A stretch of DNA of 64,000 nucleotides from Selaginella moellendorffii (taxonomy: Eukaryota > Plantae > Lycopodiophyta). The DNA lies in the NCBI RefSeq assembly GCF_000143415.4, contig NW_003314279.1, forward strand, positions 1,811,679 through 1,875,678, written 5' to 3'. This document shows positions 1-64,000 of the stretch, piece by piece (the first letter of the stretch is position 1; every line of letters begins with the position of its first letter). Under the pieces are notes generated by a model that worked only from the letters and a program-made list of their open reading frames with translations, searched no databases and had not been told where the DNA came from. The translations under genes and the position numbers were made by a program.

Positions 1-459
1 TATGCAGAAGCAATGGCACAAGATCATATACAACAAGAGCCTACAGTTAGAGAGCATAATACTATACAAACTCCTCCTTTGGTGGATGTGGATGCCGAGG
101 AAGACTAAGTTTAGTTTTTTTTTAGTCAAATTTTTTAGTGGTAATATAGAGTTTCTTCTTGGATTTAGGATATTTATTTTCTTATTAGACTTATATTATT
201 TGGCTTTTTCTTGGACTGAAAATACATCTTAAGTTTTGAATATAATTGTTGGTTCATCCCGAACCAATCATTTAAACATCAACTTTTATATTTGGTGGAC
301 TATATTGACTTTCATTGACTTTCATTAACTTGAGCTCAGCTCATGAGATCAGCTCAAAAACTACCCAGCCCCCCTAGCCCCCCCCCCCACGAGGTGTCGT
401 ATGCTAAAGGATCCCCGAAGGCACGACCGAAATGATTAAAAGTTCATCAGATGGGATTA

Positions 460-722
460 AGTTTGAGATCAAGACCAACTGAGACCAAGTTCGAGACAGA
501 TTCCGGGATCAAGTCCGAGGCTGACTTTGAGACCGAGTTCAAGACTGAGTCAAAGACCAAGTTCGAGACTGAGTCCCAGATCTAAGATCGGGTCCAAGAC
601 CAAGTCCAAGGTCAAGTCCAAGATAAAGTCCGAGATCGGGTCTAAGATCGAGTCCGAGATTGAGTCCGAGACTGAGTTCGAGGTTGGGTCCAAGATTGAG
701 TCCGAGATCAAGTCTAAGACCA
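460..722. repeat. Degenerate 6/12-nt tandem array (GAGTCC/GAGATC/AAGACC-like units)
   Basis: Repeated gagtccgagat/caagacc units; they explain the low-complexity ORF 527..745. Confidence 0.75.
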
Positions 723-1589
723 CTAACACAAGTTATGAGTATTAATACAGGTCATGACCAATACTCCCGCTTGCATGCCTATCCTTGTTTTGTGTCTGGC
801 TTGGGTCTAAGCCCAAGTTTCATACCATACTAATTGGTGGAGTACCCATATCCTTGTGTTAGGCCACCGGTATGCTAAAATAACACCAAACTTTGTTTGG
901 CTCCGTTTTGCATACTAGTCCTGGCATTGGGATGTTGGAGGCTCTAAGACTATTCTAAGTCACTCCGTGCTCCTATCCCTTTACTCCTTAAGCTGTATGT
1001 TCAAATGTCATTTTGTGCTCCAATGCTATTGATCCTTGGATCTATGCTTGGGAGTTTAGCACTGTTCCTTCATTCAGTGGCCCAAGGCCCTGAAACTCAA
1101 GTTCTACACCACTGTCCTTTGGACATGTGGCATGTGGTGCGTGGCACATGGAGGGTTTAGGTTCTACTTCATGGTTATTCTATAGTAAATCATTATAAAA
1201 TAAAGGGTCAAAACCACACGTGCTACAATACTCTCCACACCTTCCACCCTCATGTGCCCTAACAATGTGGTTAGAGTAAAGTTCTATTAGACATCCAAGT
1301 AAATAGTGCCACCCACACTTAGATTGGGAGCATCGACCATTCGATCTCCCGAAGGAGCTAGAGCTAGCTCTTAAACACTTCACCAAGCTACCATGTTTGT
1401 TTGTCTATATTCACTCTAGCCTTGGACTCTTTAGTGGTTATATTATCACTCAACATGTGGGTATAACCTTTTTTGGTCACACTAGCCTTTTTTGGCTAAA
1501 CTAGCTCCACTAGAGTCTGTCCCTTATTATACTTTTGGAGCTCACAAAACCTCATAGGGTCTGGGAGACAATTGCTTTGGGCTTTCACC

Positions 1590-1960
1590 CTCGGACTTTG
1601 ACTCAGACTCAGACTCGGACTTGGCCTTGGACTTGAACTTAGACTTGGTCTCAAACTTAGTCTCGGTCTTGATCTCGGTCTCGGTCTCAATCTCTTTCTC
1701 GGCCTCAACCTTGGACTCCATCTTAGGTCTAACTTAGACTCGACCTGGGATTCCATCTCAGACTCCATCTCGAGTCCATCTCGGACTCTACCTTGGTTCC
1801 ATCTCAAGCTCCATCTTGGGTCCATCTCGAGCTCCATCTTGGGTCCATCTCAGGTTCATCTCGGGTCCATATTGGATTCCATCTCAGGTCCATATCAAAC
1901 TCCATCTCATACTCCATCTTGGACTCCATCTCGAGTACATTTTAGGCTCCATCTTGGAGT
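1590..1960. repeat. Degenerate tandem array (GACTC/GGACTC units grading into CCATCT(C) 12-mers); the first part is the reverse complement of the 460-722 array
   Basis: ctcggactc/ctcagactc and ccatctcg repeats seen directly. Confidence 0.75.
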
Positions 1961-1989
1961 CATTCTTGACATTTCCATGTATCATGACA

Positions 1990-2300
1990 CTTGCTATGTG
2001 TCAATCCTTCTTATGTCCTTTTTTAAAGGCTCATTCACTAATTGCTTTGTGCTCATTTCTTGAGCACTTTGCTCAGAGTTCCACTCTCACTCTCGACTTT
2101 CCATATCAAAGCCTTGGTCCAAACATGTTACACTTATTGAACTTTTAATTCAACCACTACCATATAGCATCTTTTCTACTCCACTTTAGGGCTTAGGGAT
2201 TTGTGTCTCACAACTCCACCTCCCATAAATGAAGCTTGATATCCCCATCAAACAATAAACCATTTTATAAAGTAACACTATCATGTATTACCCTTTTCAT
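1990..2300 (-). repeat. Old dispersed repeat, also present at about 46480-46770 in the opposite orientation
   Basis: Reverse complement aaatccctaagccctaaagtgg...gtggaactc...aaatgagcacaaag aligns by eye with 46562-46770, mostly with transition differences. Confidence 0.65.
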
Positions 2301-4599
2301 CCTTAGCACCAAGCCACTATTCGTCGATAGTTTGACACCAAAGGCTCATCATGCCTTGCCCATCCTCCAAAAAGTATAGTCTCTCCAACTTAAAGACTTA
2401 TTAAACCACTTATGGTGGTTGTCTCCCTTTATTTGGTTTAGTTCTTGCTAAACTTATTAAAAACACCTTCTCTATCTCAATTCAATTATTCATTTTCGAG
2501 TAGCCTCAACTTCTATCAACATAACTAATCATACTTTGAAACTTTTAATTTTGACTTCTCAAAACCAATTTCCTAAGTGTTTTTAACACCTTGCATTGCA
2601 TATGTTGTGTAAACTCTACTTCCCCATCCTATAAAGTTCTTTACTTAAGGGCACCATCATTCTCTCTTTTATTTCATGCCACTTTAGGCACTAAGTTTCA
2701 CTTATCCATAATTTGTGTTATCTATTATTTGGGTATCTTGTCACTCCTTTGAAGCTTTCACTTTTGCTAAATTAGAGCATTTAAAAATCCATCCTTGAAA
2801 ACATATTTCCTTTCCCACAATTCATTAGTATCTAATATATAAGTGTTTCTCATTTAACTTTACTGTTTAAATTCCTTCCAATGATTTTTATGGCTTATTC
2901 TTGGCCACAAGTCTTTTGCTCATATTTTTTAATCGTTATACCAAGCAATATAGAATCAATCTTTTCAATTCTATAGCAAAATCTTTACTTTGCCAAATCC
3001 AAAAGGTGTTCACCCCTAGTAAATCTTTTTAGCATTTTTGTTATAAGCTCTATTCATAACCTAACTTTATGACCTTCTTATAAGTCTTTTTTAAAAACTA
3101 CTTTCCTAAACTCACTATACTATTGCATTGACACCACTTATTTCCCTTAGATATTTAATCACCTTATCCAAGTCACACCATTACTAATAGTTCAAATCAA
3201 CACTTTGAACTAAAAATTTTATTCATTAACCAAACAAAGACCTTATCCTTGTTTAACCATAAGATCACCTAGTGATTTCATTTTGATACCTTAACAAATC
3301 TACCAATAAATACTAAGTCTTCCAGATCTTTAAGTTATTGACTATGACCCTAGGGGCATCCCCCACACTTGGCGGTATGCCCAAGCCAACCCTTCCGGCC
3401 AAGGGTCCATAGTAATTAAGATTAAGTGTCCCCATCTCATTTACCACATCTTTGGTGCCATTTGTACCAAAGTGTTCAAATTAGATATGCCGAGCATTCA
3501 CATTAAGTAATCTAACTATGCATCACGACTTCGAGGCTTAATGTTAATTCATTTTCCATATTTTACAATATATAGTTTGTCTAAAGGGCTCCTTTCTTAG
3601 TAGATGGGACCATATCGAGTGTTGCAAATTGGTTTCAATCAAGACTACTTACTCTTATATATAAGCTAGGATTTTTAAGTTAATTCATATGCACATTTTA
3701 TGTTCCATTTCCATATTCTATGTACTCATAAAATGAATTTTTTGAAATTACTAATTATTAATATTCATAATTATTTTAAATAATAGTAATTTACATTCCA
3801 ATAAATGTAGTTGATTATTTTTTCCTATATTAGTTTATGTCTTAAATGTTTTTTACTATTTTTAACAAATTAAAATAAAAATACATTTAACTTAAAAGTT
3901 GATGTGCACACAAAATGTGAGGGTTAAATAAAACAATAGAAATAAACATTTATTTAATTTTAATGATTAATTAATTTCATTCAGTTTCAAAAGTATGTAA
4001 TATAATTACTTTAAAAGTATAATGTCAAAATAAAATCAAGATATATTAAAATTAATTTTAGCAAACTTAATTCAATATTGGGATTTTCTTGGGAAAACTT
4101 TTTCACAAATTTGAGAAAAAATCCTCTAAGTTCTTGCTATATGAATAAGTGTTTTATTTGTTATACTTTCAAAAGAAATACCAAACATGATGTAGTTAAT
4201 ATATATATTTTAAATTAAGTTATAAATTAAACTTAAAATCACATATCCATAACAATTATGGTAGTTGTATTTCAGAGCTCAACACAATCATATAATTTGT
4301 ATATTTAACTAATAAAATTTTTATCTACTTTTAAAAGTAAAAATAAATAGATAAACAGATTTTTAAAAGGTAATTTAATGACTTAAAATGTTTTAACTCC
4401 ACATTTTTACTCAATTTTGGAATAAATAAAACACTTAGTGTAAACAACCTTGTTCAAAGATAATTATTAATCTTCAAGTGGTAATAAAAGTAGAAAAATG
4501 TTTATTCTCAATATATATTGTCACAAATATAACTTTAGAAAACTTTAGTTAACTAAAATCATCCTTTTATATTGATGTCCCCAAGCCTTGTTGCAACTT

Positions 4600-6170
4600 T
4601 TGAACTGGCCCCATTACCTTTAGATCCTTGGAATTCTCCGGCTCAGGTCAATGTGAGATCAACATCTGCATCCTCTTCCTGTACGATCTCTGTATCAGAG
4701 TTTTCTGGCGCAGTGTTCAGGGCAATAGTCTGTGAGGAGCTGTATTGCTTCTCCTTCCACTTCAATATCCAATCCTTGTTTTCGCATTCAAGACCAGACT
4801 CTCGACATCCTAGACAAAAGCAAGTAAGTTCTTTGGCACCTGGTCAGGTATGATAGCTGGCCCTGGGATCATAGCTAGTTTGTTGCGCCAAGAGAAGAAG
4901 GTTCTTGTTCCTTCAATTGTCTGCACGCCCGGTTCATCACGTATCCTTGGGATCCACATGCCACCAGTACCTCGGGAGGCCAAGGAAGTTGCTGACAGTT
5001 TTGTTGTTCCACAGTTGACGACATCGTAAGCACAATTCCATCTATCTTCAACTGCTCCTGACATAAAAGAAACTGAGCTTGTCCTATCGATGCTCGCCTT
5101 TGCCATGCCCTAGACCCCAGAAGTTGTGAAAAACCATCATCCCGGACTTAGCAGTATACATACTTCCAAGAAGAACTTGTTGCAAAACTGGCTTGAAGGC
5201 TCATCACTTCACCAATAGTGTGTATTTTATGCTGTTGGAACCAAAGAATGACATCCAAGCAGTGGCTGGCAAAGTGTGTGTCGTGCTTGTGGTCGTCACT
5301 GCTACAAAAATGAGTCTCCTTGACAATAGCCTCTCTAGACACCGCGGCTTCATTGTTGTCGTCACAAAGGCCCGGGGAATGTACATAATGACCACAGAAA
5401 TAGTGCACTGTGGCCTTGCCCAATGCATTGTTTCAGGCTCATTTTGAGTCATGAAAGCGTAGTTCTTAGCATAGTCAAAAACGCTAAGAACACTGTCTTC
5501 GGAGAGCTCTACTATCATTTGCCGGAACTGTTTCTCCTGCCATCTTGCTATAAAAACATGTGAAATGTAACGTGCAAGCCTTGAGTTGAACACAAGCAGA
5601 ATTCACTCCCTGTATTGTTTCTTGCATCCAAGACCAGCTGGACGTTTGGACAGAATATTGCTGCAATTGCACTCGAACGGATGTCTCGTCCACCGGGCAA
5701 ATAGGTAGTCGTGCCAACCCACGCTACTCGCATAGGCCCATGTAACACCTGCGGTAGTGCAACGAGGACTCGGCTGGCGTCAGACGTCCAACATTAGCAG
5801 AGCAGCCATTCCTTGTGCACTGGCCACACGGGCATAAACAAAGTGTTCCATGGTCCTCCTTGCAAGAACTTCTTAGTCTCACCACACCACTGTGCATGAG
5901 GTCCATTTGAACGTGATGTTTGTAGCAACAAGTGGTGAATTCCTACAATGGTTTCACATAGCATGGTTTCAGCCGCAAAAATTACTGATGCTGACCTTGA
6001 TATTGTCATTGTCTTGGCAGAAATCAGCATAAAATTCGGCCTGCCGTTGGAACCTAGCCAGAATATCAACCTAAGTAGTAGAATTCGTGATTGGCCACGT
6101 CCATGAATTTCTTGCCCCATGGCTGAATTGGCTCGAGGACCAGCTTTATACTTCACAAAGCACATCACTC
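4600..6170 (-). mobile_element. Degenerate Sola2-like DDD transposase
   Basis: Motifs in order across frameshifts: YVKP..TTCCYKHHVQMDL, FDYAKNYAFMTQNEPETMHW..PQCT, SSDDHKHD, SDEPSSQFCNK, HNFWGLGHGKGEH. These match the DF.ENY..Q.E.QS.HW / SD...HD / SDG...Q.K / F...HGK...DG series. Confidence 0.7.
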
Positions 6171-6239
6171 CAATCCACAGCTCACCCGCTCATAAAGTAA
6201 GAGCTCAAACACTTGGCAAAATGCATGGTCAAGATTCAT

Positions 6240-7694
6240 AGTTGAAAGGAGAAGGAAGGAGGAGAATTGGAAGAGTTTCGCATGTGTCTAAGCAGTTCTA
6301 CCACAAGCCATGTCCCTAAGCAGTTCTGTATTCAATTTTCTTGCTCACTGGTAAATAGTCCGTGTGGTTTGCTTAGGAGACCTCTGCGCAGAGGGAAATA
6401 TCCTGCCGTCTCCAAGGAAGAATTTGTCCTTGAAGAAGAACATAAGGAAGAACATGTCTTGGTGTCTTTGCAGTAGAAGGGCATGGTTTCAATTGCCATT
6501 TTCTTTGCTTGCCCCGCAGTTCTTTGCCTTGGGTGGCACACACTTGTCCCTTGGAAGACACAAATATCCCTTTGCCTATGTACCTACTAAACAAGCTGGG
6601 GGAACTACACAGTAGCATCTCGCCTGCAAACGAGAATGGTTGATTTTACTCACAGTCTTCCTTCCACCGTTCACGATCAGTGTTCAGATGCATGCAATCT
6701 TCAAAGATCAACTGCACCAGACGCAAAAGGAAAAAGTTATAAGTACCTCCCACAAGATATCATATACTTGGTAGAGGATCATGTCGCATAGCTCAGGTGG
6801 AAAATCTCTGTGCTTGCTGGTTATAACTTGCTCGTCCTGGGATGTCGGACCCAAAAACTGTCCCTTCCAAGCTCTCAGTGTTCTCACCGAGAAACGGGAC
6901 ATGCCGGATTCCTTCCACTGTGCATTCTCGCACAGTATCACAAAGTTGCTGCTGAATTCCTCGCCAAAGACAGTGGCAACGGCGTGGAGGAGCCGATCCC
7001 GTTCCTTGCTGGATTCCGCTCCTAGAGACTGGGCGTGCTCCACAATCGACTTCTTGGTCGTGGAGCAAAGTTCCAGGAGCATGGCATGGTCGCTCTGTCC
7101 TTTCCTTGTCAGCATCCAGCCATACAGAAGCTGGCCAACCAACACGCTTGCATCCACTGTGATAAAACCAGCACCGTGAGAATTGCGGTGGGATGACGAG
7201 TGCACAGAAATCCAGTGGTTGAGACGCTCGCAAATGCTTGCGTCCCATGATTCGTGTTCTCCAGCAGCCATGAGCTCCTGGACAAAAAAAAAAAACAAGC
7301 GAGACTTTTCGATTAGAAACAGCACCATCGTTTTCGTTTGGACAACTTACCTCCAATATCTGCGGAACACCAAAGCTGACGTCCACAGACTTCCACTCTA
7401 TCCGCGGGAGTTCATGGAAAAGATCGTTGCACCACTTGATCCACTTCAAACTAAGCGGCACGAGGCTACTAGCGTAAGTGTGTAGAAGCAAGAGCATAGC
7501 TTGTCATGCTGCCCGCCATCGCCGGCTATGGCTTGAGCTTTCAAAGCGTCAAGCCACTCGATGATGCTTTGGAGCTGAAGCAGCAGCCAGGTGAAAAAGA
7601 GGCTACTCACTGGGTCGCTCACGTTGAACAGAGAAGCGACGTTTATAAGGCACGTAGATGTGGGGGTGGAGGGAATCCGTTTTGCGATGCTCAC
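6240..7694 (-). pseudogene. Multi-exon gene of unknown function upstream of the Sola-like transposase (disrupted)
   Basis: Long ORFs 6708..7328 and 7446..7694 with GT-AG-flanked gaps. Frameshifts differ between this copy and the duplicate at 59197-60044. Confidence 0.4.
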
Positions 7695-10600
7695 AACATA
7701 TAAAAAGAGTGAAAAAAAAAGAGTTAATCTTGAAAGTTAGCACAGGAAAAAGGGAAGAAATGCATACTTCCAACTTCTGATGCCATTAATTCACTGGCTT
7801 GGAAAGTCGATTGATCGAGCTGCAAGGGAGAGTTAGAATCTGCTTCCAGGAAAAGGAAAAAATAGAAAGGAGAAAAGCTCACCTCAGCAAGCCTGGTTAC
7901 AGTGGAGGAGCAAAGAAGGGTGGAGAAGAGCAATCGCGATTCTGGGCGCGATTGCTGCCGCCAACTACAATCTTGTCGCTGGCGCCTGAAGTAGTCAGTG
8001 GCGATGAAGAGGAGAAAGAAGGCGTCTGGCACAGGAGCGCTAAGAACACGAGCAATGGCCACGCTCCAGTGGAACCTTCCACTTGAGCTCAGACACAGTA
8101 CACGAGACTGTCCCGTCGGGCATGACATCGAAAAACCACGCCCCCGCCGGGCGATCCATCTCGAGCCCAAACCGATCGAACGCTTAGCAATGACGTGAGG
8201 TTTTCTTATGGTGACATGAGCTATTGCTAGTGTAACGATGATAAACGGAGTCCATGGCAGGAGTTTGTGTTTGCAATGAGTTATGATGCCAGTCATGCTC
8301 CAGGCCGCCTCTTACTGTCTCTCTCTTCCAATCTTTACTCTTTCTAAGTCCTGCAGCATTGAGATGCTTTGGCTGGATGGTCGGTATGCTCTAGATAACA
8401 CTTTATTCTTAGAGCTTCATGATGCGGATTCAGTGAGCGTTTGCATGATGTTAAACTTTCTTTGTAGATACTGCCTATCATTTGTGCATTCGAGGTTGAG
8501 CCAGGAATCACTAATGGAATGATACGGTTTTTCTCAATAATTTTTGGACTGACGGACTGGCCTTTTGTGCGGGCTTGATCAGGCTTGGACAACTTTAACT
8601 CAAAGTGCAAGTATACTTCAGATGTTTAGTTCTCCTTGGCTCGCGAGTAAAGTTACACAATTTTTTTTATATATCCCAACACGCTCAGCCTGGAGTGGCA
8701 GGTGACCATGCAGTAGTGAGAGATGTGATTTGGTGACGATTGCGAGAGACGTGATTTAGTGAGGATTAGAGAATGGAGATCACCTCGTGATTTGTCTATC
8801 TGGAGGGTAGTTATGGAGCTTTGATATAATTGAGATTCTATTTAAAATGGATTTAACTGAACCCTTAAAAATGCCATGTCATTAATATAATTTTTGCCAA
8901 CTTATTTTATTGAATTATTCAGGCATCGGGGGGACACCATATTCCCCCCTTCCCCCCAATTTCACTGCCATGTCACTAATGGGGTGCATGGAATAAGGGG
9001 TTAAAAATTTCCACCCTCGAAAAACTTCCCCTAGGGGGATGTATAGAACCCCACCCTTAGGTTTACTTTTGGGATGGTAGCTACTTTGGTATGTGGTGTC
9101 CAATGTAAGTATCCATGTCAAAGGCATACTTGAAAACTAACTCATGATTTCCATGCATCCCCTTAATTTATGAAAACTTTGTCATTAATTTTCTTCTTCT
9201 TCTGCTTACTAATTTTTCTATTGTGACAACATAAGCTTAGCAACAGTAAAAGTTCAAGCATTAGGAGTTTATTTCTCATCTGTTCAAAATACTTTATAGC
9301 AAGCTCTTTTATCCCTATTATCAAACTTTTTTTTTCTCTGAATCCATAATAGCAACTCACATTTAAATGTGCAATTATGTTTTGAATCGCAGACCTTTGT
9401 TCAAAAAACTTCCATATAAAAAATTCAATTAAAAATTATGGATTATCAAAATGAAATTCATGAAACTTTATTCAATTTAGAATTGCATGATAAATTTTTT
9501 TCTAAAATCATTTATAAAATATTGCATTTATTAATCAAGCTCGAGAATAGGCCTAAGCTCAAAGGTGAGCCCCAAACTCGAACTAAAGAACCTAGACCCA
9601 ATAGATGCATGCTCTTTGTGTTCACCACATACCAAAATACCAAAATGAGGAAATGAATTGAATCATTGGATTAGCCAATTAAGCACTTGGCATCAACCAC
9701 TTGGACATCCAAGGCTTCTATTAGAGCCTCTTGATCCATATGCAAATTGAGCAACTCAGTAAAAGAGAGGAGAGATTAAAAAAAAAAAAAAGTCAATACC
9801 TGAGTGTTCCATGAGCTCCATGAGTAGGATGTTTGGATCATTGCCTATGATCTAAACAAACTAATTATTCTTGCAAGCAAAAAAAAGAAGACAAAAATAA
9901 AACTCATAGAATCAGTGCTTTATGGTTTGCTTGCAAACCAGATAGTCTTGCAAAAGAAAAAGACAAAAAAAAAAACTAGTCTGGACATCCAAAAACTCTT
10001 CAACATATCAATCAAGCTTGTCTCCATAAAATCATCTTTGTTCCTCATCGTCAACCCTGAATCAATCACATTGCCACACACCTAATTGCAGAGATGAAAC
10101 TATGAATTTCTAGAGTGATCTCCCATTATCCACATAGCTCAGCATCAAGAAACGATGCTGTGCCAGGGCATGCAATTGATGGAAGAGGAGGGTGCCTCTC
10201 ATATTCGATCATTACACGCCTACTGTTTATCTACTATTCAAGTCAATCTACCCTAATGCAAACCATAATTTCTGTGTTTCTATACTGGAGAGCAGGACAG
10301 AAAGACATGTACACAAGACAAGAAGCACGAAGATTTGTGTTACAGCCCACGCATAGATTCCAGTCACAGGTGAATGGAAGAATGTTTTGCGAAATTCTAT
10401 TTATCTCTCTATTATGCTACTTTGATAGTCTTGATGTGCCCAATGTGGAGCAACTTTCCTCTTGTGCACTGACCCAGACAATGGCATCACAAACTAGAAC
10501 ACCAAACAAGCCTTTGACACGCTAAAGTTCCACCTGTTAGCTCTTTATACAAGTCAAGCTGACCTCCCACAAGACATTTGGGAGATGCTGAAGGCCCCAT

Positions 10601-11331
10601 GCCCCTTGATTCAGTTGGGAGCGCAAACATTTTGTATTGATTTTCAGATTTTGGGGTTTATTCTTTTAATTGGCTTCACCACCAAACACGAAGAATTGTT
10701 GCACAAGGAAGCAGAGAAATCGAATCCATCACATTGTTGATCTATGATAAGAAAAGTCCAATCGAAAGAAAATTTCCAAAAGATAACATTCATTAGTGGC
10801 TAATCAATTTTATTGCCTTTCACTTGACGGGGGCAAGACGTTCGCGTCGGTTGTTCATGAACTTCTTTGCGTGGGGTAAAAACTAAAAGCTCAAAAGTCC
10901 TTTTTACAGTAATTCTTACGGCCGGCCGTACTTCGGCCTGCCATTGGTTACCGCTTAATGGCTTCCGAATACAGCCGACTTTTGCTATTGCGTGGTCAAA
11001 TCTTGCTGGCCTGTTGATGGAAGCAGGGGACTACGAAAGAGCTCTTGCTTATTATCAGGTTGGAAAACGCAAAGTTTATGTTTTCTGAATTTTTATCCAT
11101 GCAGGAGGCTATTCGATTAAAGCCAAACTTTGCGGACGCTCATTTGAATCTTGGGAACGCCTTGAAAGTAAGTTGTGTGACTAGTAAGCGATCTAAAGAT
11201 TGTGGTTTTTTAGAATCTTGGTAAAGCTCAGGAGTCCTACTTGCGAGCCATTCAACTCCGGCCAGACTATGCAGTTGCGTACGGAACGCGCTACTTTCCA
11301 AGCTTTCTGAATGCGTCCTGGTCGAGCTTGA
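6852..11331 (+). repeat. Copy 1 of a direct segmental duplication of at least 4.5 kb
   Basis: Near-identical to 59197-64000 (visually over 90%) with several indels. Confidence 0.95.
10965..11285 (+). pseudogene. SEC: Fragment of O-GlcNAc transferase SECRET AGENT (TPR region, 3 exons with introns)
   Basis: IQPTFAIAWSNLAGLLMEAGDYERALAYYQ / EAIRLKPNFADAHLNLGNALK / LRAIQLRPDYAVAYG; no start codon and no catalytic domain. Confidence 0.8.
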
Positions 11332-11479
11332 GTGTGGAGTCAGACAGTGATCCCTGGCAATAGTGGTCTAACTGGCTGCGTTTCCTTGTTTTTGATCATG
11401 AAGATGCGCGGGCTGGAGGCCATCCTGGAAGCATTTAAAGGGCTTCCTTGAAGACATTGTGTTTGACCGAATTCCTAAA

Positions 11480-12045
11480 TGCTAGGCGGTGAAGGTTGTA
11501 GCTGCAAAAACGATTGTTCGGACACATGTGACTGTGTTCAGAAGACCCTCGCATCATTCAGGACGTTTGGCAAGTCTTGTTCAATGTGTTCGAATGTGGA
11601 CCATGGTGCAGCTGCTCATCGAAGTGCCGCAACAAGAGCTCTCAAAGGGGGATACAGAAAAAACTTGCGATTTTCAAGAGCTCTCAAAAAAAACTTGCGA
11701 TTTTCAGGACTGAGGGCAAAGGCGCGCAGAAGAAGCCATTCCCAGAGGCAGTTTCGTATGCAAATATGTGGTGAGGTGCTTGAAGACAAGGGCTCGCCTT
11801 CCACTTACAAGTTTGCAATTGGACCAGAACTTGTGATAGATGCGGAAAAGTACGGCAACGTGGCCAGGTTCGTCAACCATAGTTGTGATGGTGGCAACGT
11901 CCACATTGAGTGTGTGTAGGTTGAGGCACATAACAATGTTTGCCGCCAAAGATATTGCAGCCGGCGAAGAGTTGACATTTGACTACTCGGGTGGTGAGGG
12001 GCGATATATTTTTTATGGAGATTGTTGTTGCGGTTCTGGTGTCGA
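11480..12045 (+). pseudogene. Pre-SET/SET/post-SET histone methyltransferase fragment (SUVR3/SUV39-like)
   Basis: GCSC..C..C, ECGPWCSCSSKCRN, IDAEKYGNVARFVNHSCDGGN, FAAKDIAAGEELTFDY, CCCGS; frameshifts, deletions and an internal duplication of about 27 nt. Confidence 0.85.
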
Positions 12046-12594
12046 GTTGATCAAATGGATGAATCAAGCTGTAGACCTCTGTCTATATCTGTTTTGATGA
12101 TGACAATGGACTTGGGAACAAGTTACTACAAACGACATATGGAATGATAGTGATAATAGTTTGTGACCACACCACCTCATGCTATCATTGTACAGCCGGG
12201 CTGCGACGTAGGAACGCCACGGCAGACTTCTGGATGAAGGATAAGGAGGAACACTGAGTCTGACCTGCCAGCCACAATGCATACGTGCATCTCGTGCAGC
12301 TCAGAGCTAACCTGCCTGCCACAGAAGTATTGACTACATCTGCCACGTGGAATATTTCTAGAGGTCCAGCTAGATATTTATGTTTCATGTTAATTGAGGC
12401 AATCCTAAAGTCTTGAGACATTCAATATTATGTACCATAGAATGTTACACCCTCCCACGCGCTCCACAGGGTCTATGTAAATTTTCAGATTTTCATTGTT
12501 AATTAATGCATTAAGGCATTCTGGAGTTCTCCGTAAGTACGTGGCCACAAGAAGGATATATAAGAATGCACCAGCAAGTGAAAATCATAACACA

Positions 12595-13270
12595 ATGGTT
12601 TTCCGTCTCTCTTTCTACTTTGCTCTTGCTGTTCTTCTAGCCACTGTGGTGGATGCTTCGAATTCCATTTCTTTGACATCAGATGAGGATGTGGCCATCT
12701 GTAAGTCACTGTTTGCACGGTGGAAGCTGAATGAGAAGATAGGCTACCTGGTCGCAGACTCGTCTGGGAACAAGGCAACTGGGCTTGTGAAGCAGGCCGG
12801 GTCCCAACTTGCTCACACAACTGATGGTATTGTGTTTGATGGTGCAACATACATTTTCATGGGCACCACGCCCTCTGTCTCTGGGCAGACTGATTTTGCT
12901 GTTCATGCTTGGGTGAAGGTCCCACCCCGCATCAAGCAGGAACTGTGCGTCATCCAGCAACTCTCTGATCAAATCTATGGTGAGTGGTGGCTATGGATCC
13001 TCAATGGCAATCTATGGTTTACAGTGTACAATGGTGAATACCAGTTCAGCATTAAGGGAACAGTGCCAGTCATTGATGGAACTCACCATGTTGCTGCAGT
13101 CCGAAATGGTTGGGTCTATCTACGTTGATTCTAAACTTGATAAGTCACAGAACGGCTCCAAGATAGTCAACCTCAATTCCAACCTACCTGTCTCCCCCGT
13201 GACAACAAACGCTACTTTCATGGTGAACTCAAGGAGGTTCAGATCGTCAGTGCTGCTGTTGTGCCTGTGG
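12595..13270 (+). pseudogene. Secreted ConA-like/Laminin-G (LamG_3-type) domain protein, frameshifted
   Basis: TATATAA at 12557; signal peptide MVFRLSFYFALAVLLATVVDA; W.LNE..G..V.DSSGN, FDG, F.V.AWVK, HHVAAVR, IYVD motifs; frameshift near 13108. Confidence 0.7.
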
Positions 13271-14504
13271 GCTTCAACCCAATGTCTAGCTATGGAATCA
13301 TGTAAGCTTATGCTCCTCTGACATGGATTCACATACGAAAATAAAGAGGAGCTGGTTTGTTATATTCTATGAAGTATGGCGTGCTTCTTATGAATTGAAT
13401 GTAGAATATACATTTAGTTCCACAATCCAACAAAGATGTATGGACAGAGTGGCAGCATTCAACATGCGTGGCAGTGTTTCGCCAGAATTCAGCAGCTGAG
13501 TGTTGTTTCAGGGAATGGCATGCTCGTAACGCTTGCCTGGAATGGGCATTTGCAGCAGGCAATGATGCAACTGCAATGCCTGGACAACAGTATATCGATC
13601 TACTCGCTGAATAGGTACTTTGAGGGGCGTTTTAGACTCCATATAGAACAGTTTCAGAAGATGCATGTGAGAAATATGTCTTGGAATACCATCATCTGAC
13701 AGAGCAACATTTTCATGGCTAAGATGGTCTTAAATTTTAATTCTTGTATTTGTTGTTTGAAAATAAATTTGTGTTATATCATGTCAATACTGAATTTAAA
13801 CCTCTGGTCACTCTTGGACCTTATTACCCTTGGAGGGCCTCCGCGCTATAATTTTTCAAGTTTTATGTACTAAGCAGCTTTATTTTATTCTAAAAATGAA
13901 AAATAAAATAAAAAACAGAGAATTTTTTTTAATCATCTCTTGCTGGGTTGCTTGTTGTCGTTGTTGATCTAGAGGAGGTTCTGGTCCATGGAGTTTGGTA
14001 GCAATGATGTTGAGAGGTGACAGTGTTTGATGCAAGAGATTCATAATGTTCTTACCACTTTGCCTATATTGTCGCCCCCACCAGTACTGCTCAAACAATT
14101 CTTGCTCAGTGTGCTGATACGCCAAGGATCTGCACAGGAGAAAATGGGTCAGTGATGAACTAGTCAAATCGTTTGTTCTCACGCACCTGTTAAAGCACCA
14201 ATTTGATCTCATCTTCTTTGTAGACCAAAAAACCCTGATCAAACCGGCACATCCCCTGATTTGTCTTGCACATTGATTTAAACTTGCATTTTCTAACAAG
14301 ACAATGAGAATCCAACATAAGGAAGGTTGTAACAAGTGTAAAGCAGCGCATGCCTCCACGACATCATATCATCTTACCCCACTGGCGGCAGTGGCTCCAG
14401 GTCCGGTTCTTGACATCCATATCACCGCAAAGCCAAAGCTTCAACTGTGAGATTATACAGCTCAGGTATTCACACCCCGAGCCCTCATTTCCAAGCATTT
14501 TGAG

Positions 14505-14740
14505 CGAATAGTCCTGCCACGAGATGCTCAACCACCATGTTCTTCTTGGTTAACTGCATCATCCTCTCCTCAATAGTTCCCCTAGCACTGATTAGCGGAG
14601 CCTATATAGATCATAACCTGGACATATGAAAAAATTTGAGTAACACCATCTGGAACAATATTTAATACCTACTTTACCTACTTTGCTCGTCTGACCCCAT
14701 GAGCACGAGCTTGCAAATCAGCATGTGGATTCCAGTCAGT
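14505..14740 (-). pseudogene. PKL: Fragment of CHD3 chromatin remodeller PICKLE (helicase C-terminal region, 2 exons)
   Basis: DWNPHADLQA.RAH and VMIYRL..RGTIEERMMQLTKK.MVVEHLV read on the - strand, with indels. Confidence 0.75.
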
Positions 14741-15297
14741 AATGTTGATGAGACATGGTATCTGAGCCTTCACAGCTTAGAAACTCCACCTGCTGGTTAA
14801 GTACTGAGGCAGATATTTCTCTTATCCTTCACTGCCACCACCCCCAATTAATAATATTGTGTTCATTAAAACTAGATTGCATGATCTGGAAGGGGTTGCA
14901 GATCAGAAGTGAGGACCTTCCAGAAATTCATGATGGAACTGTCTCTGCTGCCCTTGTTCTCATGGATGAGAAATACAGACACGTTCTACTGGAACTAGTT
15001 TGAAAATTTCAATCGCATGCCCTTGAAATAATCTCAAAGGCTGTAAGAATTTCCTTAAAGCAAAATTTTATACTTGACCACATGGTAAAATCCTTTACTT
15101 TTAATTTGCATTCTCCTAATCTGTGGGCTCTAGAGCTATATTTCCAGTATGATAACGTTTTTGCTAAATGGCTGTGCAGGATTGTGTGGAGATCTCTTGA
15201 GGTGGACCAGACGCAGTTTTTTTTAAAACAATTCCATTCATACTTATGTTTTACATTAATGTAACGTAATGTTTTAGATTGGATTTATAAACTCCAT

Positions 15298-16209
15298 TTA
15301 GAGATTTTGTTTGGAAGCCCAAATTGCTTTTACATGAGTCATTCCATCAAAAGGCGTGTACTTGTAGATCACGAAGTTGCCATCGTCCTGAAGGGATGCT
15401 GCATAGCTTGCTGTAGCATCGTCAGCAATTTCTGACTCCCATGCTGGATTTTCATTCTCTCGCTTGTACACAGCTAAGACACCATTCTTGTGAAGGACGG
15501 CATAACAGTTGCTGCCTTTGCCCCAAGAATCACTTGCCCATCTAGCCACATTCTGGCTATCATAGAGGACAAGGTTGCAATCGCTCTGCATGACCAGCGT
15601 GTACCATGCATTTGCTGACCTGAGATAGTGATTGGTGTATATGTACGTCCCATCCTCGTACTTGTCCGCATAATCAACCTTGCTGAACAGGGTATTGAAT
15701 TTGGGATCGCAGTCCCCTTGCACATTAGGTCCGGCAAGTTCAGGTGCAAGCGCTCCTGGCTGTGCAGCAGCACGGGCACCAGTACTGGTATCACCAGTTT
15801 CCTGACACCGAATCTGCAAGATGTGTTCGGTACCTACAATGCTAGCAAATCCACCTCTGATGGCTCGTTCCCACAAGTGTGGCAGGAGATCCACAGCATA
15901 CTTATTCAGCCGCTCCCATGGTACCAAGTTTAACCACTGTGGGTCAGATGAACACGACGCTTCGTTCAACAACCAAGCCTCAACCCAGACACTTCTTCCC
16001 TCGACATTGATAATCTGATCTACAAGTATTTGGCCAGCATAGTAAGCGTCCCGATAAGGAACATTTCGTAAGAAATTCACGACTTCATTAATGAGCACAC
16101 CGGCCCCTTGCTGAGTTATTCTACCAGGTGACCCTGTAGCGTTTATCGACACCCCATGAGAAACAACCAAACACAGGCATAGCATGGATGCCACAAGAAG
16201 GAGAGACAT
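15298..16209 (-). CDS. Secreted protein of 303 aa: signal peptide, unassigned N-terminal domain, C-terminal bulb-type mannose-binding lectin domain
   Basis: Intronless intact ORF; MSLLLVASMLCLCLVVSHG signal; QSDCNLVLY, HKNGVLAVY and QDDGNFVIY (QxDxNxVxY-type motifs), W.S terminus. Confidence 0.85.
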   Translation of the reverse strand: MSLLLVASMLCLCLVVSHGVSINATGSPGRITQQGAGVLINEVVNFLRNVPYRDAYYAGQILVDQIINVEGRSVWVEAWLLNEASCSSDPQWLNLVPWERLNKYAVDLLPHLWERAIRGGFASIVGTEHILQIRCQETGDTSTGARAAAQPGALAPELAGPNVQGDCDPKFNTLFSKVDYADKYEDGTYIYTNHYLRSANAWYTLVMQSDCNLVLYDSQNVARWASDSWGKGSNCYAVLHKNGVLAVYKRENENPAWESEIADDATASYAASLQDDGNFVIYKYTPFDGMTHVKAIWASKQNL

Positions 16210-16432
16210 GGTTTCTCTATTATGGAAATGCATGCTCACAGAATTTGCTGACAGACTTTCACAACACGAATGCATCATACACTTCCTATTTTGGAAGAGG
16301 AGGCGGAGGACAAACATGGATGACAATATTTTCCTTTGCTGCAATGCCGTGGCAAAAATGGTCGTCATAACATATTCATAGTAAAGTGCACGTGCCTTTG
16401 CCACGTGACGTTCATTGCCTTTTAGCTCTGAA

Positions 16433-16465
16433 TCGAGGTGTCGAGGTGTCGAGGTGTCGAGGTGT
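16433..16465. repeat. (TCGAGGTG)x4 tandem in the lectin upstream region, near a CCACGTGACG G-box/ACGT element at 16401
   Basis: Seen directly. Confidence 0.6.
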
Positions 16466-16679
16466 TTTACCTGGTCCATGAGCCACACATAGTCGACCAG
16501 TGGGATAGGGACAAAGAACAGCCTGAACAAAAAGCAATGTATTATATAGTAATATACATACTATTTCTTGGGTTTCGTTTTCTTTTTGGCTTTTCTTATC
16601 AACCAGTACCCTTGGCACTTTTGTGTCTATCATGGTCTGACTCCAGTTCAAATTGGGGGGATTTCAAAAAATAAATTAA

Positions 16680-19600
16680 TGTAGAAAATATAATATATTA
16701 ATATGTTAATTTTATTATTTAATTTAAGACTAAATTAATTAATTTGAGCCAATTTGTGACCCATGTAATGAACTTGGCCACAATTCATGAAATTAAATAA
16801 TTTTCTCTAATTAATTAATTATGCTTCAATTTTTAAAAAGTGAAATATAATAGGATTTTGATCCACTAGATAACCTAGGGTTTTGGACTAATATAAATAT
16901 AAATATTATACATAGGAGATGAAATGTCAGGAGTAATTGGATTTATATTTTTTTTTAATTTAACTTTTGCATTGTTTAGATTATTTTTGTTCTCGTAAAT
17001 GTTCCATTTCTTTTTTATTGTTCTCTTTCACCAAGAGGTTCATTCAATACTTATTTAACTAAATGTTTACTTTCAAATGTTTTTTTTATAATAAAAAGTC
17101 TATCCTTTTTTATATTTTCTTATACGAATTTAAATTTATCTTCCATTGCTCTGTCTGTTACCATATATTATTATTTACATTTGCAACATATGGTAAAACT
17201 GGTTTCACTTTCTATAGCAACAACCATATCCATATGTGCAGCATAAAAAAAATTCAGTTGTGTGATCATAAGCTTGAGTTTAAATTCTTATGAATAGTGC
17301 TAAGTCAAAATTTTATTACATAAATGTTTTATTTGAATAATACTTTTGCAACTTTCCAGTGGATAATAGATAAGTTTCTCTACAATATGCTAAAAATAAC
17401 TACTAACATCATTATTGATGCTTTGATCCACTCAAAGGGACATAATAGGAGTATATATGTCTATAATATCCAAAAGTTGTTAAATCAATTATGTCAAATT
17501 GATTTGAAACTAAAGCAGTCTAATTGTTTGTTTGGATCCCAAGATTTATCTTAGGTATACATTTCTCACAAAGACATACAAGTTGATCCTAATAGACTTA
17601 TAATTGTTTTAAAATTTGATAGATAGAATCAATTATAGTTTCCCATTTATTTGTGCTAATAGTGTTTGATTTAATAAGGCTTTTTGTGGTTGACTAGTGC
17701 TAATCCAACTATTTAACCCATTAGTAAAAGTTGCATTTGTAATTGTTGTTAGATATTTTTTGTCAAGTGGTGTTCTAAAGAGAGTGGATCAAATAATGAT
17801 CCCACACATATGGTTGAAGCATTTTACATCTTAATATCTCAACTAAGGAGACACCACATCATTGTGTGTTAATAATTAATAAAATGATGGCTTCATTTGA
17901 TAAATCATTATGACCTTCAAAGGGATGATTGCAAAGTATATAAAATTTAAATATTTAAATTGGGATGCTTATTTATTATCTTTCTAGCTTGTATATATAT
18001 ATATTATAGATATAGTCATAATTTTATATTGCTAATATAGTTAGTTTATATTTACAATTGCCACAAGTTGATAATGTTAGGCTTTAGGATTAGTATTTAA
18101 CAAGCATTTTTCCATTGATCCAAGAGAAGTTTTTAAACACTTAAACTACATATAAATTTCTTCTTCCCAATCTTATAATACATAGTTTGTTTAAAAGGTT
18201 TTTTGCCCAATGGAATGGATTATCAAGTATTATAACAAGTTGAGTTATAAGTAATAAGATTCAATATGACATTCAGGAAACCAATCTTTCAGAAATTATA
18301 TATATGTAACAATTAAAGCACTTTACAAAAGGATCATGAATAAATTATACTATCTATGGATGCACTAGTGCCTCCTCTTTATATTCTTCTAGCATTGACT
18401 ATCCTTCCGAAAGGAGTTATATTATTGTATATTATCATTAATGTAGTGAAACTTTAATAAATACTGGATTAGATTCAATTTGGACCACTTTCTACTCTAA
18501 TACGAAGCTATATATATTAATTATATTTTCCCACACAATTGCAAAACTAAAATTTCAAATTCCCAACTGTAGTGTGGCAATAGAGAGGTTGCACTAGATC
18601 TATTCTCTGCAATGAAGTGCTAAGGATTAGTTAGATAAGAATTTAGAATAAGTTAATATCTTGTGTTAGGGTGGGGTTTCATGTGTCCCTCACCTGGAAA
18701 TTTCTCCACCCCAGAAAAAAAAAATCCCCCCTTCTAAAATCTTAAGGTACCCTGTTTTACTAATATAAATGTATGATTAAAAAATTAAAACACAGCAAGC
18801 CGAAGTTTCCAATTCAATTTTATACCATAATTTTTCAAAAATATATTAATGAACTAGCAAGGAATCCAGCTCTCCTGGCCTATAAAAATAAATTTTTAAT
18901 GATGTCTTACTAAGATAGAAACATTGTTCAAAAACAATCTTGTAAATCTTTTTAAAGTACATGCATACCATATGAAATAAATTACATATTGATTTTCATG
19001 ATATGCTCAACATTTTAATTTGTTAAAATAAAAATTAATAATGAAGTTTTTTATAAGAGAAATTTAATAATAAATCTAATATTTAAATTGTCAAAATAAA
19101 CTAAACTTCTGACTTAAAAATTAACTCAGAGATATTTATATCACTTTTTGGTAAAAATAAATCAATATATACAAAATATTATATATACAGCTTAACAAAC
19201 TCCCATGTATACTTTAAAAATTAAAGATGTGCATATTCATAAAATTCTGGATATATATATTAGTTTTTATAAGGATTACTATCTAGTTATTATAAACATT
19301 TTAAAGCTTGAATTTAATTATTTTAACTTCACATAAAATATTTTAAAGTAGTATCTGTTTTCAAACATTTTGTTATTTGACTTATAGCATTGCATTACAA
19401 AAATTTTCTCCTAGCAAATAGACTAATGACATTAGCTCTCTTGTGTCAAAGCCTTTTCTTTCTATCTACCAATCTCAAGAGGCAATTATAGAAGCCAACA
19501 ATTCCATCTCTAAGATAAAGAGGGTAATGAGTTGCACTCCATTGCTTTCAAGAACAATATTAACAAAGATCATTACATGTCTAGGGTGGAAGCTATGGAG

Positions 19601-21240
19601 TACATGTTGAGCTATGCCCAAGTAGAAAAAGAGGATGCATGACATTAAGGATGCAAAAGTAGATATGAAGTTTTTGAAACTTTAGATTTGTTTAAATAGA
19701 GAACAAAAGAATTCATCTATCTATACAAAATAAAAGCACTTACAAAGAACATAAACAATTGGAGTTTATGTAAATGCTGCATGGAGGCATTTGCATAGCA
19801 GCTACATATGGCTGTCAATATACTCAAATATGGATCAGACTCTAAATTTTATGTATTTTTGTTCTCAACTAATGTGAATAAACAACCTTACTCTGGCATA
19901 TTCACCTTTGTATAAAAAAAGGGGTGTATTTCTATATTTAGAGCCTACTTATCATTTCTAAAAATACCTAAAACACATTGCTTTATTAAGTAGTATATCT
20001 ATATATTTGTTCTACAAATAAAATTGAGATCTAAAATGAAAACTCAATCTAATGAGTGGTGCTCATAATGTTAATTCATGCTTATAAACAAAATAATTAC
20101 CCTATTAAAATTACCTTTTTGTCTTCTTCTTTTTAGTATTGTAGCAATCACCACTATATGCTATGCGTGTTTGTCTAGTCATTTGCAAATTTGATGATGT
20201 GTGTAGCAGCCAAAAGTAAAAGCCACAATCATATAGTCAACTTGCAAGAGTTTATAAATGAAAAATACTTTTAAAATTATAGAGAAAATGTAATGCATGT
20301 GATCATGGGATGAGATTTGGATATACTGTCACTATGGATCCTTAGAACCTTGGAAGATAAATGGGGATAAAATAGCCATTAAGGGCTCTCTCATCAAGTA
20401 ATTGCCCCTTTTTCCAGTTGGCTTAAGGGGAGAGAGATAAGGTGCATTACAGAAAACCACTATATTTTGGCAATACTCATTTGTTTATTACATTATTCTA
20501 GATTCTCAAGAATTACTTATATTTTCAAGCCTTCTGTGAAAGGGATGGAGTGTATTCCTATACTTGATGCTAATTACATATGCTTTCAACAATCTTTAGT
20601 GTAAAAAGCATCTCTTCCTTGTAAAGCTCTCTTGCCTGATTAGTAAAGATATATCATCAAGTTCTCTATAAAGTTTAAACACTACATTGCCATAAATAAT
20701 AATCATCTATATCAATGCTTCGTTCACACTTGTATTTCTCAAATTCCTATAACAAATTCACCTAGGTAAACAAAGGTTATATGAGTTAATAGGACTGTAA
20801 TCTTGATTTTGTGTCTATCCTTGACCTTTCCAAATGAGCTACATAATCATTTATCAGGATGTTGAAAGTTTTCTAGTTCAGAATGTAAAAAGCCTTTTAC
20901 ATCTAGTTCTTAGCATCTTTTACATTCAAGCTTTTCCTATAAACATCAATCAAAAGATTGTAATAGCCATGATTTATCTGGAAAGTCATGCTTTACATCA
21001 CCCACAACACAAATAATTATAAAAAAGAAAGATTCATAAAAGTTGCAATGGAAGAACACTACAACCTATGTAACAAGAGACTAGACTTATGCATTTAAGT
21101 AACAAGAACATTAATGTGACCTCTAGATAGGTGTCCAAATAGCTAAGGCATCTTCTTTCACTATAAAACTTGTGCCAGAAAACCTGTTGCTATCTATATA
21201 AGAAAGATCAAAGTTCAAGAGAAGAGAAGAAAAAAAAGAG
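16680..21240. mobile_element. AT-rich, heavily decayed transposon relics, possibly KDZ-type transposase remnants (+ strand, about 17230-17550 and 19770-20090)
   Basis: Residual CDH, IDA.IHSKGH, AAWR.F and SGIFTF motifs; many stop codons. Confidence 0.3.
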
Positions 21241-24200
21241 TGTGAGGGCTAAGTGTACGGCTACGATGCTGTATACTAATATTAGCGTAGTGGGATTTTG
21301 GTAGCCGTCGCATTGGTTTTAATCCAGACAACTCACTCCTATATATAAACTAGGGTTTTTGGGTTAATTGAGATGAACATTTCTATATTCCCTTTTTATA
21401 TTCCATGCACTCACATTGGTGGAGGTGAGGGGCAGCTGGGGAGTGCTTGGATTTGGGATTTCGGTTTAGATCTAGCTTTTGCATCATTTAGATCTAGCTT
21501 TTTCCATTTCCTTTCTTTTGTTCTTTCCTTTCAGGATTTTGGTTTAGATCTAGCTTTTTGCATTGTTTAGATCTACCATTTCTTTCCAGCTTTTTGTTAT
21601 TTCTCTTCTTTTGCTCTTTCTTTTTCGTTCATCTTAATGGCCGATTAGCAATCTCCTCCTTTGACTCTAGAGCAGCAGTTGGTTCAATTGCTTGATGTTA
21701 TGCGCTTGCAATTGAACAACCAAACTCAATTGATGGCGGCATTCATGGCACGTGGACAAACTCCTCCTGCTCTTGGTGCCAATCCTCGCGTTCGGCCGGA
21801 GTTCTTTCGTGGGAATCCTGGGGATGATGTGTACCATTGGTTCGATCACTTCACGGTGATTGCCACATATCATTCTTGGGATGATGCTCAACATTTGCGT
21901 GAGTTTCCCACGTGTCTCCAAGGGACAGCGTTGCAGTGGTACAATAGATTGAGTGCGGCCACTTGTGGGGATTGGAGTGTTCTTCCGGATGTCTTCAAAT
22001 GTGCCTTTGGACATGCCAACGATTGTGATGATGCCTTCCAACAATTGCATTGTCTTTGCCAAGGGCCATTTGAGTTGGCGATGCAATTTGGCATTCGTTT
22101 CCAAAGTCTTTTGCTTCGTGCGGAGCCAAATATGTTGGAGCAGATCAAGCTAGGAATGTTGTGGCCAGCACTTCGTCAAGATCTTGTCGGCCTTGTGCAT
22201 GCACTTGCTCCTGCCACCCTTGATGATGCTCTTCGCTTGGCACAACGTTATGAGACGTCGCCTCTTCCACTTCTCGTTGCACGTCCTTCAGCTCCACTTC
22301 CTATGAGTGATGGTCCTGTTCCAATGGAGGTTGATGCTGCTGCTACTCGAGTCCACGGATAAGGGTGAGGACGTGGTCGTGGCCGTGATGTTCGTTGCTG
22401 GGCATGTGATGAAGTTGGTCATATTTATCGGCATTGTTGACGCTTTCCAGATTGGCGACCTCCATTTCCTGGATGGAGACCTTGGCGTCAACAACGTCCC
22501 GTTGGTGCTGTTGCGGTGGAAGGCTTGGACACCGAGGTGCACCCGGGAAATGAGGAGTCACGCGAGTAATGGAGGGACCTTGCGTGAATAAGTTAGTGAC
22601 CCCTCCATCTTTCTTTCGAGAGTATCATCAAGGGGTTCACTCGGCACCGGTTCATCCAGTGTTTACTTTCCAAGCTCGTTTTTATAACAAGAGGTCTCCT
22701 ATTCTTCTCTCCGTGTTGGTTGATACAGGTTCGAGTTTATCTTCTATTGCTCGACCTGTTGCCACATGTTGTTGTTTACACTTGCGTTGTGCGACAGATC
22801 CAATTTTCATTCTTTATGGCAACGGCCGTACACATGCATGTGCACGAGATGAGGCAGACCTGGTTGTGCGTGTGGGTGATCTCAAGCTTGAGTTGCAGTC
22901 ATTGTGGGTGGTGCCGAGTCAAGCTTTTGACCTCATTCTTGGTATGGATTGGTTGCAGCGCAATTATGCCAAGTGTGACTTTGAGGCTTCTCCCCCTTGT
23001 CTTATACTTCCTTATGTTTCATCCATTCTTCTCACTTTCATCCCTCTTCGTCCCTTTACTTCTACCTCTGCTTCTATTACTTTTGTTTCCCCACTATTTC
23101 CTCCTATGTTTCCATCTTGTTCTGCTCTTCCCTTTTCCGATCCCTCCGAACATCTTTGTGTTGCAGTTGTTGACCGGCTCATGAAGGAGTATTCTGATCT
23201 CTTTGAATTTGACCTATCGTCTGGGGCCAAGATTGCCACACGTCATCCGATTCCCACCGGGGATGCTCGTCCAATCAAGGTCCCAGTTCGTCGTCGGTCA
23301 CCCAAGGAGATCAGGATTTTACGTACAAACGTCAAGGAGATGTTGGAGAAGGGTGTTATTCAGAAGTTGCGGAGTCCTTGGGCATGTGAACTTCATCTTG
23401 TGTCGAAGCCTGATGGGAGTATTCGTTTCTGCATCGACTATCGTCCGTTAAATGAAGTGACGATCCCGGATGTGTACCCTCTTCCTCACACGACTGATCT
23501 CTTGGATTGTCTAGGGCGAAGTCGTTGGTTCACCAAGCTCAATCTTGCTTCTGGGTACTGGCAAGTACTGATGGCTGAAGAAGATATTCCTAAGACTGCT
23601 CTTTGTACACCATTTGGTTTGTATGAGTTCTTGGTGATGCCGTTTGGTTTGAACAATGCTCCAGCAACTTTCCAGCGGATGATGGACGAGGTTCTTTGTG
23701 ATATGCCAGAGGTGACTGCTGACTTCATTGATGATGTCTTGATTCACTCGGAGGGGACATGGGAGGAGAACATTCGTGATGTGTGTAAAGTGTTGGATCG
23801 GCTATGGGACGTTGGTTTAAAGTTGAAGCGGTCGAAGTGCGTGTTTGGGTCCAAGGACACAACTTATCTTGGGTACTATATTTCTCGTGAAGGTTTGCAA
23901 GTTGATCCTGACAAACTTGTAGCCATTCTAAGGTTCCTTACTCCGAAGTGTGTGAATGATGTGCAGCACTTCCTGTGCAAGGTGTAGTATCTCGGTCGTT
24001 TTGTGGATCATCTTTCTGATCACACTGCACCGTTGCGAGCGTTGCTGAAATCATCAACGTCATTTTTCATCTGGTCTTCAAATTGTGAGAAGGCGTTTAT
24101 GAATCTCAAAGAGCTGTTAACAACTCTTCCGGTTTTGGCATATCCTGACTACACTCGACCTTTTATTTTGCACGTAGATGCTTCTGATATTGGTCTTGGA

Positions 24201-26224
24201 GGTGTGTTGATGCAAGAAAGCCTGAGTGTGCCTGGTCAGCATCATCCCATTGCATATATAAGCCGTACGTTACAATCAGCAGAAGTGAACTACTCCATAA
24301 CAGAAAAAGAGTGTTTAGAGGCAGTTTGGGGTTTCGAGAAACTTCATGCATATCTACATGGTTCTCGGATGTTATTTGAAGGTGACCATGCTGCAGTTAC
24401 TTCGTTATTGAAGCGGAAGAACCTGGTTGGTCGTACTGCTCGGTGGGCTTTGAAGCTTCAGATATATAATTTTGATGTTGTTCATCGCCCAGGGAGTTCT
24501 ATGGCTGATGCTGATGCTCTTTCTTGAGCTCCTCTTCCTTCTCCACTCTCTTCTCATGTTTATGATGAGCCTGTTGTTCCAGCATCTGTGGATTTTTTAG
24601 ACGAGGATTCTGTACTGTCAGCGGTTGCTGTACTTGATGTTCAGTGTCCACAAGGCGCAGAGCAAGATCTACCTTCTCTTGATAAAGTTCGTGAGGCTCA
24701 AAAGATTGAGCTGTGGATTCGAAGGCTTCGAGATGCATTTGAGAATCTTGCATCATTTACTGATGACTTGCCTTTTTGGCATTTACATTCTCAAAATCGT
24801 CTTGAAGATGGCCTTCTTTATTTTGTGGGGACGGATCCTAATGATCATTTACGGCTGGTGGTGCCTTCTATCTTTATTCCATGATTTCTCCATGCCTACC
24901 ATGATTCTCTTGTTTTAGGTGGGCATATGGGACATCGTCGTGTGACCAAGAAGCTGCGTAGGTCTTTCTATTGGCCAAAGATGCAATGTGATGTTATTCG
25001 GTATATGCGTAGCTGCGTTTGGTGCCAAGCTCGTAATACTCCCCCTTGTGCTGCGGAAGGACGGTTGGAGTCAATTCCAGTTTCCCGTCCGTTTGAGTTA
25101 GTGGCGTTTGATCTTATGGGACATTTTCCACGGTTGACTGCTAGCAATGAGTATATTATTATTGCTTCTGACTACTTGACTCGTTGGGTGGAAGTTGGTG
25201 CTCTTGCTAGCGCCTCTACAACTGTTATTGGATACTTCCTCCTCAATCGAGTGGTGTTCCAACATTCTTGTCCAGAGCGGATTCTTTCGGATAATGGTCC
25301 TGCATTTATGGCTGAGGTTTTTCATGTTTTGACGTCTCGGTTGGGGATACGCCACACTTTTACGAGTGCTTATCATCCACAATCAGACGGTCTGGTGGAA
25401 CGCCTCATTCGGACATTCAAAGGGATGATTGCGAAATATGTGAACTTTTAGCATTCGGATTGGGATGGTTATTTGCTGTCTCTTCGGTATGCATATGTCA
25501 CAGGGGTGCAGAGTTCTGTTGGTGCTACAACATATAAATTTCTATATGGTTATGATCCAATATTACCAACGGAGCTGGGTTTACCTTTGCGATTGCCACG
25601 AGCTCCTAATGCTAAGTCATGGGATCAATATTTGACGAGCATTCTTCCACTTGTCTGAGCAGAGTCTGCCGAACATTTAGGCCGCATACATGTGGAACAA
25701 CAATGGCGTTATAACTCCCATCATTGTCCACCTGCAGAGTACAAAGTGGATGATTTGGTGTTAGTCCGTTTTCCCCATCTTACGGTACGTGGTTTATTTA
25801 AAGGGTTCTTTGTGCAGTGGAAAGGACCGTATCGGGTGTTGTGGCAAGTTGGACCGCAAGTTTATGAGGTTTGGCATGATGTCCAACAAGCCGATCCTTC
25901 AGAGATTGTGCATGTGCAGCAGTTTAAATGCTTCATGCAAAGGGATCAGGAGTAATTAATACCGTTTACAGATCCACCAATGCCTCCTCTTGACGTTCCT
26001 CTAGATCCTAGCCCATTTACAAAAGAACCTTGACACATTATTCTGAGAGGAGGGGATGATGTGAGGGCCAAGTATATACCTACGATGCCATATACTAATA
26101 TTAACATAATGGGATTTTGGTAGCCGTTAGATTAATTTCAATCTGGACCACTCACTTCTGTATATAAATTATGGTTTTTGGGCTAATTGAGATGTATTCC
26201 CTTTCCATATTCTATGCACTCACA
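21241..26224 (+). mobile_element. Full-length Ty3/gypsy LTR retrotransposon (no chromodomain), inactivated by stop codons
   Basis: LTRs 21241-21415 and 26060-26224 (TGTGAG...CTCACA); TSD AGAG; PBS TGGTGGAG at 21417; PPT GAGAGGAGGGG; gag with CWACDEVGHIYRHC, protease VDTG, RT FIDDVL, RNase H VDAS, integrase. Confidence 0.95.
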
Positions 26225-26291
26225 AGAGAAAAAAAAAAAAAAAAAAAAACAAAAAAAAAAGCAAGGTGTTTATACATAAATGGATGTTCTC

Positions 26292-27478
26292 TAACTGGAT
26301 GTCTGGATTTGGAACCACCACATGCCAATCGAACTGACCAGGACGGACAAGCGCCTTGTCGAGAGATTCGGGGAAGTTCGTAGCCGCGATCACTATGATG
26401 CCTTCGTTTTGCTTGAAACCGTCCAGCTCCACCAACAGCTGGTTCAGTGTCATCTTCATGTACTGTTGGTCCTTGGGATTTCAGCTCCCACCTATTGCAT
26501 CAATTTCGTCCATGAAGATTATGCATGGCGAGCACTTCTTCGCACTCGCCGAGCACCAACTCCGACGAACATTTCCTCGAACTCGCTCCCGCTGCAATAG
26601 AAAAACGGTACCCCTGCTTCACCAGCAGTTGCCCGAGCCAGCATCGTCTTTCCTGTCGCTGCATTGCAAGCCATGCTCTACGATGCTTACCTTTGCTGAG
26701 GCCCTTATAATGGCCCCAACGCCAGAGAGAAGGAGAAAGCCCAGAGCCAAGGTTCGAACAGTCCACCTCCTTCGGACGTGATCATGTGGATTGGCGCACT
26801 GGGAGAGCCCAAAATTCCGTCTTTCGTGGCTGTTCCTACTGCCGGAAACGCCAAAGACATGATCGGTCGCGCCTCAGCTTGAAAACTTCCTAGCGATGCA
26901 GTTGCTCCTACACGGTTTTAAAAAAAAAAAGAGGATCAGATCCGATAAAGAAAGAGTTACAGCGTTTACCTCTTTGCAGCGTTTTCAACAAGGCACTGTC
27001 ATCGAGCCTATCGACCTTGACGAGAGCTTTGAGATACTCGGCCAAAGCACCGGTGCTGTGCTGCGGAAGTGGTCTACTCTCGAACCACCAAATCACTCCC
27101 TCGGGATCCACCTTGTTAAGATCTCTTAGAAACTTCACTTGTTTCTCCTGAGCATCGGGCCCTCCTTCTCTCTCCAGCTGCTCCAGCCTTCTCGAGAAAT
27201 TGCTTGTGTAGCTGGACATGCAGCGTCTCTTGAGGCGATTCAACACGATCCCTGCGCCAGCCGAAATTCAAGCATCATTAGCAACGACGAGGGAAATCGG
27301 ATAGAAAAATGCCTGCATCCCTTCAACACAATCGCGCGTCCCAGCCCATACAAGGATGTCGCCGTGGCGGAGGAGCCTCCCTGTGGTCGAAATCCGCGGG
27401 CAATCAGCGCGGGCGCAGCCCTAATGGGAGAGAGGAAAGAGAGCGCCATACCTTCTCCAGCAACTGACGCCATGCCAT
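26292..27478 (-). pseudogene. FTSH4: Mitochondrial i-AAA protease FtsH4 (YME1-like) pseudogene, truncated before the protease domain
   Basis: MAWRQLLEK start, [71 protein letters not shown]; internal deletions and a stop; introns retained. Confidence 0.9.
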
Positions 27479-27941
27479 GCCGCCCGAGCTCCCAAAATCG
27501 ATCCTTCACGCGCTAGGGCGCCCTGGCAGCCACCGCCTCCGCGAGAAGTCCCCAAACCATCAAGAACACGAGAATGCCCAGAGGGTTTCAACCCCTCCTC
27601 CTCTGGCATATTCTCCCGCGTGACACAGAAGACGCTGGAGCCGAAGTTCGCACTGTTCAAGCAGCATGATCCCAGGCGTGAATGTAAGAAAGAGTGGAGA
27701 GCTTCTTTCTTCTCTTTTGCTTTTCTTTCTCCCCTTAAAACTTTTAGTTTCGCAGCTCAAGTAAGTACACATTCAAAAAAAAAAAAAAAACCCAGCCTTT
27801 TGGCTGGTTATATAATTCAAAGAAAACTGTACATTCTCTTCATTGTAAAAAATGTTGTGATGCCCCTGGAGCTATCATTATGAGGGCAGCACCGAGTTTC
27901 TTTGTTCTTTAGAATTTCTTCCACGAAAACCAGTCGATCGA

Positions 27942-30900
27942 TCATCGGTTCTGGAAGTTGAAAACTTTGATGCAGATGGCGAAGCACACCGCGAAGACAA
28001 CGACGAGGCCGACGTGAACCCCGGCCACGACGCCCAAGAAGTCGTGCCTGAACCCAAAGTAGGACCTCAAGAAGCCCTCCACGGTCGTCTCTTCGCCGTC
28101 GGCCCGGAACAACGGCGTGGTGACATCTCCAAGCTGAGACGTGAGGAGGCCGTAGAGAGACCACGCCGGTGGCGAGGCCCAGTAGTACCACCTCCACCAC
28201 ACTGGAATCGCCTGAGAGACACCAAGAAACAAACCAAAGTGTTAAGGAAAGAAATGTGTGGAATTCATGAACTTACCGGTCGAGGGATGATGAAGCCAGA
28301 GAACAGGTTCCAGATTCCGTAGAATGCCGAGGATACGATGGTTGCAATCTGGTCGTTGGGTGACAGCGCCACCGTCACCATGCCGTAGAGCGTGTAGTAG
28401 AGGAACGTCATGTACAAGAAGAAGAGGAACCACAAGAACTTGGCTGCTGTCCATTCCAGCTGCATCGTCGCGTACACAATGAGTCCATACGCGAAGGCTT
28501 GCACGAACACGTAGGGAATCTCGATCAGGACCTGGACGCACGGAGTTTTCCTTGATGAGTCAAACGAAATCTGAAGAGTCGGATGTATGCCTTACCTGAG
28601 CAAAAGCATATGGAAGGGGAGAGTACATTCCAGCGGCTCTTTCTCGATAGTAGACCGTTCGCTCGATAGCAACGACTGGCTGCACTCCTGACGAATTGCT
28701 GAACCCAATGAAGAGCACAGCAGCGTATATAGATCCCATCAGATTAAAGAGGTCTTGTTCTCGTGATCTGCTCACGAGAGAAAGGCAGGAGTCAGAATCA
28801 ACGCTTGATTGAACTACACAACGTTTACCTTTTGGAGCCGATGTCCCAAAACATTGTGCCAAATATTATCGCGACAACCAAGGTGAAGAACATGCGAACC
28901 AGAACGTAGTATGGATTTTTCCAGTATGACTGATGTTGTTTCCACAAGCATCCCATGACCTGTCCGAGGAACGACAGAGGGTATTGCGTTGGAAACCATA
29001 TGTCCTCCGTGCCAGGAACCGGAGTGCTCAGCTGAGTAATAATAGCTTCATTGTGCCTAGACACACCAGTGGTTTAGCCAAGAAAGAGATAATGGTCAAG
29101 TGTGCTTACTGGTAGACTGAAGAAGTTTTATAGATGTCCGCAAAATCTACTCCCAGACGATTCTCCACGTCTGCAGCGGTAACCTCTAACATCCACGTAG
29201 CTGGATTGTATCCTTCTCTTATGTTAGGAACACCGCTAATACCCTGGGGAAATTAATCCATATAAATCATCTCAAGTCTGCAAGAACAACGCAAGCGACT
29301 TACCTGAAAGTATTCAACAAGTTTGTGCGAGTTCTTTCCCAAGGAACCTGCGTAGACAACGCGCCCTCCGCGTTTCATCAACAGAAGCTGGAGAAAGCAG
29401 GCAGGTTTTCAAGAGAGTTTGCAAGGTAATAATCGCGTACCTCATCGAAGGCCTCAAAAATGTCAATGCTAGGCTGATGAATGGTGCAGACGACAGTGCG
29501 ACCGGTGTCGACAGTGTTGCGGACCGTTCTCATGACAATTGCTGCCGCTCGTGCATCCAGTCCGGAAGTTGGCTCGTCCATGAAAATAATTGAAGGATTT
29601 GCAACGAGCTCCACGGCAATTGTCAGTCGTTTCCGCTGCTCGGTCGAAAGTCCATCAACTCCAGGGAGACCAACCAACGCATCCCGGAGAGGGTTAAGCT
29701 CTACAAGATCCATAACTTCTTCCACAAACATCTGTTCCAAAACTCATCTTAGCAAACTTGACCACGAAAAACATCTCTCTCCTTACCTTTTTCGTCCCCT
29801 TATCAATGTCATCCGATAGTCGGAGCCAAGCAGAATAAACCAGTGACTCGTACACTGTAACGTTGGGTGAATGAATGTCAGTTTGTTCGCAATAACCCGA
29901 AATCCTAGCAAAAGTAGCCTGGTTTTTTGGATAGCCGGAGATGCGAATGTCGCCTTCAATGTAGCCACCAGTTTTACGCCCGGCTAAAACATCCATGAGA
30001 GTTGTCTTTCCAGCACCGCTTACACCGACAAGAGCCGTGAGAACTCCAGGCCTGAAGCTACTGCTTACGTCGTGCAGCAACTGTAATCTATTTTCAGTCA
30101 CGCCTTGTTGCTTCATTTCCTGTTACAAGGGCATTAGAACTCAATATCCTACAAAGGAAATGCGTAAAAGCATACCGCAGGCATGTCAACGTAGTAGTTA
30201 ACATGATTGAATGACATTGCTAAAGCTTGAAACGGGAGTATCATTCCCCTTTTAGAATCGGCACCCATTCGACCAGACGTAAGCTCCAAATCTCCTGGCA
30301 TTCGATGTTAGACCATATAATGAAATTTGTGATGGCGCCATTACCTGCATTAGAAGATCTGCCCGATCGTTTTGATTTTGCACACACTGATCTTTCTGAG
30401 ACTTCGCCGGTACGATTCATGTTCTGCTCTTCTAGTATTTCCTCAGACACTACGGCCTGCGGTTTCCCAGGAGCTGTTTGAATATAAAAATGAGTACCTA
30501 CATGGAGAAAAAAAATAGATTCCTACGTACCACTGAAGTAAGCGAGTGCCAAAGTGAAAACAACGTTGAAGAGAATGGCATAAGCCAACTGAGCACCAGT
30601 TCCAAGCCAATACCAGTTTTTATTGGGGAACAGACCTCGAGACTCTAGAACTTGGTTGCCAACGGTGGTGGTCTGATTGGCATTTTCGAGAATCTGCCAT
30701 CTTGATGCACTGAACTCGTTCACGGCAAGCGCATTCTGTGCGTACATCATGGGCGACGACCAATATCCCCAAATCCACCAAGGTTCAACGTCCTCTGGAA
30801 ATTAAAGACCATTATAAGTTGTGCTACCTGAGTATAGTCAATGGATTACCTCTAGAAAGAAGAAAACCACCGAGGACAAGAACTATCAGCAGCGCGAAAG

Positions 30901-33501
30901 AGCCGAAGGTGTTTGCTACAACCATAGTCCGAGAAAGTGAAGCAATGAATCGGAAAAGACCTCTCGACATTTGATGAATTAGGAACATGAGAAGGAACTG
31001 CTGGAAGAACCTGAAACACTCAAACATAAAATATCAACACTATTTCTCACTAAACATCAATGTAACAAACCTGGCGGCACTAGGAGCAAATCCAACCACG
31101 TAGTACGTCATGCACACCCAAATTGCTGATTCGAGCAGGGACACTGGAATTCGAGTGATCACGTTAGGAAGAGAAAATGCCCACGCAGGAAATAGCATCT
31201 GGTCCCGCTGCTTGTAAAATACTGGAAGGCGCGCAATGGTCATCGACAACTCCGCAAATCCATTAAACATGACGATGATCAGGCCGAAGAACAAGGCTCC
31301 CATGTAGAGACTGCCATCGCCAACAGTTCTGTGATGCATTTCGGTCCGGAGAAACACAGTCATCGTGATTACGGCTATAACAATCAGCTGCATTGGAAAT
31401 TTTAGTATCAGATATATAGATTTTAGTCTTTGATAGCATACCTGACAAGTTTTGAACACGTAGACGAATGAGTTCCTCTTCATCAAAAGTATCTCCCGCG
31501 CCAAGAGAGCCTTGAAAAGCTCCCAGTTACTAAGAGCGTACTTCTGAGTGACAAGAGCTGCCGGATGGCTTTTACTCTTGTCAAAAGGCCGCCCCAATTC
31601 TTCAGCAAAGTTCTGACCGACATGGAACTTTTGAAAGGCATCCGCGAACTCCTGGACAGGTATAAATCTGTATGGCATCCTCTTGTCAGCCCAATACTGT
31701 TCCTGGTCTTTCCTTGACGTAACTTCTTGCAAAAAGTCCGCGACACCTTTCCTCGGAGGACATTTAAATCCCTGCGTCTCGAAGAAATCCAACACGAGTT
31801 CCCGGGGCCCCTGATATACAATCTGCCCCTCCGACAGAAGAATCAAGTCGTCGAAAAGCTCAAACGTCTCGGGAGCAGGCTGGAGCAAGGAGATGACCAT
31901 GGTAGCATCGAGCACATGGACAAACTGCCTTAAGCTCTTCACTATCTGAAATGTGGTCGAGCTGTCAAGACCGGTTGAAATCTCGTCCATGAAAAGAGAC
32001 TTTGCAGGCCCAACGAGCATCTCTCCTGCAAAATAAACATTTGTCATAAACAAATCGTGACCAAAAAGCTTCCAGGCTTGCAAGTCTTACCTGTAGTGAC
32101 ACGCTTCTTTTGTCCTCCAGAAATACCCCTGCGCATGGCGTCTCCGACAAGTATATCAGAACAAACGTCCAAACCCAAAATCTGGAAGCGAAAAAATGCA
32201 TGAGAACCGCGAATCCTCTTTGATCACGATCCAAAACACGCTTACCTTCAGCACATAGTCCGTTACAATGGAGGTCTCCTGACCCTCTATAGCCGACGCC
32301 TGTAAGAAGCTCGTAAGAACGCTGCCAACCAAAAAGTGCTTATTACCTTCATGAACGCATCAACATCAGGATCCGGTTTGATTTTGGCATTTTTCTCCCG
32401 TCTTGAAAGCTCCGTTATCATCTCTGACACAAGTTATAAGAAAGTCAATTCCACTTGCACGCCAACCCAGGACGTTGTTTACCATATCTGCTTCCCACGC
32501 CTTGACACCTAGAAGCAAAATCAAACGTCTCCCTCACTGTCAACTCCCCGCTATGCAAGTCGTGTTGGCTTATGTAAGCAGAAGTCCTTTGAGGCACAAA
32601 TTCAGTCAATGTGTGGCCATTGTAGGTGACTCTCCCAGAAACCTGTAAAGTGAAATCTAAGATGAGAACAATCTCCTAAAAGCTGGAGGACTTCCTTACC
32701 TTGAGGCTTTGGTCCAACTTTCCAGAAAGGGCAAGAAGCAGTGTAGTTTTCCCTGCGTTAGGAGGGCCCAGCAGAAGTGTCATCCTGTAGAGAAGTATGA
32801 GTACAAGATTTTCGCCGAAAGATGCAGCAATTTCATTACCTGGAAGGCTTCACGATACCACTAACGTTGCGCAAAATCGTGAGGACGTGTTTCTTAGAAG
32901 GGAGCAAGTGTAACTTTCCCAAGATTTGCTGGAAAAACAAATCACAACAAAAAAGTAAGAGCCAGAGAGCGATGAAAAGATTTTTTCGTTAATAATACGA
33001 ACCTCGGACATGTTGATGACAAAGTTAAACAGCGTCGGTAGAGCTCGCTTGCCGACATGTACATCAGCTTCGATTTGAAGTCCTTCGTACCTCACCTCGA
33101 TTTTGGGAAGGTCTATCCCGACTCTAAGACAATTGTTCCAAGAGTGAGAAGAAACTCGAATCAAAAGAATCGTAATACCTGTCGATCCTCTCCCGGACCT
33201 TGCGGATGAACATCTCGTTCTCCGTGTCCGTTGTTGCCAAGAGCTTCTCCACAAGATTCCTCTTCTCCACGAGGCCCAAGGACTTGACATCAATGTGCTC
33301 GTGGCGAGTGCTCCCATGCTCGCCCACATTCTTGATTATGGCCGTCCGGAGGCGATCGTATGTGGGAAGCTTCTCCAGCGCGGCCCATTTCAGGGCCTCC
33401 TCATCGTCCACCTCCCTGACCGAGCTGTGCGAGAAGACATTTTCCGTCCACGATCGCGAGCTCGCCGCTCTCATCAGCTCCACGTCGGTCGGAAGCGCCA
33501 T
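27942..33501 (-). CDS. ABCG: Full-size ABCG (pleiotropic drug resistance, PDR) transporter, multi-exon, apparently intact
   Basis: [82 protein letters not shown]-terminal FNFQNR; GT-AG introns. Confidence 0.95.
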
Positions 33502-34133
33502 CGCTCCCCCCTTGTCCCTCTTTCGCGACGATCCAATGCAATATTTTCGGCAATATCTGGAATTCCGGGGCGAGGCGACCTACAAAATTCCACCCCCGAT
33601 TCGACGAGCTACCACTAGAAGTCGATTCGATCGAGATCCAGATCCTAGATCCTGGCGCTACATCCCTGGATCGATCGAGCCGGAAGAAATGAGCAGAATG
33701 GAAAATAGTTTGGGAGCTAGGGCTTTATATAACTTGGACACTTGGCCTCTTTGGACCATGGCCGAAAACTTCTACCAACAAGCCCATGCTACTCCATGGA
33801 AGCTTCTCATTTATACGCTGATATGATCCGACGGTCCAGACGCTTAACTAGAAAGCGCACGTGATGGACCCTCTTCTATGGAACATATGGAGATTCCTCG
33901 CCAATAAAAACCTGTTCTAGACAAAGTAGGAGTGCTCTTCTCGACGCTGCCGCACACGTGGATGCAAAGTTTTCTTCCCGGGTTTTTGCGCGAAATTTCG
34001 AAATAGAAGCGTTTTCAAGGGTGAATATGCCGCGTACACTTGTTGTTTCAGCAATGGTGTTTGAACACCACCAATAAGATTGGAAAAAAGAATGGTGGTT
34101 GTTTCCTTGAATTCGACCGGAATCGTTCGGCTA

Positions 34134-36105
<1,972 letters not shown>

Positions 36106-36112
36106 CCACTGC

Positions 36113-36136
36113 TAAAACCCTAACCCAAGAACCCTA
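36113..36136. promoter_or_regulatory. Telo-box-like AAACCCTA motifs at the ELP3 5' end
   Basis: aaaaccctaa...aaccctaa immediately upstream of ELP3 exon 1. Confidence 0.4.
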
Positions 36137-36316
36137 AAAGAAAAAGTTCAAATATATTTTTGAAATTAACTCCAGCCATCACTCCATTCTAGCCCTAAAT
36201 TCAAAACTGTTAATTATTTCTTTTTTTTGGCTTTAAAAATTAAATTATTTTGAATTTTTGTTTGGTCAGTTTTAACAAGTCCATTGCTATTTAAATTTTT
36301 GGTTTGCTTAAGTAAA

Positions 36317-39300
36317 TGTTATAGCGGTCAAACCAGGACCCGGACTTATGTGCTCACAGCAACAAAGCCTCAAAGAAAACACACCTTTCTAGTCGTAGTG
36401 TCTGCCAAACACCCTGCGCGCTCAGACTCTGCTCCCCACCTCTGAGGTATCAATCTCCTTTCTCCCCAACCTTGCAAGAACCCTCCCTCAAGATGTCCCA
36501 CCACGTCAGCCTGTTTGCCACATGAACTGTTCGCCAAGAAGATGTGATACAACCAAAAAATAGAAAAAGTTAGGCTTAGGGTTTGACAGAGGATTCAGTT
36601 AAGGCTTCGCTAACTAGTCACTGATTCGAACGGCGTTTACTTGTGTGTCCTCAACTCCTAGACTAATGTCACATGCATAACATTGTGTAGTGATTTCCTC
36701 TTTTTCGAAGGAGAGACTTGAAAAAACATGGGTCTGATTGAGCGCTCTCCAGGACTTCTAACATTGCTGTTGAATATCAAATTAGAGAATCGTAATTCTG
36801 TGGCTAACACTGTCCATGGATTGCACTCTCTGTTTGCTGAGCCAAAATTGTCATCTTAGCTTGAGTTGGCTGATCTATTACCAAATAGGGCCCATCGTAC
36901 CATGAAGAACACTTCCTTCCTAGGATGCCTTGCACCACAACTTAGAATCTCCAACACCAAAGGGATGATCATTGATTCTTTTTCTTGTAGTTCCTTGAAT
37001 AACGAGCTTGTGCCTGTTCAATGTTTGCTCTTGCTCTTTCTTCCAAGATTGCCCTGTGATTCGAGCTTTCTCCAACGTAGTTCTGGGATTCAATACCATC
37101 ATTGGTTGCGGTGAGATCTCGCTCTTCTCCTGTAAATCATCTCAAAAGGTGAAAAACCTGTGGACTCGTGTCTTGTTGTTCTGTAAGCAAAGAGTACTTC
37201 TGGCAAAACATTGTCCCACTCCCCTTTCTTACTGAGACCATCTTTTCTAGTGTCTTGTTAAAGCGCTCTACCATGCCATTAGTTGAAGGTTTGAATCGTC
37301 CTGTCAGGGTGTGCTTCACACCCATTCTGCAGCACAGTAGGGAGAATGCCTCACTGCAAAACTCTTTTCCCCTGTCAGTAAGGATCTCCTCTGGGACTCC
37401 ATGTCTTAAGATAACATCCTCGTAGATAAACTCCACGGCAGTCTGAGTAGATTTGTCTTTTACTGCTCGTGCCTCAGCCTACTTAGAGAAGTAGTCCATG
37501 CAAACAACAGTATATTTGTTGCCATGTCTGGAGGGGAAGTTGAAAGGTCCCACCCTTGCAAAAGGCCCTCCAATTGGCAACGGCTGTAATTCTGAGGTTA
37601 TAGATGACCGCATAGGAGCATTAGAGATCTTGCAAGCCGTACATGAGGCTATCACCCGATCAACATCATTCGTCATACCAATCCACCAGTAATGCTGCTG
37701 TAAATCATCTAGGATCCTGTTCCGTGATAAATGTCCCGATAAAGAGGAAGCATGGTATCTTAGCACGAGCTCATCGACCTCATTGATTCAGCTCTCTTGA
37801 AGCGATGTACATTAGCTTGCCATCTAGCACACCAACTTATCTCTTCCTCAATTGAGTTTTCTCCTCACTGACTTGTCAATGCCAGGAACAATCTCTCCTG
37901 ATTCAGCAAAGGCCAAGCGCAGTTTGTATTCTTCGCGATCCATCTGAAGTCCAAAGCAGGGATAACTACCTCAACCAACCCACACACTTAAATAATCAAG
38001 TCCAAATGGGGATGCTCACGCGGATGGAACTACAACCCAGAACAGGAATGATAAATATTGCCAATACGATTAAACATGAGAACTATAGCAAGGAAATTCA
38101 ACAAGTTTGTGAGACAGTCTAGCTGTGAAAGGCTCTGGATAACCCATCTGCGTTCGAGTTTTGTGAGCCTCTTTTGTAAACAATTTCATAGTCATATCCC
38201 ATTAAGTAAATCCACCATCGCTGGAGACGACCTGAGAGTGATCCTGAGCCTTGAAGAGCCTTGAGCGCTTGGTGATCAGTTTCGATTTTGACTCAGGTGC
38301 CATGGACATAAGCACGGAAGTGTTTGAGTCCCTGTACTACAGCAAGACATTCCTTTTCCGAAATGGAGTAATTTTGCTCGGCACCATTCAGCTTTCTGAA
38401 TGGGATGTTCCACATTGCCAATCTGTGCCAATATTGCTGATATGGCAAGTCTTGACGCATCGCACTGCAAAAGGAAAGCCTTGTTGCACAAGATGGATCA
38501 ATACATTACCAGGCAACCACAATACTTGCAATCAGGATAAGATAATATAGGCTACTTGCACAGCTCCCGCTTTAGTTCTTCAAAGGCGTTCTGCTGCTCG
38601 GCACCCCAAGCCATCCACTCCAACTGCTTTAGAAGCTTCGTCAGTGGCAAGGCCCTTTCTGCGATTTGTTGATAAATCTTCGATAATAGCCAGCCAAACC
38701 AAGAAAGACTTTAATCTGCATCGAGGCATTAGAGTTCCAAACACACGAAGGAGAACTCGTGTACCTACTTCTTTCCCTCAGGAATAGGAAACTCCTTCAC
38801 TGCTGATATTTTCTCAGGATCCGGAGCAATTCCTTTGCCAGATACCACATGTCAAAGAAACTTAATTTCGCGCATGAAGAAGTGACATTTTTTTGGCTTA
38901 ATCTTCAGACCTGCTGCTTTCAATCTATAAAATACCTTTCTGAGGGGCTACATACTCCCCGAGAATAGACATTAACGTTGTCTATATAGACAAGTGACGA
39001 TTCCCATCTGAGCATACCGAGGACACAGTCAATAAGTCTTTGAAAAGTAGCACTCGTGTTACATAGCTCAAAAGGCATGCTTTTGAACTGGTACAAACCA
39101 TCCCGGCATGTAAAAGCTGTCTTTTCCTTATCCTCTTCTCTCATAGGCACTTGACAGAATCCAGAGGCTAGATCAATTGAGGAAAACACCTGAGTTACAA
39201 CACATAAGTACCAGCATACCTCTCTCTCAGACATCTACCTGTGCACCAGCAAGCTGGTCGAGTGTATCATCTATTCGTGGTAGTGGATAAACATCACACT

Positions 39301-42130
39301 TAGAAATGGAGTTCAACTTGCAATAATCAACGCAGAATCTGGTTGTGCCATCCTTCTTCTCGACGAGAACCACTGGCGCTGCCCAGGGTGATGATGAAGG
39401 CTCAATTATGTCAGCATCTAACATTTTCTTAATCTCCTTGGAAACAATCTTCCGCTGTTTGGGAGTTTCACGGTATGCATGCTGCTTGATTGGTCTGCTT
39501 GAGGAAGTATGGATCTCATGACAAAGCATATCAGTTTTGCCCAGGTCAAGAGTTCCAGTACTAAAAATCTCCCGGTACTGCCACAGCAACTCATCAAATT
39601 CAGAAACGAGATCCGTACCTGAGAGCATATCTCCAACTTTTAGTTCTCCTTTTATCCTCCCAAGGAATTTTAGAGCCTCCTTATCTAGTGGCAGCTTTTC
39701 CGACGGCATACAGCTCACTCCCCTAACATAATTTTTGAATGGTTCTGGCAATCCAAGAGCATCCAGACCATAAGCAGCTGTATAGCGCACAATGTCTGAG
39801 ATATCTTTGCATGCTGCCTCGGCTATAGGATCACCCGACTTGACATTCACTGTGGAGGTTGTCAAGTTTGCCATAAGGATGTCAGGCTTGTCCTTATATG
39901 CAGAACTAATTATTCCATTAGCTACTGACATGCCTCTCTAGAGTGCCTGATACGAGGACCACAAGTGATGAACATTCCCTTGCAGCAACAAATAAAGAAT
40001 TGTGTTGGGACAAATACCTACATGTACTGGGCATGAATACATGCAGCATGGAACAAAACAAATTAAATCACAACCTGTGACATAGGAGGAATCGTAATGT
40101 CTGCGTCCACTTTTAGTAGCATCACCTTTCGATCAACCAAAAATACTTCGTTTGCAATTGCCTCTGCAAAGAGCAACCACAGCTTGTGAGGCAACATCAA
40201 TCTGGATGCCATGTTACCTTTGCATGGCTCCTTCCACAGATACATCCCTTGCTTGATTGGAGCAAATGTTTTAAACTCAGAAGTGCAACAAAAGGCTTTG
40301 TGTGAAGATTCAGGTTAAGCAGACCCCCCAACTTCACAGGTCTGTGACCATTGGAGAAAGTGAGTTGCCTCTCCCTTATTTCAATCTTTGCATCTATAGC
40401 ATCCATCCAATCAAGTCCCAACAATGCTGTATTTGCACATGTGACTATACATGTCATCCTCACTGCTGTGTCCCCAACCTTTCCTTCTATATTTGAACCC
40501 TATAGATTGTCTCTCAAGTTGTTCTTTTTGATTGCTTACACTATAGTTACAAGATTTTGTTGTGGTTATGATATAGTGGACCAAAAGAAGATCAATTCGT
40601 TATCTCTATGGTTGAGCTCAGATTTCTCTAAGAGAGTGGTGGCCATGGTGGACACAGGCTATGAAGTGACAACAGTGCCAGAAAAGTGGGTAACCGAGGC
40701 CTCCAAGGTGGTATGCCCTTGTCATCACATACGTATACACATGGTCAATGATGAGTTATATACACCTCGAGGTCTAGTCGATCTTGATTTGAAGGGGATG
40801 CTGACTTTTTAGGGCTAAGGCAATTGAGTTGGATAGAGTCTAGAGTTGGTGTAGAAAAGTGGCCGTATATCTTGTAGTATAATATGATCTTTTGCCACAC
40901 ATCCCACCTAGGGCCCATGAACAAAAGTGCATCCCCTTTTCCAATTGGTTAAGGGTCTTGGGATATTTGGGTTAAGCGTTCTAGGGTTTGAATAGTACTG
41001 GGCTAGGTGACCTCTCGGGAAGTCCAAATTCAAGAGTTTACATTTGGTATCAGAGAAGTCTCAGGTCTGTTTCCATTGGTTAGTTTAGGGAAATCACACC
41101 TGAGATTAACATCTGGCAAGTTCAGTTTGTTTCCGGCTGGGCTAGACCCGAGGGGTAGGGTGTCAAGAGAGTAAAGCTCTCGGGAGAGATGCGGCTCTCA
41201 ACTTCCATTCACAAGGGTTTGAATTTGCAGAAAAGCATGATGAATTGTAAATAACCAAAGAGAACGGCTTGAGAGACGGACTATAGAGTTCAAATATAGA
41301 GGGAAAGAGCCCATGAATAAGAGTGCAACCCCTTTTCCAATTGGTTAAGGGTTTTGGAATATTTGGGGTTAAATGTCCTTAGGTTTAAATAATACTGGGT
41401 CCCGAGAAGTCCAAATTCAAAAGCTTACATGTAGAAAGAAGGGTAGGGTATCCATTATTTGCGTCTGACCCTTGCACAAGCGCAAGCTCTAGTTTAAATT
41501 CTCTTCCGAAGACTTTGCTTTAAGGGCCTCAACTTGCCAGTTCAAGTCATTGTATCACTTCTCTAGGTCAGCAATGTAGGTACAATTATGCTGAATGTGG
41601 CCTTCTTTCCCACAAGTGTAACAACCAGTCCTTTTGCTAGGTCCCTTGTCCCTTTCCCCATCAGCAAGTGCCAACTGCTTGACACCACTGCCTACCCTAT
41701 ATCTGTTTTGAGACCAGCTACCTCTCGAGAAAGTCTCACCTCTTTTGGCATCATAGTGGTAGTCTTCTGGCTCTCCTGAGTCATCACTCTCTTGTACCTA
41801 TGGCCGAGTAACACATGTTGTAATTGCTTTGGGTTTCCACTTTTTCAATGCTTCTGCTGTTGTAGAAAGCAATTCATCCATAGATCTCGTTTTTGCAGTG
41901 ATCAGATAAGGCTGTAGATCCTCACGAAAGCCTCAATAAAAAGCTTGCTTCACCATCCTTTCTACCTTTTCAATGTCATTAAAGATATATGTGGCAGCCC
42001 GTCATAGAATAGCCCAATATTGCTGCACAATTGATAATTTCTTGTATTGATAAGTTCAAAGGCTCTATCCTCTAGATCCCCAATGATGAAGAGCCTCCTG
42101 GCCAAAGCTATGGCCTCATTCTAGGATGCC
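36317..42130 (-). mobile_element. Degenerate Ty3/gypsy retroelement with short GT-AG introns in pol; disrupted by a TRIM and an inversion
   Basis: Integrase (ILTDRGKEF, TNGMVERFN), RNase H (QCDAS), RT ([20 protein letters not shown]), protease (MVDTG / LLGLDWM), gag remnants 41430-42130; candidate single LTR 36317-36682 (TGTTAT...ATAACA). Confidence 0.85.
40478..41429 (+). mobile_element. Cassandra-like TRIM copy 1 (5S rRNA-like LTRs); 5' LTR split by an inversion
   Basis: 3' LTR 41246-41429 (TGTAA...TTACA); 5' LTR pieces 40478-40540 (inverted) and about 40911-41042; PBS TGGTATCAGAG; TSD TATAG/TGTAG. Confidence 0.85.
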
Positions 42131-42365
42131 ATTTGATCTCGAGCATAGTGTGTGATAAACATTCTTTGTGCCTCTCTTGAGAAAGCTATAGAGTGAATGC
42201 ATTGCATAGTGAGGGTATGTGCGGAAAAAGATAAAAATTGTGGCCCAAGAAGTGATGGAATGGATGGAATGGAGGCCATATTATGGTGGATGATACAGAA
42301 GAGGACTATGTGTGGTCTGATGTCACAATTGGAAGTAGTAGCTAATATTGGGATTTGATGTAGAG

Positions 42366-45228
42366 CAGTGTGTAACAAAGTATTTTTAGTGTACTGGAAA
42401 AAATCCTTGAATACTTAAAATGAATAGGATATATTTTTTTTGTACCGGCATAATCCTTAAAAGAGGAAATCTCATTCGGATAAATTCCTTAATATATGAA
42501 AACTATAAGGAAGTTAAACATCTACAAACCGTCACTTTAGCTTATATAAATATGCCTATAAGTTGCACCTTCCTTCCATGCTTGCACCACTGTTTCGAAA
42601 TCAAACTCAGCTATTGGCGGACCCTCAATGGAGATCCTCACAAGCTCGTCAACCATCTCCGTCCCCATCTGGTTTCGAAACTTATTCTTCACCAAGTTGA
42701 TTCTACTAAACCCACGCTCACATGATGCAGTATTGCAGCATTGAACCATGCCGACCATTGCCAACTTCAGCAAGTTGGGATACTTCTTCGTCCAGATACT
42801 GTGAGCATAAATCATCCATGAAAGTTTTCCCCTTCCACTCCTCGGAAGCTATTATCTTCCATAAACTGTACTCTTCAGCCAGATCTGCTTCATTGATCAT
42901 CCCTGTGTAGAACTTTCCAAGTTCCTGAACCTCAAACTTACCAAAAGCTTTCAACTCACGCACTGATGAAGGTAAGTTGATAGGAGCTAAAAAGTGGAAC
43001 TTGGAGAGAATACCAGTCGCCTCAGAGTCCTGTAACCTGGTCCTTATACCCTCCAAAAGACTAGTGCCAAAGTTCTTTTGAAACTCTAGTACCTCCTCCA
43101 AATCTTCTCCATGAATCGACCTGATCATTTCCACGTCTCTGTATTCGTTTCCCTTAACTGATGACCTGAGCTCATCCAAAGGACCATTGCGACGTCCACC
43201 ATCTGGGATTATAGGATATCCTCTGCTATCCAACTGAAAACCATTCAAATCCACCTGCTTATCCAAATAGTATACCTGTATCTTGGCCATAGTTGCCTTG
43301 CATAAAGGTGCAACACTAGTCACGTCCATAGTCTGTGCTTGAAACTCCAGGTTCAGCTGATTTACCACTGCCAAGATATCTCCTAGAAAGTGGAGTGCAT
43401 AAAGGAACTTGAAACTCCTGAGACAGTCATACAGCTTCCTTGTTTGAGTTGTTCTCCCATCCTTAAAAAACTTGAGTAGTGGTTCCAGACACTCACACAT
43501 CCTGGTAATGGCTCCACCCCTGCTCAACCAACGTGTCTGCTGGATCCGCAACACCTTCAACACCTTGAATTCTAGCTCGTCCTGTAGTGCCTGTAGCTGC
43601 TGCAACCTGCTAGAACTCCTTGAGAAAAAACTGGCTACCTTGTTCACCACCTGATCCACTTCATCGCAAAGATTATGAACTGCTGGATTCTTGTAGACGT
43701 CCTCCACACATAAGTTAGCTCTGTGTGAAAGACAATGTGTGGAGGTCATGAATGGATTGACCTCCTTCAACCTTGCTGCAACCCCTGTCCTGTTTCCTGT
43801 CATAACATTGCAGCCGTCTGAACCAAACCCCACAAACCTGCTCATATCCAACCCCCAATCCTGCAGTGAAGCTATGGTGGTGTTAAAAATCACCTCTGCA
43901 GAACTATTGTTCACCATTGACAAGCCTAAATAGCTTGTCAACACCCTTGCGTCGTGGATGTAGGTCACGTAAAAGATGAGGTGTTTATTGGTACTGCATT
44001 AACAAATTTAGAACCAAGAATATCACTAATCAGCTTTACCTTATATTCGTGCTCTCATCTAGCATTATTCCAAAGAATGGGCTAGCTTTAACTTTCTCCA
44101 AAATTTGATCTAAGAGCACCTACACAACAAAATTCAGTCAAGGTTTATCATCAGACTTTAGCTCACCTTGTTGATGAAAGTGATGAAGCGTGAGTAGGCC
44201 ATCACGTTCTTGTACATGCTAGGAACATAAACTCCGTTCAACTGTTGTAGCTTCAGAAGCAATGGGTATTTGCGAAGAGGAACAAAACCTTGTGCAATAG
44301 CATAAGCAATCCTAAACAAGCAAATAACTCCCTTCTCTGCTGCCTCTTGTTGCCGATCATTTGCAGCTGCCATGGAGGATTGACCGCCAGCTTTCACCTC
44401 AGCTATGTAAATGGAATGCTTGTGATCTTTTGTTTGCCCATGAGCATGGAAACTTGAAGTCTTCATGTTGGTGGAACCTGATGTACCAAATGGATTCTTG
44501 CAATTCTTGTTGGTACGGCATATTGAGCAGAAGATCAGTGCTGTAATGCAAGTAGGATTAGATGAAAAATCAAGAAAATTATTACCATTTTTCTGATCAA
44601 AATGCAACCACCGCCATTTTATGACCCATGCAGGTTGCCACTTCCCCCTACGAATTTTCTTCTCCTTCTCCTCTACTGATGCAGCATCACCTTCTCCCAC
44701 TTCACATCCCTCCTCAGGCTCAGTCCCCTCCAGGTTGTCCTCATCTACAAAACCTCCTCTCTCCACAATGGGGGCAAAACTTAACAAAGATTGCTTTGAT
44801 TGAGCAATGGCTTTTGCAGCAGCCTTGCTCCTACCTGTAGGCACCCTCCCCATTTCCCAGATGATCTCCCCACCAAAATCTATGTTCACGCACGCCCACG
44901 TGAACATTGTGAAAGAATATTCTAACCTTAGATTAATGACATGGTTTACTTAGTGTAACTATGTTTAGTTAGTGTTAACTAAGATTGATGATTATTTATT
45001 TAATCTTGTTAATTAGAATTAATTAAACATAATTAACCATGAAACCCTAATCCTCAAAAGGTAGGTGAATGTACCGGCAGGATTCCTTATAACATCCAAA
45101 TGTACTGGATCTAGCCTTATATGAGATTTTTTGCACCGGTCGTATATCCTTGTAACTTTGTTTTGTACCGGCAATTCTGAAATGGTACCGGCGGGGTACA
45201 AAGGAGCCTCGGACTTTGTTACACACTG
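42366..45228 (-). mobile_element. Complete hAT DNA transposon
   Basis: 16-bp TIR CAGTGTGTAACAAAGT; perfect 8-bp TSD ATGTAGAG; subterminal GTACCGG motifs. Confidence 0.97.
42537..44853 (-). pseudogene. hAT transposase (ZNF862-like clade) with short introns and one frameshift near 42815
   Basis: IFCSIC..H...H zinc finger, GFGSDG, HCLSHR, TRWLSR, TASCERGFS dimerisation domain. Confidence 0.88.
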
Positions 45229-47256
45229 ATGTAGAGTGTAAGATGAAATGGCCAAATGCAGCTGGAAGCATGTGGAGTGAAAAGATTTATTTGCTCCACT
45301 GATGAGTGGCTGGATGTTTGTTCTATGTATTCCCAATTGACTGAAGAAAAGAGCTAGAATGTCTCTAGATTTACTGCAAGTCTTATACTATGATGGTTTA
45401 AATTGTATCTTTTGTCTCCAACATCCAAAAAATTTGATTTTTGTTGCATTATATTGTTGAAAGTCTTCTCAATAGAGTGATGTTGGAAGATCCTAAGTAC
45501 CATATATATATGGTGTGGAAATAATGAAAAACAGAGAGTGGGTATTTGTGATGATGGAATGCAATAATTATAAAAGTGAATAGAGTAAAGATTTGTGAAT
45601 GTAAATGAATAGGAATGAAGAGGAGGATGTGTTCCCAAAAGTGATAGAGACAAGAACCTGGGAACCAAGAGGAAAGGTCGAAAGATGAATGAGCTCTTAG
45701 ACAAGTGGAGTTAAGGCCACCTTGAGGCTAGAATCTAAGCTTGAGCTTGTGTTGGCAAGAGGATATGGCCTGGAAGGACATGAGAAACAAGTGAAAACAA
45801 AGAGGAAAAGAAAAAAAAGTTAAAAGCCCAAAGAGAGGAGAGAATTTACTAAGCTTTTCTTGAGTGTTGTTGTGAAGGAGTTCCCTTTTGGAGGGCAAAA
45901 GAAATCCTAGAGAGGGCCTTGGATTCCATAGAAAGTTGAGCTAAAGTTAGGCATGATGATCCAAAGCTTGCGGTGTCGAGAGAATTCGATGAGACTTGGA
46001 GTATGGTGTCTAGCTGTGCTAGCTGCTCCTGGATGGAGAATGTTGATGCTGTTGAAGGGGAGAAACTCACACTAAGTGCTTGTAGAAGTCTAGTGGGCAA
46101 AAAAAGTGTTGATGCTTGGGAAAGCTACCACAAAATCAAATGAATTTTGTGGCTATGGTCAGGTTGGGCCATTAGAGTGAAAGAAATATAAAAAAGTACG
46201 AGATAAGGGGGAGAAACCTTAAAATCATACTTGGTATTATTGCATTGCAACTAATCTATACCAAGGATGAAGTCAAAAGCTTAACTCAGCACCAATTTGA
46301 ATTTCAAGTTTGAGATCTCCCACACCCACAGTTAGGTCAGCCTCATCCTATGTATATGCATGTGTATAGCTATTACCATAAAAATGAAAATTGGCTCTAC
46401 AGCAAAATTGAACTATAATTGACAATGTGTGGCAATAGGTTGAGCAATAGAAGATAAACTTAAGCCTATATCAATCAATATGAAAAGAATAATAAAAAAC
46501 CTTTTGTTATAAAAATGAGTTCGGAAAGTAAACATTGGATGAACTAGTGCCTGTAAGACATAAATCCTTAAGCCCTAAAGTGGGGCCGAAAGGGTGCCAC
46601 ATGATAGTGGCCAAAGTGGAATTTCAACAAGCATAACATGTTTTGACTAAAAGCTTTGACTCAAAAAGTTAAGAGTAGAAGTGGAACTCCTAACGAAATG
46701 CTTAAAAAATGAGTATAAAGTGATCAATAAGTGAGTCTCTAGAAAGGGATACAAGATGGACACACAGTTGAATAAATAAACTCAGTTGATGGTAGTATTC
46801 ATAGCTTGTGGTATAGCTCCTTTTGCTTTTGTTACAAATCTTCATATTGAATAGAGTCTTTTCATGGGAATCTTAGGGATGATATATACCATTGGTTTAA
46901 TCACTATATAGTGATTACCACCTATCATTCTTAAAATGATGCTTGCCATTTATGTGAGTTTCCCATGTGTTTTTAAGGGACTTAGATTTTATCAATTTAT
47001 ATTTTTTAAATATATCTAGAACCATTTTGCATTCCCAACTTATGAGGTTTAATATAAATGTGCTTAGCATTGCAATGGGACAATAGTTTAAGTGTAACCA
47101 CTCATGCAAATTGGAGCTTTCTCTTGAATTTTTTCAAATGTGCATTTACGTATGCTAATGATTATGATGATACCTTCCAACAATTATATTGTCTTTATCA
47201 ATGGCCGCCTGAATTAATAATACAATTTGGCATTCGCTTCCAAAGTTTCTTGTTTT

Positions 47257-50200
47257 TGTCAAGACCCCTGACAAGATCAAGACTGGAAAATGCAAAAAGA
47301 CAAAGAGAAAAAGCTAGTGGAAACAAAGAAGAGGCCTTAGACTGGCGTTGATTCAGATTGTGGAGAAATGGAACAAGGCTAACCTATATATACTATAGGT
47401 TGATGAAGCTCCACCACTCTTGGATCGAGGACGGCCTAAATATAGCTGTGGTCGAGGAGGCGCCACATCATCATTAGGAATATGGCTCGAGACTCAGGAA
47501 TCGGAAAGTGTCTCGAGAGTCAGGAATAGGGAAGTATCTCGAGAGTCAGGAATAGGGAAGTGTCTCGAGAGTCAGGAATGTGGTCTGCAGGTCAGGAATG
47601 TGGCAAGAATTAGGGGATTCCTGACAGCACCCCCTCCTCAAGAACGAGTGGAACGAGGATGTGAACGAGAACGAAGAGGAGGATGAGATGAGCGGCGATG
47701 GATGGGAGATGGAGAAAAAGAATGAGGACTGGGACGAGAAGGATAGTGTCGGTGGAAGTCCTGAACAAGGTCAGGAGAATGAATCAGGTTGTCCGCAGGT
47801 TCCCAAGTGTGTTCCTCAGGTCCGTAACCCTTCCAGTCCACCAGATAGTAGAGTTTAGACCATGAAATCTTGGAATCAAGGATGTCCTGAACCTCGTACT
47901 CAGACCCATCCTCGAGCTGCACTGGTGGAGGCGGAGGAATGACCCGATTTGGAATTGAATTTGATATGAGGAGGGAAGTGCAAGGCGATAAGTGACAGGA
48001 TTAATGATGGCAGTGATAGGGAAAGGACCAAGGCGTTTGAAATCGAGTTTTGGACAGGGCCTGGTGGTGGAGATATTTCGCCTGAAGAGCCAGACTTTAT
48101 CCCCGATATTGTAAGGGGGACAATCCTGACGATGGACATTGGCAAATGTTTTATGAGATTCCTGAGCACGATGGAGGTGGAAGGAGATGGAGTTGTGGAT
48201 TTCCTGGAGGTTGGAGATAAATGCTTTAGAGCGGGGATTTGAACGAGAGGATTCAGATGGAGAAGGAAGTGAGAGATTGAATTGGGGATTTCGGCCAGAG
48301 TTTGCAAAGAAGGGGGAAACTCGAAGAGAGGAGTGAACAGAGTTGTTATAGGAGAACTCAGCAAGGGGAAGGATATCGAACCAGTTATCCTGATGATAGT
48401 TGATGAAGCACCTCAAGAATTGTTCCAACGTCTGAATCATTCGCTCGGACTGCCCATCAGTTTGAGGATGATATGCCGAAGAGAGGTTGGCCTTCACTCC
48501 AAGCAGCTGCAAAAACCGTTGCCAGAAATGAGAGATGAACTGAGGCCCTCGATCCGAAACCACATCTGTAGGAATCCCATGAAGTCGGAAAATTTCCCTG
48601 AATACCAGTTTTGCCATGTCCTCGCCCGAAAACTCCTTGGTACATGGCAAGAAGTGCGCCATCTTTGTGAAGTGATCCACCACGACTAAAATGCTGTTGA
48701 AGCCTCCAGAACTCAGAAGATCACTCAAGAAATCCATGGAGATGGATTCCCAAGGACCTGAAGGGACCGGAAGGGAACGAAGCAAACCTAAAGGAAGGTG
48801 GCGAGGTACCTTATTCCGGGCACAAGTGTCACAGGAGGTAACAAAAGCTTGATGTAGTCGTCCATGTGAGGCCACCAAAAGTCCCGTGCAACTAGCTCAT
48901 AGGTTTTCGCAATGCCGAAGTGACCAGCAATCGGGCTATCGTGGCACGCCATCAGGACCAACCTTCGAGCATCACCTTCAGGAACATAAAGCTGCTCCCC
49001 ACGGTACAATAAGCCATCTAAGAACTCGAACTCGTCAAATCGCCGGCAATTGGGAGTCACTGGGTGTCCAGCTTGAAGATGGGGGAAAATGTCGCTAGCA
49101 AGATCATCGGATTGAAGATCGTTTCTGATTGCATCCATCAAGGAGGAGTCCTGAGGGGCCAGGGAAATTGCCATAACTTGAAGCCGATCAGGACCGAGGA
49201 TAACTTGATCCTGTTGATTGAAGGCAGGATTACCAGGCCTGAGACTGAGATAGGAGCGCCTTGAAAGAGCATCAGGAAGGCCTTGAAACTTTCCAGGTCT
49301 GTACTTGATAACAAAGTCAAACCGGCTCAGGAATTGTGCCCACCTTGCTTGACGACGGCTTAAAACTCGGGAAGTGGCAAAGTACTTGAGATTTTTGTGA
49401 TCCGTCCAGACTGTTGTTTGATGGCTCGCCCCCTCCAAGAAACGGCGCCACTCTCCAAAGGAATCCACGATGGTAAGGAGCTCCTTGTCGTGGATTTCGT
49501 AATTGATCTCCGCAGGCTGGAATTTCCGAGAATGGAAAGCGACCGGATGAAGTTCGTGATCCGCTCCGAGTTGAGACAGCACAGCACCAATGGCAAAGTC
49601 AGAGGCGTCAGCCTCGATGAAGAAAGGTTGTGAGGAATCAGCATGGATCAAGACAGGAGCAGAACTGAAGGCCGCCTTGAGTGTGTCGAAAGTCTGCTGG
49701 GCAGCAGCAGACCAAGAGAAGGGAACATCCTTGCGAGTGAGATATGTGAGAGGAAGGACAATGTCAGAGTAGTAATCAATGAATTTGCGGTAGAAGTTGG
49801 CGAAGCCAAGGAAAACCTGAACGTCCGACATTGATTGTGGAGGCTCCCATTCGAGAATAGTCTTGACTTTGGCAGGATCTATCGTGATATCTTCAGGAGT
49901 GACAATGTACCCAAGGAACTCCACAGACTGCTGATCAAAGGAACATTTCTCAAGCTTCGCGTATAGGCCATGTTCTCGCAGCTTCGCTAGCACCTTGCGT
50001 ACATGTTCGCCATGCTCCTCCTGAATTTTTGAGTAGATGAGGATGTCATCGAGGTAGACAATCACCATCTGATCAAGAAACTCCCGAAAGACGTCGTTCG
50101 CCATGTGTTGGAAAACTGCTGGAGCATTTGTCAAGCCAAATGGCATGACAGTGTACTCGAAGTGGCTATAGCGGGTTCGGAATGCAGTCTTCCACTCATC

Positions 50201-52763
50201 ACCAGGCCGGATCCGGATCAGGTTGTATGCTCCACAGAGGTCAATCTTGGTGAAGAAGCGGGCACTGTCGAGGCGTTCCAACAGGTCTGAGATCAGGGGC
50301 AGCGGATAACGGTTCCAAACAGTCACCTTGTTCAAACCTCAGTAGTCGATGACTAGCCGCAAGCTCCCATCCTTCTTCTTGACAAAAAAGATAGGCGCTC
50401 CAGCCGGGGACTGCGAATGCTGAATGTACCCCGAGGCAAGGTTCTCATCCACATACTCTTTGAGGGCCTTAAGCTCGGACGGGGATAACCCGTAGATAGG
50501 CCCCCACGGAGGTGACGCTCCTTTCTGTAAATCAATGGGACAATCATAAGGCCGATGAACAGGCAGTACACTAGCTTTTTTCTTGTCAAACACATCCCCA
50601 AAATCATGATACTTCTCAGGAAGACTAACAGGAGAAACATGCAAAGCAAAAAGAAAAAGAGGTTCTTCATGAAGGAGTTCTTTCATAGTGATTGTGGAGA
50701 TAGGAGGAGGCGTACGACTAAGTGGACTGATGAGACAAGGATACGGTCCAGTGTAAGATGAAAGAGAGGAAAAAGAAGAGGGTGAAAACTTTATAGAGTC
50801 AGGAACAGAACCCTGATTCGAGTTTAGGGAACTTTTCCTGATTCGGACTCGATGAACAGCAGGGGAAGCCGTGGGAGAGATGAGCTGTAATTCCTTCCAA
50901 CAGATCTGAGGCTGATGTAGTTGGAACCAAGGAAGACCAAGCACCACAGAGGAGGACTTGCTGTTGATGATGTTGAAGGCGATATTGGTGACGGTGGACC
51001 CTATGTGTACTCGAACGGGCAACGTTTCCCTAAGTCCAGAAGATGGAGATACAAAATGCCCGCCGATGCCTTCAACCCTCAAATCCCGTATGGTAGGAGA
51101 AAGAGGAACGTGATGTCGGGTAGCAAAGTCCGTGTCCATGAAGCAGGAAGTTGCACCCGAGTCTAGTAACGCCAGAGCCTTGAGTCTTGATTGTCCGGTG
51201 AAAGAAAGGAGACATGGGATGCAGAAGTTGCGGGAATTGGTGGTGGCTTTGATGAAAGGTGGTGAGGAGCTTGATAAAGAAGAAAAGTGATTTTTATTCG
51301 GGGAGTCCAAACAGACAGCTCCTACTCTGTTTGGACAGGTTCGTTTCGCGACTGTAATAGAGGTGGACTTTGAGGCAGAGTGAACTCGAGCAGTCGAGGA
51401 GGCTTCTTGGGACATACAGCTGCTTTGTGATTAGGATCAGCACAATAGAGGCAAAGATTATGAGATATTCGACGTTGCTTCTCAGCAGGACTCAACTTCC
51501 CTCTAATGAGTCGGGGAGTACCAGAAATATCCATCGGAACCGGAGCAATAGGTTCAGGAGTATGCCCTGAAGACTCAAGCTGGGATTCCTGAGTTTGGGA
51601 CGGAAAAACAGCGGCGTGGCAACTTTCCTGACGACGTTCAAAGAGACGATTGTCACATCGAACAGCTTTGTTGATGGCATCCGACAGGTCCTTGGGATCC
51701 TCCATGGTGACCAACAAATCCTTGACACCGTTGTTGAGGCCGAAACGAAATTGGTCAATCAGGGCCCGCTCATCCCACTGAGTGTCCAAAGCAAGGAGTT
51801 GGAACTCGGCAGCGTAGATCGAGGCAGGACGAGACCCCTGAGAGAGACGTCTCATCTTTGTGGTAGCAGCCCGAACCCAATCCGTCTCGCCAAAACATGC
51901 TTCGAGCTTCTCTTTGAACAATTGAAGATCCATCAGCTCTGGAACCACGACCCCTTTCATGCTCTTCTCCAGAAGAGGAGAAAACCATGACAAAGCTGCA
52001 CCTTCGAGCAACATCCCAATCGCGCCGATTTGAGACTCGGGAGTAGGGTACCGCCGATGTTGAAGTGCGAAGATCAACTCCATCTGGTTCAGGAATCCGC
52101 GAAGCTCCGAACGCTTGCCTGAAAATTTCGCCGGGAAGCTCACCTTTGGTTCAGGAACTTTACTGGATCCTTGAGCCGAAAGTGAAGCAAGCTCCTGCTG
52201 CATGCGAAGAAGGGTCGCCTTCAGCTCGGTATTCTCAGACTGGATTTTTGCAAGGACTTCAGCAAAGAAATTAGGATGGCTTGGAGACTCCATTGGCAAG
52301 AAGAAAGAAAGAAAGGGGGAAAAAAAGGCAAAGGTAATCAAACAATCAAAATGAGCTAAATCAAAAAATGAAAAAACACAATCTGAATCAAACTGTCAAG
52401 ACCCCTGACAAGATCAAGACTGGAAAATGCAAAAAGACAAAGAGAAAAAGCTAGTGGAAACAACGAAGAAGCCTTAGACTGGCGTTGATTCAGATTGTGG
52501 AAAAATGGAACAAGGCTAACCTATATATACTATAGGTTGATGAAGCTCCACCACTCTTGGATCGAGGACGGCCTAAATATAGCTGTGGTCGAGGAGGCGC
52601 CACATCATCATCAGGAATATGGCTCGAGACTTAGGAATCGGAAAGTGTCTCGAGAGTCAGGAATAGGGAAGTATCTCGAGAGTCAGGAATAGGGAAGTGT
52701 CTCGAGAGTCAGGAATGTGGTCTGCAGGTCAGGAATGTGGCAAGAATTGGGGGATTCTTGACA
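47257..52763 (-). mobile_element. Full-length chromovirus (Tf/Tcn1-like Ty3/gypsy with chromodomain)
   Basis: 370-bp LTRs 47257-47626 and 52394-52763 (7 differences counted); TSD GTTTT; PPT; gag from 52293; protease LLDSGA; RT YLDDIL; RNase H; integrase; chromodomain EYEVQDILD..YYLVDWKGYGPEEHTWEP; stop at 50339 and frameshifts. Confidence 0.97.
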
Positions 52764-53104
52764 GTTTTGTGTGGAGCCAAATATGTTAGGAGGGAGCAAG
52801 TTAGGAATGTTGTGGCTGGAGCAAGTGTATGCACAAATCACACAAGATTTTGACAAAATGTTGTGTTGATGATACTCTTTATTTAGTACAATATTGTGAA
52901 ATATCATCTCTTCCACTTCTCACTACATGTTCTTTAGCTCCACTTTTTATTGATTGTAGCCATGATGTCCACTATTGGGCATATGATGAAGTTGGTCACA
53001 CATATCAGCATTGTTAGCATTTTCTAGATTAACATCCTCCATTTCCTAGCTGGAGGCTTTAGCATCAACAACATCTTATTACTGTTGTTGTAATGAAAAG
53101 TTTA

Positions 53105-53691
53105 TATAAGTAACTAAAGAGAACGACTTGAGATACAATCCATAGGGTTCAAATATACAAGGAAAAGGCTTATGAAAAAGAGTGCACCTGTTTTTCCCAT
53201 TGGTTAAGGGTTTTGGGATACTTAAGGTTAAACATCCTTGCGTTTGAGTAGTACTAGGTTGGGTGACCTCCCAAAAAGTCTAAATTCAAAAGTTTATATT
53301 TAGTATCAGAGAGGTCTTGAATCCAACTTTATTGGTTGGGTAAGGGAATTATACCACATGTTGAGATTGATATCTGGCAGGTTCAATTTGCCTTTGGCTG
53401 GGGTCGACTCGAGGGGTAGGGTGTTAAAAGAGCAGGATTCTCAAGAGAGCTACAGCTTTTATCTTCTGTTCACGAGGGCATGAACTTGTAAGGAAGCATA
53501 ATAGATTATAAGCAACCAAAAAGAATGATTAAAAAGACAATCTATAATGATTTAAATATAGAGGGAAAAGGCCTATAAAAAAGAGTGCACCTCTTTTTCA
53601 AGGTTTTGAGATATTTAGGATTAAACATTTTTGAGTTTGAGTAGTACTAGGCTGGATGACCTCTTGAAAAGTCCAAATTTAAGAGCTTACA
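53105..53691 (+). mobile_element. Cassandra-like TRIM copy 2 (complete, decayed)
   Basis: LTRs 53105-53298 and 53507-53691; PBS TAGTATCAGAG; GAGTAGTACTAGGTTGGGTGACCTCC 5S-like core; internal region matches copy 1. Confidence 0.85.
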
Positions 53692-53829
53692 ATCTGAATA
53701 TTGAGATTCTTTTAAAAAATGAGGAATTAGGTGAATAGTGAAGGGTCTTTATATAAATAAATCAATGATCCTTTCATCCTTCTTTCTTGAGTACCATCAA
53801 GGGGTTCACTTAACACTACAAGTTTTCAT

Positions 53830-56800
53830 TCTACTTTAATCACTTAATTATGCCTTTAACCAATTGGAAGAGTCTCATGCATAACCTCCATAAGTCCTCA
53901 TTCTAACTTAGGGCACTTGCTAACCCTATGCGTGTTCTTATGACTATACCACCACCTAGTACTCTTTTTATCTTTTGCCACTAAATTGCCTTATTGCAAC
54001 CAGAGAAAACTCCCACTCCCACTTTTACTCATACTCCTACTCCTCTTCCTACTCCCACTCCTACTCCCTTATTGCAGCCATGGGCATCTTGAGAGAGGGA
54101 GAGGGAATATTCTAATTCTCAAAATATTCATATATAAACCACAAATATCAAAGGTTTTGCATTTTGTGTGTTAAGCTAAAGTATGGCGAGAGGGAGAGAG
54201 CTTAGGACATGAACAAAGCTATAAAGAGGAGGAGGATCAAGGTGCCATACCTCAACATGGTAAACCCAGCATAACATATATCTTATTTCTTTCTGGAGCA
54301 TTTCTTGATTGATGGAGAGGATCTATGAGGTTTGGAGTAGCAATCTTGGAGAGGGTAGGCTAGGAGTGGTAAAATTACCCTTATAGAGAGATTTTTGAGT
54401 GTTAGAGTGAAATTTCATCTTCTTGAAGCTATGGCATGCAATGCCAGTTTCCAATGGCGTTTTCTCCTTTGTCTTTGACCCATTTGAAGGGCTCTTTTTT
54501 TGGGTATGTAGATCTCAGGCTTCTCCGTCCATCTAGTATAGGCACTTGTGATCTAGTGGAGAAATGGAGTTTTAGTGATTTTTCTTTCAATTTTTATTCC
54601 TCTTCCTACATCCATCTTTTTTCAACCTAAGCTTGAATCCTAGGAAGAGATTGTACCAATTTGTTTGATGGGCTCTTAAATCTTGCTAATAGCTATCCAA
54701 AGAGTGGTTTGTTAGAGGCCAATTCGTTGGGAGCTGTGACATGTATGCATTTTTCTTTTAGCGTGCAAACACAATTCATTATGGAAGCTTTGCAAAGTGA
54801 GAATTCTCTCCAATTTTGTGCATCTTTGTAAAATCTTATTTCTAAGTGGTCTTAAGATATGGACAGAGTTATCCATCATCCAAATTTGTGCATTTCCATC
54901 ATTTTTTGTTAATCACACTTTAGTTTCTTTCTTCCCCACACTATAACAATTTTTGAGTGCCAATTTCTCGAGCGTCTAAATCTTATTTTCACTGTCGTTT
55001 GTTGTATCGTGTGTGCTTTGCTCTGCTCTTTCTTTTGAGTCATCACTTCAATATTCTCATAGAGTTTTAAGCCAAATTCAAGTCATTTTCTCTAGCATCA
55101 TATGATAAACGAAGTTGCATACCTCTCTAGCATATAAAGTTCTAGCCTTTCTTGCAATTTCTTACATCAGGATTGTAAATCCGTTTGTGATATCTCATTT
55201 TTATGTTGCATCATCTAATTTGATATCTAAATTCATGAGATTTTATTGTTCTTCACTAACTTTCATCCTTGTTTGAGTGTGATTATTATTCTTAAGATTT
55301 TTTCTCCCATCTTACACTTTGCTTTTGCAAATCTTTGTGTGAGGATGATCTAGCTTTTTAGGGTGACATTGAGCCACTTTCCAGGTGATTCCAAGAGTTT
55401 TTAATAGAAAAGCACAACACTTGTTTCTTTTAGAGATACCTTAACATTTTCACGCCTCTTGGAATTTTATTTTGGAATTTGCAACATTCATGACCATTTA
55501 TTTTGGTTATAAGCTTTGCTTAGGTGTTTGAGGACGATTCAACTTGCTAGATTGGGTGCATCACTTCATAGCATTTACCATATTTAGGCATTTGCAATGA
55601 TTCAAACATTTTATGCTGGTGATAACACATTCATAATCACCTAGAAGATCAATTTGGAAGGCACTAGTCTCCATTCTTAAAGGCAAGTTTTCACATTTAA
55701 GGCAAGAGTTTGATTTCCATAGATTCATATCGGATGAGAAGGATTCACTAAATCCAACAGATGCTTTGACTAGGGATTTACAGCAACCAGTAGAGACAGC
55801 TAATCCAGTCTATATCCTACAGCAGGGTGTGGATTTACCTCTCTTCACACTAGGAGCTTCACCAATACGGATTCATATAGTAAAATTTGAGGTTTTTTAT
55901 GACTTAAACGGAATCACAATGGATGCAAGCAAGCACAACCACTTTCTTCAATTGATGCATGGACAAGCTTGAGTTTGGGTAGAGTCATTCTTGAATATAG
56001 AGCAGGAATGATATATAGAGGTGAAGATACTCTTCCTCAAAATGTTTAGATAGGAGAAGGATCTTCAACAACTTCACACCAAGTTCTTTTCTTTCCTACA
56101 AACACAACATGAGTTTGTCATTGAGTATATTTGGCAGTTCAAGAAGCACTAGAAGCTATACCTCACTTAGATCCCAGACCTAATAGAGATAATCGTGGTT
56201 ACCACCTTTGTCTAGGGGCTAAAGCCACTCATCCAATGCAAACTTCTCAAGTATAAGCATATTGAGTGTTGTTCAACTTTTGAGCATGCCAAGAAGCTTG
56301 AAAAGGAGCTTTGCCTCATTCTAGGTGTCTCCTAAGTTGCCCAATCTCCATCCAGCCACCTCCTCAAGCATCTGATTGCAACAGTTTCTCACCAATCTAC
56401 ACCCAAAGTTGCAAAAGAGAGATAGCCACTAGCATTGGAATCTGCTATTACTGAATTTTGCTAGTACAAAAACCTCCTTGAGTGTCAATAACAAACTCTC
56501 TTGCAACACCAACAACAGTAGACTACCATTCTTGAGGAACTTAAGGCATTGAGATTTTAGCAAATAGAAACAGCATTGAGATGACCCTGTCATTGGTGTA
56601 CCCATTGTGAGGCTAGTACACACTCAACAAAATAGTGCTATCACCTCCATCTAGAGCTTTAACCTCCAAGGAGCCAATGTGTCCAGGAGCATCCACTTGC
56701 TGGTAACTCTGCACTTCAACCACCTCAATAAAGAGCACGACTTAGCTATTAACAAGGACTAGGTCCAACCATCACATACAAGTTGCCTTTTAAGTTGGCA

Positions 56801-58630
56801 TTTGTTGGCTCCCCTATAGTTGATGTTGGACCTTCTTAGCTTGACAACATATCTTCTTCGAGCTTGGCTAGTACATCTTCCATGACTCCTACCACATCTT
56901 CATCTCTTCTAACATACATCATGCAACAGCTATTACGCAGCTCAGTCACCCTTTTGCTCGGACAACTTTTACGATCAGTCCCAAGAATTGGATAGCAGTT
57001 AGAAACTCTTGCATGGTCCAACAAACCTCTTCTTCATGCTAGAGAGGAGATCCACATCATGGACACCACAACAACATAAGCTTTAGGAACTTTTATAGCA
57101 TTAGTCACTTTGGAAGATATTGTCATAGCAGAAGCACTCTTGGATTTAGGATCAGGGAGTAATGCCATCTCTTTGGCATTGGCAAAGTTTGCTGGGTTCC
57201 AGATCAAGAACAACACAATCGTCATCCTCAAAACCTTTGCAAACCATACTATGATTCCCATGGGTATATGTTGCAAAGTGCCTATATCAATCCTATGGAT
57301 CTCATCATTGGTGGATTTTGTGGTGGTGCATTTCCAGTATGTAAACTCCCACTCCCTCACCAATCTTATCTTCTTGGGATGCACATGGCACCTCCAAATA
57401 AATGCTAAGACATACTAGAATAAGGGAATGATGCAAATCAGTGATCATATCAAGACTACCAAACTGTATAACACTCATAGCCACTCCTTACAGAAGACAA
57501 CTCCAACTCCAACCCCTACTCCTATTGCTACTTCTTCCAAGTCTCCATGACATCCAACATTTCCAGCCAAGCTTGCTGTTGTCTTCCTCGAGCTCCTCAA
57601 CGATCCATCACTGCCAGAAATGGGGGTATTCAGCATCCACACTTTTTCTACATTCAATGCTACTACTGAACCATCCATGGCCATTTTCACTAGTGCTATA
57701 CAATCCCCATCACAATTAGAACTTGCTTCTTTTCTTAAGGCATAGGCACTTCCAGCAGTTCGAGAGGCATTCAAGAGGCTCTTATCCAGCCATATATCAA
57801 CTATATGCTCTTCTCCTTGCTCCATTCTGCAGCATATGTTCACAAAAGGTGGTTATCTTTCCCGAGTGCCACCAACAGCAACCAACTCCTTGGCCTCTTT
57901 ATTTGAGGACCAAGCTTCTTGGGTCAATAGCAGCATCTAAGTTTCTAGTCAAGCTTGGAGCTAGGGATAATGTGAAAATAGCAAGTGATGATGTGCCAGA
58001 TGGGAGTGACGACATTTTCTAGCATTCCAACAGTCATGGCGATGACTTTCAGTGATCAAGAGACTCTAGGAAACTCAAAGACATCAGCAGCACAACCTCC
58101 TACAGTCAAAGCACTTGAACACCTTGGATCTTACAAGTTTTAGAATGTGGCATTTTCCCTTGTTAAGGAGATCCCGACTACTCAATGTCTTTTATTTAGA
58201 CTTGCATCATGCTGTTTGCTCTTCTCTACTAACTTTGCCTTTCCAAGACACACTCATAGATCCATGTACTTTATCATGGATCCCTACAAGCTCAATAGAC
58301 GACACTCTTGCAACTACTCAATCCACTATTTCAGCTCCAAGTCTTTTTCCTCACCAATAAGGAGCTTCACACAAGGATCTAAGACCCTCACAGCACCATT
58401 TGGACATCGTGCATGCTAGTTAGGGAGCAAAAGGTGGTGCAGCCCTCAAAGGTGGCAAAAACACTGCTCCAATCTTTGTTTTTGACTTTGGCCACACTCA
58501 GGAGTCTTTGTACAACTTCCTTGACACTTACGGAAATTTTCTTCAGTCTACAGTAGCTCCATATCACCCTGGAGTCACTACTCAGTTGCTTCGCCATGGT
58601 ATTGTAGAGTTGTATGGCTTTAGGTTTCAT
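53830..58630 (+). mobile_element. Degenerate LTR-retrotransposon-derived insert with an aspartic protease remnant
   Basis: EALLDLGSGSNAIS...IPMG...VDFVVV..IFLGCTW at 57110-57418; the insert interrupts the decayed gypsy copy. Confidence 0.55.
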
Positions 58631-59196
58631 TACGTTTCAACTTTGGTTCTTAGCATGATGTTATCAAGTATAGAACTTTCACAGATACCATATTTTCTTT
58701 TGTCCCTCTTCTTCTACCTTTGTTTCCATCACTTTTATCTCCTCATCACTTCCTATTGTGTTTCCATCATGCTCCTTTATTCCCTCTCTAGATCCCTTAG
58801 ATAGTCTGTGTTGCACAGGGGATCAACTCAAGGAGTATATTGATATTTTAGACTTTGACTTGTTATCTGTGGCTAATATTGTAACACCTAATCCTATTCC
58901 AATTAAGGATACTCATCTAATCAATATTCTTGTTCGGTGTTGGTCACCAAAGAAGATTAAGATTTTACAAATATTAAAAAAATGTTAGAAAAGGGTGTTA
59001 TCTAAACATCTTAAAATCCTTTATAAACCTCATTTTATAACAAAACTTAATAAGAGTATTTACTTTTGCATAGACTATTATTTATTAAATGAGATGACTA
59101 TCCTAGATGTGTACACTATGATTAATTTTCACACTATATTTTCTAAAGACTACTTTTCTAGACTTATTATACCATTACATGGAAAGTCTGCTGATC

Positions 59197-62100
59197 AAAA
59201 AACTGTCCCTTCCAAGCTCTCAGTGTTCTCATTGAGAAATGGGTCATGCCAGATTCCTTCCACTATGCATTCTCGCACAGTATCACAAAGTTGCTGAATT
59301 CTTTGCCAAAGACAGTGGCAGCGGCGTGGAGGAGCCGATCCCATTCCTTGCTGAATTCCGCTCCTAGAGACTGGGCATGCTCCACAATCGACTTCTTGGT
59401 CGTGGAGCAAAGTTCCAGGAGCATGGCATGGTCGCTCTGTCCTTTCCTTGTCAGCATCCAGCCATACAGAAGCTGGCCAACCAACACACTTGCATCCACT
59501 GTGATAAAACCAGCACCGTGAGAATTGCAGTGGGATGACGAGTGCACGGAAACCCAGTGGTTGAGATGCTCGCAAATGCTTGCGTCCCATGATTCGTGTT
59601 CTCCAGCAGCCATGAGCTCCTGGACAAAAAAAAAACAAGCGAGACTTTTCGATTAGAAACAGCACCATCGTTTTCGTTTGGACGACTTACCTCCAATATC
59701 TGCCGAACACCAAAGCTGACGTCCACAGACTTCCACTCTATCCGCAGGAGCTCATGGAAAAGATCGTTGCACCACTTGATCCACTTCAAACTAAGCGGCA
59801 CGAGGCTACTAGCGTAAGTGTGTAGAAGCAAGAGCATGAGCTTGTCATGCTGCCCGCCACCGCCGGCTATGGCTTGAGCTTTCAAAGCGTCAAGCCAGTC
59901 GAAGGGCTGCTTGATGCTTTGGAGCTGAAGCAGCAGCCAGGTGAAAAAGAGGCTACTCACTGGGTCGCTCACGTCGAACAGAGAAGCGGCGTCTATAAGG
60001 CACGTAGATGTGGGGGTGGAGGGAATCCGTTTTGCGATGCTCACAACATCTGAAAAGAGTGAAAAAAAAAGAGTTAATCTTGAAAGCTAGCACAGGAGAA
60101 AGGGAAGCAATGCATACTTCCAACTTCTGATGCCATTACTTTACTGGCTTGGAAAGTCGATTGATCGAGCTGCAAGGGAGAGTTAGAATCTGCTTCCAGG
60201 AAAAGGAAAAAATAGAAAGGAGAAAAGCTCACCTCGGCAAGCCTGGTTACAGTGGAGGAGCAAAGAAGGGTGGAGAAGAGCAATCGCGATTCTGGGCGCT
60301 ATTGCTGCTGCCAACTACAATCTTGTCGCTGGCGCCTGAAGTTAGTCAGTGGCGATGACAAGAAGGCGTCTGGCACAGGAGCGCTAAGAACACGAGCAAT
60401 GGCCACGCTCCAGTGGAACCTTCCACTTGAGCTCAGACACAGTACAAGAGACTATCCCGTCGGGCATGACATCGAAAACCACGTCCCCGCCGGGCGATCC
60501 ATCTCGAGCCCAAACCGATCGAACGCTTAGCAATGACGTGAGGTTTTCTGATGGTGACATGAGCTATTGCTAGTGTAACGATGATAAACGGAGTCCATGG
60601 CGGGAGTTTGTGTTTGCAATGAGTTATGCTGCCAGTCATGCTCCAGGCCGCCTCTTACTGTCTCAAACTCTCTTCGAATCTTTACTCTTTCTAAGTCCTA
60701 CAGCATTGAGATGCTTTGGCTGGATGGTCGGTATGCTCTAGATAACACTTTATTCTTAGAGCTTCATGATGCGAATTCAGTAAGATGTTAAACTTTCTTT
60801 GTAGATACTGTCTATCATTTGTGCATTCAAGGTTGAGCCAGGAATCACTAATGGAATGATACTGTTTTTCTCAATAATTTTTGGACTGACTGACTGGCCT
60901 TTTGTGCGGGCTTGATCAGGCTTGGACAACATCAACTCAAAGTGCAAGTATACTTCAGATTGTTTAGTTCTCCTTGGCTTGCGAGTAAAGTTACACAAAT
61001 TTTTTGATATATCCCAACACGCTCAGCCTGGAGTGGCAGGTGACCATGCAGTAGTGAGAGATGTGATTTGGTGAAGATTGCAAGAGACGTGATTTAGTGA
61101 GGATTAGAGAATGGAGATCACTTCTAAGAACCTTGTGATTTTTCTATCTTGAAGTCAGATATTGACAAGGGGGTAGTTATGATAGCTTTGATATAACTGA
61201 GATTCTATTTAAAATGGATTTAGCTGAACCTTTAAAAATGCCATGTCATTATTATAATTGTTGCCAACTCAGCTAAATTCATTTTGTCTTTTTAAGTAAT
61301 GATTACTATTTCTATACATGGTACTATTTTATTAATTTGTTCTACCGGGTTCCAGGCATCAGGAGAATGGTATGTGGTGTTTAATATAGGTATCGATGTC
61401 AAACACATACTTGAAAACTAACTCATGATTTCTATGCATCCCCTTAATTTATGAAACCTTTGTCATTAATTTTCTTCTTCTTCTTCTTCTTACTAATTTT
61501 TCTATGGTAACATAAGCTTAGCAACAGTAAAAGTTCAAGCATTAGGAGTTCATTTCTTATCTGTTCTAAAAACTTTATGGCAAACATTTTATCTCTATTA
61601 TCAAATGTATTTTTTTCTCTCTGAATTCATAATAGCAACTCACATTTAAATGTGCAATTATGTTTTGAATTGCATGGACCTTTGTTTAAAAATTAAAATT
61701 AAAAATATCAAAAATTCAATTAAAATTATGGATTATCAAAATAAAATTCATGAAACTTTATTTTTCAAGATTGGAAAATTCAATTTAGAATTGCATGATG
61801 AAAATTTTGCTAAAATTATTTATAAAATATTGCATGTATTAATCAAGCTCAACACCAGAGTGTAGGGTCATGCACCCTAAGCTCAGAGTTGAGCCCCAAA
61901 CTCAAGCTGGGAACCTAGACCTAGTAGACATATGCTCTTCGTATTCACCACATACCAAAATACCAGAATGAGGAAACGAATTGGATCATTGGATTAGCCA
62001 ATTAAGCACTTGGCATCGACCACTTGGACATCCAAGGCTTCTATTAGAGCCTCTTGATCCATATGCAAACTGAGCAACTTGATGCATGCTCTTTGTGTTC

Positions 62101-64000
62101 ACCACATACCAAAATACCAAAATGAGGAAATGAATTGGATCATTGGATTTGCCAATTAAGCACTTGGCATTGAGGACATCCAAGGCTTCTATTAGAGCCT
62201 CTTGATCCATATGCAAACTGAACAACTCGGTAAAAGAGAGGAGAGAGTAAAAAAAAAAGTCACTACCTAAGTGTTCCATGAGCTCCATGAGTAGGATCTT
62301 TGGATCATTGCCTATGATCTAAACAAACTAATTAGTCTTGCAAGCAAAAAAAAGAAGACAAAAAAAAACTCATAGAATCAGTGCTCTATGGTTTGCTTGT
62401 GATCTCAACAAACCAATTAGTCTTGCAAAAAGAAAAAGACAAAAAAAAAAACTAGTCTAGACATCCAAAAGCTCTTCAACATGTCAATCAAGCTTGTCAC
62501 CATAAAATCATCCTCACTCCTCATCGTCAACCCTGGATCAATCACATTGCCACACACTTAATTGCAAGGACAAAACTATGAATTTCTAGAGTGATCTCCC
62601 ATTATCCACATAACTCAGCATCAAGAAATGATGCTGTGCCAGGGCATGCAATTGATGGAAGAGGAGGGTGCCTCTCTGTGTGACTAGGGTTTGTGCATAA
62701 AAGGTTTGTACAATTCAATTCCAATTCAAATGTTTATAAACACTAGGAAATCTTACCCATTGATTACTTGAGAAGATTTAATCTCAACCATAAAAGAGAA
62801 CATTCTTAGAATATGCTCAAACATAAGCTGAAAAGTCAACATCCTTGCAATATTCGATCATTACACGCCTACTGTTTATCTACTATTCAAGTCAATCTGC
62901 CCTAATGCAAATCATAATTTCTGTGTTTCTATACTGGAGAGCAGGACAGAAAGACATGTACACAAGACAAGAAGCACGAAGATTTGTGTTACAGCCCACG
63001 CATAGATTCCAGTCACAGGTGAATGGAAGAATGTTTAGATCCACTTATGCAAAATTCTATTTATCTCTCTATTATGCTACTTTGATAGTCTTGATGTGCA
63101 GCAACTTTCCTCTTGTGCACTGACCCAGACAATGGCATCACAAACTAGAACACCAAACAAGCCTTTGACACGCTAAAGTTCCACTGTTAGCTCTTTATAC
63201 AAGTCAAGCTGACCTCCCACAAGACATTTGGGAGATGCTGCCCCTTGATTCAGTTGGGAGCGCAAACATTTCGTATTGATTTTCAAATTTTGGGGTATCA
63301 CCATTTATTCTTTTAATTGGCTTCACCACCAAACACGAAGAATTGTTGCACAAGGAATCAGAGAAATCGAATCCATCACATTGTTAATCTATGATAAGAA
63401 AAGTCCAATCGAAAGAAAATTTCCAAAAGATAACATTGATTAGTGGCTAATCGATTTTATTGCCTTTCACTTGACGGGAGCAAGACGTTCGCGGGGGTAG
63501 GTCGGTCGGTCATGAAATTGACGACTTCTTTGCGTGGGGTAAAAACTAAATGCTCAAAAGTCCTTTTTACAGTAATTCTTACGGCCGGCCGTACTTCGGC
63601 CTGCCATTGGTTACCGCTTAATGGCTTCCGAATACAGCCGACTTTTGCTATTGCGTGGTCAAATCTTGCTGGCCTGTTGATGGAAGCAGGGGACTACAAA
63701 AGAGCTCTTGCTTATTATCAGGTTGGAAAACGCAAAGTTTATGTTTTCTGAATTTTTATCCATGCAGGAGGCTATTCGATTAAAGCCAAACTTTGCGAAC
63801 GCTCATTTGAATCTTGGGAACGCCTTGAAAGTAAGTTATGTGGCATGTTCCTAGTAAGCGGTCTAAAGATTGTGGTTTTTAGAATCTTGGTAAATCTCAG
63901 GAGTCCTACTTGCGAGCCATTCAACTCCGGCCAGACTATGCAATTGCGTACGGTACGCGCTACTTTCCAAGCTTTCTGAATGCGTCCTGGTCGAGCTTGA
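59197..64000 (+). repeat. Copy 2 of the segmental duplication (runs off the window end); includes the SEC fragment at about 63625-63955
   Basis: Matches 6852-11331. Confidence 0.95.

What the first reader, a model, noticed from the sequence alone, without database searches (positions are those of the whole stretch)
38484..40074. Ty3/gypsy pol interrupted by several short spliceosomal-type introns
Seen on the - strand. Insert 39190-39238 (49 nt, GTAGAT...AACTCAG) splits [11 protein letters not shown]|VFSSIDLASG inside RT. Insert 38716-38764 (49 nt, GTACAC...CTCTAAT...ATGCAG, branch-point-like) splits FPIPEGKK*|IKVFLGLAGYYRRF. Insert 40018-40074 (57 nt, GTTGTG...TGTAG) splits ITIPPMSQ|VFVPT. 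Insert 38484-38525 (42 nt, GT...AA, AG probably decayed) splits YPDC(N)|KAFLLQCDAS. Removing the three RT/RNase H inserts exactly restores canonical gypsy spacing, and removing the two 49-nt ones also restores the frame. Sizes match host introns in this window. Established knowledge: reverse transcription of spliced RNA purges introns, so introns inside RT are very unusual in land-plant LTR elements. Inference: either this family packages unspliced RNA and needs splicing to make Pol (a splicing-gated retrotransposon), or it is a domesticated gag-pol gene that gained introns and later decayed.
Basis: partly seen in the sequence, partly recalled or inferred. Interest (0 to 1): 0.92.

Follow-up and report, generated by a model that had tools for sequence, protein, structure and literature searches.

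The report
Intron-split pol in dead Selaginella retroelement
A dead gypsy-type jumping gene in the spikemoss Selaginella moellendorffii has at least four tiny host-style introns cut precisely into its dUTPase, reverse transcriptase and RNase H. This is very unusual for an element that copies itself through RNA, but this copy alone cannot show that the introns were ever spliced or passed on.

Summary
On the minus strand, four short inserts (57, 49, 49 and 42 nt) interrupt a degenerate gag-PR-dUTPase-RT-RNase H-integrase. Each sits exactly where intronless homologues are colinear, and each retained insert brings an in-frame stop.

- **Splice signals:** three inserts are GT..AG in the window.
- **Host match:** sizes fit four host introns in the same window (55-74 nt).
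- **Controls:** two other gypsy families in the window have no such inserts.
- **Independent confirmation:** the other assembly and contigs of four public runs also carry the inserts, and none shows a form without them.

What remains unproven:
- No RNA run holds the locus.
- I found no sister copy.
- The locus has no LTRs.
- It was already dead when the two haplotypes split.

My best reading (about 0.5) is a relic of an intron-bearing gypsy lineage that needed splicing to make Pol. The main rival (about 0.27) is a resident, domesticated gag-pol gene that gained introns and then decayed.

This scan has noted intron-split gypsy elements on other DNA of the same genome, including one abundant family whose follow-up reported exact splicing in RNA data. 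I could not check those notes.

The parts
41492..42150 (-). Remnant of the gag C-terminal part with a CCHC zinc knuckle. It is 5'-truncated or unrecognisable further upstream.
   Evidence: Frame translations give CYTCGKEGHIQHNC at about 41600. The L001 allele has a weak zf-CCHC hit, E 0.018.
40200..40795 (-). Protease. The C-terminal half (LLGLDWM..) lies on the minus strand at 40200-40499. The active-site part (VDTGYEV) lies in a 318-bp segment, 40478-40795, that is inverted in the window but collinear with pol in L001.
   Evidence: ORF lists, blastn orientation, P0005 alignment.
40164..40217 (-). I0: candidate fifth intron, 54 nt, AAG|GTAACA..CTTTGCAG|AG. It is in frame with no stop, so it is not verified.
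   Evidence: The JGI model P0001 skips it. The alignment to P0325 is too weak to decide. A YTNAY motif lies 23 nt from the 3' end.
40018..40074 (-). I3: 57-nt GT..AG insert inside the dUTPase-like domain. If retained, it reads VVI then a stop.
   Evidence: There is an exact 19-aa gap against P0325, and IPPFSQ|KLV is continuous in P0315. It is identical in L001.
39239..40017 (-). Exon or exons encoding the rest of the dUTPase-like domain and the N-terminal part of RT, up to ..DQLAGAQ. Frameshifts shared by both haplotypes lie near 39930-39960.
   Evidence: Weak Pfam dUTPase hit, E 0.03, while relatives P0315 and P0325 reach 2.8e-5 and 4e-12. Alignments.
39190..39238 (-). I1: 49-nt GT..AG insert in the RT fingers. 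If retained, it reads VDV then a stop and shifts the frame.
   Evidence: The junction falls at position 69 of the RVT_1 profile, where the downstream exon begins. Contigs from X1, X2, X3 and X7 run through it.
38765..39189 (-). RT exon with the YIDD box. It is 144 intact codons in L001. The window has a private 10-nt deletion at about 38945 and a private TGA. Both haplotypes share a TAG as the last codon.
   Evidence: RVT_1 E 1.5e-29 for the L001 version.
38716..38764 (-). I2: 49-nt GT..AG insert between RT and the connection region, with CTAAT 13 nt from its 3' end. If retained, it gives a stop and a frameshift.
   Evidence: Spacing is identical to L002. There is a 16-aa gap against P0301.
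38526..38715 (-). Exon covering the connection region and the start of RNase H (IKVFLGLAGYYRRF .. PILSYPDC). It has a frameshift and a TAG shared by both haplotypes.
38484..38525 (-). I4: 42-nt insert at the start of RNase H. It is GT..AA in the window and GT..AG in L001. If retained, it reaches a stop after 10 codons.
   Evidence: L002 is colinear here, with YPSFERLFLLQMNAS against YPDC|NKAFLLQCDAS.
38122..38483 (-). RNase H exon, with private indels in each haplotype.
   Evidence: Pfam RT_RNaseH and RT_RNaseH_2 hits.
36800..38121 (-). Linker and integrase: H2C2 zinc finger, DDE core and GPY-type C-terminus. No intron-like insert was found here, only frameshifts and a shared stop.
   Evidence: Pfam Integrase_H2C2 at 1e-15 and rve at 3.5e-8; P0301 alignment; indel list.

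Best explanation
The inserts are genuine U2-type spliceosomal introns, and they were already present while this gag-PR-dUTPase-RT-RNase H-integrase was still a working coding sequence. The locus is a dead, LTR-less relic, present in both haplotypes, of an intron-bearing Ty3/gypsy lineage of Selaginella moellendorffii.

In such a lineage the unspliced transcript can only be translated as far as Gag-PR, because every verified intron brings a stop within 3 to 11 codons. Pol can be made only from RNA in which all the introns have been removed. The unspliced RNA would serve as the genome that is packaged and reverse-transcribed, which keeps the introns in new copies. That is the Ogre principle of partial splicing setting the Gag:Pol ratio, extended to several introns inside catalytic domains.

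Shown here: the anatomy and precision of the inserts, their host-like signals, their presence in two haplotypes and in independent runs, and their absence from relatives. Inferred: that they were spliced, that they predate the death of the element, and that the lineage transposed with them.
For: - **Precision and splice ends.** There are four precisely placed inserts with GT..AG ends, counting the L001 allele for I4. Only 0.5% of same-length stretches have GT..AG ends by chance.
- **Motif spacing.** Removing each insert restores the motif spacing seen in intronless homologues: L002, P0325, P0301 and the RVT_1 profile.
- **Host-like features.** Insert sizes of 42-57 nt compare with host introns of 55-74 nt in the same window. 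All inserts carry YTNAY 13-23 nt from the 3' end, as the host introns do, against 42% of exon control stretches. Inserts are T-richer than the exons, 36% against 27%.
- **Stops on retention.** Every retained insert gives an in-frame stop.
- **Controls in the window.** Two other gypsy families here are colinear, without inserts.
- **Not an artefact.** The inserts are in GL377583.1 and in contigs of four runs, and no run shows a joint that removes them.
- **Timing.** The haplotypes differ by 1.9% and by 14 frameshifting indels. I counted only about 5-7 disabling lesions shared by both. The sequence was therefore intact shortly before the haplotypes split, and it already carried all the introns.
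- **A working retroelement.** A full set of catalytic motifs survives: VDTG, YIDD, DAS, HHCC and the DDE core. That fits a working retroelement better than a co-opted gene.
- **Leads only, unchecked.** Scan notes report another abundant gypsy family in this genome with spliced integrase introns. They also report multi-intron pol copies 155 and 213 kb upstream on the same scaffold.
Against: - There are no LTRs, primer-binding site or target-site duplications around the locus, so this copy cannot be shown to have arrived by retrotransposition.
- I found no sister copy. Three word-index protein searches and one exhaustive HMMER search returned only P0001, which is the same locus on the other haplotype. 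The next best hit is at most 61% identical.
- In runs X1 and X2 the RT region is covered by a single contig at 80% likeness or more.
- No RNA run holds the locus, so there is no junction evidence.
- Keeping four or five efficient host-type introns unspliced in genomic RNA is mechanistically demanding.
Confidence: 0.5

Rival explanations
1. The locus was a resident, single-copy host gene derived from a gypsy gag-pol (a domesticated or endogenised element without LTRs). It acquired host-type introns while expressed as an ordinary gene and was later pseudogenised in S. moellendorffii.
For: - No LTRs, primer-binding site or target-site duplications.
- The RT region looks single-copy in DNA contigs.
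- There are no close paralogues among annotated proteins.
- The intron signals and sizes are indistinguishable from those of host genes.
- The locus is shared by both haplotypes at one syntenic position next to ELP3-like and PDR-ABC genes.
Against: - From my own knowledge, known domesticated gag-pol genes keep only part of the polyprotein. Here PR, dUTPase, RT, RNase H and integrase all retained catalytic motifs until shortly before decay.
- Gaining four or five introns needs a long life as a gene, yet no intact orthologue above 61% identity appears in 15 billion proteins.
- Unverified scan notes describe several other intron-split gypsy pol loci in this genome.
Confidence: 0.27
2. The inserts arose in situ after the element had died. 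They would be filler DNA, small duplications or mini-transposon insertions that only look like introns.
For: - The copy is riddled with other indels: 16 differences between the two haplotypes in 3.7 kb.
- I1 and I3 are flanked by AG|GT on both sides, a pattern also expected for some insertion mechanisms.
Against: - Four of four inserts have GT..AG ends, against a 0.5% background.
- None deletes or duplicates a flanking codon.
- The inserts are unique in the window, unlike one another and unlike their flanks.
- All are shared by both haplotypes, whereas ordinary indels are mostly private.
- There is no reason for neutral insertions to sit at proto-splice sites and to carry branch-like motifs.
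Confidence: 0.06
3. The inserts are an assembly or sequencing artefact.
For: None found.
Against: The same inserts are in GenBank scaffold GL377583.1 (L001) and in Logan contigs of runs X1, X2, X3 and X7, which come from three samples.
Confidence: 0.01

Closest known systems
Ogre elements (Tat lineage of Ty3/gypsy; pea, Medicago)
   Same: An LTR retroelement whose Pol can be translated only after a spliceosomal intron is removed. Only part of the transcripts are spliced, so unspliced RNA keeps the intron in new copies (PMC6317226 and PMC4408406, citing Neumann 2003 and Steinbauerova 2008).
   Different: Ogre has one intron in a non-coding spacer between the gag-PR and RT-RNH-INT reading frames. 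Here at least four introns of 42-57 nt lie inside conserved dUTPase, RT and RNase H motifs. The lineage is also different: there is no archaeal-type RNase H, and the nearest RTs are not plant Tat elements. Splicing is not shown here.
EVADE and other Ty1/copia elements with alternative splicing
   Same: A plant LTR element that uses the host spliceosome to balance its products (PMC12786077, citing Oberlin 2017).
   Different: In those elements splicing produces a subgenomic gag RNA, and the full Pol is made from unspliced RNA. Here Pol would need splicing.
Intron-split gypsy chromovirus family noted earlier in this scan in the same genome (s1-380460, s1-420458 and others)
   Same: Same genome, with tiny host-type introns inside pol. 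The follow-up reports say they are retained across many copies and cut out exactly in RNA data. These are unchecked AI notes.
   Different: That family has its introns in the integrase and is abundant. This locus has none in the integrase, has its introns in dUTPase, RT and RNase H, lacks a chromodomain, and looks single-copy.
Penelope-like elements
   Same: Retroelements known to retain spliceosomal introns (PMC4209133 abstract).
   Different: They belong to a different class, with a telomerase-like RT, a GIY-YIG endonuclease and no gag-PR-INT.
Domesticated gag or gag-pol genes (for example PEG10 and the RTL genes; from my own knowledge)
   Same: LTR-less, single-locus and of retroelement origin.
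   Different: Those genes keep only gag with or without PR and are under purifying selection. This locus kept the whole polyprotein and is now a pseudogene.

Membership tests
Ty3/gypsy (Metaviridae) LTR retrotransposon | Domain order PR-RT-RNase H-integrase, with gag upstream | tested here: met
   Pfam RVT_1, RT_RNaseH, Integrase_H2C2 and rve appear in that order on the minus strand. A CCHC knuckle lies upstream.
Ty3/gypsy (Metaviridae) LTR retrotransposon | Paired long terminal repeats with target-site duplications, a primer-binding site and a polypurine tract | tested here: not met
   No flanking direct repeat in the window or in L001, even with 7-nt words. The only PBS-like site, at 41045, belongs to the inserted TRIM element.
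U2-type spliceosomal intron | GT..AG termini | tested here: met
   I1, I2 and I3 have them in both haplotypes. I4 has them in L001 only, because the window carries AA.
U2-type spliceosomal intron | Exact removal restores the reading frame and the conserved spacing of the protein | tested here: met
U2-type spliceosomal intron | Length and internal signals typical of the host | tested here: met
   The inserts are 42-57 nt against 55-74 nt for four host introns. YTNAY lies 13-23 nt from the 3' end in all of them, and they are T-enriched. The branch-motif test is weak, with a 42% background.
U2-type spliceosomal intron | Removal from RNA (junction reads) | not testable with these tools
   No run on record as RNA holds the stretch, and all the runs that were laid are contigs.
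Intron-retaining retrotransposon (Ogre-like strategy) | The same introns in independent insertions of the family | tested here: inconclusive
   The only other copy found is the allele, L001. No close paralogue appears in the protein searches. The candidate copies named in scan notes could not be fetched.
Introner or miniature transposon origin of the inserts | Multi-copy inserts that resemble one another, with terminal repeats or target duplications | tested here: not met
   Each insert matches only itself in the window, and there is no similarity between inserts. Only 64 kb was searched.
dUTPase-bearing gypsy elements | dUTPase domain between PR and RT | tested here: inconclusive
   The element's own hit to PF00692 is weak, at E 0.03. 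The relatives that align over the whole stretch score 2.8e-5 and 4e-12, and the alignments are colinear.

The most novel reading that the evidence does not exclude
Selaginella moellendorffii harbours a second gypsy lineage, non-chromoviral and dUTPase-bearing, that propagates with four or five obligatory spliceosomal introns inside its catalytic domains. Pol synthesis would be gated by complete multi-intron splicing, while fully unspliced RNA would be the packaged genome. With the chromovirus family noted elsewhere in this scan, that would make intron-gated Pol expression a recurrent strategy in a genome with very short, intron-defined introns.
Probability: 0.42. Interest if true: 0.8.

Novelty: new variant of a known kind. 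Interest (0 to 1): 0.55.

Why it matters
Reverse transcription of spliced RNA removes introns. A 2025 review states that plant LTR retrotransposons generally lack introns, with Ogre and EVADE as the exceptions (PMC12786077). Several introns inside RT and RNase H would mean one of two things. Either the element separates a translated, spliced RNA pool from a packaged, unspliced pool much more strictly than any described case, or a complete gag-pol lived as a host gene long enough to gain introns. Either outcome bears on how Gag:Pol ratios are set, how intron-containing RNA escapes nuclear retention, and how introns are gained in plants. This locus is dead, so its value is as a marker of a lineage to look for, not as a working example.

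Tried and rejected
- **Sister copies.** I searched with the 233-aa dUTPase/RT exon, the 144-aa RT exon of L001 and a 153-aa integrase piece, and ran an exhaustive HMMER search of 1.84 billion representatives. Only P0001 was close, and it proved to be the same locus on the other haplotype. These blanks are weak evidence, because unannotated TE copies are not in protein collections.
- **Earlier scan notes.** The copies noted 155 and 213 kb upstream could not be fetched.
- **LTRs.** I searched by self-blast, the repeat finder and 7-nt-word blast between the flanks and found nothing.
- **Mini-transposon or tandem-duplication origin of the inserts.** Rejected within the window.
- **Integrase introns like those of the other Selaginella family.** None here.
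- **Fifth intron I0 and a possible intron in the RNase H-integrase linker.** Both left unresolved.
- **Literature.** Searches found no description of multi-intron pol in Selaginella or other plant LTR elements. That is no proof that none exists.


Full report
**What is there**

The window comes from Selaginella moellendorffii. The best protein hit is SELMODRAFT_412707, and its locus, L001, is GenBank scaffold GL377583.1. L001 is syntenic with the window at 92-98% identity, with the same ELP3-like and PDR-ABC neighbours. I take L001 to be the other haplotype of the same locus.

On the minus strand, between about 36.8 and 42.1 kb, lies a degenerate Ty3/gypsy polyprotein. It consists of:
- a gag remnant with a CCHC knuckle;
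- a protease;
- a dUTPase-like domain;
- RT, RNase H and integrase (Pfam hits; frame maps).

The stretch between PR and RT matches Pfam dUTPase only weakly (E 0.03). The two database relatives that align over its whole length score 2.8e-5 and 4e-12. The copy is dead, with many stops and frameshifts. A TRIM/Cassandra-like element is inserted between gag and PR. In the window, the 318-bp piece that carries the protease active site is inverted.

**The inserts**

- **I3** (40018-40074, 57 nt) splits ITIPPMSQ|VFVPT in the dUTPase-like domain. P0325 aligns with a gap of exactly 19 residues at that point.
- **I1** (39190-39238, 49 nt) splits the RT. The downstream exon begins at position 69 of the RVT_1 profile.
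- **I2** (38716-38764, 49 nt) splits FPIPEGKK*|IKVFLGLAGYYRRF. The spacing is the same, residue for residue, as in the 61%-identical homologue on L002, which is colinear through sites 1, 2 and 4. P0301 shows a 16-residue gap there.

Only 0.5% of same-length stretches of this region have GT..AG ends. Every donor follows an exonic AG. Every insert has a YTNAY motif 13-23 nt from its 3' end, like the four host introns I delimited in the PDR-ABC gene of the same window. Those measure 55, 74, 55 and 57 nt. The branch-motif test is weak, since 42% of exon control stretches also pass it. The inserts are T-richer than the exons. If retained, each gives an in-frame stop within 3 to 11 codons.

A fifth candidate, I0 (40164-40217, 54 nt, GTAACA..TTTGCAG), is spliced out in the JGI model. 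It is in frame and has no stop, so I could not verify it.

**Controls**

Two other gypsy families in the window read straight through RT-RNase H and integrase without such inserts. One lies at about 21.6-26 kb on the plus strand. The other is a young chromovirus at 47257-52764, with 371-bp LTRs that are 98.1% identical, and it is absent from L001.

The inserts match nothing else in the window, and they resemble neither each other nor their flanks. They are not an assembly artefact. L001 carries all of them. Contigs of runs X1, X2, X3 and X7 run through them, and no run shows a joint that removes one.

**When did they arise?**

The two haplotypes differ by 1.9% in substitutions, and the rate inside the inserts is about the same (1.6%), so everything now evolves neutrally. 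They also differ by 14 frameshifting indels. By reading the frames against homologues, I counted about five to seven disabling lesions shared by both haplotypes:
- the TRIM insertion;
- frameshifts in the dUTPase part;
- the TAG in front of I2;
- a frameshift after RRFINK;
- a TAG at the start of RNase H;
- a stop in the integrase core.

On this rough lesion clock, the sequence was intact not long before the haplotypes split, and it already carried all the inserts. This is inference. It argues that the introns belonged to a working coding sequence and are not debris added after death.

**What could not be shown**

- No run on record as RNA holds the locus, and the runs that were laid are contigs, so splicing is untested.
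- I found no LTRs, primer-binding site or target duplications in either haplotype.
- No sister copy turned up. Three word-index searches and one exhaustive HMMER search returned only P0001. After it, hits are at most 61% identical.
- The named relatives I looked up are a pseudoscorpion and an amphioxus; the rest are unnamed ENA or JGI contigs. Other named hits are spiders and ticks. None is from a plant.
- In X1 and X2 the RT region is covered by a single contig at 80% likeness or more. More diverged contigs (about 87%) appear only over the integrase and linker.
- These blanks are weak evidence, because unannotated TE copies do not reach protein collections.

**Reading**

I hold with high confidence (about 0.85) that these are real spliceosomal-type introns in what was a functional gag-pol. 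Two histories remain.

1. **Relic of an intron-bearing gypsy lineage (about 0.5).** It would work like Ogre taken further. Unspliced RNA gives Gag-PR and serves as the genome, and fully spliced RNA gives Pol. In favour: the full catalytic repertoire survived until shortly before decay, and the introns sit so that Pol is impossible without splicing. Leads from this scan also point this way. One abundant chromovirus family of the same genome is reported to have spliced integrase introns. Multi-intron pol copies are noted 155 and 213 kb upstream on this scaffold. I could not check those notes.
2. **A resident LTR-less gag-pol gene that gained introns and then decayed (about 0.27).** This fits the absence of LTRs and the single-copy look. 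It requires an unprecedented domestication of the whole polyprotein, and no orthologue has been seen.
3. **Insertions after death (about 0.06) and artefact (about 0.01)** are unlikely.

**Comparison with known systems**

Ogre has one intron, in a spacer between reading frames (PMC6317226, PMC4408406). EVADE-type copia elements splice to make a gag subgenomic RNA (PMC12786077). That review states that plant LTR retrotransposons generally lack introns. I found no paper describing several introns inside RT or RNase H of an LTR element.

The scan has already noted the phenomenon on other DNA of the same genome.

**Verdict**

As a single dead locus the finding is interesting but not decisive.

Noticed in passing
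window 40478-40795 (with 40479-40540 and 41246-41307): A 318-bp segment holding the protease active site (VDTGYEV) is inverted in the window relative to L001, where it is collinear with pol. It is bounded by 62-nt inverted repeats, 82% identical, that belong to the inserted TRIM-like element. This suggests a haplotype-specific inversion by recombination between those repeats.
   Followed up: partly
window 40910-41434 and 53107-53691: TRIM/Cassandra-like repeat family, with internal direct repeats 396 nt apart and a PBS-like TGGTATCAGAGA at 41045-41056 on the plus strand. One copy is inserted between gag and PR of the element, and another lies 12 kb away. The same feature is noted as s1-422307.
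   Followed up: partly
window 47257-52764: Young chromovirus on the minus strand, with 371-bp LTRs that are 98.1% identical and a chromodomain. It is present in the window but absent from the L001 haplotype. It has no introns and a single frameshift between RNase H and integrase.
   Followed up: partly
window 42363-45227: A 2.9-kb stretch absent from L001, carrying long open reading frames of 416 and 249 aa on the minus strand that look transposase-like. The family was not checked.
   Followed up: no
window 34100-36150 (L001 13321-15744): The neighbouring ELP3-like gene lacks the stretch around the radical-SAM cysteine motif and has a frameshift in both haplotypes. The JGI model (385 aa, ELP3_N only) starts inside the retroelement's integrase. 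The window also has about 815 bp more than L001, at 34516-35332. It is probably a decayed ELP3 paralogue.
   Followed up: no
window 21650-25950 (+): Another gypsy element with gag and pol almost intact in single frames. It served as an intronless control.
   Followed up: partly
window 38033-38112: In the RNase H-integrase linker the haplotypes differ by a 19-nt indel upstream of a T-rich ..GTTGTAG. This is a possible further short intron, but no convincing donor was found.
   Followed up: no
whole element (RT 38765-39937): The nearest RT relatives in 15 billion proteins are from arachnids, amphioxus and unnamed ENA or JGI contigs, at 61% identity or less. None is from the usual plant gypsy clades. 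The lineage may correspond to the Selaginella-specific Selgy clade or be something else. No phylogeny was built.
   Followed up: partly
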